From positions 1,061 through 65,060 of the forward strand of contig DATGLP010000024.1 of the NCBI GenBank assembly GCA_035294085.1: DNA of 64,000 nt, in the 5' to 3' direction. A program made the position numbers and the translations under genes. The DNA comes from Acidimicrobiales bacterium. Its GTDB lineage: Bacteria; Actinomycetota; Acidimicrobiia; Acidimicrobiales; Bog-793. Below, piece by piece: positions 1 through 64,000 of this stretch. The notes under the pieces were generated by a model. The model saw only the letters and a list, made by a program, of their open reading frames with translations. It had not been told where the DNA came from and did no database searches. The first letter of the stretch is position 1; the number at the start of each line of letters is the position of its first letter.

Positions 1-912
1 GGGATGCTCGCGAGCAAACGGGAGTTGTTCGAGCTGTGCGGGGTGCACGGTGTCCCGACGCCGAAGACGGCCTTCCCCCACGCCGCGTCCGACGTCGTCG
101 GAATCGCTCGGGACCTGGAGTTCCCCGTCGTCGTCAAGAGCGTCGAGCCGTGGGTCCGGCTGCAGCACCCGGTGGTTCGGGCCACCACGGTCGTCACGAG
201 CCCAGAGGACCTGCTCGCGCTCGCCCGCGGGCGCGAGGCGTTCCCCGCGCTCGTCCAGGAGCACATCCCGGACTCGGCCAGCCAGGACTGGATCGTCGCC
301 GCCTACTTCGACCGCAGGAGCGAACCCGCCGCGCTCTTCACCGCGCGAAAGCTCCGCTCCTGGCCGCCTCGAGCCGGCGTCACCACCTACGCACAGGTGC
401 GCTCGAACGACGTGCTCGCCGAGACGGCCGCCGCCTTCTGCCGGGGCATCGCGTACCGCGGGATCATCGACATGGACTGGCGCTTCGACGAGCGCGACGG
501 CCAGTACAAGCTGCTCGACGCGAACCCCCGACTTGGAGCCCAGTTCCGTCTCTTCGAGACGGATGTAGGGATCGACGTCGTGCGGGCGATGCACCTCGAC
601 CTCTCCGGTCGCGCGGTTCCGTGCGGCCAGCAGATCGAGGGCGAGACGATCATCGTCGAGCACCTCGACGTGCCGGCCCGCCTCCGCTACCGAGCGATCC
701 CGACACGCGAAGCACGAGCCGAACCGGCCGGTCGTCCCCGTCTCACCTGGGCCGCCGCGGACGACCCGCTCCCGGCGGCGGCGGCCCTAGCCTTCGCGCT
801 GGTCGAGTGCGTGCGAGCCCTGCGTCGCCGAGCGCTCCGGCTCGTGCGCGGCGCGCTCGCCCGAGGCTGGCTCGCTCGCAGGCCGGGACCCGCGCAGGTG
901 TGTCCGAGCTGA
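1..912 (+). CDS. ATP-grasp domain protein (5' end probably outside the window)
   Basis: ORF 4..912 is in frame with the window edge. ATP-grasp-like pattern (GVPTPKT, FPVVVKS, LVQEHIP, DMDWRFDERDGQYKLLDANPR). No pre-ATP-grasp N-domain is visible, so it is likely truncated. Confidence 0.6.
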   Translation, partial: GMLASKRELFELCGVHGVPTPKTAFPHAASDVVGIARDLEFPVVVKSVEPWVRLQHPVVRATTVVTSPEDLLALARGREAFPALVQEHIPDSASQDWIVAAYFDRRSEPAALFTARKLRSWPPRAGVTTYAQVRSNDVLAETAAAFCRGIAYRGIIDMDWRFDERDGQYKLLDANPRLGAQFRLFETDVGIDVVRAMHLDLSGRAVPCGQQIEGETIIVEHLDVPARLRYRAIPTREARAEPAGRPRLTWAAADDPLPAAAALAFALVECVRALRRRALRLVRGALARGWLARRPGPAQVCPS

Positions 913-2157
913 CGCGAGCGACCGGCCGTGCAGTCGTTCCAGCACCCCGCGGGCAAGCGCCGGCGATGCGACGCGCGTGCCACAGACGAACCGGAGCACG
1001 GGGCCGAAGGTCGCGGCAGCAGCCAGACCGGTGAAGAAGAGGCCTTCGCGCGACGACTCGAGCGAGCGAGACAGGCGCGGCGAACCGCCGACGCGCCGCA
1101 GGCCCCGGCGCAACTCGGGCACGAGGAAGCCCAGGCGATCGAGCTCCACCGCGTAGCCGGTCGCCGCGAGGACGTGGTCGACCTCCAGGACCTCCTCGCC
1201 CCCGGGGCGCTCCAGGACGAGCCGAACGGTGCCGTCCCCTCGTGTCGCCGCACGCACGCGCGCAGACAGGTGGAGGCTGATGCGCTCGGAGAAGCGACGC
1301 CGGAGCCACCAGCCGCCAGACGGCCCGAGCACCCGCCGCACGAGCTCGACGCGCAGCGCTGCCGGCAGATGGCGGAACAGCGGCGCGCCCTTCGCCGCCG
1401 CGACGAGGGACCAGCCGGGTCCGAGCGGAGAGGCGGGCTTGCGGATCCGTTCCAGCACCGAGCGAGCCTCCGAAGGCGGCGAGCCCCACGAGATCCGCGG
1501 CGCGCGCGCCACCAGGTGGACGGTCGCGCCGGCCTCGATCAGCAGCACCGCCGACTCGAGGGCCGACTGGCCAGCGCCGACGACGGCGACGCGCTGGCCG
1601 GCGAGCACCCCGAGGTCGCTGTGCTCCGAGGAGTGGGAGAGCTGTCCGCCGAGGTCGGCACCGTCGAGCTCGCCCGGCACGTGCCGGAAGGGGCTGAAGC
1701 CGCACGCGAGGACGACCGCCCGCGTGCGGACGAGCTCTCCGGTGCCGAGCTCGAGCACGAAGCCTCCCCGTGCCGGCGCGACCTGCCGCACCTCGACTCG
1801 CTCGACATCCGGCACGAGGTGCTCCTGGAACCAGCAGCCGTAGTCGACGAAGAGCTCGAGCGCGACCGGCGTCAGCTCCGTCAGCGGCTCAAGCCCCCGG
1901 CCTGCGCAGAAGTCCTCGAGCGCGAACCCTCGGCACGGAGCGTCGAGACTGGACGCCGCCGGAGCTGACTTCAGGAACATGCCGCGAGGCATGTGCTCCA
2001 CCCAGGCAGACATCGGCACGCCGAGGACGCGGGGCTCCAGACCGAGTGCGCGCAGGTGCGCGGCAGCCGATAGCCCGTAGGGACCCGCTCCGACGACGAC
2101 GACGTCGCAGTCCTGCGCGCTCGGACCCAACGCGGCGTGGTCCCGACCTGCCTGCAA
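787..2157 (-). CDS. FAD/NAD(P)-binding oxidoreductase, flavin-monooxygenase-like
   Basis: Two dinucleotide-binding motifs (DVVVVGAGPYG, RVAVVGAGQSALE) and an ATGY motif. Start set at TTG 2157 because GGAGGGAGGG lies 6 nt upstream. The extension to 2349 is Arg-rich filler. Confidence 0.7.
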   Translation of the reverse strand: MQAGRDHAALGPSAQDCDVVVVGAGPYGLSAAAHLRALGLEPRVLGVPMSAWVEHMPRGMFLKSAPAASSLDAPCRGFALEDFCAGRGLEPLTELTPVALELFVDYGCWFQEHLVPDVERVEVRQVAPARGGFVLELGTGELVRTRAVVLACGFSPFRHVPGELDGADLGGQLSHSSEHSDLGVLAGQRVAVVGAGQSALESAVLLIEAGATVHLVARAPRISWGSPPSEARSVLERIRKPASPLGPGWSLVAAAKGAPLFRHLPAALRVELVRRVLGPSGGWWLRRRFSERISLHLSARVRAATRGDGTVRLVLERPGGEEVLEVDHVLAATGYAVELDRLGFLVPELRRGLRRVGGSPRLSRSLESSREGLFFTGLAAAATFGPVLRFVCGTRVASPALARGVLERLHGRSLASARTHLRGSRPASEPASGERAAHEPERSATQGSHALDQREG

Positions 2158-2607
2158 CGGTGTCCCTCCCTCCGACTGTCGTTGGTGCGTGCTTCGCGCC
2201 GAGTGCAGCGTGCTCCTCGTGCCGTGTGGCGTGGAACTGCCCGGTGCGGCCACCTCCGCAAACCGGGCGCGACCCCGGCGTCCGCGACGACGTCTGTCGG
2301 GTCGAGTTCGGAGGCCCGCACCACCAGCCCAGACGGGCGATGCGCCCACAGCGCCAGCCCTCGCTCGCCACGGCGCTCGACCCCACGCGAGCCGCTGTCG
2401 CTAGGACCGGTCGGGCCCGGTGGTCCGGCAGCCAAACGGTGCACTCGACCCGACCAGCCTCCTGGCGCAGCGTCTCGCCGGCTGTACTCGCCGGAGGCGG
2501 CACCAGCACTCGAGTCCGGGCCGTCAGCCACACCCGCACGCGCCCCGCGTGCCCGCCGAACGACCGCGCTAATCTTCAGTGCCTCGCTCGGCGGACTCGT
2601 TGCCGAC

Positions 2608-2694
2608 GTCGGAGTGGCGGAATAGGCAGACGCGCTAGCTTGAGGGGCTAGTGCCCGCAAGGGCGTGGGGGTTCAAGTCCCCCCTCCGACACCA
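2608..2694 (+). tRNA. tRNA-Leu (anticodon GAG)
   Basis: Acceptor GTCGGAG/CTCCGAC, anticodon arm CTAGC-TTGAGGG-GCTAG, long variable arm TGCCCGCAAGGGCG, T-arm GGGGG-TTCAAGT-CCCCC, encoded ACCA. Confidence 0.9.
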
Positions 2695-2751
2695 ACGCTT
2701 CACAGGTACAACGTCCGGTCACGACGTCCGGGCGCTCCCCGTCGCAGGTGC

Positions 2752-4569
2752 TCAGCCCGACGAGCTCGGCGCGGTCGTCGGCACGGTCGGCGGAGGATTC
2801 AGCTGGATCGCCCACTGATCCGCGTTCCAGAGCGGTCCGGCCCACGTCTGCGTGGTGCTCACGTTGACGACGTCGACCCGGGTGACGAGGGTCATCGGGA
2901 CCTGGAAGAGCGGGAGCGTCGGCATGTCGGCCCACAGCTGCGTGTCGATCTCGTTGTACAGGCCCGCCGCGGCCGTCGCGTTCAGCTCACCCGCCGCCTC
3001 GTTGAAGAGCGCGTCCACGGCTGGGTTGTCGTAGCCGAGCACGTCCGCGGTGACCGATCCCGTGGCGACGGCGTCAGGCTCACCGACCGTCCCCGTCGAC
3101 GCCGCGGGGGACGCGGCGCCTGGCGCGCTCGAGGACGCGGCCGGCGACGCGCCCACCGGCGCCGTGTACAGACGCGCCATCGCCGACGGGTAGGGCGACA
3201 GGGTGTAGGGGGCGAGCGCCAGCTCGTAGGAGCCCGCCGGGAGGATCGTCGCGAGGAGCGCAGCCTCGGGCACGTCGCGGATCCGCACGACGATGCCGAC
3301 CTGGAGGAGCTGGGCCTGGATCTCGGCGGCGACGGACGCCATGACCCTGCTGCCGCTCGGGACCGTCAGGTCGAGCACGAGGCGGCGGTGGCTCGGCGTC
3401 ATCACGTAGCCGTCGGCGTCCTGGGCGTAGCCGACCTTGGCGAGGAGCGCGGCAGCCTCGGCGAGGTAGGCCGAGGCGTACGCGCTGTCGTTGCCCTGGC
3501 TGCCTGGCGCCCCGGCCAGGGTGATGCGATTGCCGCTCGTCGTCCCGAAGGTGGTGTCGAGTCCGATCGTATTGGCGACGAGCTCGTGGCGGTCGATCGC
3601 CTTGGCGATCGCCTGGCGGACGTCGACCGACCCGAGGACGGGGTTCGCCACGTTGAAGACGAGCTGCCACAGCGTCGGAGCGAGCGCCGCGGAGCCGACG
3701 AGGTCCGAGCTCGTCTCGAGCAGCCGGGTGACAGCCGGTCCCGACGGGACCTCTGCGACGTCGACACGGCCCGACCGCAGAGCAGCGAGCGTGGCCCGCT
3801 CGCCGTGCACCACTCGGAAGATGATCCGGTCGAGCCGGGGCTTCGGACCGAAGTAACGGGGATTGCGGTCGAGCACGAGCTCGCGCCCCGGAACGACCCT
3901 CGCCACCTCGAAGGGCCCGCCCGAGATGACCCGGCGTGGATCGAAGCCCTGGAAGGCACGTGACCACCCGAAGCGTCGCGCGATGTGGGCGGGAATGAGG
4001 TTGGCAAACAGGCCCTCCCAGTCAGCGAAGGGCGTCTTGAACACCACCGTCACCGTCCTGCCGCCGTTCGATCCGGTGACCGACTCGATGTCCTGGTAGC
4101 CGCGCAGCAGGTCGCCGGGGGGCAGCTGAGCGCCCATCGCCAGGTGCTCCCGCCAGTTGTAGATGAAGTCCTCGGCGGTGATCGGGACCCCGTCGGACCA
4201 GCGGGCTGCCGGGTTGATCGTGTAGACCACGGTCTCGGGGCTCACACCGGTCGTCTCCGCCTGAGCGAGCAGCCCTCCCCCCCCGCCGGCGAGGATCACG
4301 TTGCCGGACGGGTTCACGACGAACGGCTGCGGCCAGACCTGCGCCATCACCTCGGTCGTGACCGCGTTCGCGCCGGCCGGCGCCGAGGGGTTGAAGTTCG
4401 TCGGCAGCCGGGAGACCGCGACGGTCACCGTGCCGCCCTGGGCGAGGACGAGCGGCCCCTGGTCGGCGGACTTCGTCGTCACGGGGGCGGTCGCGCCAGC
4501 ACGCCCGCACGAAGCGAGGCCGAGACCGACGAGGACGAGCGCGAGGGCAGAGCGGCGGCTCAGCCCCAC
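2752..4569 (-). CDS. ABC transporter substrate-binding lipoprotein, family 5 (peptide/nickel type)
   Basis: C-terminal 605 codons of ORF 2752..5325. GTG 4569 gives VGLSRRSALALVLVGLGLASCG (signal peptide plus LASC lipobox) followed by an SBP_bac_5-like body. Overlaps the secG stop by 10 nt. Confidence 0.8.
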   Translation of the reverse strand: MGLSRRSALALVLVGLGLASCGRAGATAPVTTKSADQGPLVLAQGGTVTVAVSRLPTNFNPSAPAGANAVTTEVMAQVWPQPFVVNPSGNVILAGGGGGLLAQAETTGVSPETVVYTINPAARWSDGVPITAEDFIYNWREHLAMGAQLPPGDLLRGYQDIESVTGSNGGRTVTVVFKTPFADWEGLFANLIPAHIARRFGWSRAFQGFDPRRVISGGPFEVARVVPGRELVLDRNPRYFGPKPRLDRIIFRVVHGERATLAALRSGRVDVAEVPSGPAVTRLLETSSDLVGSAALAPTLWQLVFNVANPVLGSVDVRQAIAKAIDRHELVANTIGLDTTFGTTSGNRITLAGAPGSQGNDSAYASAYLAEAAALLAKVGYAQDADGYVMTPSHRRLVLDLTVPSGSRVMASVAAEIQAQLLQVGIVVRIRDVPEAALLATILPAGSYELALAPYTLSPYPSAMARLYTAPVGASPAASSSAPGAASPAASTGTVGEPDAVATGSVTADVLGYDNPAVDALFNEAAGELNATAAAGLYNEIDTQLWADMPTLPLFQVPMTLVTRVDVVNVSTTQTWAGPLWNADQWAIQLNPPPTVPTTAPSSSG

Positions 4570-4790
4570 CGCAAGCCGATGATGATGGTCGTGAACGCGA
4601 AGACGATGGCGATCGTGATCGTCAGGCGGTCGAGGTTCCGCTCGGCGACCGTCGACCCCGCCGCCGCGCTCCCGATGCTCGAGCCGAACATGTCCGACAG
4701 GCCGCCGCCGCGACCAGAGTGCAGCAGGATGAGGATGACGAGGGCGAACGAACAGACGGCCTCGATCCCGACGAGGATGTCCGTGAGCAC
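4560..4790 (-). CDS. secG: preprotein translocase subunit SecG
   Basis: 76 aa, two TM segments, LLHSGRGGGLS motif. GGGAGG lies 9 nt upstream of the GTG. Conserved position after tpiA. Confidence 0.9.
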   Translation of the reverse strand: MLTDILVGIEAVCSFALVILILLHSGRGGGLSDMFGSSIGSAAAGSTVAERNLDRLTITIAIVFAFTTIIIGLRWG

Positions 4791-4867
4791 CGAATGCGAC
4801 CTCCCGAGGCTGCGGCCCGGCGAAGCCGGAGGTTAGCAGGGCACCTCGGCGGATCGGCGCCGCGCCC

Positions 4868-5641
4868 TCAGGCGCCGGCGCGGCAGATCGCGGCGAACCC
4901 CGTGGCGTCGAGGCTCGCCCCGCCGACGAGGAGCCCGTCCACGTCCTTCGCCGCGAGCAGGTCCGCCGCGTTCTCCGATGTGACCGACCCCCCGTACTGG
5001 ATGCGGGTGGCCTCGGCCGCGCTCCCTGCCAGCCGTGCGAGCTCGGCCCGGATCGCGGCGCACATCTCCGCGGCGTCGTCGGGCGTCGCCGTGTGCCCGG
5101 TGCCGATCGCCCAGATCGGCTCGTAGGCGACGACGGCCTCGGCCACGACGGCCGCGGGCCGGCCGACGAAGGCCGCCTCGACCTGGTGGCGGACCTTGTC
5201 GAGAGCGATGCCGGCCTGCCGCTCCTCGAGCGACTCACCGACGCACACGATCGGGCGCATCCCGTGCCGCACGATCGCGTCGACCTTCCGCCGCACGACT
5301 TCGTCGGTCTCGCCGGCATACGCACGGCGCTCGGAGTGTCCGGCGAGCACGTAGGTCACGTTCAGCTTCGCGAGCATCTCGGCGCTCACCTCGCCGGTGA
5401 ACGCGCCGCGGTCCTCGTAGTGGCAGGTCTGCGCGCCGAGCTGGACGGGAATCCGGTCGGTCTCCACCGCCGTCTGGACCGTGCGCAGCGACGTGAACGG
5501 CGGGTGCAGGCTCACCTCCCGACCGGCCGGGAGCCCTCCCGCTCGCAGGAGGGCGGCGAGCTCCTGCACGAGCTTCAGCGCCTCGAAGTGGTTGCCGTTC
5601 ATCTTCCAGTTCCCGCTCACGAGGATGGTGCGGCCCGTCAC
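4868..5641 (-). CDS. tpiA: triose-phosphate isomerase
   Basis: ILVSGNWKMN, AYEPIWAIGTG, YGGSV motifs. GTG 5641 overlaps the pgk TGA (GTGA). Confidence 0.95.
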   Translation of the reverse strand: MTGRTILVSGNWKMNGNHFEALKLVQELAALLRAGGLPAGREVSLHPPFTSLRTVQTAVETDRIPVQLGAQTCHYEDRGAFTGEVSAEMLAKLNVTYVLAGHSERRAYAGETDEVVRRKVDAIVRHGMRPIVCVGESLEERQAGIALDKVRHQVEAAFVGRPAAVVAEAVVAYEPIWAIGTGHTATPDDAAEMCAAIRAELARLAGSAAEATRIQYGGSVTSENAADLLAAKDVDGLLVGGASLDATGFAAICRAGA

Positions 5642-6819
5642 CGCCCGCCTCCGGCACGCAGCCCACGCGACGCTCGCAGCGCCGCGAGCCCGGGAAGGTC
5701 GCCGTGCTCGAGGAGCTCGAGCGACGCTCCCCCGCCGGTCGACACGTGGCCGATGCGCGGCGCGAGCCCGAAGCGGTCGAGCGCGGCGACCGAGTCCCCC
5801 CCGCCCACCACGGTGAAGCCCGGACAGTCGGCGACGGCCTCCGCGAGCGCCCTCGTCCCCGCGGCGAAGCGGGCGTCCTCGAAGACGCCGGCAGGACCGT
5901 TCCACAGGACGGTGCGCGCGGCGAGGATCACCTCCCGGTAGCGCGCGCGAGTCGCCGGACCGATGTCGACGCCCTGGAAGCCGTCGGGGATGTCCCCCCC
6001 GACGACGCGCACCTCACCGGGATCGGCGGCGGCGCCGGCGTCGTCGTCGGGGTGGAGCGCGCCGCCGGGGCCGAGGACCACGTGGTCGAGCGGCAGCAGC
6101 ACCTCGACCCCGCTGGCGAGGAGGTCGGAGCAGGCGGCCAGGCTGCGCTCGTCGAGCAGCGACGAGCCGACGCGGCGGCCGCGCGCGGCGAGGAACGTGT
6201 AGCTCATACCGCCGCACACGACGAGGGCGTCCACCCGGCCAGCGAGGGACCGCAGCACGCCCAGCTTGTCGGCCACCTTCGCCCCTCCGATCACGGCGAC
6301 GAAGGGCCGCTCGGCGCCCTCGAGGAGCGTCCCGAGGACCTCCACCTCGCGGGCCAGCAGGCGCCCCCCGGCCGATGGCAGGCGGGATGGTGGCCCCACG
6401 ATGGAGGCGTGCGACCGGTGGCACGCGCCGAACGCGTCGTTGACGAAGTAGTCGTGACCGGCGACGAGGCGGTCGACGAAGGCCGGGTCGCCGGCCTCCT
6501 CGCCTGGGTCGAAGCGGAGGTTCTCACCGAGGGCCACCCCGGGGGCGAGCTCTGCCAGGCGCGCCCGCACCGGCGCCAGGCTGAAGCGTTCGTCGGGTCG
6601 GCCGTGCGGCCGGCCGAGGTGGGACACCACCGTGACGCGGGCGCCGCGCTCGGTGAGCCACCCGAGGGTCGGGAGCGTCGCCCGGATGCGGAAGTCGTCG
6701 ACGACCCGCCGCGTGCCGTCGGGGTTCTCGGCGAGCGGCACGTTGTAGTCGGCGCGTACGAGGACCGACGCGCCCTCGACCGGCGGCAGGTCCTCGAGGA
6801 CAGGGACCGAGAGCCTCAC
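5638..6819 (-). CDS. pgk: phosphoglycerate kinase
   Basis: VLVRADYNVPL, FVNDAFGACHR, VIGGAKVADK, STGGGASLE motifs. GTG 6819 overlaps the gap TGA (GTGA). Confidence 0.95.
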   Translation of the reverse strand: MRLSVPVLEDLPPVEGASVLVRADYNVPLAENPDGTRRVVDDFRIRATLPTLGWLTERGARVTVVSHLGRPHGRPDERFSLAPVRARLAELAPGVALGENLRFDPGEEAGDPAFVDRLVAGHDYFVNDAFGACHRSHASIVGPPSRLPSAGGRLLAREVEVLGTLLEGAERPFVAVIGGAKVADKLGVLRSLAGRVDALVVCGGMSYTFLAARGRRVGSSLLDERSLAACSDLLASGVEVLLPLDHVVLGPGGALHPDDDAGAAADPGEVRVVGGDIPDGFQGVDIGPATRARYREVILAARTVLWNGPAGVFEDARFAAGTRALAEAVADCPGFTVVGGGDSVAALDRFGLAPRIGHVSTGGGASLELLEHGDLPGLAALRASRGLRAGGGR

Positions 6820-7835
6820 GCCGCGCCGACGATCGAGGCCAGGTCGACGAGGCGCGACGAGTAGCCCCACTCGTTGTCGTACCAGCCGAAGACCTTGACG
6901 AGGGTGCGGTCATCGCCGATCGGCAACGTCATCGTGAGCTCGGCGTCGAAGACGCACGACGCCGCCGAGCCGACGATGTCGCTCGAGACCAACGGGTCCG
7001 GCGAGTACTCGAGGACCCTCGCGAGCGGTCCCGACGCGGCTGCCTTGGCGAAGGCCTCGTTCACCGTGGCGGCGTCGACGGCGGCGCGCACGATGGCGGT
7101 GAAGTCGGTGATCGACCCGTCGGGCACCGGGACGCGCAGGGAGGTCCCGTCGAGGCGTCCCTTCATCGCCGACAGGACGAGCGAGGTGGCTCGCGCTGCG
7201 CCGGTCGTCGAGGGCACGATGTTCACCGCCGCGGCGCGCGCCCGCCGGAGGTTGTCCCGGCCGAGGTCGAGCAGCTCCTGGTCGTTGGTGTAGGCGTGGA
7301 CCGTCGTCATGAGCCCCTGGTCGACCCCGAACGCGTCGTCGAGGACCTTGACCATCGGCACGAAGCAGTTCGTCGTGCACGACGCGTTCGACACGACGAC
7401 GTGGCGCTCGGGGTCGAAGGTGTCGTCGTTCACGCCCACGACGAAGGTGGCGTCCGCGTCGCTGCAGGGAGCCGAGACGATGACGCGGCGTGCTCCCCCG
7501 TCGAGGTGGCCGGCTGCGGCCTCCCGCTTCGTGAAGCGGCCGGTCGACTCGATGACGACGTCGACGTCGTGGCGTGCCCAGGGCACCGCCGACGGCTCGC
7601 GCTCGGCGTAGACCGCGATGGGCGCGCCGCCCACGATGAGGCGGCCGTCGGCCACCTCGACCGGCACGCCGAGCCGCCCGTGGGTCGAGTCGTAGCGGAG
7701 CAGGTGGGCGTTGACCTCGGGACGCAGCAGGTCGTTCAACGCGACGACCTCGACATCCGTCCTCGCCGCGAGCACGGCGCGCAGGAAGTTGCGCCCGATC
7801 CGGCCGAACCCGTTGATGCCGACCCGCACCGCCAT
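6816..7835 (-). CDS. gap: type I glyceraldehyde-3-phosphate dehydrogenase
   Basis: MAVRVGINGFGRIGR N-terminus, SNASCTTNC active site, WYDNEWGYS. ATG 7835 preferred over ATG 7841 by homology to typical N-termini. Confidence 0.93.
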   Translation of the reverse strand: MAVRVGINGFGRIGRNFLRAVLAARTDVEVVALNDLLRPEVNAHLLRYDSTHGRLGVPVEVADGRLIVGGAPIAVYAEREPSAVPWARHDVDVVIESTGRFTKREAAAGHLDGGARRVIVSAPCSDADATFVVGVNDDTFDPERHVVVSNASCTTNCFVPMVKVLDDAFGVDQGLMTTVHAYTNDQELLDLGRDNLRRARAAAVNIVPSTTGAARATSLVLSAMKGRLDGTSLRVPVPDGSITDFTAIVRAAVDAATVNEAFAKAAASGPLARVLEYSPDPLVSSDIVGSAASCVFDAELTMTLPIGDDRTLVKVFGWYDNEWGYSSRLVDLASIVGAA

Positions 7836-7916
7836 AGCCATCACCGTCCCACGACGACGCCCGCCGGCGTGAGCCACGCGGCCCGCCTGGCGAGGGAGAG
7901 GACACTCTCGCTCAGC

Positions 7917-7922
7917 ACCCTA
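7917..7922 (-). promoter_or_regulatory. possible -10 hexamer (TAGGGT) for the gap operon
   Basis: Minus-strand TAGGGT about 80 nt upstream of the gap start. Matches the actinobacterial TAnnnT/TAGRRT pattern. No convincing -35. Confidence 0.25.
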
Positions 7923-7948
7923 CCGGCCCGCAACTGCGTCGCCGGTGC

Positions 7949-8842
7949 TCAGGCGATGGCAGCCTCGAGCGCGGCGGCCAGGCGCCCGGCGTCGTGCGCG
8001 AGGCCGTCGCCGGACGCGAGGCGCGCCGCGTGGACGCGGATCCCGGGCGGGACCTCGCCGAGCGCGATCGCCGAGGGGTCCGCGACGACGACGTCGGGCA
8101 CGACGCCGTGGTCGATGAGGGCGGCGACGTGGCGAGCGACGTCGAACCCGGCCGTCTCCGGGCACTGCTCCCGCAGGTTCGAGACGTAGACGCGCCTCGC
8201 TCGCGCCTGGGCGAGCGCCCGCGCCGTCTCGCGTGGGGCGAGGGCGGCGAGCACGCTCGTGAACAGCGAACCCGGGCCGATGACGATCGCCTCCGCCGCC
8301 TCGATCGCCTCGAGGACCGCGGCGGGGACGGCGGCATCGGCCGGCAGCAGCGAGACCCGCCGCACCCCGCTCGCCCCCATGATCGCCACCTGCCCCACGA
8401 GCTCGCCCCCGGCCGCCTCGGCCCGCAGCACGACGGGCACGGCCGTCGCCGGCAGGACCCGCCCCACGGCCCCGACGAGCCGACCGGCCTCGTCGACGGC
8501 GCGCACGAAGTCGCCGGTCGACGCCGCCAGCGCCGCCAGCAGCAGGTTCCCGAAGGCATGCCCGTCGAGGCCGCCGCCGCTGAAGCGGTGCTCGAGCGCG
8601 GCGCCGAGCACGGACGAGGGCGCCGAGAGGGCGGCGAGGCACTTGCGGACGTCGCCCGGCGCTGGCAGGCCGGTCGCCTCGCGCAGGCGCCCGCTCGAGC
8701 CTCCGTCGTCGGCGACGGAGGCGACCGCGGTGATGTGCCCGGCGAAGCGCCGGAGCGCGAGCAGGGTGCGGGCGAGCCCGTGGCCCCCGCCGATCGCCAC
8801 GACGCGCGGCCCGCCGTGCGAGAGGGGGTCGCCACCGCTCAT
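7949..8842 (-). CDS. yvcK: YvcK/CofD-family gluconeogenesis factor
   Basis: VVAIGGGHGLA...ADDGGSSGRLR motif, position after rapZ. ATG overlaps the rapZ TGA (ATGA). Confidence 0.88.
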   Translation of the reverse strand: MSGGDPLSHGGPRVVAIGGGHGLARTLLALRRFAGHITAVASVADDGGSSGRLREATGLPAPGDVRKCLAALSAPSSVLGAALEHRFSGGGLDGHAFGNLLLAALAASTGDFVRAVDEAGRLVGAVGRVLPATAVPVVLRAEAAGGELVGQVAIMGASGVRRVSLLPADAAVPAAVLEAIEAAEAIVIGPGSLFTSVLAALAPRETARALAQARARRVYVSNLREQCPETAGFDVARHVAALIDHGVVPDVVVADPSAIALGEVPPGIRVHAARLASGDGLAHDAGRLAAALEAAIA

Positions 8843-9693
8843 CGGGCGATGTCGCGGTGGTGCACCGTGGGCCGGAAGCCGTGCTCGGCGATGCGCGCCG
8901 CGATCTCCTCGGCGATCACGACGCTGCGGTGTCGGCCGCCCGTGCAGCCGATCGCGATCGACAGGTAGGACTTGCCCTCCTTGGCGTAGGCGGGGAGGAG
9001 GAAGGCGAGGAGGTCGTCGAGCTTCGCGAGGAAGGCCTTCGCCTCCTCCTGGCCGAGCACGTAGTCGCGCACCGGCGTCTCGAGCCCCGTGAGCGGGCGC
9101 AGCTCGTCGACCCAGTGCGGGTTCGGCAGGAACCGGCAGTCCAGGACGAGGTCGACGTCGAGGGGGATCCCGTGCTTGAACCCGAAGGACACGACGGCCG
9201 TCTCCATCATGCCCGCCGCCTCGCTCGAGGCGAAGAGCTCGACGAGCCGGGCCCGCAGGTCGTTCACGTTCATCTCGCTCGTGTCGATCACGACATCGGC
9301 CGCGTCGCGCAGCTCCGCGAGCAGGGCGCGCTCGGCGGCGATGGCGGCGAGGACGGTGTCCGCCTCGACCGGGTGGCGCCGGCGCGTCCCCTCGAAGCGC
9401 CGGACGAGCACCTCGTCGGACGCGTCGAGGAAGAGGAGCCGCACGCGCGCGCCGCCCGCCCGCAGGCGCGACAGCTCGGGACCGAGCTCGCTCAAGGTCT
9501 CCGCCCCGCCGCGCCCGGCGACGAAGCAGAAGCGGTCGAGCTCCGAGCCCGGGTGGCTGGCGAGCTCCACGACCTTTCCGATCAGCGCCGGCGGCAGGTT
9601 GTCGATGACGAACCAGCCGAGGTCCTCGAGCGTCGCTCCCGCGCTCGAGCGCCCTGCTCCCGAGAGGCCCGTGACGATCAGGTACTCGGCCAT
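8839..9693 (-). CDS. rapZ: RNase adapter / nucleotide-binding protein RapZ (YvcJ)
   Basis: MAEYLIVTGLSGAGRS P-loop and C-terminal IAIGCTGGRHRSV motif. GAGGAGG lies 9 nt upstream of ATG 9693. Confidence 0.9.
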   Translation of the reverse strand: MAEYLIVTGLSGAGRSSAGATLEDLGWFVIDNLPPALIGKVVELASHPGSELDRFCFVAGRGGAETLSELGPELSRLRAGGARVRLLFLDASDEVLVRRFEGTRRRHPVEADTVLAAIAAERALLAELRDAADVVIDTSEMNVNDLRARLVELFASSEAAGMMETAVVSFGFKHGIPLDVDLVLDCRFLPNPHWVDELRPLTGLETPVRDYVLGQEEAKAFLAKLDDLLAFLLPAYAKEGKSYLSIAIGCTGGRHRSVVIAEEIAARIAEHGFRPTVHHRDIAR

Positions 9694-9707
9694 CGGCGTC
9701 GACCTCC

Positions 9708-10532
9708 TCACCGCATCTTCGCGCCGGCCCGCCGCCCGACGCGCCGTCCGGTGCGCAGGGCCGGCCGGTGCTCGAAGCGCATCGCGAGGAGCCGCGGGAT
9801 GGCCGCCTCGAGCTCCGGGGCGACCGACGTGGCGAGGAACGCCGCGAGGGGGCGGGGCTCGAGCATCCTCGTGCACAGCAGGTCGTGCTCGGCGAGCGGG
9901 TTGAGGTAGCGCGAGAGGGGCCGGTGCGCGAAGGGGATCGCCACGCCGGGGTCGACCTCCTCCACGGTGACGGCCTCGGCGAGGTAGGGGCCGACGCGCC
10001 AGTAGCGCTCGCCGAGGATCTGGTCGTCGACGAGGCCGCTGCCCGTGCCCTGGTAGAGGGGGTGGTTCACGAGGAGCAGGAAGGTCCCGCCCGGGGCGAG
10101 CACCCGCGCGACCTCACCGAGGAGGGCGTCCCCGTCCTCGACGTGCTCGATGGCGAGGCTGCAGAGGATCCCGTCGAAGCTGGCGGCGGCGAAGGGGAGC
10201 AGCTCGCCGGCGGCCTGCACGTAGGCGACGGGGCCACCCGCGGCCCGAGCGTTGGCGAGCTGCGCCCGGGAGGGGTCGACGCCGACGAGCTCGGGTCCGT
10301 CGAGCACGGCGGCGAGGTGGCGGGCCACCTGGCCCTCGCCGCAGCCGACGTCGAGGATGCGCCGGCACCCCGCCATCTCCCGGGCGACGAGGGGGAGGAT
10401 CTCGAGCTCGTACTCGACGTCCGCGCCACCGGTGAACGTCGCCTTCCACCACGTCGCGTAGCCGTCCCAGATGGCGCCCGAGGCGGCACCCGGTGCCGGC
10501 TGCCACGTCGCACCGGGACCCGGGACCGTCAC
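9708..10532 (-). CDS. class I SAM-dependent methyltransferase
   Basis: ILDVGCGEGQV (motif I), Methyltransf_11-like body. Only the last 274 codons of ORF 9708..12536 are used. GTG 10532 overlaps the uvrC TGA (GTGA). Confidence 0.8.
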   Translation of the reverse strand: MTVPGPGATWQPAPGAASGAIWDGYATWWKATFTGGADVEYELEILPLVAREMAGCRRILDVGCGEGQVARHLAAVLDGPELVGVDPSRAQLANARAAGGPVAYVQAAGELLPFAAASFDGILCSLAIEHVEDGDALLGEVARVLAPGGTFLLLVNHPLYQGTGSGLVDDQILGERYWRVGPYLAEAVTVEEVDPGVAIPFAHRPLSRYLNPLAEHDLLCTRMLEPRPLAAFLATSVAPELEAAIPRLLAMRFEHRPALRTGRRVGRRAGAKMR

Positions 10533-12403
10533 GTCGCCACCGTGGCGCGCCGCGCTGCACCCGGGTGGAGGTGCTCGAAGAGGGCACGCGCTACCTGGTC
10601 GGGGAGCCAGCCGAGCTCGAGCAGCTCGGCGAGCGTGGCGGCCCGGACGGCGCTGAGCGAGCCGAGCTCGCGCACGAGGCGCGCCCGGCGGACCGGTCCG
10701 AGCCCCGGGACGCCGTCGAGGGTGCTCTCGGTCATGCGGCGAGCGCGCAGCGTACGGTGGTAGCCGAGGGCGAAGCGGTGGGCCTCGTCGCGCACCTGCT
10801 GGAGCAGGTAGATCGCCTCGCTGTCCCGGGGGATGCGCACCGGCTCCGGACGCCCGGGCAGGTGCACCTCCTCGAAGGCCTTCGCCAGCGCGGCGAGGGC
10901 GACGCGGCCCTCGAGCCCCAGCTCGGCGAGGACGCGCTCGCCCACCCCGAGCTGGCCGCGGCCGCCGTCGAGCAGGATGAGGTGCGGTCGGTACGCGAAG
11001 CGGCGGGGCCGCCCGTCGCGCTCGCGCCTCGCCTCCTCGTCGAGGCGGCGCAGCCGTCGGGTCAGCACCTCGTGCATCGCGGCGTAGTCGTCGTTGCCGC
11101 GCACCGCGACCTTGAAGCGCCGGTAGTCGCTCCGCTTGGGGAGCCCGTCCTCCATCACGACCATCGACCCGACGTAGTCGCTGCCCTGGAGGTGGCTCAT
11201 GTCGTAGCACTCGATGCGCAGCGGCGCCTCCGGCAGCCCGAGGTAGGCCTGCAGCTCCTCGAGCGCCTTGGCGCGGGCCGCGAGGTCGCTCGCCCGCCTC
11301 GTCCGGTGGCGCTGCAGCTGCTCCGCGGCGTTCGCCGTGGCCACCTCGAGCAGCGCCCGCTTGCGGCCGCGCCGGGGCACGCGGATCGTCACCTTCGCCC
11401 CGCGGCGTTCGCCGAGCCACGCCGCGTAGGTGGCCGCGTCGTCGGGCTCGCAGGCGACGAGCACCTCGCGCGCGACGCCGAGCGGCGTCTCGGCGTAGTG
11501 CTGCTCGAGCACCCTCGCCGCGAGGGCGGCCGAGCCGAGCGGCTCGACCTTCTCGAGGACGAAGCCCTGGCGCCCCACCACCCGGCCGCGCCGCACGTGG
11601 AGCACCTGCACGGCGGCCTCGAGATCGTCGTCGACGATCCCGACGACGTCGAGGTCCTCGTCCGACGCGGCCACCATCTCCTGGCGCTCGCTCGCGAGGC
11701 GCACGGAGGCCAGCTGGTCGCGAAGGCGCGCCGCGCGCTCGAACTCGAGGGCCTCGGCCGCCGCGAGCATCTCGGCCTCGAGGCGCTCGACGACCGGGGC
11801 GGTGTCCCCCTCGAGGAAGGACATCAGCTCCTCGAGGTGCGTGCGGTAGGTGGCCTCGTCGACGGCCCCGATGCACGGTGCCGAGCAGCGCTCGATGTGG
11901 AAGAGCAGGCACGGGCGACCGAGGCGCTCGTGGCGGCGGAACTTCGTGTCGGTGCAGGTCCGGACGGGGAACGAGCGCAGGAGCAGGTCGAGCGTCTCGC
12001 GGATCGCGTAGGCATGGGCGTAGGGTCCGAAGTAGCGCGTGCCGCGCCGCTTCGCGCCGCGCAGGACGACGGCGCGCGGCCAGCGCTCGTCCACGGTCAC
12101 GGCGAGGTAGGGGTAGCTCTTGTCGTCGACGAGGCGGACGTTGAAGCGGGGCCGGTGCTGCTTGATGAGGTTGTACTCGAGCATGATCGCCTCGACGTCG
12201 GAGCGGACCTGGATCCACTCCACCGACGCCGCCCGCTCGAGCATCTGCAGCGTGCGCGGGTGCAGCTGCTGGGGATCCCCGAAGTAGGTGGCGAGGCGCG
12301 CGCGAAGCGAGCGCGCCTTGCCCACGTAGATCACCCGCCCCTCGGCGTCCTTGAACTGGTAGGAGCCGGGGGCGTCCGGTACGTCTGCCGGGCGCTCGAG
12401 CAC
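10529..12403 (-). CDS. uvrC: excinuclease ABC subunit C
   Basis: GIY-YIG N-terminus (GSYQFKDAEGRVIYVGKA), UVR domain, C-terminal HhH. Confidence 0.95.
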   Translation of the reverse strand: MLERPADVPDAPGSYQFKDAEGRVIYVGKARSLRARLATYFGDPQQLHPRTLQMLERAASVEWIQVRSDVEAIMLEYNLIKQHRPRFNVRLVDDKSYPYLAVTVDERWPRAVVLRGAKRRGTRYFGPYAHAYAIRETLDLLLRSFPVRTCTDTKFRRHERLGRPCLLFHIERCSAPCIGAVDEATYRTHLEELMSFLEGDTAPVVERLEAEMLAAAEALEFERAARLRDQLASVRLASERQEMVAASDEDLDVVGIVDDDLEAAVQVLHVRRGRVVGRQGFVLEKVEPLGSAALAARVLEQHYAETPLGVAREVLVACEPDDAATYAAWLGERRGAKVTIRVPRRGRKRALLEVATANAAEQLQRHRTRRASDLAARAKALEELQAYLGLPEAPLRIECYDMSHLQGSDYVGSMVVMEDGLPKRSDYRRFKVAVRGNDDYAAMHEVLTRRLRRLDEEARRERDGRPRRFAYRPHLILLDGGRGQLGVGERVLAELGLEGRVALAALAKAFEEVHLPGRPEPVRIPRDSEAIYLLQQVRDEAHRFALGYHRTLRARRMTESTLDGVPGLGPVRRARLVRELGSLSAVRAATLAELLELGWLPDQVARALFEHLHPGAARRATVAT

Positions 12404-12451
12404 TATTGTGGAGGCTAGGCCGGCCTGGTACCCCGGCCGAACAGATCAGGC

Positions 12452-12506
12452 TTCGTGGCCGACAACCCCGCGGATGGGCGACCAGGCTGTCCCCGCCGGC
12501 CGTGAG
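12452..12506 (+). promoter_or_regulatory. candidate nadA-motif (NAD+-I riboswitch domain-1-like) element
   Basis: P1 pairs 12452-61 with 12497-506. Unpaired 5'-strand bulge ACAACCCC at 12462-69. Coaxial GCGG/CCGC and GGGC/GUCC helices follow. Lies 29 nt upstream of the nadA ATG. Confidence 0.45.
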
Positions 12507-12534
12507 CGGAGCTGCCAACAGATAGCGAGGCCCC

Positions 12535-13680
12535 ATGGTCCGTCTGCAGGCCCGCCTCCCACAGCGCTACGTCGATGCGAGCCCGGAGGAGCTCGCCGGC
12601 TGGATCGGCCAGGCACGCGCCGCGCTCGGCGACCGCCTGTGCATCCTCGGCCACCACTACCAGCGGGACGAGGTGATGGTCTGGGCCGACGCACGGGGGG
12701 ACTCGTTCGGGCTCTCCCGCTTCGCCGCCGCCCACCAGGACGCGGAGTTCGTCGTCTTCTGCGGCGTCCACTTCATGGCCGAGGCGGCCGACATCCTCAC
12801 CGCGCCCCACCAGAAGGTCATCCTCCCCGACTTGAACGCGGGGTGCTCGATGGCCGACATGGCCGACCTCGAGGCGGTCGAGACCGCCTGGGAGGAGGTC
12901 GGCGAGGTCGTCGACATCGAGGCGGTCGTGCCGATCACCTACATCAACTCCTCGGCGGCGCTGAAGGCCTTCGTCGGCCGCCACGGGGGCGCGGTGTGCA
13001 CCTCGTCGAACGCGCGAGCCGTGCTCCGCTACGCCCTCGGCGTCGGTCCGGACGTCCCGGCCGGGTCCGACCTCGCCGAGGCCGTGCGCCGGGCCGGCCG
13101 CAAGGTCCTCTTCTTCCCGGACCAGCACCTCGGGCGCAACACCGGCTTCCAGCTCGGCTTCGACGAGACCGACATGGCGGTGTGGGACCCCCGCCGAGAG
13201 CTGGGCGGCCTCGACGAGGCGTCCGTCAAGGAGGCGACGCTCCTGCTGTGGAAAGGTCACTGCTCGGTCCACCAGCGCTTCCGCCCCGAGCACGTCGCCG
13301 CCTTCCGCCAGGAGCACCCCGAGGGCCTCGTCGTCGTCCACCCGGAGTGCGCGCGCGAGGTGGTCGTCCTCGCCGACGCCGTCGGCTCCACGGACTTCAT
13401 CATCCGCTACGTCGGCGAGGCGCCCCCCGGCGCGACGATCGCGGTCGGAACCGAGATCCACCTCGTGCACCGCCTCGCGGCGGAGCACCCCCACCTCGCC
13501 GTCACCTCCCTCGATCCGCTCGTCTGCCCGTGCTCGACGATGTTCCGGATCGACGCGAAGCACCTCGCCTGGGTGCTCGACGGCCTCCTCGAGGGCGAGG
13601 TGCGGAACCAGATCGTCGTCGACGAGGGCACCGCGCGCGACGCCAGGCTGGCGCTCGAGCGGATGCTGGCCATCACCTAG
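12535..13680 (+). CDS. nadA: quinolinate synthase
   Basis: NadA-like throughout (ILGHHYQRDEV, FCGVHFMAE, TYINSSA, HPEC, CPCSTM). Confidence 0.92.
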   Translation: MVRLQARLPQRYVDASPEELAGWIGQARAALGDRLCILGHHYQRDEVMVWADARGDSFGLSRFAAAHQDAEFVVFCGVHFMAEAADILTAPHQKVILPDLNAGCSMADMADLEAVETAWEEVGEVVDIEAVVPITYINSSAALKAFVGRHGGAVCTSSNARAVLRYALGVGPDVPAGSDLAEAVRRAGRKVLFFPDQHLGRNTGFQLGFDETDMAVWDPRRELGGLDEASVKEATLLLWKGHCSVHQRFRPEHVAAFRQEHPEGLVVVHPECAREVVVLADAVGSTDFIIRYVGEAPPGATIAVGTEIHLVHRLAAEHPHLAVTSLDPLVCPCSTMFRIDAKHLAWVLDGLLEGEVRNQIVVDEGTARDARLALERMLAIT

Positions 13681-13686
13681 GCCCCC

Positions 13687-14019
13687 TCACGCGCCCTGGG
13701 CGGCGCGCCGGCTGCGGCGGTGGCGCAGGCGCAGCTGCACGATCCGGGCCGCGCCGACGAGCACGACGAAGAGCCCGCCGACCACGGCCGCGGCGAGGAG
13801 CGCGACGCCGAGCGGGAGGTGGCCGTGCGCACCGAAGAACGACACCTTGACGTGCTGGCCGTTCTCCAGGATGAACACGATGAGCACGGCGAGGATCACG
13901 AGAGTCGCGACGATCGCCACCCACAGGGCGCTCGTGCGCGTCCGCGCCGGCGGCTCGGGTGCCGACGAGGCCTCGGGCCTCGACGTCGGCGCCGGTCCGC
14001 TCGGCTGCTCGGTCGTCAT
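13687..14019 (-). CDS. LapA/DUF1049-like small membrane protein
   Basis: Two TM helices flank ENGQHVKVSFFG. AAGGAGG lies 5 nt upstream of ATG 14019. Confidence 0.7.
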   Translation of the reverse strand: MTTEQPSGPAPTSRPEASSAPEPPARTRTSALWVAIVATLVILAVLIVFILENGQHVKVSFFGAHGHLPLGVALLAAAVVGGLFVVLVGAARIVQLRLRHRRSRRAAQGA

Positions 14020-14137
14020 GGCGGCCTCCTTACCGTCCCCTCCGTCCGGGCCGAGGCGCAATCCCGGCTCAGCGCGGTCGGCGCGCTGCGGACCCTGCGC
14101 GCACGCTAACACCGGCCCCCGCAGCGCCCGCGAGCGC

Positions 14138-14870
14138 TCAGGCGCGAAGGCGCGCGAGGGGAACCGCCCCCCGAGGGGGCACGACGACGACGCGCTCGCC
14201 CCAGCGGCTGAAGCGCTCGACGGCCCGCCAGCCCGGAGCGACCATGACGGCGCGCTCGAGGCGCGCCGCGCCGAAGCGAGCGACGACGAGCGTCACCGTC
14301 GAGGCCCGCCCGACTCGCTCCGTCACCACGACGACGGCACGGCGGCCGAGGCGGCCGGCCCGCGCCGTCGCGCTCGTGGCCGCACCCGGCAGGAACAGGT
14401 GCGCGAACTGGCCCCGCAGGAGCGTGGACGCCGCGAGGCGGGCGAGAGGACGGCTCGGCCGTTCGAGCTCGACCCAGCGGCCGTGGGCTGCGGCGGCATC
14501 CGCGGCGGCCAGGTCGCAGGTCTCCTCCAGCCCGAGGGCGTTCCCCTGGCACCAGGCACCGCTCGGTGCGAGGCGCGCCTGCGCGACGGCGCGCAGCCCG
14601 CGCGCCGTGACGACCTCTCGCTCGAGGGCGCGCGAGCGAGCGGCATCGATGGTGACCGTGAGGCGGACCGTGACGCCGCCGAGGGTGCTGACGGCGTGAG
14701 CGATGACGCGCACTCCCGCGGCCCGGACGGCTGCGGCCCTCGCGCGCCGTGCCACGGCGGCCGGCGGCAGGCCAGCGAGATCGGACGGGCGCGAGGCGAC
14801 GCTCGGCGCCGCCACGAGCACGGCTGCGGCGCCTGCCGCCGCACGCCAGCGCCGACGACCGGCCACGGCC

Positions 14871-14878
<8 letters not shown>
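14138..14878 (-). CDS. hypothetical exported protein (RRRW twin-arginine-like signal)
   Basis: TTG start overlaps the uvrA 3' end by 8 nt. Has an N-terminal [21 protein letters not shown] signal-like segment and mostly G/C at codon position 3. No recognisable family. Confidence 0.5.
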
Positions 14879-17696
<2,818 letters not shown>

Positions 17697-17716
17697 CGCC
17701 CGAGGATACCGGTCGC

Positions 17717-19786
17717 TCAGCCCACTTCTCGCAGCTCGCGCCGCAGCGAGCGGATCTCGTCCCGGAGGCGGGCCGCGTACTCGAAGCGCAGCTGCCTCGC
17801 CGCGTCGGCCATCTCCGCCTCGAGCGCGGCGATGAGCCGCTCGAGCTCGTCGCCGGCGAGCTCGCCGGGTCGCTGCCCGAGGCCGGCCCCGACCCGCTCG
17901 GCGGCGCGCCGCCCCGCTCGCCGCTGGCGCTCGCTGCGCCTGCCGCCCGACACGCCCTCGGGGTCGCCCCCGCCTGCAGCCGCGCGGAACTGGGCGACGA
18001 GGTCGGTCACCGCCTTGCGGATCGTCTGCGGGTCGATGCCGTGCTCGGCGTTGTACGCCTGCTGGCGGGCACGGCGGCGCTCGGTCTCGGCGATGGCCTG
18101 CCGCATCGAGTCCGTGATGACGTCGGCGTAGAGCACGACTCGTCCCGACACGTTGCGCGCGGCGCGCCCCATCGTCTGGATGAGCGAGGTCGAGGAGCGG
18201 AGGAAGCCCTCCTTGTCGGCGTCGAGGATGGCGACGAGCGAGACCTCGGGCAGGTCGAGGCCTTCGCGCAGCAGGTTGATGCCGACGAGCACGTCGAACT
18301 CCCCGAGGCGCAGGTCTCGCACGATCTCGATGCGCTCGATGGTGTCGATGTTCGAGTGCAGGTACCGCACGCGCAGCCCCATGCCGAGCAGGTAGTCGGT
18401 GAGGTCCTCGGCCATCTTCTTCGTGAGCGTCGTGACGAGCGTCCGCTCGCCGCGCGCGGTCACCGCCTCGATCTCGGCGATGAGGTCGTCGATCTGTCGC
18501 TTCGTCGGCTTGACGACCACCTCGGGGTCGACGAGACCCGTCGGGCGCACGATCTGCTCGACGACCTGGCTCGACACCGAGAGCTCGTAGTCGGAGGGGG
18601 TCGCCGACATGAAGATGCACTGGTTGATGCGCGCCTCGAGCTCCTCGAAGCGCAGCGGGCGGTTGTCGAGCGCGGAGGGCAGGCGGAAGCCGTGCTCGAC
18701 GAGCACCTCCTTGCGCGACCGGTCGCCGGCGAACTGGCCGTGCAGCTGGGGAACGGTGACGTGGCTCTCGTCGATGACGAGGAGCCAGTCCTCGGGGAAG
18801 TAGTCGAGGAGGGTGTACGGCGGCTGCCCAGGGGCGCGCCCGTCGAGGTGACGGCTGTAGTTCTCGACGCCGCTGCAGGTGCCGACCTCGGCGAGCATCT
18901 CGAGGTCGTGCTCGGTGCGCATCCGGAGCCGCTGCGCCTCGAGCAGCTTGCCGGCCGCCTCGAGCTCGGCGAGGCGCTCGCCGAGCTCCGCCTCGATCGA
19001 CGCCAGCGCGCGTCGCAGCCGCTCGTCACCCGCCACGTAGTGGCTCGCCGGGAAGACGACGAGCTCCCCGAGCTCGCCGAGCACCTCGCCGGTCAGCGCG
19101 TCGAAGCGGGTGATGCGCTCGACCTCGTCGCCGAACAGCTCGATGCGCACCGACGTCTCCTCGTAGGCAGGGTGCACCTCGATCGTGTCGCCGCGCACGC
19201 GGAAGCGCCCGCGCACGAGGTTGGTGTCGTTGCGCTCGTAGTGCATCTCGACGAGCTGGGCGAGGATCTCGCGCTGGGGGTGCTCCTCCCCCTGCCGCAG
19301 CACGAGGATCCGCCCCTCGTACTCCTCGGGCGAGCCGAGGCCGTAGATGCACGACACCGAGGCGACGACGACGACGTCGCGCCGGGTGAGCAGGCTCGCG
19401 GTCGTCGAGTGGCGGAGCCGGTCGATCTCGTCGTTGATGGAGGAGTCCTTCTCGATGTAGGTGTCGGTCTGCGGCAGGTAGGCCTCGGGCTGGTAGTAGT
19501 CGTAGTAGGAGACGAAGTACTCGACGCGGTTGTCCGGCAGCAGCTCGCGGAACTCCCCGGCGAGCTGCGCGGCGAGGGACTTGTTCGGAGCGATCACGAG
19601 CGTCGGACGCTGGGCGCGCTCGATCGTCCAGGCGATCGTCGCCGACTTGCCGCTCCCGGTGATGCCGAGCAGCGTCTGGTAGCGGTCGCCCCGCGCCAGC
19701 CCCTCGGCGAGCGCCGCAATCGCCTTCGGCTGGTCGCCGGCCGGAGCGAACCCCGAGACGACGCGGAAGGGGGGCATCGCCGCCAT
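17717..19786 (-). CDS. uvrB: excinuclease ABC subunit B
   Basis: [15 protein letters not shown], helicase motifs, C-terminal UVR domain. ATG 19786 (alternative 19777). Confidence 0.95.
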
Positions 19787-19824
19787 CGTACCGGGGCGGC
19801 GGGCGCCAGCCGGGCGGGCCGAGG

Positions 19825-20436
19825 CTACCCGGCGGACCCGGCGCGCAGGCCTTCGATCCAGCGCCAGGCGTTCTGCGCCATCTCGGCCAGCTCGGCCTGC
19901 GTCCCGACGTTCAAGATGACGAAGTCCGCCGCCCGCAGGCGCGCCGCGCGCGGGGCCTGCGCGCGGACGCGGCGCCACGCCTCCTCCGGCGTCATCGACC
20001 GGCTCGCCACGAGGCGCTCGACCGCGAGCTCGGGCGGCACGTCGACGACGAGGACCCCGTCGATCGGGTAGCGGTCGACCCCGGTCTCGACGAGGAGGGG
20101 GACGACGAGCACGACGACGGCGTCGCTCGGCGCGAGCTCGTCGAGGCGACGGCGGATCTCGGCCTCGACGAGCGGGTGCACGATCGCCTCGAGGTCCGCT
20201 CGCGCCGCGTCGTCGGCGAAGACGATCTCGGCGAGGGCGGCCCGATCGACCGTCCCGCCGGGCACCACCTCCTCGCCGAAGCGCTCGGCGACGGCGCGCG
20301 CGCCCGGCGAGCCCGGGGCGAGCGCCGCTCGCGCCAGCTCGTCGGCATCGACGACGAGCGCGCCGCGGCGGGCGAGCAGGCTCGCCACGGTCGACTTCCC
20401 CGATCCGATGCCACCGGTGAGCCCGACGACGACCAC
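19825..20436 (-). CDS. coaE: dephospho-CoA kinase
   Basis: [17 protein letters not shown]-loop at the N-terminus if GTG 20436 is used. An alternative CTG overlaps the rpsA TGA at 20463-66. Confidence 0.88.
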
Positions 20437-20462
20437 CGGGCCCGCTGCCTCGGCCCGGCGCC

Positions 20463-21818
20463 TCAGCGCGCCTCGGCCGCTCCGTCGGCGCCCTCGGAGG
20501 GCTCGTCGCTGGCGGCGAAGTCGGCCCACGCCGCCTGCGCCTCGGTCTCGGGGGTGAACTCGGTCGAGGAGTAGTCGTAGCCGCCGATGTAGTTGCCCTC
20601 GGCGTCGTAGGCGTGCTGGCCGAACGCCTCCCGGTACTCCTCGGCCACCTCGCCTCCCTCGGCGGCCTGCTTGATCGACAGGCTGATCCGGCGCCGCTGC
20701 AGGTCGATGTCGATGATCTTCACCCACAGCTCCTCGCCCGGCGTGACGACCTGCTCGGGGAGGTCGACGTGGTGGCTCGCCATCTCCGAGATGTGGACGA
20801 GGCCCTCGATGCCGTCGCCCACCTGCACGAAGGCACCGAAGGGCACGAGCTTCGTGATGCGCCCGTAGACGAGCTCGCCGACCCGGTGCGCGGCGGCGAA
20901 CTCCTGCCAGGGATCCGACTGCGTCGCCTTCAGGGAGAGGCTGATCCGCTCCTTCTCGAGGTCGACGTCGAGCACCTGGACGGTGACCTCGTCGCCGACC
21001 GAGACGACCGAGGACGGGTGGTCGACGTGCTTCCACGACAGCTCCGACACGTGGACGAGCCCGTCCATCCCGCCGAGGTCGACGAAGGCGCCGAAGTTCA
21101 CGACCGAGGAGACGACGCCCTTGCGGATCTCGCCCGGCTTCAGGTTGATGAGGAACTCGCCGCGCTGCTCCTTCTGCGTCTCCTCGAGCCAGGCGCGCCG
21201 CGACAGGACGACGTTGTTCCGGTTCTTGTCGAGCTCGATGATCTTCGCCTCGAGCACCTTGCCGACGTACGGCTGCAGGTCCCGCACCCGGCGCAGCTCG
21301 ACGAGCGAGGCGGGCAGGAACCCGCGCAGCCCGATGTCGAGGATGAGGCCGCCTTTCACCACCTCGATGACCGGGCCGCGCACGACGCCGTTCGTCTCCT
21401 TCAGGCGCTCGATCTCCCCCCAGGCCCGCTCGTACTGGGCGCGCTTCTTCGACAGGATGAGCCGGCCTTCCTTGTCCTCCTTCTGCAGCACGAGCGCCTC
21501 GATCGTGTCGCCCACCGAGACGACCTCGTGGGGGTCCACGTCGTGGCGGATCGAGAGCTCCCGGGCCGGGATGACGCCCTCGGACTTGTAGCCGATGTCG
21601 AGGAGGACCTCGTCCTTGTCCACCTTCACGACCGTCCCCGTCACGATGTCGCCGTCGTCGAACTCGACGATCGTCCGGGCGATGGCCTCGTCGAGCGTGA
21701 GCCCGGCGAGGTCGTCCTCGGTGACCTGGCGCGGCGTGTACACGCCCTCGGCGTCGAAGGTTCCCATCGGCGCGGGCGAGGTACCGGCGGCGGGGATCGT
21801 TGTGGAGGTATCAGACAT
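20463..21818 (-). CDS. rpsA: 30S ribosomal protein S1
   Basis: Four S1 domains ([21 protein letters not shown], etc.) and an acidic C-terminal tail. Confidence 0.96.
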
Positions 21819-21940
21819 GCTGGGACGTCGCTTTCGGGGGACGTGGCCCGAGCGCCGGCAGGTGCGCCCGGAGGGCTTCCAATGTCACAAGTCTAGGGCC
21901 GGCCGGCGGGACCCACCCGGGGCCGGAGCCGCCCGGCATG

Positions 21941-24658
21941 CTACACCGCGGGCGGCGCGACCTCCTTGGCGTCGGCCCAGGTGGGGCCCCACGCCAGGTG
22001 GACCTCCAGCGGCACCTTGAGGGGGTAGGCGCGCTGCATCGCCTCGAGCGTGAGCGCCTCGGCCACCTCCCGCTCGGCGTGCGGCGCCTCGACGAGGATC
22101 TCGTCGTGGACCTGGAGGACGATGCGCGCCGCGAGGCCGCGTGCCTCGAAGGCGGCGTCGAGCGCGACGAGGGCGATCTTGAAGATGTCGGCGGCGAGGC
22201 CCTGGATGCCGGCGTTCATCGCCTGGCGCTCGGCTGCCTGGCGGATGCGCGCGTTGGTCGACGCGAGCTCCGGCAGGTAGCGCCGGCGGCCCTTCTCCGT
22301 CTCGGTGTAGCCGCGCCGGCGCGCCTCGGCGACCGTGCGCTCCATGTAGGCGCGCACCGCCGGGAAGGCGGCGAAGTACTGCTCGAGGATGGCCGACGCC
22401 TCCTCGACGGGGATGGCGAGGCGCTGGGAGAGGCCGTACGCCTCCATGCCGTACGCGAGGCCGTAGGAGACCATCTTCGCCTTCGCCCGCTGAGCCGGCG
22501 TCACCTCGCTCGGCGCCACCTTGAAGAGCCGCGCCGCGGTGACGGCGTGGATGTCCTGTCCCTGCGCGAAGGCCTCGATGAGCCCGGGGTCGTCGGCGAG
22601 GTGCGCGATGACGCGCAGCTCGATCTGGCTGTAGTCGGCGACGAGGAGGCCCGCGCCCGGGGCCGGGACGAAGGCCGCCCGGAAGCGCCTGCCCTCCTCG
22701 GTTCGAACCGGGATGTTGTGGAGGTTGGGCTGGTCCGACGACAGTCGACCGGTGCGCGCGACGGTCTGGTTGAACGACGCGTGGATCCGGCCGTCGGGCG
22801 CCACCTCGGCGAGGAGGCCCTCCCCGTAGGTAGAGCGCAGCTTCTCGACCTCCCGGTAGCGCAGGAGGGCGTCGACGATCTCGTGCTGGTCGCGCAGGCG
22901 CTCGAGCGTCGCCGCGTCCGTCGAGTAGCCCGTCTTCGTGCGCCGAAGCGGGGTCAGCCCCAGCTTCTCGTAGAGCACGACACGCAGCTGGACCGTCGAG
23001 TTGACGTTGAACGGCTCGCCGGCGAGCGCCTGGATCCGCTCCTCGAGCGCTCGAGCCTCGGCGGTGAGCTCGGCGTTGATCGCCTGCAGGGCCTCGACGT
23101 CGACGCCGATCCCGACGTGCTCCATCTTCGCGAGGACCCGCACGAGCGGCCGTTCGACCTCCTCGTAGAGGGCCACCCCCCCCACCGAGGCGAGCTCGTC
23201 GCGCAGTCGCTCCCCGAGCGCCCCGACGAGCTCGGCCCGGGCCGCGAGCGCCCCCGCGCGTGCCGAGGCATCCTCCCGCCCCGCCGACGGTCCGCCGGCG
23301 TCGTCCGAGGCGCTCGGCAGCGAGAGGCCGAAGTGGAACGCCACGTCCTCGAGGCCGGCCTGGCCGAGCGACGGATCGACGAGGTAGGCGGCGACGGCGG
23401 TATCGAGCTCCAGGCCGGTGATGTCGATGCCCTCGGCCAGCAGCGCGCGCATGAGCTCCTTCGCACGGTGCGCCCGAACCCGGCGCCTGCCGTCGCTCGG
23501 CGCGCACAGCGCGCCGAGCGCGGCAGCCGTGGCCGCCTCGCCGAGGAGCTCGCCCGCCACGACGCCCACCTCCTCGCCGGCCGGGCCGAGGGCAGCGAGC
23601 GCCTCGAGTGCCGAGCGCCCCGGCGGCCCCGCCCAGGCCGGCTCGAGGACGACCGGCCCCTCGCCGGCCGAGAGCGATCGGAGGAAGGCCGCCGCGTCGG
23701 CGTCGGTCCCGAGGACGGCGACGGGCAGCGCCGCCGCGGGCGCGGGCGGCCGCTCGTCGCCTGGGCGCGCGAGCGCGTCGAGCACGGCGAAGAGGCGCTC
23801 GCGCGGGGTGCGCATCTCGAGGAAGGCGAACAGGCGCGACAGCGCCTCCCGGTCGGGCGGACGCAGGTCGAGCGCCCCGGGCGAGAGCGCGAGCGGCACG
23901 TCGCGCACGGCCCGAGTGAGGCGGAGGTTGGTCCGCACCTGCGCCTCGCAGGCGGCGAGGGCCTCGCGCAGCTTCGGGGTGCACGCGTCGAGGTGCGAGA
24001 AGATGGCGTCGACGTCGCCGTAGGTGGCGACGAGGCGCGCCGCGGTCTTCTCGCCGACGCCCGGCACGCCGGCCAGGTTGTCCGAGGGGTCGCCGCGCAG
24101 CGCGGCGAGCAGCGGGTAGTCGGCGGGCCGCACGCCGGTTCGCTCGCGGATCCCGGCCTCGTCGTACAGGACGTAGTCCGTGACGCCTCGACGGTTGTAC
24201 AGGACGCGCACGTGCGGGTCCTCGACGAGCTGGAAGGCGTCCCGATCCCCCGTCACGACGATGACGTCGTGACCGTCTGCCGCGAGGCGCGTGGCGAGCG
24301 TGGCGATGACGTCGTCGGCCTCGTAGCCGGGGGCGTCGAGCGCCGGCACGCCGAGCGCCTCGACGAAGCCGCGGATGATCTCGATCTGCTGTGCGAGCGG
24401 CTCGGGCGTGGCGACGCGGCCCGCCTTGTAGTGCTCGGCGATCTCGTCACGAAAGGTCGGCTCGGGCCGGTCGAAGGCCACCGCCATGCCCGCCGGGCGG
24501 AAGTCCTCGAGCAGCTTCGTCACCATCGAGACGAAGCCGTAGACGGCCTGTGTCTCCTGGCCCGAGCTGGTGCGCATCCCCGCATCCTGCAGGGCGAACC
24601 AGGCACGGAAGGCGAGCGAGTGCCCGTCGAGGAGGAGGTAGGTCGCCACGCTCGTCAC
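21941..24658 (-). CDS. polA: DNA polymerase I
   Basis: 5'-nuclease N-terminus (YLLLDGHSLAFRAW), pol A motifs (DYSQIELR, RRKAKxxNFG-like RAKAKMVSYG, QVHDE). GTG 24658 or 24649 as start. The extension to 25126 is junk. Confidence 0.93.
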   Translation of the reverse strand: MTSVATYLLLDGHSLAFRAWFALQDAGMRTSSGQETQAVYGFVSMVTKLLEDFRPAGMAVAFDRPEPTFRDEIAEHYKAGRVATPEPLAQQIEIIRGFVEALGVPALDAPGYEADDVIATLATRLAADGHDVIVVTGDRDAFQLVEDPHVRVLYNRRGVTDYVLYDEAGIRERTGVRPADYPLLAALRGDPSDNLAGVPGVGEKTAARLVATYGDVDAIFSHLDACTPKLREALAACEAQVRTNLRLTRAVRDVPLALSPGALDLRPPDREALSRLFAFLEMRTPRERLFAVLDALARPGDERPPAPAAALPVAVLGTDADAAAFLRSLSAGEGPVVLEPAWAGPPGRSALEALAALGPAGEEVGVVAGELLGEAATAAALGALCAPSDGRRRVRAHRAKELMRALLAEGIDITGLELDTAVAAYLVDPSLGQAGLEDVAFHFGLSLPSASDDAGGPSAGREDASARAGALAARAELVGALGERLRDELASVGGVALYEEVERPLVRVLAKMEHVGIGVDVEALQAINAELTAEARALEERIQALAGEPFNVNSTVQLRVVLYEKLGLTPLRRTKTGYSTDAATLERLRDQHEIVDALLRYREVEKLRSTYGEGLLAEVAPDGRIHASFNQTVARTGRLSSDQPNLHNIPVRTEEGRRFRAAFVPAPGAGLLVADYSQIELRVIAHLADDPGLIEAFAQGQDIHAVTAARLFKVAPSEVTPAQRAKAKMVSYGLAYGMEAYGLSQRLAIPVEEASAILEQYFAAFPAVRAYMERTVAEARRRGYTETEKGRRRYLPELASTNARIRQAAERQAMNAGIQGLAADIFKIALVALDAAFEARGLAARIVLQVHDEILVEAPHAEREVAEALTLEAMQRAYPLKVPLEVHLAWGPTWADAKEVAPPAV

Positions 24659-25032
24659 GGGCCCGCCGGATCGGCGGGCCCGGCGGGCAGCCCGGCGCGC
24701 TGGTCCGGCGCGCACGACGGACGTCGCCGGTTCCCCGCAGGAACGGCGCCGGCTGGGGCGCACCTGCCCGCCTCGCGCGCGGCGGGCCCGGGCGGCGCGG
24801 CACCCGCCGAGCGCGCCCCGACGCGCGCGCTGCTCGCGCGCCGCTCCCCGTCCACGAGCTCCCTCCAGCCGCGCCCACCGGCACGCGGCGTCGCTGCGGC
24901 TCTCGGCTGGGCGCCTCGCGAGGCACGGGATCGGCCTGGACGTCGCGCCAGCGGCACGGCGCGATGCTAGGCGCGCCGGGACCGCACCTCGCCCGTCGTC
25001 GGCGCTCCCGAGGTTCGACCGACCTGCGGCGG

Positions 25033-25038
25033 TAGCAT
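25033..25038 (+). promoter_or_regulatory. possible -10 hexamer (TAGCAT); short or leaderless dtxR-family mRNA
   Basis: TAGCAT ends 8 nt before ATG 25047, and there is no SD between them. Confidence 0.3.
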
Positions 25039-25046
25039 GGCGGCGC

Positions 25047-25736
25047 ATGGCTGGCGGCTTCCACCCCCCGCTCGAGGAGTACCTCGAGGCAATCCACGCC
25101 CTCGCCGAGGAGGGCACGACCATCATCCAGGCGCGCCTCGTCGAGCGCCTGGGCCACTCGCCGCAGGCGGTCTCCGAGATGGTCCGACGCCTCGCCAGCG
25201 CGGGCTACCTCGAGCGACGCGGCCGCGGCGTCGCGCTCACCCCGCTCGGCCAGGCGCGCGCCGAGAGCGTCGTGCGCAAGCACCGCCTCGCGGAGCGCTT
25301 CCTCGTCGACGTCCTCGGGCTCGCCTGGGACCGGGCGCACGACGAGGCCGGCCGGTGGGAGCACGTCATCTCCGACGAGGTCGAGGCGCGCTTCGTGGAG
25401 CTCCTCGGCCACCCGACGACGTGCCCGCACGGCAACCCGATCCCCGGCGCCCCCCGCGACGAGGCGCCCCAGGTGCCGATGGCCGACGTCGTGGAAGGCC
25501 AGCAGATCCGCCTGGCGCGCATCACCGAGCGGGTCGAGACCGATCGCGACGTGCTCGCCTACCTCGGCGAGCACGGGCTCGTCCCCGGACGACGGGCGCG
25601 CGTCGCCTCGCGGGCGCCCGACGGGACGGTCACCCTCGAGCTCGACGGCGTCGACGGCTCGCGGCCCGCCACCGTCGCCGTCGGTGCGGCGATGTGCCGC
25701 GAGCTGTACGTCACCGACGCGCCGGCCGCCGGCTGA
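25047..25736 (+). CDS. DtxR/IdeR/MntR-family metal-dependent transcriptional regulator
   Basis: wHTH N-terminus (LEEYLEAIHAL), metal and dimerisation region (RKHRLAERFL, CPHGNPIP), FeoA/SH3-like C-terminal domain. Confidence 0.9.
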   Translation: MAGGFHPPLEEYLEAIHALAEEGTTIIQARLVERLGHSPQAVSEMVRRLASAGYLERRGRGVALTPLGQARAESVVRKHRLAERFLVDVLGLAWDRAHDEAGRWEHVISDEVEARFVELLGHPTTCPHGNPIPGAPRDEAPQVPMADVVEGQQIRLARITERVETDRDVLAYLGEHGLVPGRRARVASRAPDGTVTLELDGVDGSRPATVAVGAAMCRELYVTDAPAAG

Positions 25737-25745
25737 CGGTCCTCC

Positions 25746-26345
25746 TCAGCTCGGGGCGAGCTCCCCCGCGACGATCGCCTGCGCGACCTGCCGCATCGTC
25801 GTCCGCCGGTCCATCGCGCTCCGCTGGATGAAGGCGAACGCCTCCGCCTCCTTCAGGCCGTGCTCGTCCATGAGGCGCCCCTTGGCGCGGTCGAGCCAGC
25901 GACGGGTCTCGAGCTTCTCCTCGAGCCGCCGCTTCTCGTCGGTGAGCGACGCCACCTCCGCCTCGAGCGCCTGCACCTCGGCGAAGCGCCCGAGCGCCAC
26001 CTCGATGGCCGGCAGGAGCTCCTCCTTCTGGAAGGGCTTCACGAGGTAGGCGAGGGCTCCGGCGTCGCGGGCCTGCTCGATGAGGTCGCGCTGGGAGAAC
26101 GCGGTCAGGATGAGCACCGCCGTCCTCGAGTGCTCGCCGATCTCCCTCGCCGCGGCGAGGCCGTCCATCCCCGGCATCTTGATGTCGAGGATGACGAGGT
26201 CAGGTGCCAGACGGCGGACGAGCTCGACCGCCTCGTCGCCGCGTCCCGTCTCGCCGACGACGCGGTAGCCCTCCTCCTGGAGGATCTCCCGCAGGTCGAG
26301 GCGGACGATGGCCTCGTCCTCGGCGATGACGACGGTCCTGGACAA
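25746..26345 (-). CDS. pdtaR: ANTAR-domain response regulator (PdtaR-like)
   Basis: REC domain (VVIAEDE...ILDIKMPGMDG...KP), coiled linker, ANTAR (AKGRLM...EAEAFAFIQRSAMDRR). TTG 26345 lies 8 nt after AGGAG. Adjacent to polA, as in mycobacteria. Confidence 0.88.
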   Translation of the reverse strand: MSRTVVIAEDEAIVRLDLREILQEEGYRVVGETGRGDEAVELVRRLAPDLVILDIKMPGMDGLAAAREIGEHSRTAVLILTAFSQRDLIEQARDAGALAYLVKPFQKEELLPAIEVALGRFAEVQALEAEVASLTDEKRRLEEKLETRRWLDRAKGRLMDEHGLKEAEAFAFIQRSAMDRRTTMRQVAQAIVAGELAPS

Positions 26346-26421
26346 CCCGATCGCTCCTCTCACCCTGCTCCGGCGGCGTGCGCCAGGTGCGAGCGCGGCG
26401 CTCGGCGAGCTCGCGCCGAGG

Positions 26422-26724
26422 TCAGCCTACGAGCTTGCCGAGCAGCTCGTCCTGCGCCGCCTCGAGCTCGGCGACGAGCGCGCGCGCCGCGTCCCGGCTC
26501 CGCCGCATCGCCTCGGCGTGGCGCTCGGCCTCGCGCCACTCCCGCTCGGCGAGCGGCGTCTCGGAGACGAGCATTCGAAGCCGGGCCTCGTCCGCCTGCT
26601 CGTCGAGGGCCGCGAGCTGCTCCTCGGCCACCTCGAGCTCGGCACGGGCCCTCGCCAGCCTCGCGTGGACGTCGAACAGGCGGCGTTCCACGCGCGCCTG
26701 GTGGACGCTCCGGCCCGTTCGCAC
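26422..26724 (-). CDS. small coiled-coil protein, unknown function
   Basis: 100 aa from GTG 26724, heptad-rich (ARAELEVAEEQLAALDEQADEARL...). Sits 10 nt after the menC-like stop. Confidence 0.5.
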   Translation of the reverse strand: MRTGRSVHQARVERRLFDVHARLARARAELEVAEEQLAALDEQADEARLRMLVSETPLAEREWREAERHAEAMRRSRDAARALVAELEAAQDELLGKLVG

Positions 26725-26734
26725 GACGCGCAGT

Positions 26735-27853
26735 CTACGGCGCCGGCCGGGCGCTCCAGGAGCGCAGCTGCGCAGCCTGCAGGCGTTCGGGGACCGGGGC
26801 CACGCCGAGGCCCGGTCCGGCTGGCACCTCCAGCCACCCGCCCTCGAGACGGTGCGCCTCGGTGAGGTCCGTCGCGAAGTACCGGTCGCTCGCCCCGAGG
26901 TCGCTCCCGAGGCTGAAGCCACCGAGCCCGCCGACCGCCAGCGTGGCGGCGCGCCCGAGACCGCTCTCGAGCATGCCGCCGAGGGCGAGTGCCAGGCCGG
27001 CCTCGACGCAGCGAGCGTGCACCCGCCGCGCGGCGAGGAGGCCCCCGAGCCGTGCCGGCTTCACGACGACCCCGCGGCACGCGCGAAGCGCGATCGCGCT
27101 GTCGAGCACGCCGAGCGAGGTGACCGACTCGTCGAGGACGACGGGCGTCTCGAGCGACGCGGTCAGCTCGGCGTGGCCGAGCAGGTCGTCGGGCGCGAGC
27201 GGCTGCTCGAGGGCCGCGAGCCCGAGGCGGTCGAGCCGCTCGAGCGCGCGGCGCTGGCGAGGGTCGCCGAGGCGGTAGGAGCCGTTCGCGTCCGCGACGA
27301 GGGCGACCTCGGGGTGACGCGCTCGCACCCCCTCGAGCAGCGCCCACTCCCGACCCGGCGCGATCTTGCACTTCAGCCGCCGGTAACCGGCGGCCACGGC
27401 CGCGTCCGCGGCGGCGAGGACCTGCGCAGGGGCACCGAGGCCGATCGTCGCCCCCGCGACGACGCGCCGCTCGACCGCCCCGAGGTGCTCGGCGAGCGAC
27501 CGGCCCTCGGCGCGCAGGCCGGCGTCGAGCAGCGCCATCTCGATCGCCGCCTTCGCCATCGGGTGGCCGACCACTTGCTCGAGGCGCGCCAGCGCCTCCT
27601 GCACGGATGCCGGGGGCCGCGGGGCGAGGAGGCGGGGGACGAGGTGGTCGACGAGCACGGCGAAGGCGCCCGCCGCGTACTCCGCCGTGTAGGTCGGCTC
27701 GGCGAGCGCCGCGCACTCCCCCCAGCCCTCCGCGGCGTCGGTGAGCACGCGCACGAGCACGAGCGGCCGCTCGCGCACCGTCGCGTGGGCGGCGACGAGC
27801 GGCTCGGCGAGCTCGAGCACGACGAGCCGGACCTCGACGCCGGTCAGGCGCAC
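26735..27853 (-). CDS. enolase-superfamily enzyme, o-succinylbenzoate synthase / N-acylamino acid racemase-like
   Basis: Metal ligand pattern (KCKI, DANGSY, LEQP, DES), TIM-barrel-like body. Start GTG 27853, or GTG 27922. Confidence 0.8.
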   Translation of the reverse strand: MRLTGVEVRLVVLELAEPLVAAHATVRERPLVLVRVLTDAAEGWGECAALAEPTYTAEYAAGAFAVLVDHLVPRLLAPRPPASVQEALARLEQVVGHPMAKAAIEMALLDAGLRAEGRSLAEHLGAVERRVVAGATIGLGAPAQVLAAADAAVAAGYRRLKCKIAPGREWALLEGVRARHPEVALVADANGSYRLGDPRQRRALERLDRLGLAALEQPLAPDDLLGHAELTASLETPVVLDESVTSLGVLDSAIALRACRGVVVKPARLGGLLAARRVHARCVEAGLALALGGMLESGLGRAATLAVGGLGGFSLGSDLGASDRYFATDLTEAHRLEGGWLEVPAGPGLGVAPVPERLQAAQLRSWSARPAP

Positions 27854-27948
27854 GAGGCGGCCTCGTCGCGCCTCGAGCGGCGACCCGCCGCAGCGTGGGC
27901 GTGCATGGCACCAGGCTGCCACGGCGGGCTCCGGGAGACCGCCACGGT

Positions 27949-27954
27949 TAGCCT
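27949..27954 (+). promoter_or_regulatory. possible -10 hexamer (TAGCCT) for tRNA-Leu(CAA)
   Basis: TAnnnT hexamer 10 nt upstream of the mature tRNA 5' end. Confidence 0.3.
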
Positions 27955-27964
27955 GTCGTCACCG

Positions 27965-28047
27965 GCCCGGGTGGCGGAACGGTAGACGCGGCGGCCTCAA
28001 AAGTCGCTGCCCGCGAGGGCGTGCGGGTTCGAGTCCCGCCCCGGGCA
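27965..28047 (+). tRNA. tRNA-Leu (anticodon CAA)
   Basis: Acceptor GCCCGGG/CCCGGGC, anticodon arm GCGGC-CTCAAAA-GTCGC, long variable arm TGCCCGCGAGGGCG, T-arm GCGGG-TTCGAGT-CCCGC. CCA is not encoded. Confidence 0.9.
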
Positions 28048-28065
28048 CGCGCGAGGAGGCAGCGC

Positions 28066-28269
28066 TCAGCGAGGCGCCACCCCGTAGCGGACGAAGAGGT
28101 GGTAGCCGGCGAAGGCCCACAGGAGGAAGAGGAGCGCCCGGCCGGCCCGCGCACGCTCTGCCGCCGAGAGGGCCTCGGCGAAGGTGGCGTGCCCCCGGCC
28201 ACGGCGCGCCGCCACCTCCCAGGCCAGGGCGGCGCACGCCACGGCGATCCACGCCGCCTCACCGGGCAC
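28066..28269 (-). CDS. small membrane protein, unknown function
   Basis: Last 67 codons of ORF 28066..29997 from GTG 28269. Two hydrophobic segments and strong GC3 bias. Overlaps the upstream gene's end by 11 nt. Confidence 0.5.
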   Translation of the reverse strand: MPGEAAWIAVACAALAWEVAARRGRGHATFAEALSAAERARAGRALLFLLWAFAGYHLFVRYGVAPR

Positions 28270-28717
28270 CGGCTCTCCCCCGCAGCCAGCGGGCCGCGCC
28301 AGGCCGGCCGAGCGAGCGCCTCGCGAGCAGCGCCCCCAGCACCAGCCACGTCGCGAACGCCACCGAGCGCGCGGGTCGGGGGGCGGTGAGCTCGTCGAGG
28401 AGGTGGCTGAGGCTCGGCCAGCGCCGGGAGCGACCGCCGAGGGCGAGCGCGACCGCCTCGAGGCCGAGCGCCGCGGCAGCGAGAACCATCCAGCAGCCGA
28501 CCCGGCGCAGCGTGCCCCGGTGCGCCCTCCGCTGCGAGGCGCCCAGCGCGAGGGCGGCCGCGACGGCGCCCACCGGGGCGAGGACGGCGGCGCTCGCTGC
28601 CGGGGAGAAGTGCGCGAGGCCGCTCGCCCACCAGCCGTAGGCGAGGCAGCCGGCGACGGTGACCGACCAGCCGGCCGCGCGGGCTCGGCAGCGCGCGCCC
28701 GCGTCGGCCTGCGCCAC
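28259..28717 (-). CDS. multi-pass membrane protein, unknown function
   Basis: 152-aa ORF with about 4 hydrophobic helices. Its C-terminal motif resembles that of the downstream 67-aa protein. Confidence 0.5.
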   Translation of the reverse strand: MAQADAGARCRARAAGWSVTVAGCLAYGWWASGLAHFSPAASAAVLAPVGAVAAALALGASQRRAHRGTLRRVGCWMVLAAAALGLEAVALALGGRSRRWPSLSHLLDELTAPRPARSVAFATWLVLGALLARRSLGRPGAARWLRGRAGAR

Positions 28718-28911
28718 GCCCCACCTCCCACCTGGCTCCGAGGCGCCTCCAGGCTAGGGCGGCCGGACCCCCAGTCCTTGCCCCGGTGCTCGCCCCGTTC
28801 TCTACAGTGGGTCCCCGAAGGCCCGTCCGCGAGGTAACCGTGGGGCGCGCCCGAGGGTCCAACTGGTGGGCATCGAGGCGCGGCGCCCTCGCCGTCGAAG
28901 GGAGCGGTTGG

Positions 28912-30192
28912 TTGCTGGCGTTCACGTTTCCCGGCCAGGGCTCGCAGCGCCCGGCCATGGGCGCGGCCTGGGTCGACCACCCGTCGTGGGAGCTCGTCGA
29001 GCACGCCAGCGAGGTCCTCGACCGCGACGTCGCCGAGCTCTTGCTCGAGGCGGACGCCGAGCGCCTGACGCGCACCACCAACGCCCAGCTCGCGACCTTC
29101 GTCGCGAGCCTCGTGGTGCTCGACGCCACCGAGCGCCTCGGCCTGCAGCCGGCGGCCGCGGCGGGGCACTCGCTCGGCGAGTACACCGCGCTCGTCGCGA
29201 CCGGCGCGCTCTCCTACGAGGACGGCCTCCGCCTCGTGGCCGAGCGCGGCGAGGCCATGCAGGACGCGGCGGACCACGCGCCGGGGACGATGATGGCCGT
29301 GCTCGGCCTGCCCGACGACGCCGTCGAAGCCGCCTGCGTGCGGGCCGAGGGCGAGGTCTGGGTGGCGAACTACAACGCGCCCGGCCAGGTCGTGATCGCG
29401 GGGACCGAGGAGTCCCTGGCCCGAGCCGCGCAGATCGCACGCTCGCTCGGCGCGAAGCGGGTGCTGCGCTTCGCCGTCGGCGGCGCCTTCCACACGCCGC
29501 TCATGGCCCCCGCGCGCGACCGGCTGCGCAAGGCACTCCAGGCGGTGGCCTTCCGCGAGGCGGAGCCGGTCGTCGTCGCCAACGTCGACGCGCGGCCGCA
29601 CCCCGACCCGCTCGAGTGGCCCGGCCTGCTCTCGGCGCAGCTGTGCGCGCCGGTGCGCTGGCGCCAGACCCTCGAGGCCCTCCACGCGAGCGGCGCCCGG
29701 ACCTTCGTCGAGCTCGGACCCGGCGGCGTGCTCACCGGCCTCCTCCGGCGGGCGCTGCCCGCCGAGGACGTCACCGGTCACTCGGTCGCCACGCCCGACG
29801 ACCTCGAGGCGCTCGTCGAGGCGCTCGGCGCGGCCGCCGAGCGGGAGCGCCGCGCGCACGCCGTCGGCGAGCGCTACGTGATGACCGAGCGCCTCGTCGT
29901 CGCGCCGGCGACCGGACCGTTCCGCCTCCACGAGGCGCTCGCCGCCGCCGCGCCGAAGCTCCGCTCGGGTCGCCACCGCCACCGGGCCGGCGCGCACGGC
30001 GGCGAGGCGGACGACGCCGGGCCGGCGCTCCGCCTCGCGGTCGGCGACCTCGTGGGGTGGGCCGGGGACGTGGAGATACGCTCCCCCTTCGCCGGCAGCC
30101 TCGAGGGCGTCCTCGTGCTGGCCGGCGAGCGCGTCGTCACCGGTCAGCCGGTTGCGTGGCTGCGCGTCGACGACGACCAGGACGCGTCCTGA
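28912..30192 (+). CDS. fabD: malonyl CoA-ACP transacylase with C-terminal biotinyl/lipoyl-like extension
   Basis: FTFPGQGSQ, GHSLGEY, GAFHTP motifs. TTG 28912 lies 7 nt after GAAGGGAG. About 140 extra C-terminal residues after ELGPGGVLTGL. Confidence 0.88.
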   Translation: MLAFTFPGQGSQRPAMGAAWVDHPSWELVEHASEVLDRDVAELLLEADAERLTRTTNAQLATFVASLVVLDATERLGLQPAAAAGHSLGEYTALVATGALSYEDGLRLVAERGEAMQDAADHAPGTMMAVLGLPDDAVEAACVRAEGEVWVANYNAPGQVVIAGTEESLARAAQIARSLGAKRVLRFAVGGAFHTPLMAPARDRLRKALQAVAFREAEPVVVANVDARPHPDPLEWPGLLSAQLCAPVRWRQTLEALHASGARTFVELGPGGVLTGLLRRALPAEDVTGHSVATPDDLEALVEALGAAAERERRAHAVGERYVMTERLVVAPATGPFRLHEALAAAAPKLRSGRHRHRAGAHGGEADDAGPALRLAVGDLVGWAGDVEIRSPFAGSLEGVLVLAGERVVTGQPVAWLRVDDDQDAS

Positions 30193-31121
30193 TGGGCGCC
30201 GCCATCACGGGCTGGGGCAGCGCCCTGCCCGACAAGGTCGTGACGAACGAGGACTTCGCGGCGCGCCTCGACACCTCGGACGCCTGGATCCGCGAGCGCA
30301 CCGGGATCCTCGAGCGGCGGATCGGCGGTACGACCGCCGGCCTCGCCGTCGAGGCCGGTCGACGCGCCCTCGAGCGGGCCGGCGTCGCGCCCGAGGAGAT
30401 CGACCTCCTCGTCCTCGCCACCACCACCCCCGACCAGGCGGTCCCGGCAACCTCCTCCTCGGTGCACGAGGCGCTCGGGCTGCGCGGCGGCGCACTCGAC
30501 CTCAACGCGGCGTGCGCCGGCTTCACCTACTCGCTCGTCGTCGCCGACGCGATGATCCGGCTGGGCCAGCGCAAGGTGCTCGTCATCGGGGCCGAGACGC
30601 TCTCGCGGCTCACCGACTTCGAGGACCGCGCGACGGCGGTGCTCTTCGGGGACGGGGCCGGCGCCGTCGTGCTCGAGGACGGGCCGGCACCCGACCTGCT
30701 CGTCGCCTACGACCTCGGGGTCGACGGCTCGGCGGCCCACCTGCTGTCCTGCGAGCACGGCGGCACCTGGCACATGGAAGGACGCGAGGTCTTCCGGCGG
30801 GCCGTGCGCACCGAGCTGCGATCGATCACGAAGGTCCTCACCGAGGCCGGCGCCCGCCCCGAGGACGTCGCCCTCTTCGTCCCGCACCAGGCGAACCTGC
30901 GGATCATCGAGGCCGTCAACGAGCGCCTCGGCATCCCGATGGAGCGCACCGCCGTCGTGCTGGACCGGACCGGGAACACGTCGGCGGCGTCCATCCCGCT
31001 CGCGCTGTGCGAGGCAGCGGAGACCGGGCGCCTCGAGCCGGGCGACCTCGTGCTGCTGTCCGGCTTCGGCGCCGGGATGACCTGGGCCTCGGTGCTGATC
31101 CGCTGGAGGGGATCGCGTTGA
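30192..31121 (+). CDS. fabH: 3-oxoacyl-ACP synthase III
   Basis: NAACAGF active-site Cys, HQAN, GNTSAAS motifs. ATG overlaps the fabD TGA (TGATG). Confidence 0.95.
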   Translation: MGAAITGWGSALPDKVVTNEDFAARLDTSDAWIRERTGILERRIGGTTAGLAVEAGRRALERAGVAPEEIDLLVLATTTPDQAVPATSSSVHEALGLRGGALDLNAACAGFTYSLVVADAMIRLGQRKVLVIGAETLSRLTDFEDRATAVLFGDGAGAVVLEDGPAPDLLVAYDLGVDGSAAHLLSCEHGGTWHMEGREVFRRAVRTELRSITKVLTEAGARPEDVALFVPHQANLRIIEAVNERLGIPMERTAVVLDRTGNTSAASIPLALCEAAETGRLEPGDLVLLSGFGAGMTWASVLIRWRGSR

Positions 31122-31846
31122 GCGGGCGGGTGGTGCTCGTGACCGGCGGGTCGCGCGGCATCGGACTGGCCTGCGCGCGCCGGTTCCAGCGAGCCGGGGA
31201 GCGCGTCGCCGTCACCTATCGCTCGGAGCCCCCCAAGCCCCTCGACGACGCCGACCACGCGCCGCTGCTGGCGCTCGCCTGCGACGTCACCTCCCCCGCC
31301 GACGTCGAGCAGGCCTTCGCGGCGGTCGAGGCGGCGCTCGGCCCCGTCGAGGTCCTCGTGTGCTCGGCCGGGATCACCGACGACGGCCTGCTGCTCAAGA
31401 TGAGCGAGGAGCGCTGGGCCGCGGTGCTCGAGACGAACCTGACCGCCTGCTACCGGACGGTGAAGCGGGCCCTGCCCGGGATGCTGCGCGCCCGGCACGG
31501 GCGCATCGTCCTCGTCTCGTCCGTCGTCGCGCTGACGGGCAACGCGGGTCAGACGAACTACGCAGCAGCCAAGGCGGGCCTGATCGGCTTCGGACGCTCC
31601 CTCGCGCGCGAGGTCGCCGCCCGGGGCGTGACCGTGAACCTCGTGGCCCCCGGCCTGATCGACACCGACATGCTCGCCGCCGCCGGCCCCGAGCGCGTCG
31701 AGGCGCTCGCCGGCGCCGTGCCACTCGGTAGGATCGGCACCCCAGACGAGGTCGCCGCCTGCGTCGAGTTCCTCGCCTCGGCCGGCGCCTCCTACGTCAC
31801 CGGCGCGATCCTCGCCGTCGACGGCGGCCTCGGGATGGGAAACTGA
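31118..31846 (+). CDS. fabG: 3-oxoacyl-ACP reductase
   Basis: SDR: VTGGSRGIG, NAG, YAAAKAG. TTG 31118 overlaps the fabH TGA (TTGA). Alternative GTG at 31130. Confidence 0.9.
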   Translation: MSGRVVLVTGGSRGIGLACARRFQRAGERVAVTYRSEPPKPLDDADHAPLLALACDVTSPADVEQAFAAVEAALGPVEVLVCSAGITDDGLLLKMSEERWAAVLETNLTACYRTVKRALPGMLRARHGRIVLVSSVVALTGNAGQTNYAAAKAGLIGFGRSLAREVAARGVTVNLVAPGLIDTDMLAAAGPERVEALAGAVPLGRIGTPDEVAACVEFLASAGASYVTGAILAVDGGLGMGN

Positions 31847-31893
31847 CGGCACGCTCGAGCGGCGGGTCCTCTTCACACGACAAGGGAGAACAG

Positions 31894-32133
31894 GTGGCAG
31901 ACGACGCAACCTTCGAGAAGTTCAAGGCCTGTGCCGTCGAGGTGCTACAGGTCCCCGCGGACAAGGTCGTCCCGGAGGCTCGCTTCGCCGAGGACCTCGA
32001 CGCCGACAGCCTCGACCTCGTCGAGTTCGTCATGGCGCTCGAGGAGGCCTTCGACATCACCGTCGACGAGTCCGAGCTGGACGGGGTGGAGACGGTCGGC
32101 CAGGCCTTCGAGCTGGTGTCCGCCAAGCTCTGA
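31894..32133 (+). CDS. acpP: acyl carrier protein
   Basis: 79 aa with LDADSLDLVE phosphopantetheine site. AAGGGAG upstream of GTG 31894. Confidence 0.95.
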   Translation: MADDATFEKFKACAVEVLQVPADKVVPEARFAEDLDADSLDLVEFVMALEEAFDITVDESELDGVETVGQAFELVSAKL

Positions 32134-33335
32134 TGAGCCCCGCACCGGCCAGGCGCCGGGTCGTCGTCACCGGGCTCGGGCCGGTGGCCTGCTGCGGGAT
32201 CGGCAAGGATGCCTTCTTCGCCGGGCTGTTCGGCGCGCCCGGGCCCGGCGAGCGCCGGGTGGAGGACTTCGATCCGGCGCGCTACTTCGACCCGAAGGAG
32301 CTGCGCCAGACGGACCGCTTCGCCCAGTTCTCCCTCGCCGCCGCCGCGATCGCCATCGACGACGCGGGGGGTCTGGCCGGCGACCCGCAGCGCTGCGGCG
32401 TCATCTTCGGGACCGGCGTCGGCGGCCTCCAGACGCTCCAGGAGCAGATCCTCCTGCTCGGCGAGAAGGGCCCCCGCCGGGTCTCGCCGCGCCTCGTCCC
32501 GATGATCATGGGCAACGCCGGGGCGGCGGCCATCTCGATGCGCTTCGGGCTGCGGGGCCCGTGCGAGACCGTCGTCACGGCCTGCGCCGCCGGCACTCAC
32601 GCCATCGGCTACGGCTTCCGGCTCGTCACCGACGGTCGCTGCGACGTCGTCGTCGCGGGCGGCGCCGAGGCGGCGATCTCCGAGGCCGGCGGCCTGCCGC
32701 CGATCGGCATCGCTGCCTTCGCCAACATGACGGCGCTGTCGACGACCGGTGAGTCCCGCCCCTTCGACGTGCGGCGCGACGGCTTCGTCATCGCCGAGGG
32801 TGGCGCGGCCGTCGTCCTCGAGGAGCTCGAGCACGCGCGCCGCCGCGGGGCGCGCGTCTACGCCGAGCTCCTCGGTGCCGCCTCGACGGCGGACGCCCAC
32901 CACATCACCGCCCCCGCCCCCGGCGGCGCCGGTGCCGTCGCGTGCATGGAGCTCGCGCTCGAGGACGCCGGCCTGCGACCCTCGGACATCGCCCACATCA
33001 ACGCGCACGGCACCTCCACGCCGCTCAACGACCTCGCCGAGGCCGAGGCGATCGAGAAGGTGTTCGGGCGCCCGTCGCCACCGGTGACCTCGATCAAGGG
33101 GGTCACCGGGCACGCGCTCGGCGCCGCCGGCGCGCTCGAGGCGGTCGCGGCGGTCCTCACGATCGAGCGTGGCGTCATCCCGCCGACGGTGGGACTCGAG
33201 CAGCTCGACCCGGCGATCCACCTCGACGTCGTCACCGGCGAGGGCCGGTCCTTCACCCCGGGACCCGTGCTCTCCAACAGCCTCGGCTTCGGCGGGCACA
33301 ACGGCTGTCTCGTGCTCGCGCCGCCGCCCGCCTAG
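32133..33335 (+). CDS. fabF: 3-oxoacyl-ACP synthase II
   Basis: TACAAG Cys, two His (HITAP, NAHGTST), GFGGHN. ATG overlaps the acpP TGA. Confidence 0.95.
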   Translation: MSPAPARRRVVVTGLGPVACCGIGKDAFFAGLFGAPGPGERRVEDFDPARYFDPKELRQTDRFAQFSLAAAAIAIDDAGGLAGDPQRCGVIFGTGVGGLQTLQEQILLLGEKGPRRVSPRLVPMIMGNAGAAAISMRFGLRGPCETVVTACAAGTHAIGYGFRLVTDGRCDVVVAGGAEAAISEAGGLPPIGIAAFANMTALSTTGESRPFDVRRDGFVIAEGGAAVVLEELEHARRRGARVYAELLGAASTADAHHITAPAPGGAGAVACMELALEDAGLRPSDIAHINAHGTSTPLNDLAEAEAIEKVFGRPSPPVTSIKGVTGHALGAAGALEAVAAVLTIERGVIPPTVGLEQLDPAIHLDVVTGEGRSFTPGPVLSNSLGFGGHNGCLVLAPPPA

Positions 33336-33337
33336 AG

Positions 33338-34921
33338 GTGGCGGCGGCGCCCTCCGACCTCTCCCTCGGGGCGTTCAGCGAGGCTGCCCCGTGGCGCGTC
33401 GACCTCGACGACCTGCCGTGGCGCACCGGCCTGTCCCTCGTGCGCCAGCGCACCCGCGAGGAGGTTCCCGCGCTCACGCGGCGGCGGCGGCTGCCGCCGT
33501 GGCGGCGGATCCTCGTCGTCAGCTGGAGGATCGGCCGGGCGCTCGCGCTGTGGTGGGCTCTCGAGCGCCGCCGCAGCCGGCGGGCGTCGCGCGCCGGGCT
33601 CTCGCACCGCCTGCGCATCGCCTTCCAGGCGCTCGGCCCGACGTACATCAAGCTCGGCCAGATCCTCTCCTCCGGCGAGGGGATCTTCCCGCCCGAGCTC
33701 GTCGGCGAGTTCAAGCTCCTGCGCGACCGGGTCCCCGCCGAGCGCTTCGAGGACGTCGAGCGGATCATCGAATCCGAGCTCGGCCGCCCGATCCACGAGG
33801 TCTTCGCCGAGATCGAGGAGCGGCCGGTGGCCGCCGCCTCCATCGCCCAGGTCCACCGCGCCCGCCTCGTCACGGGCGAGCCGGTCGTCGTGAAGGTGCA
33901 GCGGCCGAGAGTCGCCGAGCTCGTCCGTCACGACCTCGCCGTCATGAGCTACCTCGCCCCGCACCTCGTCGGGCGCATACCCGTCGCCGTGCTCGCCAAC
34001 CCCCCCGCGCTCATCGAGCTGTTCGCCGAGACGATCGTCGAGGAGCTCGACTTCCGACTCGAGGCCGAGAGCATGCTCGACATCGCGCGCATCCTCGCTG
34101 CGACGGGCCAGCGGGCGATCGTCGTCCCCCGCCCCCACCCGCGCCTCGTCACCCCTCGCGTGCTCGTCATGGAGCGCCTCGACGGCTTCGCCTGGGACGA
34201 CGTCGAGGGGATGCGAGCGGCGGGCATCAAGACGGAGGAGGTCCTGCGCGCCGGCGTCGTCTCCTTCCTCGAGGGCGCCATGCTCTACGGCGTCTTCCAC
34301 GGCGACCTGCACGGCGGGAACCTCTTCGTCCTGCCCGACGGGCGCGTCGCGCTCCTCGACTTCGGCATCACCGGCCGCCTCGACGAGCCACGGCGGCTCG
34401 CGTTCCTCCGCCTCGTCATGGCCGGCACGCTGAACGACGTGCGCAGCCAGGTCGAGGCGCTCATCGAGCTCGGCGCGCTGCGCGCGGACGCCGACATCGA
34501 CCAGGTCATCGAGGACCTCGACCTCGCCGCGCCACCCGAGGACGTCGTCGAGATGACCGCCGAGGAGCTCACCGCACAGCTCCGCGAGCTGACGCGCAAG
34601 CTCCTCGCCTACGGCGCGCGCATGCCGAAGGAGCTCATGCTCTTCGTGAAGAACATCCTCTTCCTCGACGGCGCGGTCGCCGCCTTCGCACCCGACGTCG
34701 ACCTGCTCGGCGAGATCGCGGGCATCGCCTCGTACTTCGCGGCCCGCCACGGGGGGCGCATCGCCGACGAGATCGGCATCGACCCGCGCCGCACCCCCCT
34801 CGACCTCGACCGGGTGCGCGCCTCGCTCGGCGTCGGTGCCGGCACCGAACACCTGAGCTACCGCGAGCTGCAGCGCCGGCGCGCCGCGCTGCGGGAGAAG
34901 TTCGAACGGCGCGACACCTGA
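33338..34921 (+). CDS. ABC1/UbiB-family atypical kinase
   Basis: LGPTYIKLGQILSS, AAASIAQVHRA, HGDLHGGN, DFG motifs. GTG 33338 lies 2 nt after the fabF TAG. Confidence 0.85.
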   Translation: MAAAPSDLSLGAFSEAAPWRVDLDDLPWRTGLSLVRQRTREEVPALTRRRRLPPWRRILVVSWRIGRALALWWALERRRSRRASRAGLSHRLRIAFQALGPTYIKLGQILSSGEGIFPPELVGEFKLLRDRVPAERFEDVERIIESELGRPIHEVFAEIEERPVAAASIAQVHRARLVTGEPVVVKVQRPRVAELVRHDLAVMSYLAPHLVGRIPVAVLANPPALIELFAETIVEELDFRLEAESMLDIARILAATGQRAIVVPRPHPRLVTPRVLVMERLDGFAWDDVEGMRAAGIKTEEVLRAGVVSFLEGAMLYGVFHGDLHGGNLFVLPDGRVALLDFGITGRLDEPRRLAFLRLVMAGTLNDVRSQVEALIELGALRADADIDQVIEDLDLAAPPEDVVEMTAEELTAQLRELTRKLLAYGARMPKELMLFVKNILFLDGAVAAFAPDVDLLGEIAGIASYFAARHGGRIADEIGIDPRRTPLDLDRVRASLGVGAGTEHLSYRELQRRRAALREKFERRDT

Positions 34922-34936
34922 CCCGCCACGTACATG

Positions 34937-34964
34937 CTTGCCAGCAGGCAAGTAGTGCTACACT
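34937..34964 (+). promoter_or_regulatory. putative marR promoter with palindromic operator
   Basis: Perfect inverted repeat CTTGCC-AGCA-GGCAAG (34937-52) overlaps a TTGCCA -35-like box. TACACT (34959-64) ends 6 nt before GTG 34971, so the mRNA may be leaderless. Confidence 0.45.
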
Positions 34965-34970
34965 GATCCC

Positions 34971-35423
34971 GTGGAGGTGCTCGACGTCGAGGTGCGGGAC
35001 CTCGCATCGCGCGTGCGGGAGGTCGTGGCGCGCCTGAACCGGCGCCTCCGGCCGACGCGCGCGGGCGCCGGGCTGTCGCCGACCGAGCGCACCGTGCTCG
35101 GCTCGGTGAGCAAGTCCGGCCCCGTGTGCCTGTCCGAGCTCGCCGCCGCCGAGGACCTCAACCCGACGATGCTCTCGCGCGTCGCCGCGGCGCTCGAGCG
35201 CCAGGGGCTCGTCTCGCGCACCCAGGACCCCGAGGACAAGCGCTCCTACCTCCTCGACGCCACGCCCTCCGGCCGCCGCCTGCTCGACAAGATGCGCTCC
35301 GAGCGCAACGACGCTCTCGCGGCCAGGCTGGCACAGCTCGGACCGCGCCAGCGCGCCCGCCTCCTCGACGCCCTCCCGGTGCTCGAGACCCTCGCCGAAG
35401 CGCTGAAGGACCGGCGCCCGTGA
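34971..35423 (+). CDS. MarR-family transcriptional regulator
   Basis: 150 aa with a winged HTH (LSPTERTVLGSV...LSELAAAEDLNPTMLSRVAAALERQGLV...DPEDKR). Confidence 0.9.
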   Translation: MEVLDVEVRDLASRVREVVARLNRRLRPTRAGAGLSPTERTVLGSVSKSGPVCLSELAAAEDLNPTMLSRVAAALERQGLVSRTQDPEDKRSYLLDATPSGRRLLDKMRSERNDALAARLAQLGPRQRARLLDALPVLETLAEALKDRRP

Positions 35424-36691
35424 GCGTCGCCGCAGCGGCGCGCCGCACCTTCTCCTCCCTCGCCGTCGCGAACTACCGCCGCTTCTTCGCCGGCCAGGCC
35501 ATCTCCCTCGTCGGCACCTGGATGCAGACGACCGCCCAGGCATGGCTCGTGCTCGGCCTCACGCACTCGGCGAGCGACCTCGGCCTCGTCGTCGCGCTGC
35601 AGAGCCTCCCGGTCCTCCTCCTCGGCGCCTACGGCGGCGTCGTCGCGGATCGCCTGGACAAGCGCCGCCTCATGATCGCGCTGCAGAGCCTCATGGGCCT
35701 CCAGGCGCTCGCGCTCGGCGCGCTCACCTTGACCCGGGCGGTCCGCTTCCCCGAGATCTGCCTCCTCGCCGTCGTCCTCGGGCTCAACAACGCCTTCGAG
35801 AACCCGTCGCGCCAGGCGTTCGTCCTCGAGATGGTCGGGCGCGACGACCTGCGCAACGCGGTCAGCCTGAACTCGACGCTCATGAACGCGACGCGCACGG
35901 TCGGTCCGGCCCTCGCCGGCATCCTCATCGCGACGGTCGGGGTCGGCTGGTGCTTCGTCCTCAACGCGGTGAGCTTCGTCGCCGTCGTCGCCTCGCTCGC
36001 CTCGATGGACCAGCACGCCCTCTCGCCGAGCCCGCCGACGCTACGCGAGCGGGGGCAGCTCCGGGAGGGCCTGCGCTACGCGCGCCACAGCCCGCTCCTC
36101 GCCGTCCCGCTCCTCATGATGGCCCTCATCGGCACGCTCACCTTCGAGTTCCAGGTCACCCTGCCCGTCGCCGCGCAGCGGGTCTTCCACGGGGGCGCCG
36201 AGACCTACGGCCTCATGACGTCCCTCCTCGGCCTCGGCGCGGCGATCGGCGGCCTCGCCGTCGCGACTCGCGGGCGCACCGGCCTGCGCCCCATCGTCCT
36301 CGGGGCGGCCGGGTTCGGTGCCGCGATGGCGTTCGCCGCGCTCGCGCCGTCGCTGCCCGCCGAGCTCGCCGCGCTCGCGTGCGCCGGCTTCATGAGCGTC
36401 GCCTTCAGCGCGACCGGGAACTCGACGGTCCAGCTCGCCGCCGAGCCGACCAAGCGCGGCCGGATCATGGCGCTGTGGTCCATGGCCATGGTCGGCTCGA
36501 CGCCGATCGGCGGCCCGCTCGTCGGCTGGATCAGCGGCGCTGCAGGGGCGAGGGCAGGACTCGGCGTCGGCGCCGCGGCCTGCGTCGCCGCCGCCGCGAT
36601 CGGCTACGGCGCGATGCAGCGAGCCGCCCGGCCGCGGGCCGGGGCGACCCGCTCGACGTGCCCAGCACCGCAGGTCGCCGCCTCGAGCTGA
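35420..36691 (+). CDS. MFS transporter (EntS/MFS_3-like)
   Basis: About 12 TM helices and an ADRLDKRR loop motif. GTG 35420 overlaps the marR TGA (GTGA). Confidence 0.85.
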   Translation: MSVAAAARRTFSSLAVANYRRFFAGQAISLVGTWMQTTAQAWLVLGLTHSASDLGLVVALQSLPVLLLGAYGGVVADRLDKRRLMIALQSLMGLQALALGALTLTRAVRFPEICLLAVVLGLNNAFENPSRQAFVLEMVGRDDLRNAVSLNSTLMNATRTVGPALAGILIATVGVGWCFVLNAVSFVAVVASLASMDQHALSPSPPTLRERGQLREGLRYARHSPLLAVPLLMMALIGTLTFEFQVTLPVAAQRVFHGGAETYGLMTSLLGLGAAIGGLAVATRGRTGLRPIVLGAAGFGAAMAFAALAPSLPAELAALACAGFMSVAFSATGNSTVQLAAEPTKRGRIMALWSMAMVGSTPIGGPLVGWISGAAGARAGLGVGAAACVAAAAIGYGAMQRAARPRAGATRSTCPAPQVAASS

Positions 36692-36856
36692 CGTCCTCGG
36701 CCGAGCGCCGCCCCGGCCACCTGCCCGAGGCGCGCGACCGCGTCCCGGCGCCGCCCGGTGCGCCGAGGACCGTGACAGGTGCGCGCTAGCCTCCGGGCGC
36801 ATCGGAGGCGGCGAGCGGCCGCCTCCCTCGAGCGCCCATCGAGGGAGGAGCTGCCC

Positions 36857-37213
36857 GTGCGCCCACCGAACGACCTGCGAGCCGTTGCGATCCTGCTCGA
36901 CGCCCTGCCCGAGCTGCGGCCCGTCGTCCGCTCCCTCGCCGCCGAGCTCGACGACGACCTCACCGCCGAGAGCGTGCTCGCCGAGCTCGCGCAGCTCGTC
37001 GGCCTCCTCCTCGACGCTCGTGACGAGGAGCGGCTCGAGGCCGTCTGCGCCGCGCTCGAGGCCCTCGCGACGACGCCGGACGTCGGGGCCGAGGAGCTCA
37101 TCGGCTACGGCTTCTTCCTCGCCCTCGACGGAGACGTCATCGAGGGCCTCGACGCCTACCTCGGCCCGGCGAGCGCTCGCATCCTCGCGGCCCTCGAAGC
37201 CGGCGAGTGGTGA
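36857..37213 (+). CDS. acidic hypothetical protein
   Basis: GTG 36857 lies 7 nt after GAGGGAGGAG. 118 aa, helical and acidic. No family recognised. Confidence 0.5.
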   Translation: MRPPNDLRAVAILLDALPELRPVVRSLAAELDDDLTAESVLAELAQLVGLLLDARDEERLEAVCAALEALATTPDVGAEELIGYGFFLALDGDVIEGLDAYLGPASARILAALEAGEW

Positions 37214-37418
37214 GCCGAGGACCGCGCTCCCCCGCTCGGTCCGCCGAGCGACGCCTCCGCGACGCTCGGGGGCGCCTCGACGCCGGGAGCGGGCGCAGCG
37301 ACGCGCCGGCGTCGGGACCGGATCGCTCGCCCCGCCCGCTCGCGCGCCTCGGCGAGCACAGCATCGCCGGCGTCGCCGCGACCGCGCGCGACGGGAGACC
37401 GCCCGAGGCGGCGCGGGG

Positions 37419-39908
37419 TCAGGCTCGCAGCCGCGCGCCGAGCGCCGACCCGGCCGCGCCGACCGCCCGCTCGCGCACCTCGGCGATCTCGGCGTCCGTG
37501 AGGGTGCGGTCCGGGGCGCGCAGCCGCAGGCGGAAGGCGAGGCTGCGCGCGCCGGTCGGCAGTCCAGGGCCGCGGTAGACGTCGAGGAGGGTGAGCGACT
37601 CGCACCACGCGCCGGCCGCCTGCGCCAGCACGGCCTCGAGCTCGGCCGCTGGCACCGCGTCGTCGAGCGTGAAGGCGAGGTCGACGTCGCTCGCCGGGAA
37701 GCGGCTCACCGGCCGGACCACCGGGGACCGGCGCCCGAGGGCGAGGAGGGCGTCCACGTCGAGCGCGAGCCAGCCGACGCGGCGACCGGCGAGGTCGAAG
37801 GCCGCGAGGACGTCCGGGCGCACCTCGCCCACCACACCGAACGCCGACCCGGCGCCGTCGCGCAGCGCCGCGGTGCGCGGCAGGTGGCAGCCGAGCGCGA
37901 GCGGGAGCGACGCCACGTCCTCGCCCTGGGCGAGGCGGACCGAGGCGGGATCGATCGCCAGCCCCTCCGCGAGGAAGCGCCACAGGCTGACCGCGCCGGT
38001 GGCGTCGTCGCCGCGGCGCGCCAGCAGGACGCCGAGGTGCTCACGCTCGTCGGGCCGACCCGACGCATCGGCGCCGGGGCGAAAGACGCGGCCGAGCTCG
38101 AACAGGCGCAGCTCGGGGTTGCCGTAGGCGGCGTTGTGGCGCAGCGCGCCGAGGAGGCCGGGCAGCAGGTGGGTGCGCAGCGCCGACTCCTCCCGCACGA
38201 GGGGGTTGGCGATCGCGACGGCGCTCACGGGCACGCCGAGGCGGCCGGCCGCTGCCGGATCGACGATCGAGCTCGTCCAGGCCTCGTGGCAGCCCGTCCC
38301 CGCCAGCAGGCGCCGCAGCGCCCGCCGGCGAAGCTGGTGCTCCGTGAGGCGCCCGACGTACGGCGAGCGCCGCTGGCGCGGCGCGATGCGCTCGTAGCCG
38401 AGGTGCCGGGCGACCTCCTCGACGACGTCGACCTCGCGTGTCGTGTCCGGCCGGAAGGAGGGCACCTCGACGAGGAGGTCCTCGCCGGCCGGGACGCTCG
38501 AGAAGCCGATCGGGGCGAGCAGCGCGGCGACCTCGTCGCGCCGCAGGGACGTCCCGAGGAGACTGTTGCACCGCCCGACGCGAAGGAGCACCCGCCGCGG
38601 CTCGGCAGGAGGCGCGACGCGCACGTCGAGGCGGCCGCTCGCGACGGCGAAGCCGGCCACCGGTGCGCCCGCCATCGCCTCGGCGACGAGCTCGCAGACC
38701 CGGTCGGCGGCGCGCACGAGCCCCTCGGGGTCGATGCCCCGCCAGAAGCGGACGGACGCCTCGCTGCGCAGCCCGTGGCGCTGTGCCGACCGGCCGACGA
38801 CGATCGGGTCGAAGTCCGCCACCTCGAGCAGGACGCGCCGGGTCCCCTCGCCGATCTCGCTCGAGGCCCCGCCGAGCACCCCCGCGAGCCCGACGGGGTG
38901 GCCCTCGGCGTCGGCGATCACGAGGTCGCCCGCCGTGGCGGGGTCGTCCCCCCCGGCGACGAGGGCGCGCTCGACGCCGTCGAGGGTGACGAGGCGCTCG
39001 CCGGGTTGGGCGAAGCGAACCTCGATCCCCGCGCCTTCGAGGCGGTCGAGGTCGTAGGGGTGCGTCGGCTGGCCGAGCTCGAGCATGACGTAGTTCGAGG
39101 CATCGACGACGGCGTTGATCGGGCGCATCCCGGCGAGCGCCAGGCGCCGCTGCACCTTGGGCGGCGAGGCGAGCGCGACGACCCCCTCGAGCACGCGCAC
39201 GACGAGGCGCCGGCAGCCGGCGCCGGCGAGGACGCGCGCCGTCGCCAGCGAGGCGACCGGCGGTCCGCTCGCGGCGACCGTGGGCTCGGGCAGGACGAAG
39301 GGGAGGCCGAGGCGGGCAGCGAGGTCGCGCGCGACGCCGACGATGCTCAGCGCGTCGGGCCGGTTCGGCTCGACGGCGATGTCGAGCACCACGTCTCGCC
39401 CCACACCGAGGTGCTCGGCGAGGCTCGTTCCCGGCTGCAGCCCAGGCGGCAGCGGTGCTCGCTCCGAGCCGGGCGAGGCCACGACGAAGAGCCCCGCCGC
39501 ATCGTCGCCGAGGCCGAGCTCGCGCGCCGAGCAGAGCATCCCCCGCGATTTCGCCCCCCGCAGGGTCCGCTCCTCGATCCGGAGGCCGTTCGGCAGCACG
39601 GTACCGACCGGTGCGAGCGGGACGACGTCGCCCACCGAGAAGTTCCACGCGCCGCAGACGATCTCGAGCGGCTCGGGCTTGCCGGCGTCGACGAGGACGC
39701 GCCGGATCCGGTCGGCGCCGGCGATCGGGGCGATCTCGAGCACGCGAGCCAGGACCACCTGCTCGAGGCCTTCGCCCACCTCGGTGACCTCCTCGACCAC
39801 GAGGCCGAGCGAGTCGAGCGCGCGCACGAGCTCGGCGACCTCCTCGGGCCGGCGCGGGTCGGTCGCGAGGGGCGTGAAGTCCTTGAGCCAGGAGAGCGGG
39901 ACGCGCAC
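37419..39908 (-). CDS. pheT: phenylalanine--tRNA ligase beta subunit
   Basis: MRVPLSWLKDF start, tRNA-binding OB (ADRIRRVLVDAG...IVCGAWNF), B3/4, B5 and FDX-ACB regions. Confidence 0.95.
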   Translation of the reverse strand: MRVPLSWLKDFTPLATDPRRPEEVAELVRALDSLGLVVEEVTEVGEGLEQVVLARVLEIAPIAGADRIRRVLVDAGKPEPLEIVCGAWNFSVGDVVPLAPVGTVLPNGLRIEERTLRGAKSRGMLCSARELGLGDDAAGLFVVASPGSERAPLPPGLQPGTSLAEHLGVGRDVVLDIAVEPNRPDALSIVGVARDLAARLGLPFVLPEPTVAASGPPVASLATARVLAGAGCRRLVVRVLEGVVALASPPKVQRRLALAGMRPINAVVDASNYVMLELGQPTHPYDLDRLEGAGIEVRFAQPGERLVTLDGVERALVAGGDDPATAGDLVIADAEGHPVGLAGVLGGASSEIGEGTRRVLLEVADFDPIVVGRSAQRHGLRSEASVRFWRGIDPEGLVRAADRVCELVAEAMAGAPVAGFAVASGRLDVRVAPPAEPRRVLLRVGRCNSLLGTSLRRDEVAALLAPIGFSSVPAGEDLLVEVPSFRPDTTREVDVVEEVARHLGYERIAPRQRRSPYVGRLTEHQLRRRALRRLLAGTGCHEAWTSSIVDPAAAGRLGVPVSAVAIANPLVREESALRTHLLPGLLGALRHNAAYGNPELRLFELGRVFRPGADASGRPDEREHLGVLLARRGDDATGAVSLWRFLAEGLAIDPASVRLAQGEDVASLPLALGCHLPRTAALRDGAGSAFGVVGEVRPDVLAAFDLAGRRVGWLALDVDALLALGRRSPVVRPVSRFPASDVDLAFTLDDAVPAAELEAVLAQAAGAWCESLTLLDVYRGPGLPTGARSLAFRLRLRAPDRTLTDAEIAEVRERAVGAAGSALGARLRA

Positions 39909-39930
39909 GTGTGTCCTCGGAGCCGCCGAC

Positions 39931-41010
39931 CTAGAACTGAGCGAGGAAGCGCACGTCGTTTTCGATCAGGCTGCGCAGGTCGGCGATCTCGTGGCGCATG
40001 GCGGCGAGCCGGTCGATGCCGAAGCCGAACGCGAAGCCGGACCACGCCTCGGGGTCCACGCCGGTCGCCTCGAAGACCGCCGGGTGCACCATGCCGCAGC
40101 CGCCGAGCTCGATCCAGCCGGTCTGGCCGCACGTTCGACAGCCCGTGCCGCGACAGATCGCGCAGGACACCTCGAACTCGGCGGAGGGCTCCGTGAACGG
40201 GAAGTAGGCCGGGCGCAGCCGCGCCGCCACGTCGGTGCCGAAGATCGCCTTGACGAACGTGTCGATCGTCCCGGCCAGGTCGGCGAAGCTCACCCCCGCG
40301 TCGACGACGAGGCCCTCGATCTGGTGGAAGACCGAGAGGTGGCGGGCGTCCGCCGTGTCGCGCCGGTAGACGCGGCCGGGTGCCACCGCGTAGATCGGCA
40401 GCCTGCCGCGCTCGAGCAGGCGGATCTGGACCGGCGAGGTCTGGGAGCGCAGGAGGTACGTCTCGCCGTCGCCGACCGCGAGGTAGAAGCTGTCCTGGAT
40501 CGAGCGGGCAGGGTGGTGGCGCGGCATGTTGAGCGCCGTGAAGTTGTACCAGTCGGTCTCCACCTCGGGGCCCTCGGCGACCTCGTAGCCCATGCCGACG
40601 AAGATGTCCTCGAGCTCCTCGCGCACCTGGTGGACGACGTGGAGGTGGCCGGGCCCGGGGGCGGGGAGGACCTCGGTCAGGTCGAGCCGGTCGGCGCGCT
40701 CGCGCTCGGCTGCCGCCGCGGCCTCGAGCTCGCGCCGGCGCGTCGCCGCCAGCTCGACGAGCAGGCCGCGCGCTCGGTTCAGCGCGTCCCCGGCGGCAGG
40801 CCGCTTCGCCGGCGGGAGGGAGCCGAGGAGGTGCCGCCAGGCGAGGAAGGGCGAGCGCCTGCCGACGAGCTCGGGCTCGAGCCCGTCGAGCTCGGCGAGC
40901 GAGCCGGCCGCGCGCAGCCGGGCGGCAGCGCGCTCGACGTGCGCAGCGAGCTCGCCCTCGCTCGGCAGGCCGCGCGCCTCCGGCTCCTCGAGTCGCGTCA
41001 CGGTGCTCAT
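39931..41010 (-). CDS. pheS: phenylalanine--tRNA ligase alpha subunit
   Basis: Class II aaRS motifs (HPARSIQDSFY, YRRD, GFAFGFGIDRLAM). ATG 41010 overlaps the trmH-like TGA (ATGA). Confidence 0.95.
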   Translation of the reverse strand: MSTVTRLEEPEARGLPSEGELAAHVERAAARLRAAGSLAELDGLEPELVGRRSPFLAWRHLLGSLPPAKRPAAGDALNRARGLLVELAATRRRELEAAAAAERERADRLDLTEVLPAPGPGHLHVVHQVREELEDIFVGMGYEVAEGPEVETDWYNFTALNMPRHHPARSIQDSFYLAVGDGETYLLRSQTSPVQIRLLERGRLPIYAVAPGRVYRRDTADARHLSVFHQIEGLVVDAGVSFADLAGTIDTFVKAIFGTDVAARLRPAYFPFTEPSAEFEVSCAICRGTGCRTCGQTGWIELGGCGMVHPAVFEATGVDPEAWSGFAFGFGIDRLAAMRHEIADLRSLIENDVRFLAQF

Positions 41011-41831
41011 CGTAGGTGGCCTGCCGCACCGGCCAGCCGCTCGCGCCGTGCCAGCTCGAAGCAGAGCACGGTAGCCGCCATGGCGACGTTGAGGGACTCG
41101 GCGCGCCCGCGCATCGGGATGCTCACCGCCGCGTCGAAGCAGTCGCCGAGCTCGTCGGGCAGGCCAGCCGCCTCGCTGCCGAGCACGAGCGCGACGCGCC
41201 CGGCGAGCGGCGCCGTCGCGTAGTCCGGTGCCCCCGAGGGCCGGGTCGCGACGCGGCAGAAGCCGGCCGCGGCGAGCTCGCCGAGGGCCGCGCGCGCCTC
41301 GCCGGCGAGGACGAGGGGGACGTGGAAGATCGACCCCGCCGACGAGCGCACCGCCTTCGGGTTGTAGGGGTCGGCGCCCTCGCCGCAGCAGACCACGCCG
41401 CCGCACCCGGCCGCGTCGGCGCTGCGCACGATGGCGCCGAGGTTGCCCGGGTCCCGCACACCGACGCACACGAGGAGGACGTCGGCCGGCGCGAGGCGCT
41501 CGAGCGGCACGTCGAGCGCCGCGACGACCGCGCAGATCGGCTGGGGCGTCACCGCGTCGGCGACGCGCTCGAGGACGCCGCGAGCCAGGCCGAAGCAGCG
41601 CACGCCCGAGCGGCGCGCCTCGGCGAGCAGGCGCGCCGCCGAGGGCTGGTCGAGGGCCTCGGGCGCGTAGTAGACGGCCTCGACCGGCGCGCCCGCCTCG
41701 AGCGCAGCACCCACGAGGTTGGCGCCCTCGGCGACGAAGGCACGCTCGGCCCGCCGGTAGCTGCGCTGGCGCAGCAGCCGCCGCAGGCGTCGCACGCGCT
41801 GGTGGCGCGGACCGAGCAGCTGCTCGGTCAG
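41007..41831 (-). CDS. TrmH/SpoU-family RNA methyltransferase
   Basis: SpoU motifs ([36 protein letters not shown]). There is no ATG/GTG/TTG upstream of the conserved N-region. The best candidate is CTG 41831, overlapping the rplT TGA (CTGA). Confidence 0.8.
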
Positions 41832-42241
41832 GACGCGGCTCCCTCGGCGAGCTCGCCCTCCGCCTCCGACGCGTCCTCGACGTCCCCGGCGAGCGCCCCA
41901 GCCGCCACCTTGACGAGCTGCGCGAACGCGACCCGGTCGCGCACGGCGAGGTCGGCCAGCACCTTGCGGTCGACGTCCACCTCGGCGCGGTGCAGGCCGG
42001 CGATGAAGCGGCTGTAGCTGATCCCCTCGGCGCGCGCCGCGGCGTTGATCCGCTGGATCCACAGCCGGCGGAAGTCGCCCTTGCGCGCCCTGCGGTCGCG
42101 GTACGCGTAGGCGAGCGAGTGCATGACCTGCTCGTGCGCCGCCCGGTACGAGCGCGACTTGTTCCCGTAGTAGCCCTGCGCCAGCTCGAGGACGGCGCGG
42201 CGGTGCTTCTTGCTCTGGACGGCGCGCTTCACTCTCGCCAT
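41828..42241 (-). CDS. rplT: 50S ribosomal protein L20
   Basis: MARVKRAV...GYYG...RDRR motifs, plus an acidic C-terminal tail. Confidence 0.96.
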
Positions 42242-42307
42242 CTCGTGCTCCTTTCGGTGAGATCCCTCTCTGCGCTGCCCGGCGCGTCAGCGCCGGGCAC
42301 GCCGTCC

Positions 42308-42502
42308 TCAGATGCCGAGCAGGCGGCGGACCTGGCGGCGGTCGGCCGCGGCGAGCTCGACGCTGCGGCCGAGGCGGCGGGCACGCACGGACGACTTCTT
42401 CTCCATCAGGTGGCTGCGGTTCGCCTGGCGTCGCAGGATCTTGCCGCTCCCGGTCACCTTGAAGCGGGCCGCAGCGCCCCGGTCGGTCTTCATCTTCGGC
42501 AT
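42308..42502 (-). CDS. rpmI: 50S ribosomal protein L35
   Basis: [21 protein letters not shown]. Confidence 0.96.
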
Positions 42503-42518
42503 CGTCCCTGCCCCCTCG

Positions 42519-43148
42519 TCATCGACTCGGCGTGCTCGCGGCGGCGCCGGCGGGCTCGGCCGTGACCGCCGGGCGCGCGCCGTCCGCCTGGTTGGCGCTG
42601 CGCGCCGCCTGGGACTGGCGGGCCCGCTTGTCCGGGGCGAGCACCATCACCATGTTCCGGCCGTCGAGGCGCGCCTCGGACTCGACGCGACCGATCCCCT
42701 GGACGTACTCGGCGATGCGGTCGAGGATCCGCTTGCCGAGCTCGGGGTGGTACACCTCGCGCCCACGGAACATGATCGTGACCTTCACCTTGTGGCCCTC
42801 GGCGAGGAAGCGGCTCACCTGGCGTGTCTTCGTCTCGAAGTCGCCCGGGCCGATCTTCGGCCGGTACTTCATCTCCTTGATGCCGACGCTGCTCGCCTTG
42901 CGGCGGGACTCCTTCGCACGCTGCGCCTCGTCGAACTTGAACTTGCCGTAGTCCATGATCCGGCACACCGGCGGGGTCGCCATCGGCGCCACCTCGACGA
43001 GGTCGAGGTCCATCTGGCGGGCGATGGCGATCGCCTCAGGAAGCAGCTTGATCCCGAGCTGCTGGCCGTCGGGGTCGACGAGGCGAACCTCACGGGCCCG
43101 GATGCGTTCGTTCATCCGCGGCTCGTTGGTGACAGGGGCAGTGGAGAT
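42519..43148 (-). CDS. infC: translation initiation factor IF-3 (apparent ATC start)
   Basis: The in-frame extension [24 protein letters not shown] matches the actinobacterial IF-3 N-terminus. AGGAG (43158-62) lies 9 nt upstream of ATC 43148. The annotated ATG 43115 has no SD. Confidence 0.85.
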
Positions 43149-43316
43149 CGGGCATCACTCCTCTCGGTGGGAACCGCGGCGACGGCGACGCCGGCACCGC
43201 GGGGGAGGCGTTGCCCGCCGGCTCGACCACCGAGGACCTGGAGCACGCGCCGCCGCGGTGGCCAGGTGGGAGTCGCCAACACGTGTGCGGCCCCGCTTCC
43301 CGCTCGCTTTTGTGCC

Positions 43317-43322
43317 TAGGGT
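43317..43322 (+). promoter_or_regulatory. possible -10 hexamer (TAGGGT); leaderless DUF1844 mRNA
   Basis: TAGGGT ends 6 nt before ATG 43329, with no SD. Same geometry as the marR promoter. Confidence 0.35.
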
Positions 43323-43328
43323 AGCAGC

Positions 43329-43748
43329 ATGAGCAGCCTGTGGACACCCGGTGGGGAGCACCGTATCCCCTCCCAGCAGGCCGTCCCGCCCGAGCACGCC
43401 TCCTCGCCGGCGGGCGACCGCGGCGAGCAGGTCCCCGGGGCCGAGGCGCGCGCCGAGCTCGCCGAGCTCGAGCGCCAGCTCCTCGCCGCCGCACCCGAGG
43501 ACGTCATCGCCAACCACTGCTACGGGATCTTCCAGCTCGCCGCCCTCTACCTCGCGCAGCGCCCGCCTCGCCTCGACTCGGCCCGGCTCGCCATCGACGC
43601 CCTCGGCTGCCTCGTCAACGGCCTCGGCGAGCGCCTCGGCGCCGCGGCCCCGACGCTCGCCGAGAGCGTCACGCAGATCCAGCTCGCCTTCGTCGAGCTG
43701 GCGCGCGCGCACGAGCGCGCCGACGGCGGGCAAGGCGGCGGGCAGTAG
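43329..43748 (+). CDS. DUF1844-like protein
   Basis: 139 aa. The VIANHCYGIFQLAALYL...ARLAIDALG core resembles DUF1844 proteins found beside infC in actinobacteria. Confidence 0.7.
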   Translation: MSSLWTPGGEHRIPSQQAVPPEHASSPAGDRGEQVPGAEARAELAELERQLLAAAPEDVIANHCYGIFQLAALYLAQRPPRLDSARLAIDALGCLVNGLGERLGAAAPTLAESVTQIQLAFVELARAHERADGGQGGGQ

Positions 43749-43906
43749 GCGGCCGCCGCAGCCCGCCTGGTCGCGGGCGGCCGGGCCGTCCTCGCCGCCC
43801 GACGCGGGCTCCGTCGGCCGCGCAGGCGCCGGTGCGCGCCCCGGCCCTCGCGCCGCGACGCGGCGGCGGCGCTCGGTTCCACGCCACGCGTCCGGCGCCG
43901 GCGCGA

Positions 43907-44929
43907 TCAGGGCCGGAGCAGCACCTTGATCGCGCGCCGCTCGTCCATCGCGCGGTAGCCGTCGGCCGCCCGCTCGAGCGGGAGCTCCAGGTCGAAGACC
44001 TTGCCGGGCTCGAGCGAGCGGTCGTAGATGCGCTGGATGAGCTCGGGCAGCAAGCGCCGGACAGGCGCCGGGCCTCCGTGGAGGTGGACGGCCGAGGAGA
44101 ACAGCTGTGCCCCGCTCAGCGAGACGCCGTGCGGGACGCCGACGAAGCCGACGTGCCCGCCGGCGCGAACCGCCCCGATCGCCTGGCGCATGGCCTCCTG
44201 GGTGCCCACGGCCTCGATGACGCTGTGGGCCCCGTAGCCGCCGGTGAGGTCCCGCACCCTGGCGACACCCTCGTCGCCCCGCGCCTCGACGACGTCGGTC
44301 GCGCCGAACTCGAGCGCGAGTCGCTGGCGCCGCTCGTGCCGGCTCATGGCGATGATCCGCTCCGCCCCCAGGCAGCGCGCGGCGAGGACGGCGAGCAGCC
44401 CGACGGCGCCGTCCCCGACGACGGCGACGACCTTGCCCGGCGCGACCTCGGCGGCCAGCGCGCCGAACCACGCCGTGCCGAGCACGTCGGAGGCCGCGAG
44501 CAGCGACGGGACGAGCTCGGCGTCGGGCGGTCCCGGGGTGGCCACGAGCGTCCCGTCGGCCATCGGCACCCGCGCCAGGGTGGCCTGCGTGCCCTCGGCC
44601 GCCATCAGGTAGGAGCGCCGGCAGCGCGACTGGTAGCCGGCCCGGCAGATCTCGCAGGTGTTGTCCGAGGCGAAGAACGACCCGACGACGAAGTCGCCGA
44701 CACGCACGGTCTCGACGTCCCGGCCCACCTCCTCCACGACGCCGGCGTACTCGTGCCCCATCGGCATCGGGTCCACCACCTCGTCGGCGCCCCGCCACGG
44801 CCACAGGTCCGAGCCGCAGATGCAGGTGGCCGGCAGGCTGATGATCGCGTCGGTCGGCTCGAGGATCCTCGGATCGGGCCGCTCGACGACCTCCACCTCG
44901 CCCGGCGCATGCATCACGACGCCACGCAC
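43907..44929 (-). CDS. zinc-dependent alcohol dehydrogenase family protein
   Basis: CGSD, GHEYAG, structural-Zn Cys cluster (CEICRAGYQSRC), GDGAVG Rossmann. GTG 44929 lies 6 nt after GGAGG. Confidence 0.88.
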   Translation of the reverse strand: MRGVVMHAPGEVEVVERPDPRILEPTDAIISLPATCICGSDLWPWRGADEVVDPMPMGHEYAGVVEEVGRDVETVRVGDFVVGSFFASDNTCEICRAGYQSRCRRSYLMAAEGTQATLARVPMADGTLVATPGPPDAELVPSLLAASDVLGTAWFGALAAEVAPGKVVAVVGDGAVGLLAVLAARCLGAERIIAMSRHERRQRLALEFGATDVVEARGDEGVARVRDLTGGYGAHSVIEAVGTQEAMRQAIGAVRAGGHVGFVGVPHGVSLSGAQLFSSAVHLHGGPAPVRRLLPELIQRIYDRSLEPGKVFDLELPLERAADGYRAMDERRAIKVLLRP

Positions 44930-45065
44930 CTCGCTCCTCCTCCCTTCGGCCCACCCTCGTGCCCCGCCCCCTCGGGCTGGCGCGTCGCGCTCTGCGCCGG
45001 CGACGGCGCCCGCGGGCGCAGCGGGGCGACCGGCTCGCGCCGAGCGAGCACCTCGCCCTCGCCGG

Positions 45066-45443
45066 TCACCGGGCCGCGAGGGCCGCCTGCGCGGCCGCTC
45101 GCTCGGCGAAGGGCTCGATCTCGCTGATCCGCCCCTCGCGCACCCGGCAGAGGTGGAAGACGTCCCGGTCCGGACGGCCCGCCCCCGGCGGCCAGCGCAC
45201 GCGCAGCTCGAGGAGGATCCCGCCCGGCCCGGTCCGAACCCCGACCACCTCGCCCGACGCACCGCTGTCGATCGCGCGCCGGAACGTGGCGACGACCTCC
45301 TCCCGGCTGCGGCACGGATGCGCCGCCTCGTCGTCGCCCCAGCGCGCGTCGTCGGCGAGGAGCGCACCGAAGCGCCCGAGGTCGTGGGACACGAGGGCGT
45401 CGCGCAGGCGCGCGGCCAGGACCTCGAGGGTGTCGCTCGCCAC
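45066..45443 (-). CDS. NTF2/SnoaL-like fold protein
   Basis: 125 aa. Pattern typical of SnoaL-like/DUF4440 proteins (...DDARW...SREEVVATFR...RVREGRISE). Confidence 0.6.
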   Translation of the reverse strand: MASDTLEVLAARLRDALVSHDLGRFGALLADDARWGDDEAAHPCRSREEVVATFRRAIDSGASGEVVGVRTGPGGILLELRVRWPPGAGRPDRDVFHLCRVREGRISEIEPFAERAAAQAALAAR

Positions 45444-45452
45444 GCCCTCACG

Positions 45453-45761
45453 CTAGCGGACACCGCCCGCCCCGGACTCGGCCGCCGGGAGCGGGCCTGC
45501 CGAGGCGGGGGGCGGCCCGACCGGCACGAGGGCGCGCGCCTCGATCCGCCCGCGCGCTCGCGCGCCGAGCTGGAAGACGACCCGCGTCCTCGCCGCGACC
45601 TGGCGAGAGCCGTCGGCGATCTCCGTGCAGTGGAAGGGGAAGGAGGCGCCCGAGGCCTCCTCCCGCACCACGCCGAGCCCGCGCTCGGGGTCGAAGCACT
45701 CGACGGTGCCGACGCGGCCGAGGCCGAGGGCGCCAGGTGGCGGTCCGGCGGGGAGCGTCAA
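45453..45761 (-). CDS. cold-shock-domain-like protein
   Basis: GTVECFDPERGLGVV...FPFHCTEI resembles the CSD RNP1/RNP2 layout. TTG 45761 overlaps the hisG TGA (TTGA). Confidence 0.6.
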   Translation of the reverse strand: MTLPAGPPPGALGLGRVGTVECFDPERGLGVVREEASGASFPFHCTEIADGSRQVAARTRVVFQLGARARGRIEARALVPVGPPPASAGPLPAAESGAGGVR

Positions 45762-46633
45762 TGGACGATCTTGAGCAGCGGCAGCTCGAGGATGTCGGTC
45801 GCCCCGCGGTCCTTGAGCGCCGGGATGAGGGTGTTGATGGAGGACTTCGCGACGACGGCCTCGAGGGCGTAGCCGCGCGACCCGAACAGCTCGGAGACCG
45901 TGGGAGCCTTCATCGCCGGGAGCACGGCGATGACCGACTCGAGCTGCTCGGCGGCGACGTTCAGCTTGACGAGCACCTTCGCGCGCGCCTCGAGGGCCCC
46001 GCTGAGCAGGGTGTGCAGCTGGCCCATGGCGTGCATCTTCGCCGGGTCGGCGGCGGACGCGGGGTTGGCGATGAGCTCCGTGTAGGACTCGAGGATGGTC
46101 GCCACCACCCGTAGCCCCGCGGCGCGCAGCGCCCGGCCCGTCTCCGTGATCTCGACGACGGCGTCGGCGATCTCGGGGACCTTGGCCTCCGTGGCACCGT
46201 AGGAGAGGGCGATGTCCGCCTTCACCCCGTGCTCGGCGAGGTAGCGGGCGGTGAGCCGAGGGTACTCGGTGGCCACCCGCGCCCCCTCGGGCAGGTCGCC
46301 GACGGCGTGCACCGGCGACGTCTCGCCGACGGCGAGCACGACGCGGATCGGGCGGCTCGTGTTCTTCGAGTACGCCAGCCGGCCGAGCGAGACGACCTCT
46401 GCCCCGGTCTCCTCGATCCAGTCGCGCCCGGTGATGCCGAGGTCGAAGAGCCCCTCCGCCACGTACAGCGGGATCTCCTGGGGCCGCAGGATGCGCACCT
46501 CCTCGACGCGCGGGTCGTCGATCGAGCCCCGGTAGTCGACCTCCGACCCTCGCTGGACGGCGAGGTCGGCCGCGGCGAACAGGTCGAGGGTGGCCCGCTC
46601 GAGCGAGCCCTTGGGGAGGACGAGGCGGAGCAC
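45758..46633 (-). CDS. hisG: ATP phosphoribosyltransferase (long form)
   Basis: LRLVLPKGSL, DLGITGRD, EITETGRAL, plus a C-terminal regulatory domain. Confidence 0.93.
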   Translation of the reverse strand: MLRLVLPKGSLERATLDLFAAADLAVQRGSEVDYRGSIDDPRVEEVRILRPQEIPLYVAEGLFDLGITGRDWIEETGAEVVSLGRLAYSKNTSRPIRVVLAVGETSPVHAVGDLPEGARVATEYPRLTARYLAEHGVKADIALSYGATEAKVPEIADAVVEITETGRALRAAGLRVVATILESYTELIANPASAADPAKMHAMGQLHTLLSGALEARAKVLVKLNVAAEQLESVIAVLPAMKAPTVSELFGSRGYALEAVVAKSSINTLIPALKDRGATDILELPLLKIVH

Positions 46634-46670
46634 CGCTCTAGCGTGCCCGGAACTGCTCCCCCGCCGCCAG

Positions 46671-47383
46671 CTAGCGGGCGGCGGGCGGCCGGCCCGCGAC
46701 GGGCCCGAGCGCCCCCGCCGCCGCCGCGCCGATCGCCGCCACCGCCTCGGCGGGCCGTCCGTCGCGGAAGACGGCGCTCCCCGCGACGAGGACGCGGGCG
46801 CCGGCCCTCGCGGCGAGCGCGGCGGTGCGCTCGTCGATCCCGCCGTCGACCTCCAGGACGACGGGCAGGCCGCGCCGGTCGATCGCGGCGCGTGCCTCGG
46901 CCACCTTGGCGAGCACCTCGGCCATGAAGGGCTGGCCGCCGAAGCCGGGGAAGACCGTCATGACGAGGAGCAGGTCGATGCGCTCGAGGTACGGCTCGAC
47001 CGCGGCGAAGGGCGTGTCCGGATTGCACGCCAGCCCGACGCGAAGCCCGAGCCGGCGGGCGCTCGCCGCGAGCTCGGCCGTGTCGCCCACCTCGACGTGC
47101 ACGGTGACGAGATCGGCGCCCGCGTCGCGGAACGCCTCGAGGTACTCGCCCGGGTTCGTCATCATGAGGTGGCAGTCGAAGAAGGCGCCGCTGTGCCGGC
47201 GCAGCGACGCCACGACGGGCGGGCCAATCGTGAGATTCGGCACGAAGTGGCCGTCCATCACGTCGAGGTGGAGCCAGTCCGTCGCCGGCGCGACGGCGCG
47301 CATCGCCTCGGCGAGCCGCCCGAAGTCGGCAGACAGCAACGACGGGGCGACGCGGATCTCCCCGGACTCGAGCACGGCGCGCA
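46671..47383 (-). CDS. rpe: ribulose-phosphate 3-epimerase portion (possible independent CDS)
   Basis: Internal in-frame GTG 47383 or 47374 precedes a full Rpe barrel. No SD within 5-12 nt upstream, so fusion is favoured. Confidence 0.4.
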
Positions 47384-48293
47384 CGCTAGCGGGGACGGCC
47401 GCCGCAGCGTCCCCTCCCCTACCGAGGCGTGTCCTCGGGCCGAGGCGCGCGCCGCGCGCGAAGTCCTCGAACGGCTGCGGCCGCCGGCCCTCGAGCTGGA
47501 CCTCGAGGAGCTCGAGCAGCCCCTCGCCGGTCACGACCGCGCTCCCGAGCAGGGTCCCGGGCTCGCCCCCGGGCGACGGCGCGGCCTGCGCACGCGCCCG
47601 CCGGACGAGGAGCCGCCGACCGTCGAGCGTCGTCCAGGCGCGCCCGACGCGCACGAGCCGGGCGCACTCGAGCGCGGGTCGCGTGAAGTCGAGCTCGAGC
47701 TCCTCGGGCCGCAGCTTGCGGGCGTAGGTCGGCTCGCCCTGCTGGGGGTGCGGGGTGCCGAGGCGCGCGATCCCCGGGGCGAGCAGCTCGACGAGGAGGG
47801 ACGCGCCGAGCTCGGCGAGGCGGCCGGTGAGCTCCTCGGCCGTCTCCTCGGGGCCGATCGCGACGGCGCGCTGGGCGTAGAGGGGGCCAGCGTCGAGCTC
47901 TGGCGTGACGCGCATGATCGAGACGCCGGTCTCCACGTCGCCGGCGAGGATCGCCCGCTCCACGGGCGCCGCGCCCCGCCAGCGCGGCAGGAGGGAGAAG
48001 TGGACGTTCAGCATCGGGAGCGCCTCGAGCACCTCGGCGCGGATGAGCTGGCCGAAGGCGACGACGACGCCGAGCTCGGCGCCGGCGCCGGCCACGTCGG
48101 CGACCTCCTCGCTCACCGGGATGCCGAGCTCGAGGGCGGCGGCCTTCACCGGGCTCGGCGCCGGCGCGCCGCGGCGGCTGCGACGCCGATCCGGCCCGGT
48201 CACGGCGAGGACCACGTCGTGGCCGGCCGCGGCGAGCGCCCGCAGCACCGTCGCGGCGGCGAGCGGTGCGCCGAGGAAGGCGAGGCGAGCCAG
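46671..48293 (-). CDS. continuous fmt-rpe reading frame (methionyl-tRNA formyltransferase fused to ribulose-phosphate 3-epimerase)
   Basis: Fmt motifs (LAFLGAP, NVHFSLLPRWRGAAP, C-terminal OB) run without a stop into Rpe (APSLLSADF, LHLDVMDGHFVPN, VDGGI). Candidate start CTG 48293 lies 4 nt after AGGAG. The Rpe part could also initiate at GTG 47383. Confidence 0.65.
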   Translation of the reverse strand: MARLAFLGAPLAAATVLRALAAAGHDVVLAVTGPDRRRSRRGAPAPSPVKAAALELGIPVSEEVADVAGAGAELGVVVAFGQLIRAEVLEALPMLNVHFSLLPRWRGAAPVERAILAGDVETGVSIMRVTPELDAGPLYAQRAVAIGPEETAEELTGRLAELGASLLVELLAPGIARLGTPHPQQGEPTYARKLRPEELELDFTRPALECARLVRVGRAWTTLDGRRLLVRRARAQAAPSPGGEPGTLLGSAVVTGEGLLELLEVQLEGRRPQPFEDFARGARLGPRTRLGRGGDAAAAVPASVRAVLESGEIRVAPSLLSADFGRLAEAMRAVAPATDWLHLDVMDGHFVPNLTIGPPVVASLRRHSGAFFDCHLMMTNPGEYLEAFRDAGADLVTVHVEVGDTAELAASARRLGLRVGLACNPDTPFAAVEPYLERIDLLLVMTVFPGFGGQPFMAEVLAKVAEARAAIDRRGLPVVLEVDGGIDERTAALAARAGARVLVAGSAVFRDGRPAEAVAAIGAAAAGALGPVAGRPPAAR

Positions 48294-48300
48294 GTGGCTC

Positions 48301-48822
48301 CTAGGACCCGGCGCTCGCGGCCAGCGCGCCGCTGGCGGCGAGGGCTCGCTGGCGCAGGATCGCCCGAGCCTGCCGGCGCTGGTCCGGGTCGAGCCGCTCG
48401 ACGACGAGCACCCCGTCGAGGTGGTCCACCTCGTGCTGGAAGCAGCGGGCCAGCAGCTCGTCGGCCTCGATGTCGAGTGGCTCGCCGTCGAGGCCGACGC
48501 CACGCAGGTGCACCTCCTTCGGGCGCACGACCGGCCAGGACAGGCCGGGGATCGACAGGCAGCCCTCCTCGTAGGTCCACTCGCCGCGGGCCTCGACGAT
48601 CTCGGGGTTGATGACCGCGGCGGGCCCGCTGCCCACGTCGTAGACGAACAGGCGGCGCTGCACGCCGACCTGGGGCGCGGCGAGGCCCACGCCCGGCGCC
48701 GCGTGCATCGTCTCGATCATGTCCTCGACGAGACGCACGAGCGAGCCGTCGATCGCAGCGACCTCCACCGCTCGCTCGCGCAGCACCGGGTCGCCGTACT
48801 GGCGGATTGGGTAGGTGGCCAC
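48301..48822 (-). CDS. def: peptide deformylase
   Basis: GVGLAAPQ, EGCLS, HEVDH motifs. Confidence 0.95.
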   Translation of the reverse strand: MATYPIRQYGDPVLRERAVEVAAIDGSLVRLVEDMIETMHAAPGVGLAAPQVGVQRRLFVYDVGSGPAAVINPEIVEARGEWTYEEGCLSIPGLSWPVVRPKEVHLRGVGLDGEPLDIEADELLARCFQHEVDHLDGVLVVERLDPDQRRQARAILRQRALAASGALAASAGS

Positions 48823-48831
48823 GCCCAGAGC

Positions 48832-49707
48832 TTACCGAGGCTGCTCGGCGCTGCCGGACAGCTGCCGGCCCGGCACGGCACCCTCGACGACCGACGCGAA
48901 GCGCAGGGCGACCTCGCCGGCGCCGACGAGGTCGCCGGGCGCCGAGCCGTCCCCGTCGGGCACGACCTCGATGCGCGCCGGCGCGTGACGCGCCTCGGGT
49001 GCCTCGACGCGGGCGAGCACGGGCACGCCGGCGTCACCAGGCGGGCCGAGCGTCCCGGCGTAGAGCCCGCTCGGCGGGGTGAGCAGCTCGGGGTCGAGCG
49101 CCAGGCGCACGCTGCGCCCGTCTCGCTCGAGGCGGCCGCGCACCTCGTGCGGCCGGGCGAGCAGCCGCGCCGCGGCGTCGAGGTCCGCTGCGGCGACGAG
49201 GTGCCGGATGCGCGTCGACGAGACGACCTCGTGACGCTCGTCGTCGACCACGAGCGGCATGGCGCGGGCACGGAAGCCGAGCTCGACGCCCATCTCCTCG
49301 AGGAGCGCGACGTCGCCCTGCTGGCGGTGCCCGAAGCGGAAGTTCTCCCCGACCAGCACCTCGGCCGCGCCGAGCTGACCGACGAGGACGGTGCGGACGA
49401 AGTCCTCGGCCGGCTCGGCCGCCCGCCTCGCGTCGAACGTCAAGATCACGACCTCGTCGACGCCGGTGGCGACGAGCAGCTCGAGCTTGTGCGCCGCCCC
49501 GGTGAGCAGGCGGGGCGCGCGCTCGGGCCGGACCACCGAGGCGGCGTGGCGGTCGAAGGTGAGCACGACCGACTCGAGGCCGCGCGACGCCGCCTCGCGG
49601 CGCAGCTCCTCGACGACCCGACGGTGCCCGATGTGCACGCCGTCGAAGTTCCCGATGCTCACGACCGTCGAACGCGGCTGGCGGCGGATCCCGTCGGTCA
49701 CGTCCAT
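48832..49707 (-). CDS. ribF: FAD synthetase / riboflavin kinase family protein (RibF); kinase half looks degenerate
   Basis: The N-terminal FMN adenylyltransferase is intact (SIGNFDGVHIGH, VLTFD, STRIR). The C-terminal part lacks a GxPTAN motif. Confidence 0.85.
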   Translation of the reverse strand: MDVTDGIRRQPRSTVVSIGNFDGVHIGHRRVVEELRREAASRGLESVVLTFDRHAASVVRPERAPRLLTGAAHKLELLVATGVDEVVILTFDARRAAEPAEDFVRTVLVGQLGAAEVLVGENFRFGHRQQGDVALLEEMGVELGFRARAMPLVVDDERHEVVSSTRIRHLVAAADLDAAARLLARPHEVRGRLERDGRSVRLALDPELLTPPSGLYAGTLGPPGDAGVPVLARVEAPEARHAPARIEVVPDGDGSAPGDLVGAGEVALRFASVVEGAVPGRQLSGSAEQPR

Positions 49708-50639
49708 GGCCGCCCGAGACTACCCGCGCCGGCCGCAGGACCGGCCGGCCCCGCCAGGACGACGGCCGGCTTGGCGCGGTCGCGCCCGAGGCGCTCGTAG
49801 ACGGCGAGGAGCCCCCCCTCGGGGCCGTAGAGCGCCCAGGGGCCGTCCCCCACGGCCTTGAGGGCGCGCCGCTCGAGGACGCGCCCGTGGCGGAGCGCGC
49901 CGGCCACGTCGTCGTCGACGGCGAGGGCCGGGAGGTGGGCGACGAGGGCGGACGGCGGCTCCAGGTGGGCGGCCGAGAGGTCCTCGAGGGCGACGGCGCC
50001 CTCGAGGGTGAAGCGGCCGACGGCGACGCGCCGCAGGCAGCGGAGGTGGGCCCCACCCCCGAGCGACGCGCCGAGGTCCGCGACGAGGGAGCGCACGTAG
50101 GTACCCGACGAGCAGGTGACCTCGAAGGCGTAGACGCCCGGCTCGTCTGCCGCTGCCACGGCGAAGCGGGCGACGTGCACGCGGCGGGGCTGGCGCTCCA
50201 CCTCGATGCCGGCACGGGCGAGGGAGTAGAGGCGCCGCCCGCCCACCTTGAGCGCCGACACCATCGGGGGCACCTGGAGGAGCTGGCCCGTGAGGCGCGC
50301 CGCCGCCTCGGCGACCTCGGCCGGCGTGACGCCGGCCATGTCGTAGGTGGCGACGACCTCGCCGGTCGCGTCGAGCGTCGAGGTCGCGACGCCGAGGACG
50401 AGCTCGCCGGTGTAGGACTTCTCGAGCGCACTGGCGAAGCGCAAGAGGCGCGTCGCGCGCCCCACGCCGACGACGAGCACCCCCGTCGCGCCCGGGTCGA
50501 GGGTGCCGGCGTGCCCGGCGCGCCGGCACCCGAGCCGGCTGCGCGCACGCGCCACGACGTCGTGCGACGTCCACCCCCCGGGCTTGTCGACGACGACGAC
50601 GCCGTCGGGGTCGGCCGCGCCGGCGCGCCGGTGCGCCAC
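49698..50639 (-). CDS. truB: tRNA pseudouridine(55) synthase
   Basis: VVVDKPGGWTSHDVV, GHAGTLDPGATGVL. GTG 50639 shares 1 nt with the rbfA TAG. Confidence 0.93.
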   Translation of the reverse strand: MAHRRAGAADPDGVVVVDKPGGWTSHDVVARARSRLGCRRAGHAGTLDPGATGVLVVGVGRATRLLRFASALEKSYTGELVLGVATSTLDATGEVVATYDMAGVTPAEVAEAAARLTGQLLQVPPMVSALKVGGRRLYSLARAGIEVERQPRRVHVARFAVAAADEPGVYAFEVTCSSGTYVRSLVADLGASLGGGAHLRCLRRVAVGRFTLEGAVALEDLSAAHLEPPSALVAHLPALAVDDDVAGALRHGRVLERRALKAVGDGPWALYGPEGGLLAVYERLGRDRAKPAVVLAGPAGPAAGAGSLGRPWT

Positions 50640-51010
50640 TACCCGCCCGCCTCGCGCCGGTGCACGCGGCGCAGCGCGGCGTCGACGCGCTCGCCGGCGA
50701 CGATCGCCGGGTCGACCCTGAACTCGAGCACGGGCACGCGCCGCAGGCGCAGCTGCCGGCCGATCGCCTGCTGGAGGGCGCGCCGGCACAGCGCGAGGGC
50801 CTCGGCCGACGCCGGCGGGATGGAGGCAAGGTAGACGGCGGCGTGACGCAGGTCCGGCTCGCAGGCCACGCCGGTCACGGTGAGCAGCCGGAGCCGCTCG
50901 TCGCTGTCGGCCCGCCGCTCGAGCTCCTCGGCCACGACCTCGTGCAAGAGCGCGTTCACGCGGGCAACCCGTGCGTAGGGACGCTGCGAGCCGCGTGCTG
51001 GGACATCCAT
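50639..51010 (-). CDS. rbfA: ribosome-binding factor A
   Basis: [17 protein letters not shown]...[16 protein letters not shown] pattern. 123 aa from ATG 51010. Confidence 0.9.
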
Positions 51011-51051
51011 CGCCGTCCGCTCTCTCTCGCGTGCCACGAGCGCCGGCGCGC

Positions 51052-53721
51052 TCAGGTCCTCGGAACCTCGCGCTCCTCGTAGGTCTCGATGAGGTCGCCC
51101 TGATGGAGGTCCTGGAAGTCCGAGAGGCCGACGCCGCACTCGAACCCGGCCGCCACCTCCCGCACGTCCTCCTTGAAGCGCCGCAGCGAGGCGATCGTGC
51201 CCTTCCAGATGACGACGCCGTCGCGCAGGAAGCGTACCTTCGAGCCCCGGGCGATCGTCCCGCTGCGCACGTAGCAGCCCGCCACGGCGCCGACGCGCGG
51301 CACCCGGAAGACCTCGCGGACCTCGGCCTCGCCCGTGACGACCTCCTCGTACTCGGGGGCGAGCATGCCGACCATCGCCGCCTCGATGTCCTCGATCAGC
51401 TTGTAGATGATCTCGTAGGTGCGGATCTCGACGTCGTGCGCCTCCGCGAGCTCCCGCACGCCCCGGCCGGGGCGGACGTTGAAGCCGATGATCGTCGCGT
51501 TCGAGGCCGCTGCGAGCTGCACGTCGCCCTCGGTGATCCCGCCGACGCCACGGTGGACGAAGGCGATCTTCACCTCCTCGCGCTCGAGCCGGCGCAGGCT
51601 CTCGGTGACGGCCTCGAGCGACCCCTGGACGTCCGCCTTGAGGACGAGGGTGAGCGTCGCGCTCTCGCCGCGCTGGATCTGCTCGAAGAGGTCCTCGAGG
51701 CGCGCGCCGGCGCCGGGCGCGCTCGGCGCCTGGCCGTAGCCGGCGGTGCGCGCCCGCTGGGCGCGGGCCTCGGCGATCGTCCGGGCCACCGAGAGGTCCG
51801 TCGTGACGCGCAGCTCGTCGCCGGCGGTCGGCGGGCTCGACAGGCCGAGGACCTCCACCGGCATCGACGGCACGGCCTCCTTCACCTGGTCGCCGCGGTC
51901 GTCGATGAGCGCCTTGACCCGCCCCCAGGCCGAGCCCGCCACGATCGGATCGCCGACGCGCAGCGTCCCCGAGCGCACGATGACGCTCGCCACGGGCCCC
52001 CGACCGACGTCGAGGTTCGCCTCGAGCACCGTGGCGCGGGCACGGCCCTCCGGGCTCGCCTTGAGCTCGAGAACCTCCGCGAGGGCCGCGAGGTGGTCGA
52101 GCAGGTCGTCGATGCCGATGCCCTGGAGGGCGGAGACCTCGACCGTGATCGTGTCGCCGCCCCAGGCCTCCGGGACGAGGCCCTGCTCGGAGAGCTGCTG
52201 CAGGACGCGGGTCGGATCGGCGTCCTCGCGGTCGATCTTGTTCAGCGCGACCACGATCGGCACGTCGGCGGCCCGGGCGTGGTTGATTGCCTCGATCGTC
52301 TGGGGCATGACGCCGTCGTCGGCGGCGACGACGAGGACCACGATGTCGGTCACCTGCGCCCCGCGCGCCCGCATCGCCGTGAAGGCCTCGTGGCCTGGCG
52401 TGTCGATGAAGGTGATCACGTGGCCGTCGCGCTCGACCTGGTAGGCGCCGATGTGCTGGGTGATCCCTCCCGCCTCGCCGGCCGCGACGTTCGTCTGCCG
52501 GATGCGGTCGAGCAGCAGGGTCTTGCCGTGGTCGACGTGCCCCATCACGGTGACGACCGGCGGGCGCGGACGCAGCGTCGCCGGGTCGACCTCCTCCTCG
52601 TCCTCGGCGAAGTAGCGCGCCTGGAGGGCGGCCTCCTGCTCCTCGCCCGGGTCGACGAGCTTGATGCGCGCGCCGAGCTCGGCCGCGAACAGCTCGATCA
52701 TGTCGTCGGTGAGCGACTGGGTAGCAGTCACCACCTCCCCCTGGAGGAAGAGGAAGCGGATGACGTCGCCGGCCGAACGGTTCAGCTTCGGCCCGAGCTC
52801 CTGGGGCGTGCAGCCGCGCTCGATGATCACCTCGCCCTCGGGCACCGGGGCGTTCGAGGGCGTGTAGGTCGCGACCTGGATCGGCTCGAGCTCCTCGGTG
52901 ACGCGGCGCCGGCGCTTGGCCCGTCGCTGCGGCGGGCGGCCGCGACCTGCCAGTCCGCCCCGCCCGCCCGGGGGCGGGCCCCCGACGCCGAGCGCGCGCC
53001 CACCCGCGGGCCGGCCGCCGAAGCCGGGCCGGCCCCCGCCGAAGCCGGGGCGACCCGTCCCGGCGGCGGGCCGGCCGCCGAAGCCGGGCCGGCCTCCGCC
53101 GGCCGGCGCGCCGAAGCGCCCGCCGGCGACGGGCCCGCGGCCCCCGAGACCTGGCGGGGGAGGGATCGGGCGCCCAGAGGGCGACCGGGGCGGGCCGCCC
53201 GGAGGCGGTGGGATCGGCTTGCCAGAGGTGCTGAGCAGCGGACGACGCGCTGGCGGGGGGCCCGACTCGGGCGTGGGGCCCGGGCGCGGCGCCGGCGGCC
53301 GACCGGACTCGCCCGGTCCGGGTCGCCCCGGGACCGCGGGACGCGTCGGTGGCGCGGCGCCGCGCTGGGCGATCGTGCGCGCGTGCTCGGCGAGCTCGCT
53401 GGCCGGCCGGCTGCGCACGACGCGGTGCTCCGCCGGCGGCACCTCGGCCGGCGGTCTCACGCCGGCCGTCGGCGGCTCGGGCTGGCGGGACGCGCCGGCA
53501 GGCTCGGAGACGGCTCGGGGGGCCGGCTCCTCCACCGGAGGCGTCTTGCGGATGAGCCCGTCGCGCTCGGCGCGCCGGCGCACGCGGTCGCCCTGCGCGT
53601 CCTCGATCGAGGAGGAGTGGCTCTTCACCCCGATCCCGAGCTCGAGGCACAGGTCGAGCGCTTCCTTGTTCGTGAGCCCGAGCTCGCGGGCGAGCTCGTA
53701 GACCCGGATCTTCTTCGCCAA
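51052..53721 (-). CDS. infB: translation initiation factor IF-2
   Basis: [14 protein letters not shown] start (TTG, 6 nt after GGAAGGGA), Gly/Pro/Arg-rich linker, GTPase ([17 protein letters not shown]). Confidence 0.96.
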
Positions 53722-53814
53722 CAGCAGTCCCTTCCAGCGAGACGCGACGCGCCTCCGGCAGCGCTCCCGCCGCCTCCCTATCCTCGCACACCCGGGCGGA
53801 GGCCGTGCCCGGGC

Positions 53815-54051
53815 CTACGTGAGCGCCTGGGCGAGGCGTGCCGCCGCGTCCTCGGGCAGCGGCACGCGCAGGGCGCGGGCGAGCGCGCCGCCGCGCAGGG
53901 CCCCCTCGAGGCACGCGGGCGAGCCGGTGCACAGCCAGGCGCCCCGGCCCGGCTGGCCCCGCCCGACCACGAGGGTACCGGGCGCGGGGGACGAGACGCG
54001 CACGAGCTCGTCCGCCGGCCGGCGCCGCCGGCAGCCGACGCAGGTGCGCAG
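53815..54051 (-). CDS. YlxR/DUF448-family RNA-binding protein
   Basis: [18 protein letters not shown] motif between nusA and infB. No canonical start lies upstream of the motif. CTG 54051 is the nearest candidate, and AAGGAG lies further upstream. Confidence 0.75.
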
Positions 54052-54065
54052 CGGTGCCCGGCCGG

Positions 54066-55271
54066 CTACGACGGCGCTCCTTCGTCGGCACCCGGCACGA
54101 CCGCTTCGGTCTCGGCCGCCGCCGGCTCGGCGGGCGCCTCCCCGGCGTCGCCGGCGCGGGGCGAGCCGCCGGCTTGGACCCACTGCTCCATCGAGACCGC
54201 GGGGCCGCCGCCCGCGGGCTGGAAGACCATCTCGCCGGCCTCGCCCTCGACCCACTCGCCCTCGGCCCAGCCGTCGGCGGTGAGGCCCGCCTCCTCCTCG
54301 GCGAGCTGCGACTCGCTCTTGATGTCGATCCGCCAGCCGGTGAGGCGCGCCGCGAGGCGCGCGTTCTGGCCCTCCTTGCCGATCGCGAGGGAGAGCTGGT
54401 AGTCGTGCACGATCACCGTCGCCGTCCCGGTCTCCTCGTCGAGGCGGACCTCCTTCACCCTCGCCGGCTGCAGGGCGCGGGCGACGAACTCGGCCGGGTC
54501 GTCGGAGTAGGGCACGATGTCGACCTTCTCGCCCCGCAGCTCGTTCGTCACCATGCGGACGCGCGCGCCGCGCGCCCCGACGCAGGCCCCGACCGGGTCG
54601 ACGTTCGGGTCGTTCGACCAGACCGCGATCTTCGTTCGGTGGCCGGGCTCGCGCGCGCAGGCCTTGATCTCCACGACGCCGTTGGAGATCTCGGGCACCT
54701 CGAGCTCGAAGAGCCGCTTGATGAGGCCCGGGTGCGAGCGGGAGACGACGATCTGGGGGCCCTTCGTCGTCTTGCGGACCTCGACGATGTAGGCCTTGAG
54801 GCGCGCGCCGTGCTCGTAGCGCTCGTAGGGGACCTGCTCCGCCTGCGGCAGGAGTGCCTCCACCCTGCCCAGGTCGAGCAGGGTGTAGCGGTTGTCGCTC
54901 TGCTGGATGATCCCCGTGACGATGTCGCCCTCGCGCCCGGCGTACTCCTCGTACTTGAGGTCGCGCTCGGCTTCCCGGATGCGCTGGAGGATGACCTGCT
55001 TGGCCGCCTGCGCGGCGATGCGGCCGAAGTCGTGGGGCGTGTCGTCCCACTCGCGCACGACGTTGCCCTCCTCGTCGAGCTCCTGGCCGTAGACGCGGAT
55101 CTCCCCGGAGTCGGAGTCGATCGTGACGAACGCCTCCTCCGCGGCGTTCGGCAGGCGCTTGTAGGCGGCCACGAGCGCGTTGGCGAGCGCCTCGAGGAGG
55201 GTGTCGACGGCGATCCCCTTGTCGCGCGCGATCTGCTGGAGCGCGTCCAGGAACTCGAAGTTCGTGCTCAT
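54066..55271 (-). CDS. nusA: transcription termination/antitermination factor NusA
   Basis: N-terminal domain, S1, KH1/KH2 ([24 protein letters not shown]), acidic tail. ATG 55271 overlaps the rimP TGA (ATGA). Confidence 0.95.
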
Positions 55272-55810
55272 CTCGTCGTCGCCCTTCTCCCGGTGGCGGA
55301 CGGCGCCTCGCCGACCGCCTCTCGCCGCGCGGGGGCGCGGCGCTCCTTGCGAAGCGCCGACCGCCAGTCGAACACCGTGCGCGCCCGCTCGATCTCGCTG
55401 TAGGTGAGGCGGCGCTCCCCGGCCGGTCCGGCGACGACCACCGCCTCCTCGCCGGCCGCCACGAGCACCCCCTCGACGCGGCGCTCCCCGGGTGTGCCGG
55501 GGACCGTGCGCAGCGCGACCTGCTCGCCGACGGCCCGGGCGAAGTGCTCGGGGCGGCGCAGCCGGCGCTCGAGGCCTGGGCTCGTCACCTCGAGCTCGTA
55601 GGGCCCGGGCGGCGCGAGCTCGTCCCGGGCGTCGAGCAGACGCGAGATCGCCCGGGACGCCTCGGCGATGGTGTCGAGGTCGAGCCCGGCGCGCCCCTCG
55701 ACGGTGACCTGCAGCGTGCGGCCGTGGAGCTCCACGTCGAAGAGCTCGAGGTCGAGCGGCGCGAGCACCGGGCCGAGCGCCCTGGCGAGATCGTCCCAGC
55801 TCGCTCGCAC
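55268..55810 (-). CDS. rimP: ribosome maturation factor RimP
   Basis: YELEVTSPGLERRL motif. GTG 55810 lies 4 nt after GGAGG. Confidence 0.88.
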   Translation of the reverse strand: MRASWDDLARALGPVLAPLDLELFDVELHGRTLQVTVEGRAGLDLDTIAEASRAISRLLDARDELAPPGPYELEVTSPGLERRLRRPEHFARAVGEQVALRTVPGTPGERRVEGVLVAAGEEAVVVAGPAGERRLTYSEIERARTVFDWRSALRKERRAPARREAVGEAPSATGRRATTR

Positions 55811-55884
55811 CGCACCTCCTCGCCGGTCCCGACGCCTCCTCCGGCGCCACGCGCCGGTGCCCACCTCGCAGGTTCGCACGGCCG

Positions 55885-55921
55885 CCCAAAAAATCAAGAA
55901 CGTGGGCACCCGCCCACGTTC
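55885..55921 (-). terminator. intrinsic terminator in the rimP-nusA-infB leader
   Basis: Minus strand reads GAACGUGGGC-GGGU-GCCCACGUUC (perfect 10-bp stem) followed by UUGAUUUUUU. Lies about 70 nt upstream of the rimP GTG. Confidence 0.75.
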
Positions 55922-55954
55922 CCGCACCTTCGGAAGGCCGCTGAACTGCGCCCG

Positions 55955-55960
55955 AGTATA
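55955..55960 (-). promoter_or_regulatory. possible -10 hexamer (TATACT) for the rimP operon leader
   Basis: Minus-strand TATACT about 35 nt upstream of the terminator stem. No clear -35. Confidence 0.35.
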
Positions 55961-56150
55961 GCAGCGCCTCGTCCGGCCCGCCGGGGCGTCCCCGGCGCCA
56001 CGAACCCTGGTTCCGACCGGCGCGGCGCGGTAGAACGAGCGGTAGCGCGAGCGTCCACGCTCGTGGCCCCGGCGTGGCGGGTCGGAGCGGCAACAACCGA
56101 CGGGCGACGCGGCGTCTCCTGCCGTGCGGCGGAAACGAGGAGGTCACGGC

Positions 56151-57668
56151 GTGGGCGGGACCGACGGCGTGGGCGGCCGGCGCGTCAGGCCAGGCAGCGA
56201 GCGGGAGCGGACCTCGCTGCGCGAGGAGCAGGCTGCTCGCCTCGCGGCGGCCTTCGTCGCGCGCCCCGGCGCACGCTGGAGCGCCCCGCCCATCCTCTAC
56301 GAGCTCGGGCCCGACGACGTCGTCCTGCGCTCGTGGCAGGCGCTGCGCCCGGCGGCCGGCGGCGGCGAGGCGCTGTTCGACGGGACCTGGCGGCTCTCGC
56401 GGCGCGACCTCGCCGCGCACCGGGCGCACGAGGCCGCACCGGCGCTCGCCGCGCTGGTCGCCGCGGGCACGACGCCGCGAGGCTCGCTGCTCATCGACCT
56501 CGTCGCGGCCAGGGTGACCTCGCTCGCGGGCGCGCCCGACCACTGCGAGGAGCGCCTCGCGGCGATGGCGCGCGACGCCTTCACGAGGCGCTTCTGCGAG
56601 ATCGGCCGCGTCATCGCCGTCGGTCTCGCCCCGACGGGCGGCTCTGGCGCCGACGCGCTCGTCGCCAGCCCGGCTGCGGCGCTCGCCTGCCTCGAGGCGG
56701 ACCGCGCCGGTGGCCCGACGGTCGTCCTCGTCGGGTCGGCGGCGTGCGAGGCGAGCGCCGCACTCGCCGAGCTGCTCGCCCGGGCGACGCAGCGCCCCGA
56801 GTGCGGGGTGCTCCTCGCCCGGCCCTCGCCCGAGGCGCGCGCCGTCGTCGCGCCCGGGCCGGACGGCGCCGGGAACGTCTTCCTCTCGGCGCTCGGCGCG
56901 CCTCGGGGCGAGCGCAGCAGCGCCGGTTCCACGCCGCCTCGCTCCGAGCCGATCGAGGTCGCCGTGCTCGGCCCCGTCGAGGTCCGGGGTTCGACCATCC
57001 CGCTCGAGCGGCGCCCGAAGCTCACCGAGCTCGTCGTGTACCTCGCGATGCACCCGGAGGGGGCGACGACGCGCACCTGGGCGACGGCGCTGTGGCCGGA
57101 GCGCCGCGTGCCTCCCCAGACGGTGGCGAACCGCCTCTCCGAGGCTCGGCGAGCGCTCGGCTTCGCCTCCGACGGGCGGCCCCGCCTCCGCCGCAGCGGC
57201 GAGCGCCACCTCATCGCCGACTTCACGACCGACTGGGCCGCCTTCCTCGCGCTGTCCTCGCCCGAGGCGGGCCCCCAGAGCTGGCGAGAGGCGCTCGGCC
57301 TGCTGCGCGGGCGGCCCTTCGGCGAGCTGCGCGAGTGCCAGTGGGCGACCCTCGAGGGGCTCGCCAGCGAGATGGAGCAGGCCGCGGTGGCCTGCGGCCT
57401 GCGCTACGGCGAGCACGCGCTCGCCGACGGGCGGCCGGACGAGGCCACCTGGGCCGCCCAGCGAGCGCTGCGCACGAGCCCCTGGGACGAGCGGCTCCAC
57501 CGCCTGGCGATGCGGGCGGCCGACGCGGCGGGCAACCGCGCCGGCGTCGAGGCGACCCTGCGCCACCTCGCCCTCGTGCTCGAGCTCGACGGCGACCCGC
57601 TCGCGGGCGTCCATCCGCTCACCGCCGCCCTCTACACCGACCTCGTGGCGGGGACGCGCGCCCCCTGA
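56151..57668 (+). CDS. SARP/BTAD-type transcriptional regulator with an unrecognised N-terminal domain
   Basis: The C-terminal half has an OmpR-type wHTH (IEVAVLGPVEVRG...LTELVVYLAMHPEG...ALWP) followed by a BTAD-like helical repeat (LGLLRGRPFG...P WDERLHRLAMRA). GTG 56151 lies 7 nt after GAGGAGG. Confidence 0.7.
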   Translation: MGGTDGVGGRRVRPGSERERTSLREEQAARLAAAFVARPGARWSAPPILYELGPDDVVLRSWQALRPAAGGGEALFDGTWRLSRRDLAAHRAHEAAPALAALVAAGTTPRGSLLIDLVAARVTSLAGAPDHCEERLAAMARDAFTRRFCEIGRVIAVGLAPTGGSGADALVASPAAALACLEADRAGGPTVVLVGSAACEASAALAELLARATQRPECGVLLARPSPEARAVVAPGPDGAGNVFLSALGAPRGERSSAGSTPPRSEPIEVAVLGPVEVRGSTIPLERRPKLTELVVYLAMHPEGATTRTWATALWPERRVPPQTVANRLSEARRALGFASDGRPRLRRSGERHLIADFTTDWAAFLALSSPEAGPQSWREALGLLRGRPFGELRECQWATLEGLASEMEQAAVACGLRYGEHALADGRPDEATWAAQRALRTSPWDERLHRLAMRAADAAGNRAGVEATLRHLALVLELDGDPLAGVHPLTAALYTDLVAGTRAP

Positions 57669-57754
57669 GCGTCGCGTGCCGGGGCGCTGGCCGCGTGGCC
57701 GCGGCGGCGGCCGGTAGTGTCCGGGCGTCGCAGGTGGCGAGCGAAGGAGCCGGC

Positions 57755-58531
57755 GTGGGGATCCTCGAGGGCAAGAAGCTCCTCATCACGGGCGTGCTGA
57801 CGGACGACTCCCTCGCCTTTCGCGTCGCCGAGCTCGCCCAGCGCGAGGGCGCGGACATCGCTCTGACCGGGTTCGGCCGGGGACGCTCGCTCACCGAGCG
57901 CGTCGCGCGCAAGCTGGCCGGCCCGCCGCCGGTCCTCGAGCTCGACGTGACGAACCCCGAGCACCCCCCGGCGCTCGCCCGGGCGCTCGAGGAGCGCTTC
58001 GGGCGCCTCGACGGCATCCTCCACTCGATCGGCTTCGCGCCCGCGAGCTGCCTCGGCCGGGGGATGCTCGCCGCCACGTGGCCCGAGGTCTCGACGACCC
58101 TCGAGGTCTCCGCCTTCTCGCTGCGGGTACTCGCCGGCGAGCTCCTCCCGCTGCTGCGGGCCGGCGGCGGGGGCTCGATCGTCGGGCTCGACTTCGACGC
58201 CAGCACCGCCTGGCCCGGCTACGACTGGATGGGGGTGGCGAAGGCTGCGCTCGAGTCGCTTACGCGCTACCTCGCCCGGGATCTCGGACCCGAGGGCGTG
58301 CGCGTCAACCTCGTCGCCGCCGGCCCGGTGCGGACGGTGGCCGCGAAGGCCATCCCGGGCTTCGAGCGCTTCGAGGACGCGTGGGCCGAGCGCGCGCCGC
58401 TCGGCTGGGACGCGTCGGGGGACGGCGCGGCCGTGGCACGCGCCTGCGTCGCGCTCTTGTCGGACTGGTTCCCGCGCACGACGGGAGAGATCGTCCACGT
58501 CGACGGCGGCTTCCACGCCGTCGGCGCCTAG
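57755..58531 (+). CDS. fabI: enoyl-ACP reductase (InhA/FabI type)
   Basis: GKKLLITGVLTDDSLAF, YDWMGVAKAALES (Y/K catalytic pair), HVDGG. GTG 57755 lies 5 nt after GAAGGAG. Confidence 0.92.
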   Translation: MGILEGKKLLITGVLTDDSLAFRVAELAQREGADIALTGFGRGRSLTERVARKLAGPPPVLELDVTNPEHPPALARALEERFGRLDGILHSIGFAPASCLGRGMLAATWPEVSTTLEVSAFSLRVLAGELLPLLRAGGGGSIVGLDFDASTAWPGYDWMGVAKAALESLTRYLARDLGPEGVRVNLVAAGPVRTVAAKAIPGFERFEDAWAERAPLGWDASGDGAAVARACVALLSDWFPRTTGEIVHVDGGFHAVGA

Positions 58532-58553
58532 CAGCGCCGAAGCGGCCCGGTGT

Positions 58554-58559
58554 TAGGGT
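58554..58559 (+). promoter_or_regulatory. possible -10 hexamer (TAGGGT) for tRNA-Cys
   Basis: TAGGGT 9 nt upstream of the tRNA 5' end. Confidence 0.3.
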
Positions 58560-58568
58560 GGAGCCGCT

Positions 58569-58640
58569 GGCGGCGTGGCCGAGTGGTTTAGGCAAGGGCC
58601 TGCAAAGCCCTGTACCCCAGTTCGATTCTGGGCGCCGCCT
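58569..58640 (+). tRNA. tRNA-Cys (anticodon GCA)
   Basis: Acceptor GGCGGCG/CGCCGCC, anticodon arm AGGGC-CTGCAAA-GCCCT, T-arm CCCAG-TTCGATT-CTGGG, discriminator U as expected for Cys. CCA is not encoded. Confidence 0.9.
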
Positions 58641-58709
58641 CGGCGGCCCCTCAGGGCGAGCACCGGCGCGCCATCGAGGCACGACACGCCGTCGGCCTAT
58701 CGTGCAGCC

Positions 58710-60125
58710 GTGGAGCTCCACGAGCTGAGCGCCCTCGAGCTGGCCGACGCGCTCCGCCGGCGCGAGGTGAGCCCGAGCGAGGTCGTGGAGCACCACCTGC
58801 GGCGCATCGACGAGCACGGCGCCCGGATCGGCGCCTTCGTCACCGTCTCCGAGGGCGAGGCCCGGGCGGCCGCGGCGCAGGCCGAGCGGGCGCTGCTCGA
58901 GGGACGCGCAGACGCCCCGCTCCTCGGCGTCCCGACCGCCATCAAGGACCTCAACCTCACCGCGGGCGTCCGCACGACGTTCGGCAGCGCGCTCGGCGCG
59001 AGCTTCGTGCCCTCGGTCGACGACCACGTCGTCACCTTGCTGCGCGAGGCCGGCCTCATCAGCCTCGGCAAGACGAACACCCCGGAGTTCGGCCTGTGCT
59101 GCTACACCGAGCCGGAGGTCGCGCCACCGGCCCGCTGCCCCTACGACCTCGCCCGCTCGGCCGGCGGCTCGAGCGGCGGGGCCGGCGCGGCGGTCGCCGC
59201 GCGCCTCGTCCCGCTCGCGCAGGGGAGCGACGGCGCGGGATCGGTGCGCATCCCCGCGAGCGCCTGCGGCGTCGTGGGTCTGAAGCCGGCGCGCGGCCGA
59301 GTGAGCAACGGGCCGCTCGGGTCCGACGTCGGCGGCCTCGCCGTGAACGGGGTCCTCGCTCGCACCGTGGCCGACGCCGCCGCGGCGCTCGACGCGATGG
59401 CCGTGCCGATGCCCGGCGATCCCTGCTGGGCGCCGCCGCTGCCGCCAGGCGAGCGCTTCCTCGACGCGACGCGGCGCGAGACGGGTCGGCTGCGCATCGG
59501 CCGCTTCCTCGAGCCGGTGATCGCCGAGGCGGCGGTCGATCCAGAGTGCGTGCGGGCGTACGAGGTCGCCTCGTCGCTGCTCGAGTCGCTCGGCCACGAG
59601 GTCGAGGACTGCCCACGCCCACTGCCGAGCGAGGTCACGGCGAGCTTCGAGGTCGTCTGGAGTGTCGGCGCCGCTGCCATCCCGGTCCCGCCCGGCGGCG
59701 ACGACCTGCTCCGTCCGATCACTCGCTGGCTGCGAGGGCGCGGCCGAGCGGTCGACGCGCCGAGCTTCGTCCGAGCCGTCGCCGAGCTGCAGCTCGCGGC
59801 GCGCCGGGCGATCGTCGCGACGGCTGCCTTCGACGCCCTGCTGACGCCGACGCTCGCCCAGCGCCCGGCGCTGGTCGGCGCGCTGCGCGACGACGAGGAC
59901 CCCGCCGCGGACTTCGAGGCCCAGAAGCGCTTCACCCCCTTCAGCGCGATGGCGAACCTCACCGGACAGCCAGCGATCTCCCTGCCGCTCCACTGGAGCG
60001 AGGACGGCCTGCCGATCGGCGTCCAGCTGGTCGGTCCGAGCGCCGGCGAGGCCCGGCTGCTCTCCCTCGCCGCCCAGCTCGAGGCGGCCGCGCCCTGGCA
60101 CGCACGGGCGCCCGAGGGGTTCTGA
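58710..60125 (+). CDS. amidase (amidase-signature family)
   Basis: GGSSGGAGAAVA, KDL, GSDGAGSVRIPA signature. GTG 58710 is the first start clear of the tRNA. Confidence 0.88.
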   Translation: MELHELSALELADALRRREVSPSEVVEHHLRRIDEHGARIGAFVTVSEGEARAAAAQAERALLEGRADAPLLGVPTAIKDLNLTAGVRTTFGSALGASFVPSVDDHVVTLLREAGLISLGKTNTPEFGLCCYTEPEVAPPARCPYDLARSAGGSSGGAGAAVAARLVPLAQGSDGAGSVRIPASACGVVGLKPARGRVSNGPLGSDVGGLAVNGVLARTVADAAAALDAMAVPMPGDPCWAPPLPPGERFLDATRRETGRLRIGRFLEPVIAEAAVDPECVRAYEVASSLLESLGHEVEDCPRPLPSEVTASFEVVWSVGAAAIPVPPGGDDLLRPITRWLRGRGRAVDAPSFVRAVAELQLAARRAIVATAAFDALLTPTLAQRPALVGALRDDEDPAADFEAQKRFTPFSAMANLTGQPAISLPLHWSEDGLPIGVQLVGPSAGEARLLSLAAQLEAAAPWHARAPEGF

Positions 60126-60247
60126 GGACGCCCGTGCGCCCGTGGCCGAGACGCGACGGCGGTCAGCCGGCCGACGCGCCCGCCTCGAGCTGGCCGCCGC
60201 TACCGCTGCGGGTCAACTCGCCGGCGCCGGCGGTCGATCGGTGGAAC

Positions 60248-60856
60248 GTGGTCGAGCTGCCCGAGCCGCTGCCAACCTTCGACGTCGTGCGCGACGCCGC
60301 GTGCGACGTCGAGCACGGCCCCGGATCGCTCGCGGACCTCGTCGCCGCTGCCCAGGCCGGCGACAGCCGCGCCTGGGAGTCCCTCTACCGCTCCCTCTAC
60401 CCGCGCCTCGTCGCCTTCGCCCGGCGCGGCCTCGGTCCCGACGAGGCCCGGGACGCCGTCTCGGAGGCGATGATCCGCGCCGTCGCCGGGATCCACCGCT
60501 TCCGGTGGCGCGGCGGCGGCTTCGAGGGCTGGCTGTTCGCCATCTTGCGCAACGTCATCGCCGACCGCTGGCGCCGCGGCGAGCGCGAGCGTGCCGCGCT
60601 CCAGCGCGCGCGCGACGAGCGCGACGAGCACGACCTCGCCGAGCGCCTCGTCGCGAGCGACGAGGCGCGCTCGGTGCGCGCCGCGTTCCTCCGCCTCACC
60701 GACGCGGACCAGGAGCTGCTCTACCTGCGCGTCGTCCTCGGCCTGAGCGCCGAGGCCGTGGGGACCGTGCTCGGGAAACGACCCGGGGCCGTCCGCATGG
60801 CCCAGGCGCGGGCGCTCGAGCGCCTGCGCCGGCACCTCGCGGAGACTGAGCCATGA
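60248..60856 (+). CDS. ECF-type RNA polymerase sigma factor
   Basis: Region 2 (AWESLYRSLYPRLVAFARR...FEGWLFAILRNVIADRWR) and region 4 (LLYLRVVLGLSAEAVGTVLGKRPGAVRMAQARALERLR). Start uncertain (GTG 60248 or 60287). Confidence 0.8.
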   Translation: MVELPEPLPTFDVVRDAACDVEHGPGSLADLVAAAQAGDSRAWESLYRSLYPRLVAFARRGLGPDEARDAVSEAMIRAVAGIHRFRWRGGGFEGWLFAILRNVIADRWRRGERERAALQRARDERDEHDLAERLVASDEARSVRAAFLRLTDADQELLYLRVVLGLSAEAVGTVLGKRPGAVRMAQARALERLRRHLAETEP

Positions 60857-61590
60857 GGGCTCGCGAGCGCAGCGAGCTCGCCGCGTCGCTCGAGCGCGCG
60901 CTGCGGGCGCCGGCGGACCGGCCGTCGAGCGAGGAGCTGGCCCGCTTGCGCGCCGCGCTGGAGGTCGTCCCCCTCCTCGCCGCGAGCAGCACGCCTGGCG
61001 CGAGGCGGGCGCCCCGGCTCCTCGTCGCCGCGGTGCTCGCCTGCCTCGCGGCGCTCGCCGTCGCCGCCGCCCGCCCGCCGCTGCCGACGCCGCTTCGCGC
61101 CCTCGCCGTCTCGATCGGCCTGCCCGTTGACGACGCAGCGGTGGCCGCGGTGAAGGGGCGCATCGCCGCCCTCGAGGCGGCGCTCGTCGAGCGCGACCCG
61201 CGCCGGGCTCGATCCGCCGCCGCCGCCCTGCGCGCGAGCCTCGGACGCCTCTCGCGAGGCGACGAGGCGAAGGTCCAGCCCGAGGCCGGGCGCATCCTCG
61301 CGCTCGCCGAGCAGCTCCTCGCGGCCAGCGGGGCGCCCGAGACCGGGGGCACGCCGCCACCGACGAGCTCGCCGCCACCGAGGAGCACCGTGGCACCGTC
61401 GGCGAGCACGCCGTCCGTCACGCTCCCGCCCGGGAGCGGGCACGGCGAACTCGGCGACCGGCCCACGGGCGGCACCGACGACGGCGCACGCCTCAGCGGC
61501 GCCAGCGCCACGAGGCGGCCCGGCGGGGACAGCGCCGACGGGGCCGCGCCGGCCACCGACCGCACGGGCCCGATCGCTGGGGACGACTGA
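60853..61590 (+). CDS. putative anti-sigma factor / single-pass membrane protein
   Basis: ATG overlaps the sigma TGA (ATGA). One TM helix (LLVAAVLACLAALAVAAA) and a Pro/Ser/Thr-rich tail. No zinc-finger motif. Confidence 0.45.
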   Translation: MRARERSELAASLERALRAPADRPSSEELARLRAALEVVPLLAASSTPGARRAPRLLVAAVLACLAALAVAAARPPLPTPLRALAVSIGLPVDDAAVAAVKGRIAALEAALVERDPRRARSAAAALRASLGRLSRGDEAKVQPEAGRILALAEQLLAASGAPETGGTPPPTSSPPPRSTVAPSASTPSVTLPPGSGHGELGDRPTGGTDDGARLSGASATRRPGGDSADGAAPATDRTGPIAGDD

Positions 61591-61709
61591 GGTGCCCTTT
61601 CGGGCAGACTCGGCGCTCGCGCGTGACGCGACGGTGGCCACCACGTTGAGGACGGCGACCGAGGCGACGCCCTCGGCAGGGACGGCGGAGCGACGGATCG
61701 GGGGCAGGC

Positions 61710-63161
61710 GTGGACGGGAAGCGTTGGGCGCAGGCGGTCGTCGTGGCGGGCGCGCTGCTCGCGACAGCAGTCACGGCGCCGGGAAGCTCGGGTAGCACGC
61801 CGGGTCGGCCGCGTGGGCACACGGGACACCCGCGCTCGCCGCACGCCGCGGTCGTGCGCGGGGTCGTCGTGGCGCGCGAGGCGCCACGGCGGGTCCTCGT
61901 GCTCGCCACTCCGTCCGGCCTCGTGCGCACGCTGCGCGTCCGCGCGCTGCGCGAGACGGTGGGCGCCGCGCTCGTCGCGCGGGTGCTGCCGCTCGCCGAC
62001 GGCACCTACCGCACCCTCGCCCTCGCAGCGCACGGTCGTGCGCACCGGGCGCGGCTGCGAGCCACGATCGTGCGCGCCTGGCCGGACAGGCTCCTCGTCT
62101 CCGCCGGCGGCAGCGACTTCGCGATCGCTCGCCCCCGGCTGCGCGCCCTCGCGTCGAGGCTCGCCGGGACCCCGGGCCAGCCGAGCACCGGCGAGGTCGT
62201 CGACATCGCCGTGTCGATCGGGGCCCAGGGCGCCGAGGCGCTGCACCTCCAGCAGGTCGGCCAGACCTCGGTCCTCGAGCTCGACGGCGTCCTGTCCGCC
62301 GTCGGGTCCCAGAGCCTCGTCCTCGCCGTGAACGAGGGCGCGCTCACGACGGTCGAGATCCCCCCGAGCCTCACCCTCCCGCCGACGTTCGTCGTCGGTG
62401 ACCAGGTCGAGCTCCTCGTCGCCTACGCCAACCAGTCGTTCAGCCTCATCACCATCAAGGACAACGGCGCCGCGGCGGCCCAGGCGGCGACCGGGGTGAG
62501 CCAGTCGGGCGACGGCGAGAGCGAAGGCGTCGAGGTGGAGGGGGTGCTGACGTCCTACAGCGCCTCGAGCGTCGTCATCCAGCCCGGCGACGGCGCGGCG
62601 CCCGTCACCCTCGCCGTGCCCCCGAACCTCGCGCTGCCCGCCGGCCTCGGGATCGGGGCACGCGTCGCCGCGACGGGCCAGCTGGTGGGCGGAGTCCTCA
62701 CCCTCGAGCGCCTCGAGGTCCGCACCGGTGAGGGAGAGGCGAGCGACGCCACGAAGGTGGAGGGCGTGGTGAGCTCGGTCGGCCCCACCACCCTCGTGGT
62801 CCAGCCCGCCGACGGCGGCGCGGCGGTCACCTTCGCCGTCCCGGCCGGCTTCGACCTCACGGGCATCGTCCCGGGCGTGACCGTGCGTGCCGAGGGGAGG
62901 TCGGTGAACGGCACCCTCACCCTCCAGGGCGTCGAGGTGCCCGAGGCCGACCGCGTCCACGTCAGCGGCACCGTCGTGACCGTCGACGCCTCGACGCTCG
63001 TCGTCCAGCCCGGCGACGGCGGCGCGGCGGTCACCTTCGCCGTCCCGGCCGGCTTCGACCTCTCGGGCGTGACGGCGGGCATGGCCGTCGAGGCGAGGGG
63101 GGTCCTCGCCAACGGCTCCCCGCTGCTCACCGAGGTGCAGGCGGGCGGCACCGACGACTGA
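61710..63161 (+). CDS. secreted protein with four DUF5666-like repeat modules
   Basis: Signal peptide (AVVVAGALLATAVTAPG). Modules of about 68 aa repeat (VEGVVSSVGPTTLVVQPADGGAAVTFAVPAGFDL...). Confidence 0.7.
   Translation: MDGKRWAQAVVVAGALLATAVTAPGSSGSTPGRPRGHTGHPRSPHAAVVRGVVVAREAPRRVLVLATPSGLVRTLRVRALRETVGAALVARVLPLADGTYRTLALAAHGRAHRARLRATIVRAWPDRLLVSAGGSDFAIARPRLRALASRLAGTPGQPSTGEVVDIAVSIGAQGAEALHLQQVGQTSVLELDGVLSAVGSQSLVLAVNEGALTTVEIPPSLTLPPTFVVGDQVELLVAYANQSFSLITIKDNGAAAAQAATGVSQSGDGESEGVEVEGVLTSYSASSVVIQPGDGAAPVTLAVPPNLALPAGLGIGARVAATGQLVGGVLTLERLEVRTGEGEASDATKVEGVVSSVGPTTLVVQPADGGAAVTFAVPAGFDLTGIVPGVTVRAEGRSVNGTLTLQGVEVPEADRVHVSGTVVTVDASTLVVQPGDGGAAVTFAVPAGFDLSGVTAGMAVEARGVLANGSPLLTEVQAGGTDD
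62575..63067 (+). repeat. intragenic tandem repeat (period about 204 nt) inside the DUF5666-like gene
   Basis: 62793-62863 and 62997-63067 match at 68 of 71 nt. A more diverged copy lies near 62575-62640. Confidence 0.85.
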
Positions 63162-63241
63162 GCGGCGGCGCCGGGACGACCCGGCGCGGGCGCTCCTCGA
63201 GCGAGGCGGACGCGCGCCGTCGCGCCAGCGGACGCCGCTTC

Positions 63242-63976
63242 TCAGGGGGCGAGCCCGGTGAACGCGACCTGGTCGGCGATGTCCCGCAGCTTGAGGTTGA
63301 GCCGCTGCGAGGCCCGCCGCAGCCGGTCGAACGCCTGGTCGGCGGTGATGCCCTCGCGCGCCATCAGGATCCCCTTCGCCTGGCCGATGACGTCGCGCGA
63401 CCGGAGCGCCTCCTCGAGCTGCTCCTGGCGGAGCTTCGCCGCGAGGACGAGCGCCCCGTGGGTCGCGAGGAGCAGGCCGATCGAGACGCTCTCCTTCGTG
63501 AGCGCTGCCGCCCTCCCCGCCGAGACGGTGAGCGTCCCGATGGTGCGCTCGTCGCTGCCCACCGAGGCGCGCCCGTCGGCGCGCACGGCGCGGCGCTCCT
63601 CGACGAAGAGGCGGAAGGCGGCGATGCAGCGCACGTCGCCCGACGCGCTCGCCCTCGCGCTGAAGCGGTGCCAGCGGCCGTCGCTGCGCAGGTCGTCGGC
63701 GACGACGAACGTCTCCGTCGCGGCGTCGCGCGTCGGCCCCTCCCCCACCTCTTCCTGGAGCGCCTCGAGGCGCGTCGCGGTCTCGCTCGAGGCGACCCGG
63801 ACCGTGCTGTGGCGCGCCCGGACCACCGAGACGCTCGCGTGCTCGCAGCCGTCGATCGTGGCGACCGCCAGGCCCACGACGCGCTCGAGCGCCGAGGCGA
63901 GGTCTGGCTCGGCGAGGAGGGCGCGCGCCATCCGAGCGAACGAGCCAGCCGGTTCCAGGTCGAACAGGTCACCCAT
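63242..63976 (-). CDS. GAF and ANTAR domain-containing regulator
   Basis: N-terminal GAF-like region and C-terminal ANTAR (IGQAKGILMAREGITADQAFDRLRRASQRLNLKLRDIA). Confidence 0.85.
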   Translation of the reverse strand: MGDLFDLEPAGSFARMARALLAEPDLASALERVVGLAVATIDGCEHASVSVVRARHSTVRVASSETATRLEALQEEVGEGPTRDAATETFVVADDLRSDGRWHRFSARASASGDVRCIAAFRLFVEERRAVRADGRASVGSDERTIGTLTVSAGRAAALTKESVSIGLLLATHGALVLAAKLRQEQLEEALRSRDVIGQAKGILMAREGITADQAFDRLRRASQRLNLKLRDIADQVAFTGLAP

Positions 63977-64000
63977 TGCTACCCCACCGCTGGTCGTTCG

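Follow-up and report, generated by a model that had tools for sequence, protein, structure and literature searches.

The question raised by this locus is whether the short leader of nadA, the gene for quinolinate synthase, senses NAD+ and, if so, by which RNA architecture. The main reference for comparison, the nadA motif (NAD+-I), consists of two tandem domains, each with a ACANCCCC bulge termed J1 (PMC6859854, PMC7297122, PMC7708056, PMC10702441); it has been reported from Acidobacteria only, and a nine-member ubiB variant is known from Nocardia (PMC6859854). A first-pass annotation of the 64-kb stretch of DNA analysed here (hereafter, the window) had placed a single-domain relative of this motif, with an actinobacterial host, upstream of nadA. 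Our analysis of the nadA leader (about 12416-12534, plus strand) and its relatives leads us to regard it as a probable single-domain variant of an NAD+ (ADP-moiety) riboswitch, one not described so far, that would control translation of nadA.

The uvrC-nadA intergenic region

When the window was re-read, the quoted sequence was present exactly as given. Upstream lies uvrC (10529-12403, minus strand), a 624-aa ORF whose GTG start is the complement of 12401-12403, and downstream lies nadA (12535-13680, plus strand), which scores 290.8 bits against TIGR00550, above the cutoff; both genes are backed by NCBIfam and by the gene calls of the source contig. The start of nadA at 12535 is fixed by an in-frame TAG at 12523-25, and the gap from the start of the divergent uvrC to this ATG is 131 nt. 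The genes that follow nadA, one with a LapA domain and uvrA, lie on the minus strand, so that nadA is monocistronic in the window.

Abutting the uvrC start codon of the opposite strand is the hexamer TATTGT (12404-12409, plus strand), a TAnnnT sequence that we take to be an actinobacterial -10 box. Of 77 relatives, 74 have it in the same alignment columns, with 5-10 nt separating it from the first pair of the 5' hairpin P0 described below, and this conservation suggests that the transcript starts near P0. A scan for the E. coli-type promoter consensus gave no match at the nadA leader, and no terminator-like site is present in the leader.

Taken singly, the window sequence shows a fold and a bulge that are within chance expectation: fold z-scores were +0.10 for the whole uvrC-nadA gap and +0.81 for the hairpin, and two copies of ACANCCCC were counted in the window where 5.0 were expected. 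Folded alone, 12449-12510 adopts the structure drawn in the first-pass annotation, and all of the pairings listed there are present, including ten pairs (three of them G-U) between 12452-61 and 12497-506, the J1 bulge at 12462-69, a GCGG/CCGC helix, an AU bulge at 12474-75, and a GGGC/GUCC helix. The proposed kinship with the nadA motif had pointed to the Rfam family RF03013, which gave no match even at E<=10 when cmscan was run on 12100-12900, on 12404-12545, and on the whole window; the same was true for 20 other instances of the element, the scoring being confined to Acidimicrobiia instances. At gathering thresholds, Rfam 15 returned only three tRNAs in the whole window, and none of its families covers the uvrC-nadA gap, even when E<=10 is allowed. 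As far as our search reached, we found no description of the leader element in the literature.

A conserved core upstream of nadA

Using NadA of the window as query over one genome per species, we obtained 80 nadA loci, all from Acidimicrobiia or unclassified Actinomycetota MAGs and with NadA identities of 66-75%. A near-identical core lies upstream of nadA in 78 of them; of the two others, L041 is cut by the end of its contig and L074 lacks the core. Together with the covariation reported below, this bears out the earlier view of a conserved structured RNA tied to nadA in an actinobacterial lineage. The divergent arrangement with uvrC is found in 71/80 loci, and in five loci uvrC is located ~1 kb away while the motif still adjoins nadA. 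The hosts belong to the Acidimicrobiia, a lineage that is abundant in the environment and is represented here from soil, peat, freshwater, and sponges.

A covariance model of the element (R1) matches 12416-12514 on the plus strand with 92.4 bits (E=3e-16), which is its sole match in the window, and it finds exactly one copy per locus (55-110 bits). R1 detected neither a second domain nor an additional copy across the window and 580 kb of related loci, and the sequence 3' of helix P1 is a plain hairpin or unstructured; the absence of a second tandem domain had thus been read correctly from the window alone. We also searched metagenomes with a DNA pattern of the core that was blind to genes, which fixed some core positions and left P0, the 5' half of the pseudoknot, and P1 free, and which matched at least 120 contigs. 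Among the matches listed, 112 extended far enough downstream to be judged, and in all 112 of these nadA starts 33-70 nt after the core, with no other gene in that place. In total, about 200 Acidimicrobiia sequences were gathered as representatives.

Architecture of the leader RNA

The element is a roughly 97-nt leader just 3' of the TAnnnT box and in the window ends 22 nt before the nadA ATG on the same strand; all positions given here refer to the plus strand. Two alignments define its structure: A1, comprising 77 leaders, and A3, comprising 100 metagenome sequences (95 distinct) that were kept outside model building. Its 5' part is the hairpin P0, with a stem of 12418-23 (GGCCGG) and 12433-38 (CCGGCC) and the loop CCUGGUACC (12424-32). 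The P0 stem is paired in 91.8% of cells with double changes at 4/6 pairs in A1, and in 94.6% with double changes at 6/6 pairs in the independent A3. The first five loop nucleotides (CCUGG, 12424-12428) pair with CCAGG (12482-12486) in the loop of the distal hairpin P1c, forming a kissing-loop pseudoknot; both the P0 hairpin (12418-38) and its pairing with 12482-86 had been overlooked in the first-pass annotation. P0 is followed by the linker GAACAGAUCAG (12439-12449), which carries a conserved ACAU core in the relatives and ACAG in the window.

The outer helix, P1, is formed by GCUUCGU (12450-12456) and GCGGAGC (12506-12512), with double changes at all seven pairs and 95.4-96.8% of cells paired across A1 and A3. 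This register differs from the ten-pair helix first proposed, the upper five pairs of which (12457-61 with 12497-501) are conserved, whereas the lower five (12452-56 with 12502-06) are paired in 37.9% of cells, which is the level of the control. The conserved outer helix is instead 12450-56 with 12506-12, and 12502-12505 (GUGA) is a 3' bulge between P1a and P1 that varies from 2 to 6 nt in relatives. P1a itself, with GGCCG (12457-12461) as its 5' strand and 12497-12501 as its partner, is 100% paired in A1 and covaries at 3/5 pairs, while its top pairs, C12460-G12498 and G12461-C12497, are invariant (77/77).

Between P1a and P1b the 5' strand bears J1, an 8-nt bulge that reads ACAACCCC in the window (12462-12469) and ACA-N-(C/A)-CCC (ACANMCCC) as family consensus. 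J1 is ACANCCCC in 52/77, ACANACCC in 24/77, and CCAUCCCC in one leader, and its fourth position varies freely. P1b pairs GCGG (12470-12473) with CCGC (12493-96), and the changes at its second pair are all compensatory (CG62/UA15 in A1, CG67/UA28 in A3). It is separated from P1c by a small bulge, AU in the window (12474-12475), that is variable and 0-2 nt long in relatives (AU 45, CG 9, AC 6, plus others). P1c consists of GGGC (12476-79) paired with GUCC (12489-92) and of the 9-nt loop GACCAGGCU (12480-88), which is found in 60/77 leaders; its pairs are largely invariant, and since the first of them is GC60/AU4 with 12 mismatches, support for this helix is weaker. The 3' strands of P1b (12493-96) and P1a (12497-12501) then run on without interruption (12493-12501).

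Covariation and strand assignment

Counted in cells rather than in independent events, 96.6% of A1 is paired, with changes on both sides at 20/31 pairs and 164 compensatory cells; the corresponding values for A3 are 97.3%, 21/31 pairs, and 273 compensatory cells. Not one of 500 shuffles in each set matched any of these A1 or A3 measures, and sliding the 3' partners by 1-3 columns lowered pairing in A1 to 25-55%. Covariation among relatives, proposed alongside the original fold as a way to check it, is therefore present at 20-21 of the 31 pairs. The loop-loop helix is paired in 99.5% (A1) and 100% (A3) of cells, its central pair being of four types in both alignments (UA63/CG8/GC4/AU1 in A1; UA77/CG12/GC2/AU1 in A3), and two other positions each show single UA replacements. 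RNAalifold independently recovered P0, P1, and P1a. It also drew a distal mini-hairpin (columns 81-83 with 91-93) that has one-sided changes only, as opposed to 15-28 compensatory cells for P1b; we rejected it as the main fold, and it is possible only as a ligand-free alternative. Another fold, in which the P0 strands pair with those of P1a and P1b (CGCCGGCC occurs twice), is lost in L047 and L049, where P0 has changed, and was likewise discarded.

Twenty columns of A1 are invariant. A coding explanation for this conservation is excluded because the linker and the bulges contain indels of 1-2 nt. G-U cells outnumber A-C cells by 121:19 in A1 and by 151:16 in A3, and we therefore conclude that the RNA is the nadA-sense (plus) strand. 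We looked by mutual information for a tertiary contact of the fifth J1 position or of the variable N, and the correlations returned, which were with P1 and the linker, were all phylogenetic; a covarying partner for the invariant CCC of J1 was sought and none was found. The element thus has the generic traits of a riboswitch candidate, i.e. a covarying 5'-UTR structure, conserved unpaired nucleotides, and association with a gene of one pathway. That it is a functional structured RNA is, in our judgement, practically certain, and we consider it highly probable that it is a metabolite-sensing riboswitch.

Access to the Shine-Dalgarno sequence

The region around the Shine-Dalgarno (SD) sequence of nadA, GCGAGGCC (12525-12532), has its SD core GAGG at 12527-30 and nearly repeats the P1 3' strand. 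Two arrangements of this region were found. In the majority type, a hairpin pairs with at least three of the five SD nucleotides (61/74 leaders, compared to 36 expected from shuffles with the SD held fixed), and this hairpin, which is absent from the window, usually begins 0-3 nt after P1. The arrangement is like that of the ubiB motif and suggests stacking of the hairpin on a ligand-stabilised P1. We found no conserved alternative fold for the majority type, and in partition-function models the SD was equally accessible whether the aptamer was enforced or blocked; the switching step of these leaders is one that we infer. A scheme in which the P1 3' strand (GGAG) pairs with the anti-SD (CUCC) as ON state was rejected, given that it would leave loops of 0-3 nt and that P1 is non-complementary in several clades.

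The second arrangement is found in the window and in L003 and L008, the relatives closest to it in architecture; all three have no separate anti-SD, and their SD region nearly repeats the 3' strand of P1 (GCGGAGC). The P1 5' strand of the window has an alternative partner here: 12449-56 and 12525-32 form an 8-bp duplex of -13.6 kcal/mol, compared to -11.0 for P1, that leaves P0, P1a, J1, P1b, and P1c intact, and the minimum free energy of the full leader is -48.6 kcal/mol both with the aptamer enforced and with the SD helix enforced. The pairing of GGCUUCG (12449-55) with CGAGGCC (12526-32), which had been put forward as a possible expression platform, is hence real and extends to 8 bp, but it does not serve as a general platform, as 61/74 relatives carry the separate SD hairpin; its restriction to the window, L003, and L008 makes it clade-specific. 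The logic of this helix is ambiguous. It could be a trap for the SD in the ligand-free state, in which case formation of P1 would free the SD and the leader would switch ON, contrary to what simple feedback would call for; or the SD strand could substitute for the P1 3' strand (OFF), an option that resembles the RBS-containing P1' of NAD+-I domain 2. In addition, P1 and P1a, with 12 GC-rich pairs between them, may form even when no ligand is bound.

Proposed mechanism and alternative explanations

The reading that we favour, an NAD+ riboswitch variant of a single domain, would work as follows. A single bulged stem (P1-P1a-J1-P1b-P1c) carries J1, which with its invariant flanking pairs (C-G/G-C before, G-C after) reproduces the NAD+-I pocket for ADP. 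A 5-bp kissing contact that joins the loops of P0 and P1c braces this fold, in place of the J1-J2 pairing and the tandem domain. NAD+, or another 5'-ADP metabolite, would bind at the P1a/J1 junction and stabilise the stack of P1a on P1, which in turn would govern access to the SD: in most relatives, the SD-sequestering hairpin could stack on P1, and in the window, the SD strand (12525-32) could displace the P1 3' strand as the partner of 12449-56. At high NAD+, feedback repression of nadA translation would be expected. The RNA structure, the pseudoknot, the identity of J1, the link to nadA, and the SD hairpins are results of the comparison, whereas we infer the identity of the ligand, the occurrence of binding, and the direction of switching, with NAD+ as the most likely ligand. 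A bolder version, which we hold only tentatively and think rather doubtful, is a third natural NAD+-sensing architecture: J1 would be an ancient ADP-pocket module pre-organised by the loop-loop pseudoknot, and P0, the kissing helix, and the ACAU linker would cover this pocket and recognise the nicotinamide moiety of the ligand. If they do so, the RNA would achieve the selectivity for NAD+ over ATP that is absent from NAD+-I.

Among the alternatives, the one that survives best is a riboswitch with the same ADP pocket and another ligand, such as ADP-ribose, NaAD, or ADP/ATP, which may act as an ON switch. ADP-ribose would in that case report the consumption of NAD+, as it reportedly does for NrtR repressors (Rodionov et al. 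2008). The competition of P1 with the SD-sequestering helix in the window, L003, and L008 would fit ON logic, and NAD+-I itself reads the ADP moiety only and does not exclude ATP (PMC6859854, PMC10702441). However, the association with nadA is exclusive (112/112 of the matches listed), the very argument made for NAD+-I, and among the candidates that contain ADP and are linked to nadA, NAD+ is the most abundant; moreover, the majority type has its SD hairpin beside P1, as do the OFF-acting NAD+-I and ubiB arrangements. We therefore consider a different ligand unlikely.

Somewhat less likely still is that the leader, though conserved and structured, senses no metabolite; it could be, for example, a site bound by a regulatory or RNA-binding protein, an element for mRNA stability, or an RNA thermometer, and its likeness to J1 would be coincidental. 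The helices are very stable, modelling of the majority type shows no obvious alternative fold, and ACANCCCC by itself is not an uncommon sequence in this genome, all of which would suit such a leader. Coincidence would nevertheless have to extend to seven bulge bases, two invariant flanking pairs, and a variable position that match a known pocket upstream of the same gene (PMC7297122), and the many invariant unpaired nucleotides and the pseudoknot are typical of aptamers; the association with nadA, moreover, is exclusive among the matches listed.

Alternatively, the element might be a diverged but true member of the nadA motif (RF03013), sharing with it the nadA gene, the J1 bulge, and the flanking pairs, and having a P1 sequence that resembles domain 1 from Koribacter (GGCUUC...GGAGC) (PMC7297122). 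Against this stand the missing RF03013 match at E<=10 for the window and the 20 other instances, the additional P0 and kissing loop, and the published experience that a single-domain nadA riboswitch is unknown (PMC10702441) and that NAD+-I domains have never been found alone (PMC6859854). True membership thus appears very improbable, and, lacking the AGYG loop at its 7-bp spacing, the tandem domain, and an RF03013 match, the element lies outside the nadA-motif family as currently defined. The relationship claimed in the first-pass annotation accordingly holds for J1, its flanking pairs, and the variable fourth position and fails for RF03013, the 7-bp P1a with AGYG, and the tandem domain.

Finally, a DNA operator for an NAD regulator, a 5' leader of the divergent uvrC, or a chance fold could draw on the GCCGG...CCGGC sequence, which is palindromic as DNA, on the divergent uvrC (71/80), and on z-scores near 0, yet the compensatory changes in five helices and, across 60 nt, in the loop-loop helix, the plus-strand G-U excess, the way in which the motif follows nadA, and its site 3' of the -10 box leave these readings with a negligible probability, the operator and the uvrC leader being rejected on the G-U/A-C asymmetry and on synteny.

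Significance

Across Acidimicrobiia, the element is a widespread riboswitch candidate with strong covariation and with nadA as its dedicated gene, and it combines the NAD+-I pocket with a new kissing-loop scaffold. NAD+-I has posed a puzzle since 2019, given that it reads the ADP half only and does not discriminate against ATP, and that its need for two tandem domains is not understood. As a natural single-domain version of the J1 pocket on another scaffold, the leader described here offers a direct way to test whether J1 is a portable ADP-binding module, and its comparison with NAD+-I can reveal the role of the second domain and of the J1-J2 contact. It is also a candidate for real NAD+ selectivity. 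The element would extend RNA-based NAD+ regulation to Actinomycetota and could found a new Rfam family, improving genome annotation.

Comparison with known NAD+ riboswitches

Structural work on NAD+-I provides the closest reference. In its domain 1, the penultimate C-G pair of P1 is the contact site for the adenosine of the ligand, which also stacks against the first A of J1. The fourth nucleotide of J1 varies and is flipped out, and two cytosines of J1 form pairs with an internal loop, AGYG, located 7 bp above the bulge (PMC6859854, PMC7297122, PMC7708056, PMC10702441). Domain 2 has no J1-J2 pairing; it takes up ADP/NAD+ in the corresponding pocket, with an affinity about 35-fold lower (PMC7708056). 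Recognition is limited to the ADP moiety, without discrimination against ATP (PMC6859854, PMC10702441).

Our element shares with NAD+-I its same-strand site upstream of nadA, an 8-nt J1 on the 5' strand between coaxial helices, and the variable fourth J1 nucleotide. The penultimate C-G before J1 and the first G-C after it, which in NAD+-I make the contacts to ADP (PMC7297122), are invariant in the element (A1 columns 72-112, CG 77/77; columns 82-110, GC 77/77), and translational control is implied in both by the involvement of the SD. C12460-G12498 is the counterpart of the adenine-contacting C6-G47 pair of NAD+-I, which Huang et al. reportedly mutated (C6U/G47A) for calorimetry. The residues predicted to form the pocket agree with those of NAD+-I, save for the pair directly below J1, which is an invariant G-C in the element and A-U in NAD+-I of Koribacter (PMC7297122). 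The fifth J1 position is C or A, unlike in NAD+-I. Above J1, the element has 4 bp, a 5' bulge of 0-2 nt, another 4 bp, and a 9-nt loop, where NAD+-I has the 7-bp P1a and AGYG; an internal loop on the 3' strand above J1 is absent from the A1 alignment. The element resembles NAD+-I domain 2 in having no J1-J2 tertiary pairing, and because that domain binds its ligand all the same (PMC7708056), the missing AGYG loop is no bar to binding. NAD+-I is arranged in tandem, with a second domain that has its own ACANCCC bulge and holds the RBS in P1', whereas the element is single-domain. Features found in the element only are the extra helix P1 below P1a, set off by the 3' bulge of 2-6 nt, and the 5' hairpin P0 with its covarying 5-bp kissing loop, for which NAD+-I has no counterpart. 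The two also differ in phylum, the element belonging to Actinomycetota (Acidimicrobiia) and NAD+-I to Acidobacteria.

With the ubiB motif of nine Nocardia members, the element has in common the occurrence in Actinobacteria and a single J1-type domain followed by an RBS hairpin (61/74 relatives) (PMC6859854), although the window copy is without this hairpin. The ubiB motif retains both the 7-bp helix of domain 1 and its internal loop and precedes ubiB/aarF, whereas the element precedes nadA and has no such loop, and neither a 5' hairpin nor a kissing loop has been described for the ubiB motif. The NAD+-II riboswitch (pnuC motif) of Streptococcus is more distant: its fold is unrelated, it carries the RBS inside the pseudoknot, recognises nicotinamide, and is linked to pnuC, and no Rfam match to it was obtained here. 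What NAD+-II and the element would have in common is a pseudoknot and, as predicted for the latter, an NAD+-related ligand and control at the level of translation.

Genomic context of the nadA leader

In the window, nadA is flanked by the divergent uvrC gene on one side and by a LapA-domain gene and uvrA, both convergent, on the other (neighbourhood at 10529-18620), and comparison with 80 nadA loci of Acidimicrobiia, which were retrieved with the NadA protein of the window, showed that the uvrC-nadA synteny is kept in 71 of them. Neither nadB nor nadC lies adjacent to nadA in the window; nadA would therefore be the sole gene under control of the leader there. The alignment of 77 leaders from these loci (A1) contains a conserved TAnnnT hexamer (columns 9-14; 12404-12409), which reads TATTGT in the window and TACACT in 33/77 relatives, and P0, the 5' hairpin of the element, begins 5-10 nt 3' of it. 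This hexamer directly adjoins the start codon of uvrC, which is read from the other strand, so the promoters of the two divergent genes, nadA and uvrC, necessarily overlap with the 5' end of uvrC.

Two long ORFs cross the intergenic leader in other frames, one of 942 aa on the minus strand (9708-12536) and one of 480 aa on the plus strand (12408-13850). Neither has family matches, and both are spurious, as is usual for a genome of ~70% G+C. Rfam matches at gathering level in the 64-kb window are confined to three tRNA genes (2608-2691, 27965-28047, and 58569-58640).

Possible alternative folds and repeats in the element

RNAalifold proposed a 3-bp mini-hairpin, CGC/GCG, pairing A1 columns 81-83 with 91-93 (12469-71 with 12478-80), which would take up the last C of the J1 bulge and preclude P1b, P1c, and the kissing loop between P0 and P1c. 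All sequences are compatible with this hairpin, but its changes are one-sided only; it may represent an alternative conformer of the ligand-free RNA. In most relatives, the octamer CGCCGGCC occurs twice (columns 25-32 and 108-115; 12418-25 and 12494-12501), serving as both the 5' strand of P0 and the 3' strand of P1b/P1a, which makes strand-swapped folds possible. The P0 of the window carries GGCCGGCC instead, and the swap is not kept in L047 and L049, two loci whose P0 has changed.

The heptamer AACAGAU is also present in two copies in the window leader. The first (12440-12446), in the P0-P1 linker, sits at the conserved ACAU position, while the second (12518-12524), between P1 and the Shine-Dalgarno region, has no counterpart in relatives and is thus probably coincidental.

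Distribution of the element

L074 (JBDUDK010000070.1) is the only complete nadA locus among the 80 without the motif: upstream of position 3001, neither the conserved core nor a match to our covariance model (R1) was found, and its nadA starts with GTG and follows a different sequence; this locus may have lost the element naturally. Complete chromosomes of the sponge-symbiont Acidimicrobiia Candidatus Poriferisocius (L021, L029, and L043) carry the motif, as does a single MAG assigned to Bifidobacteriaceae (L047), although this assignment looks inconsistent with the similarity of its NadA and UvrC to those of Acidimicrobiia.
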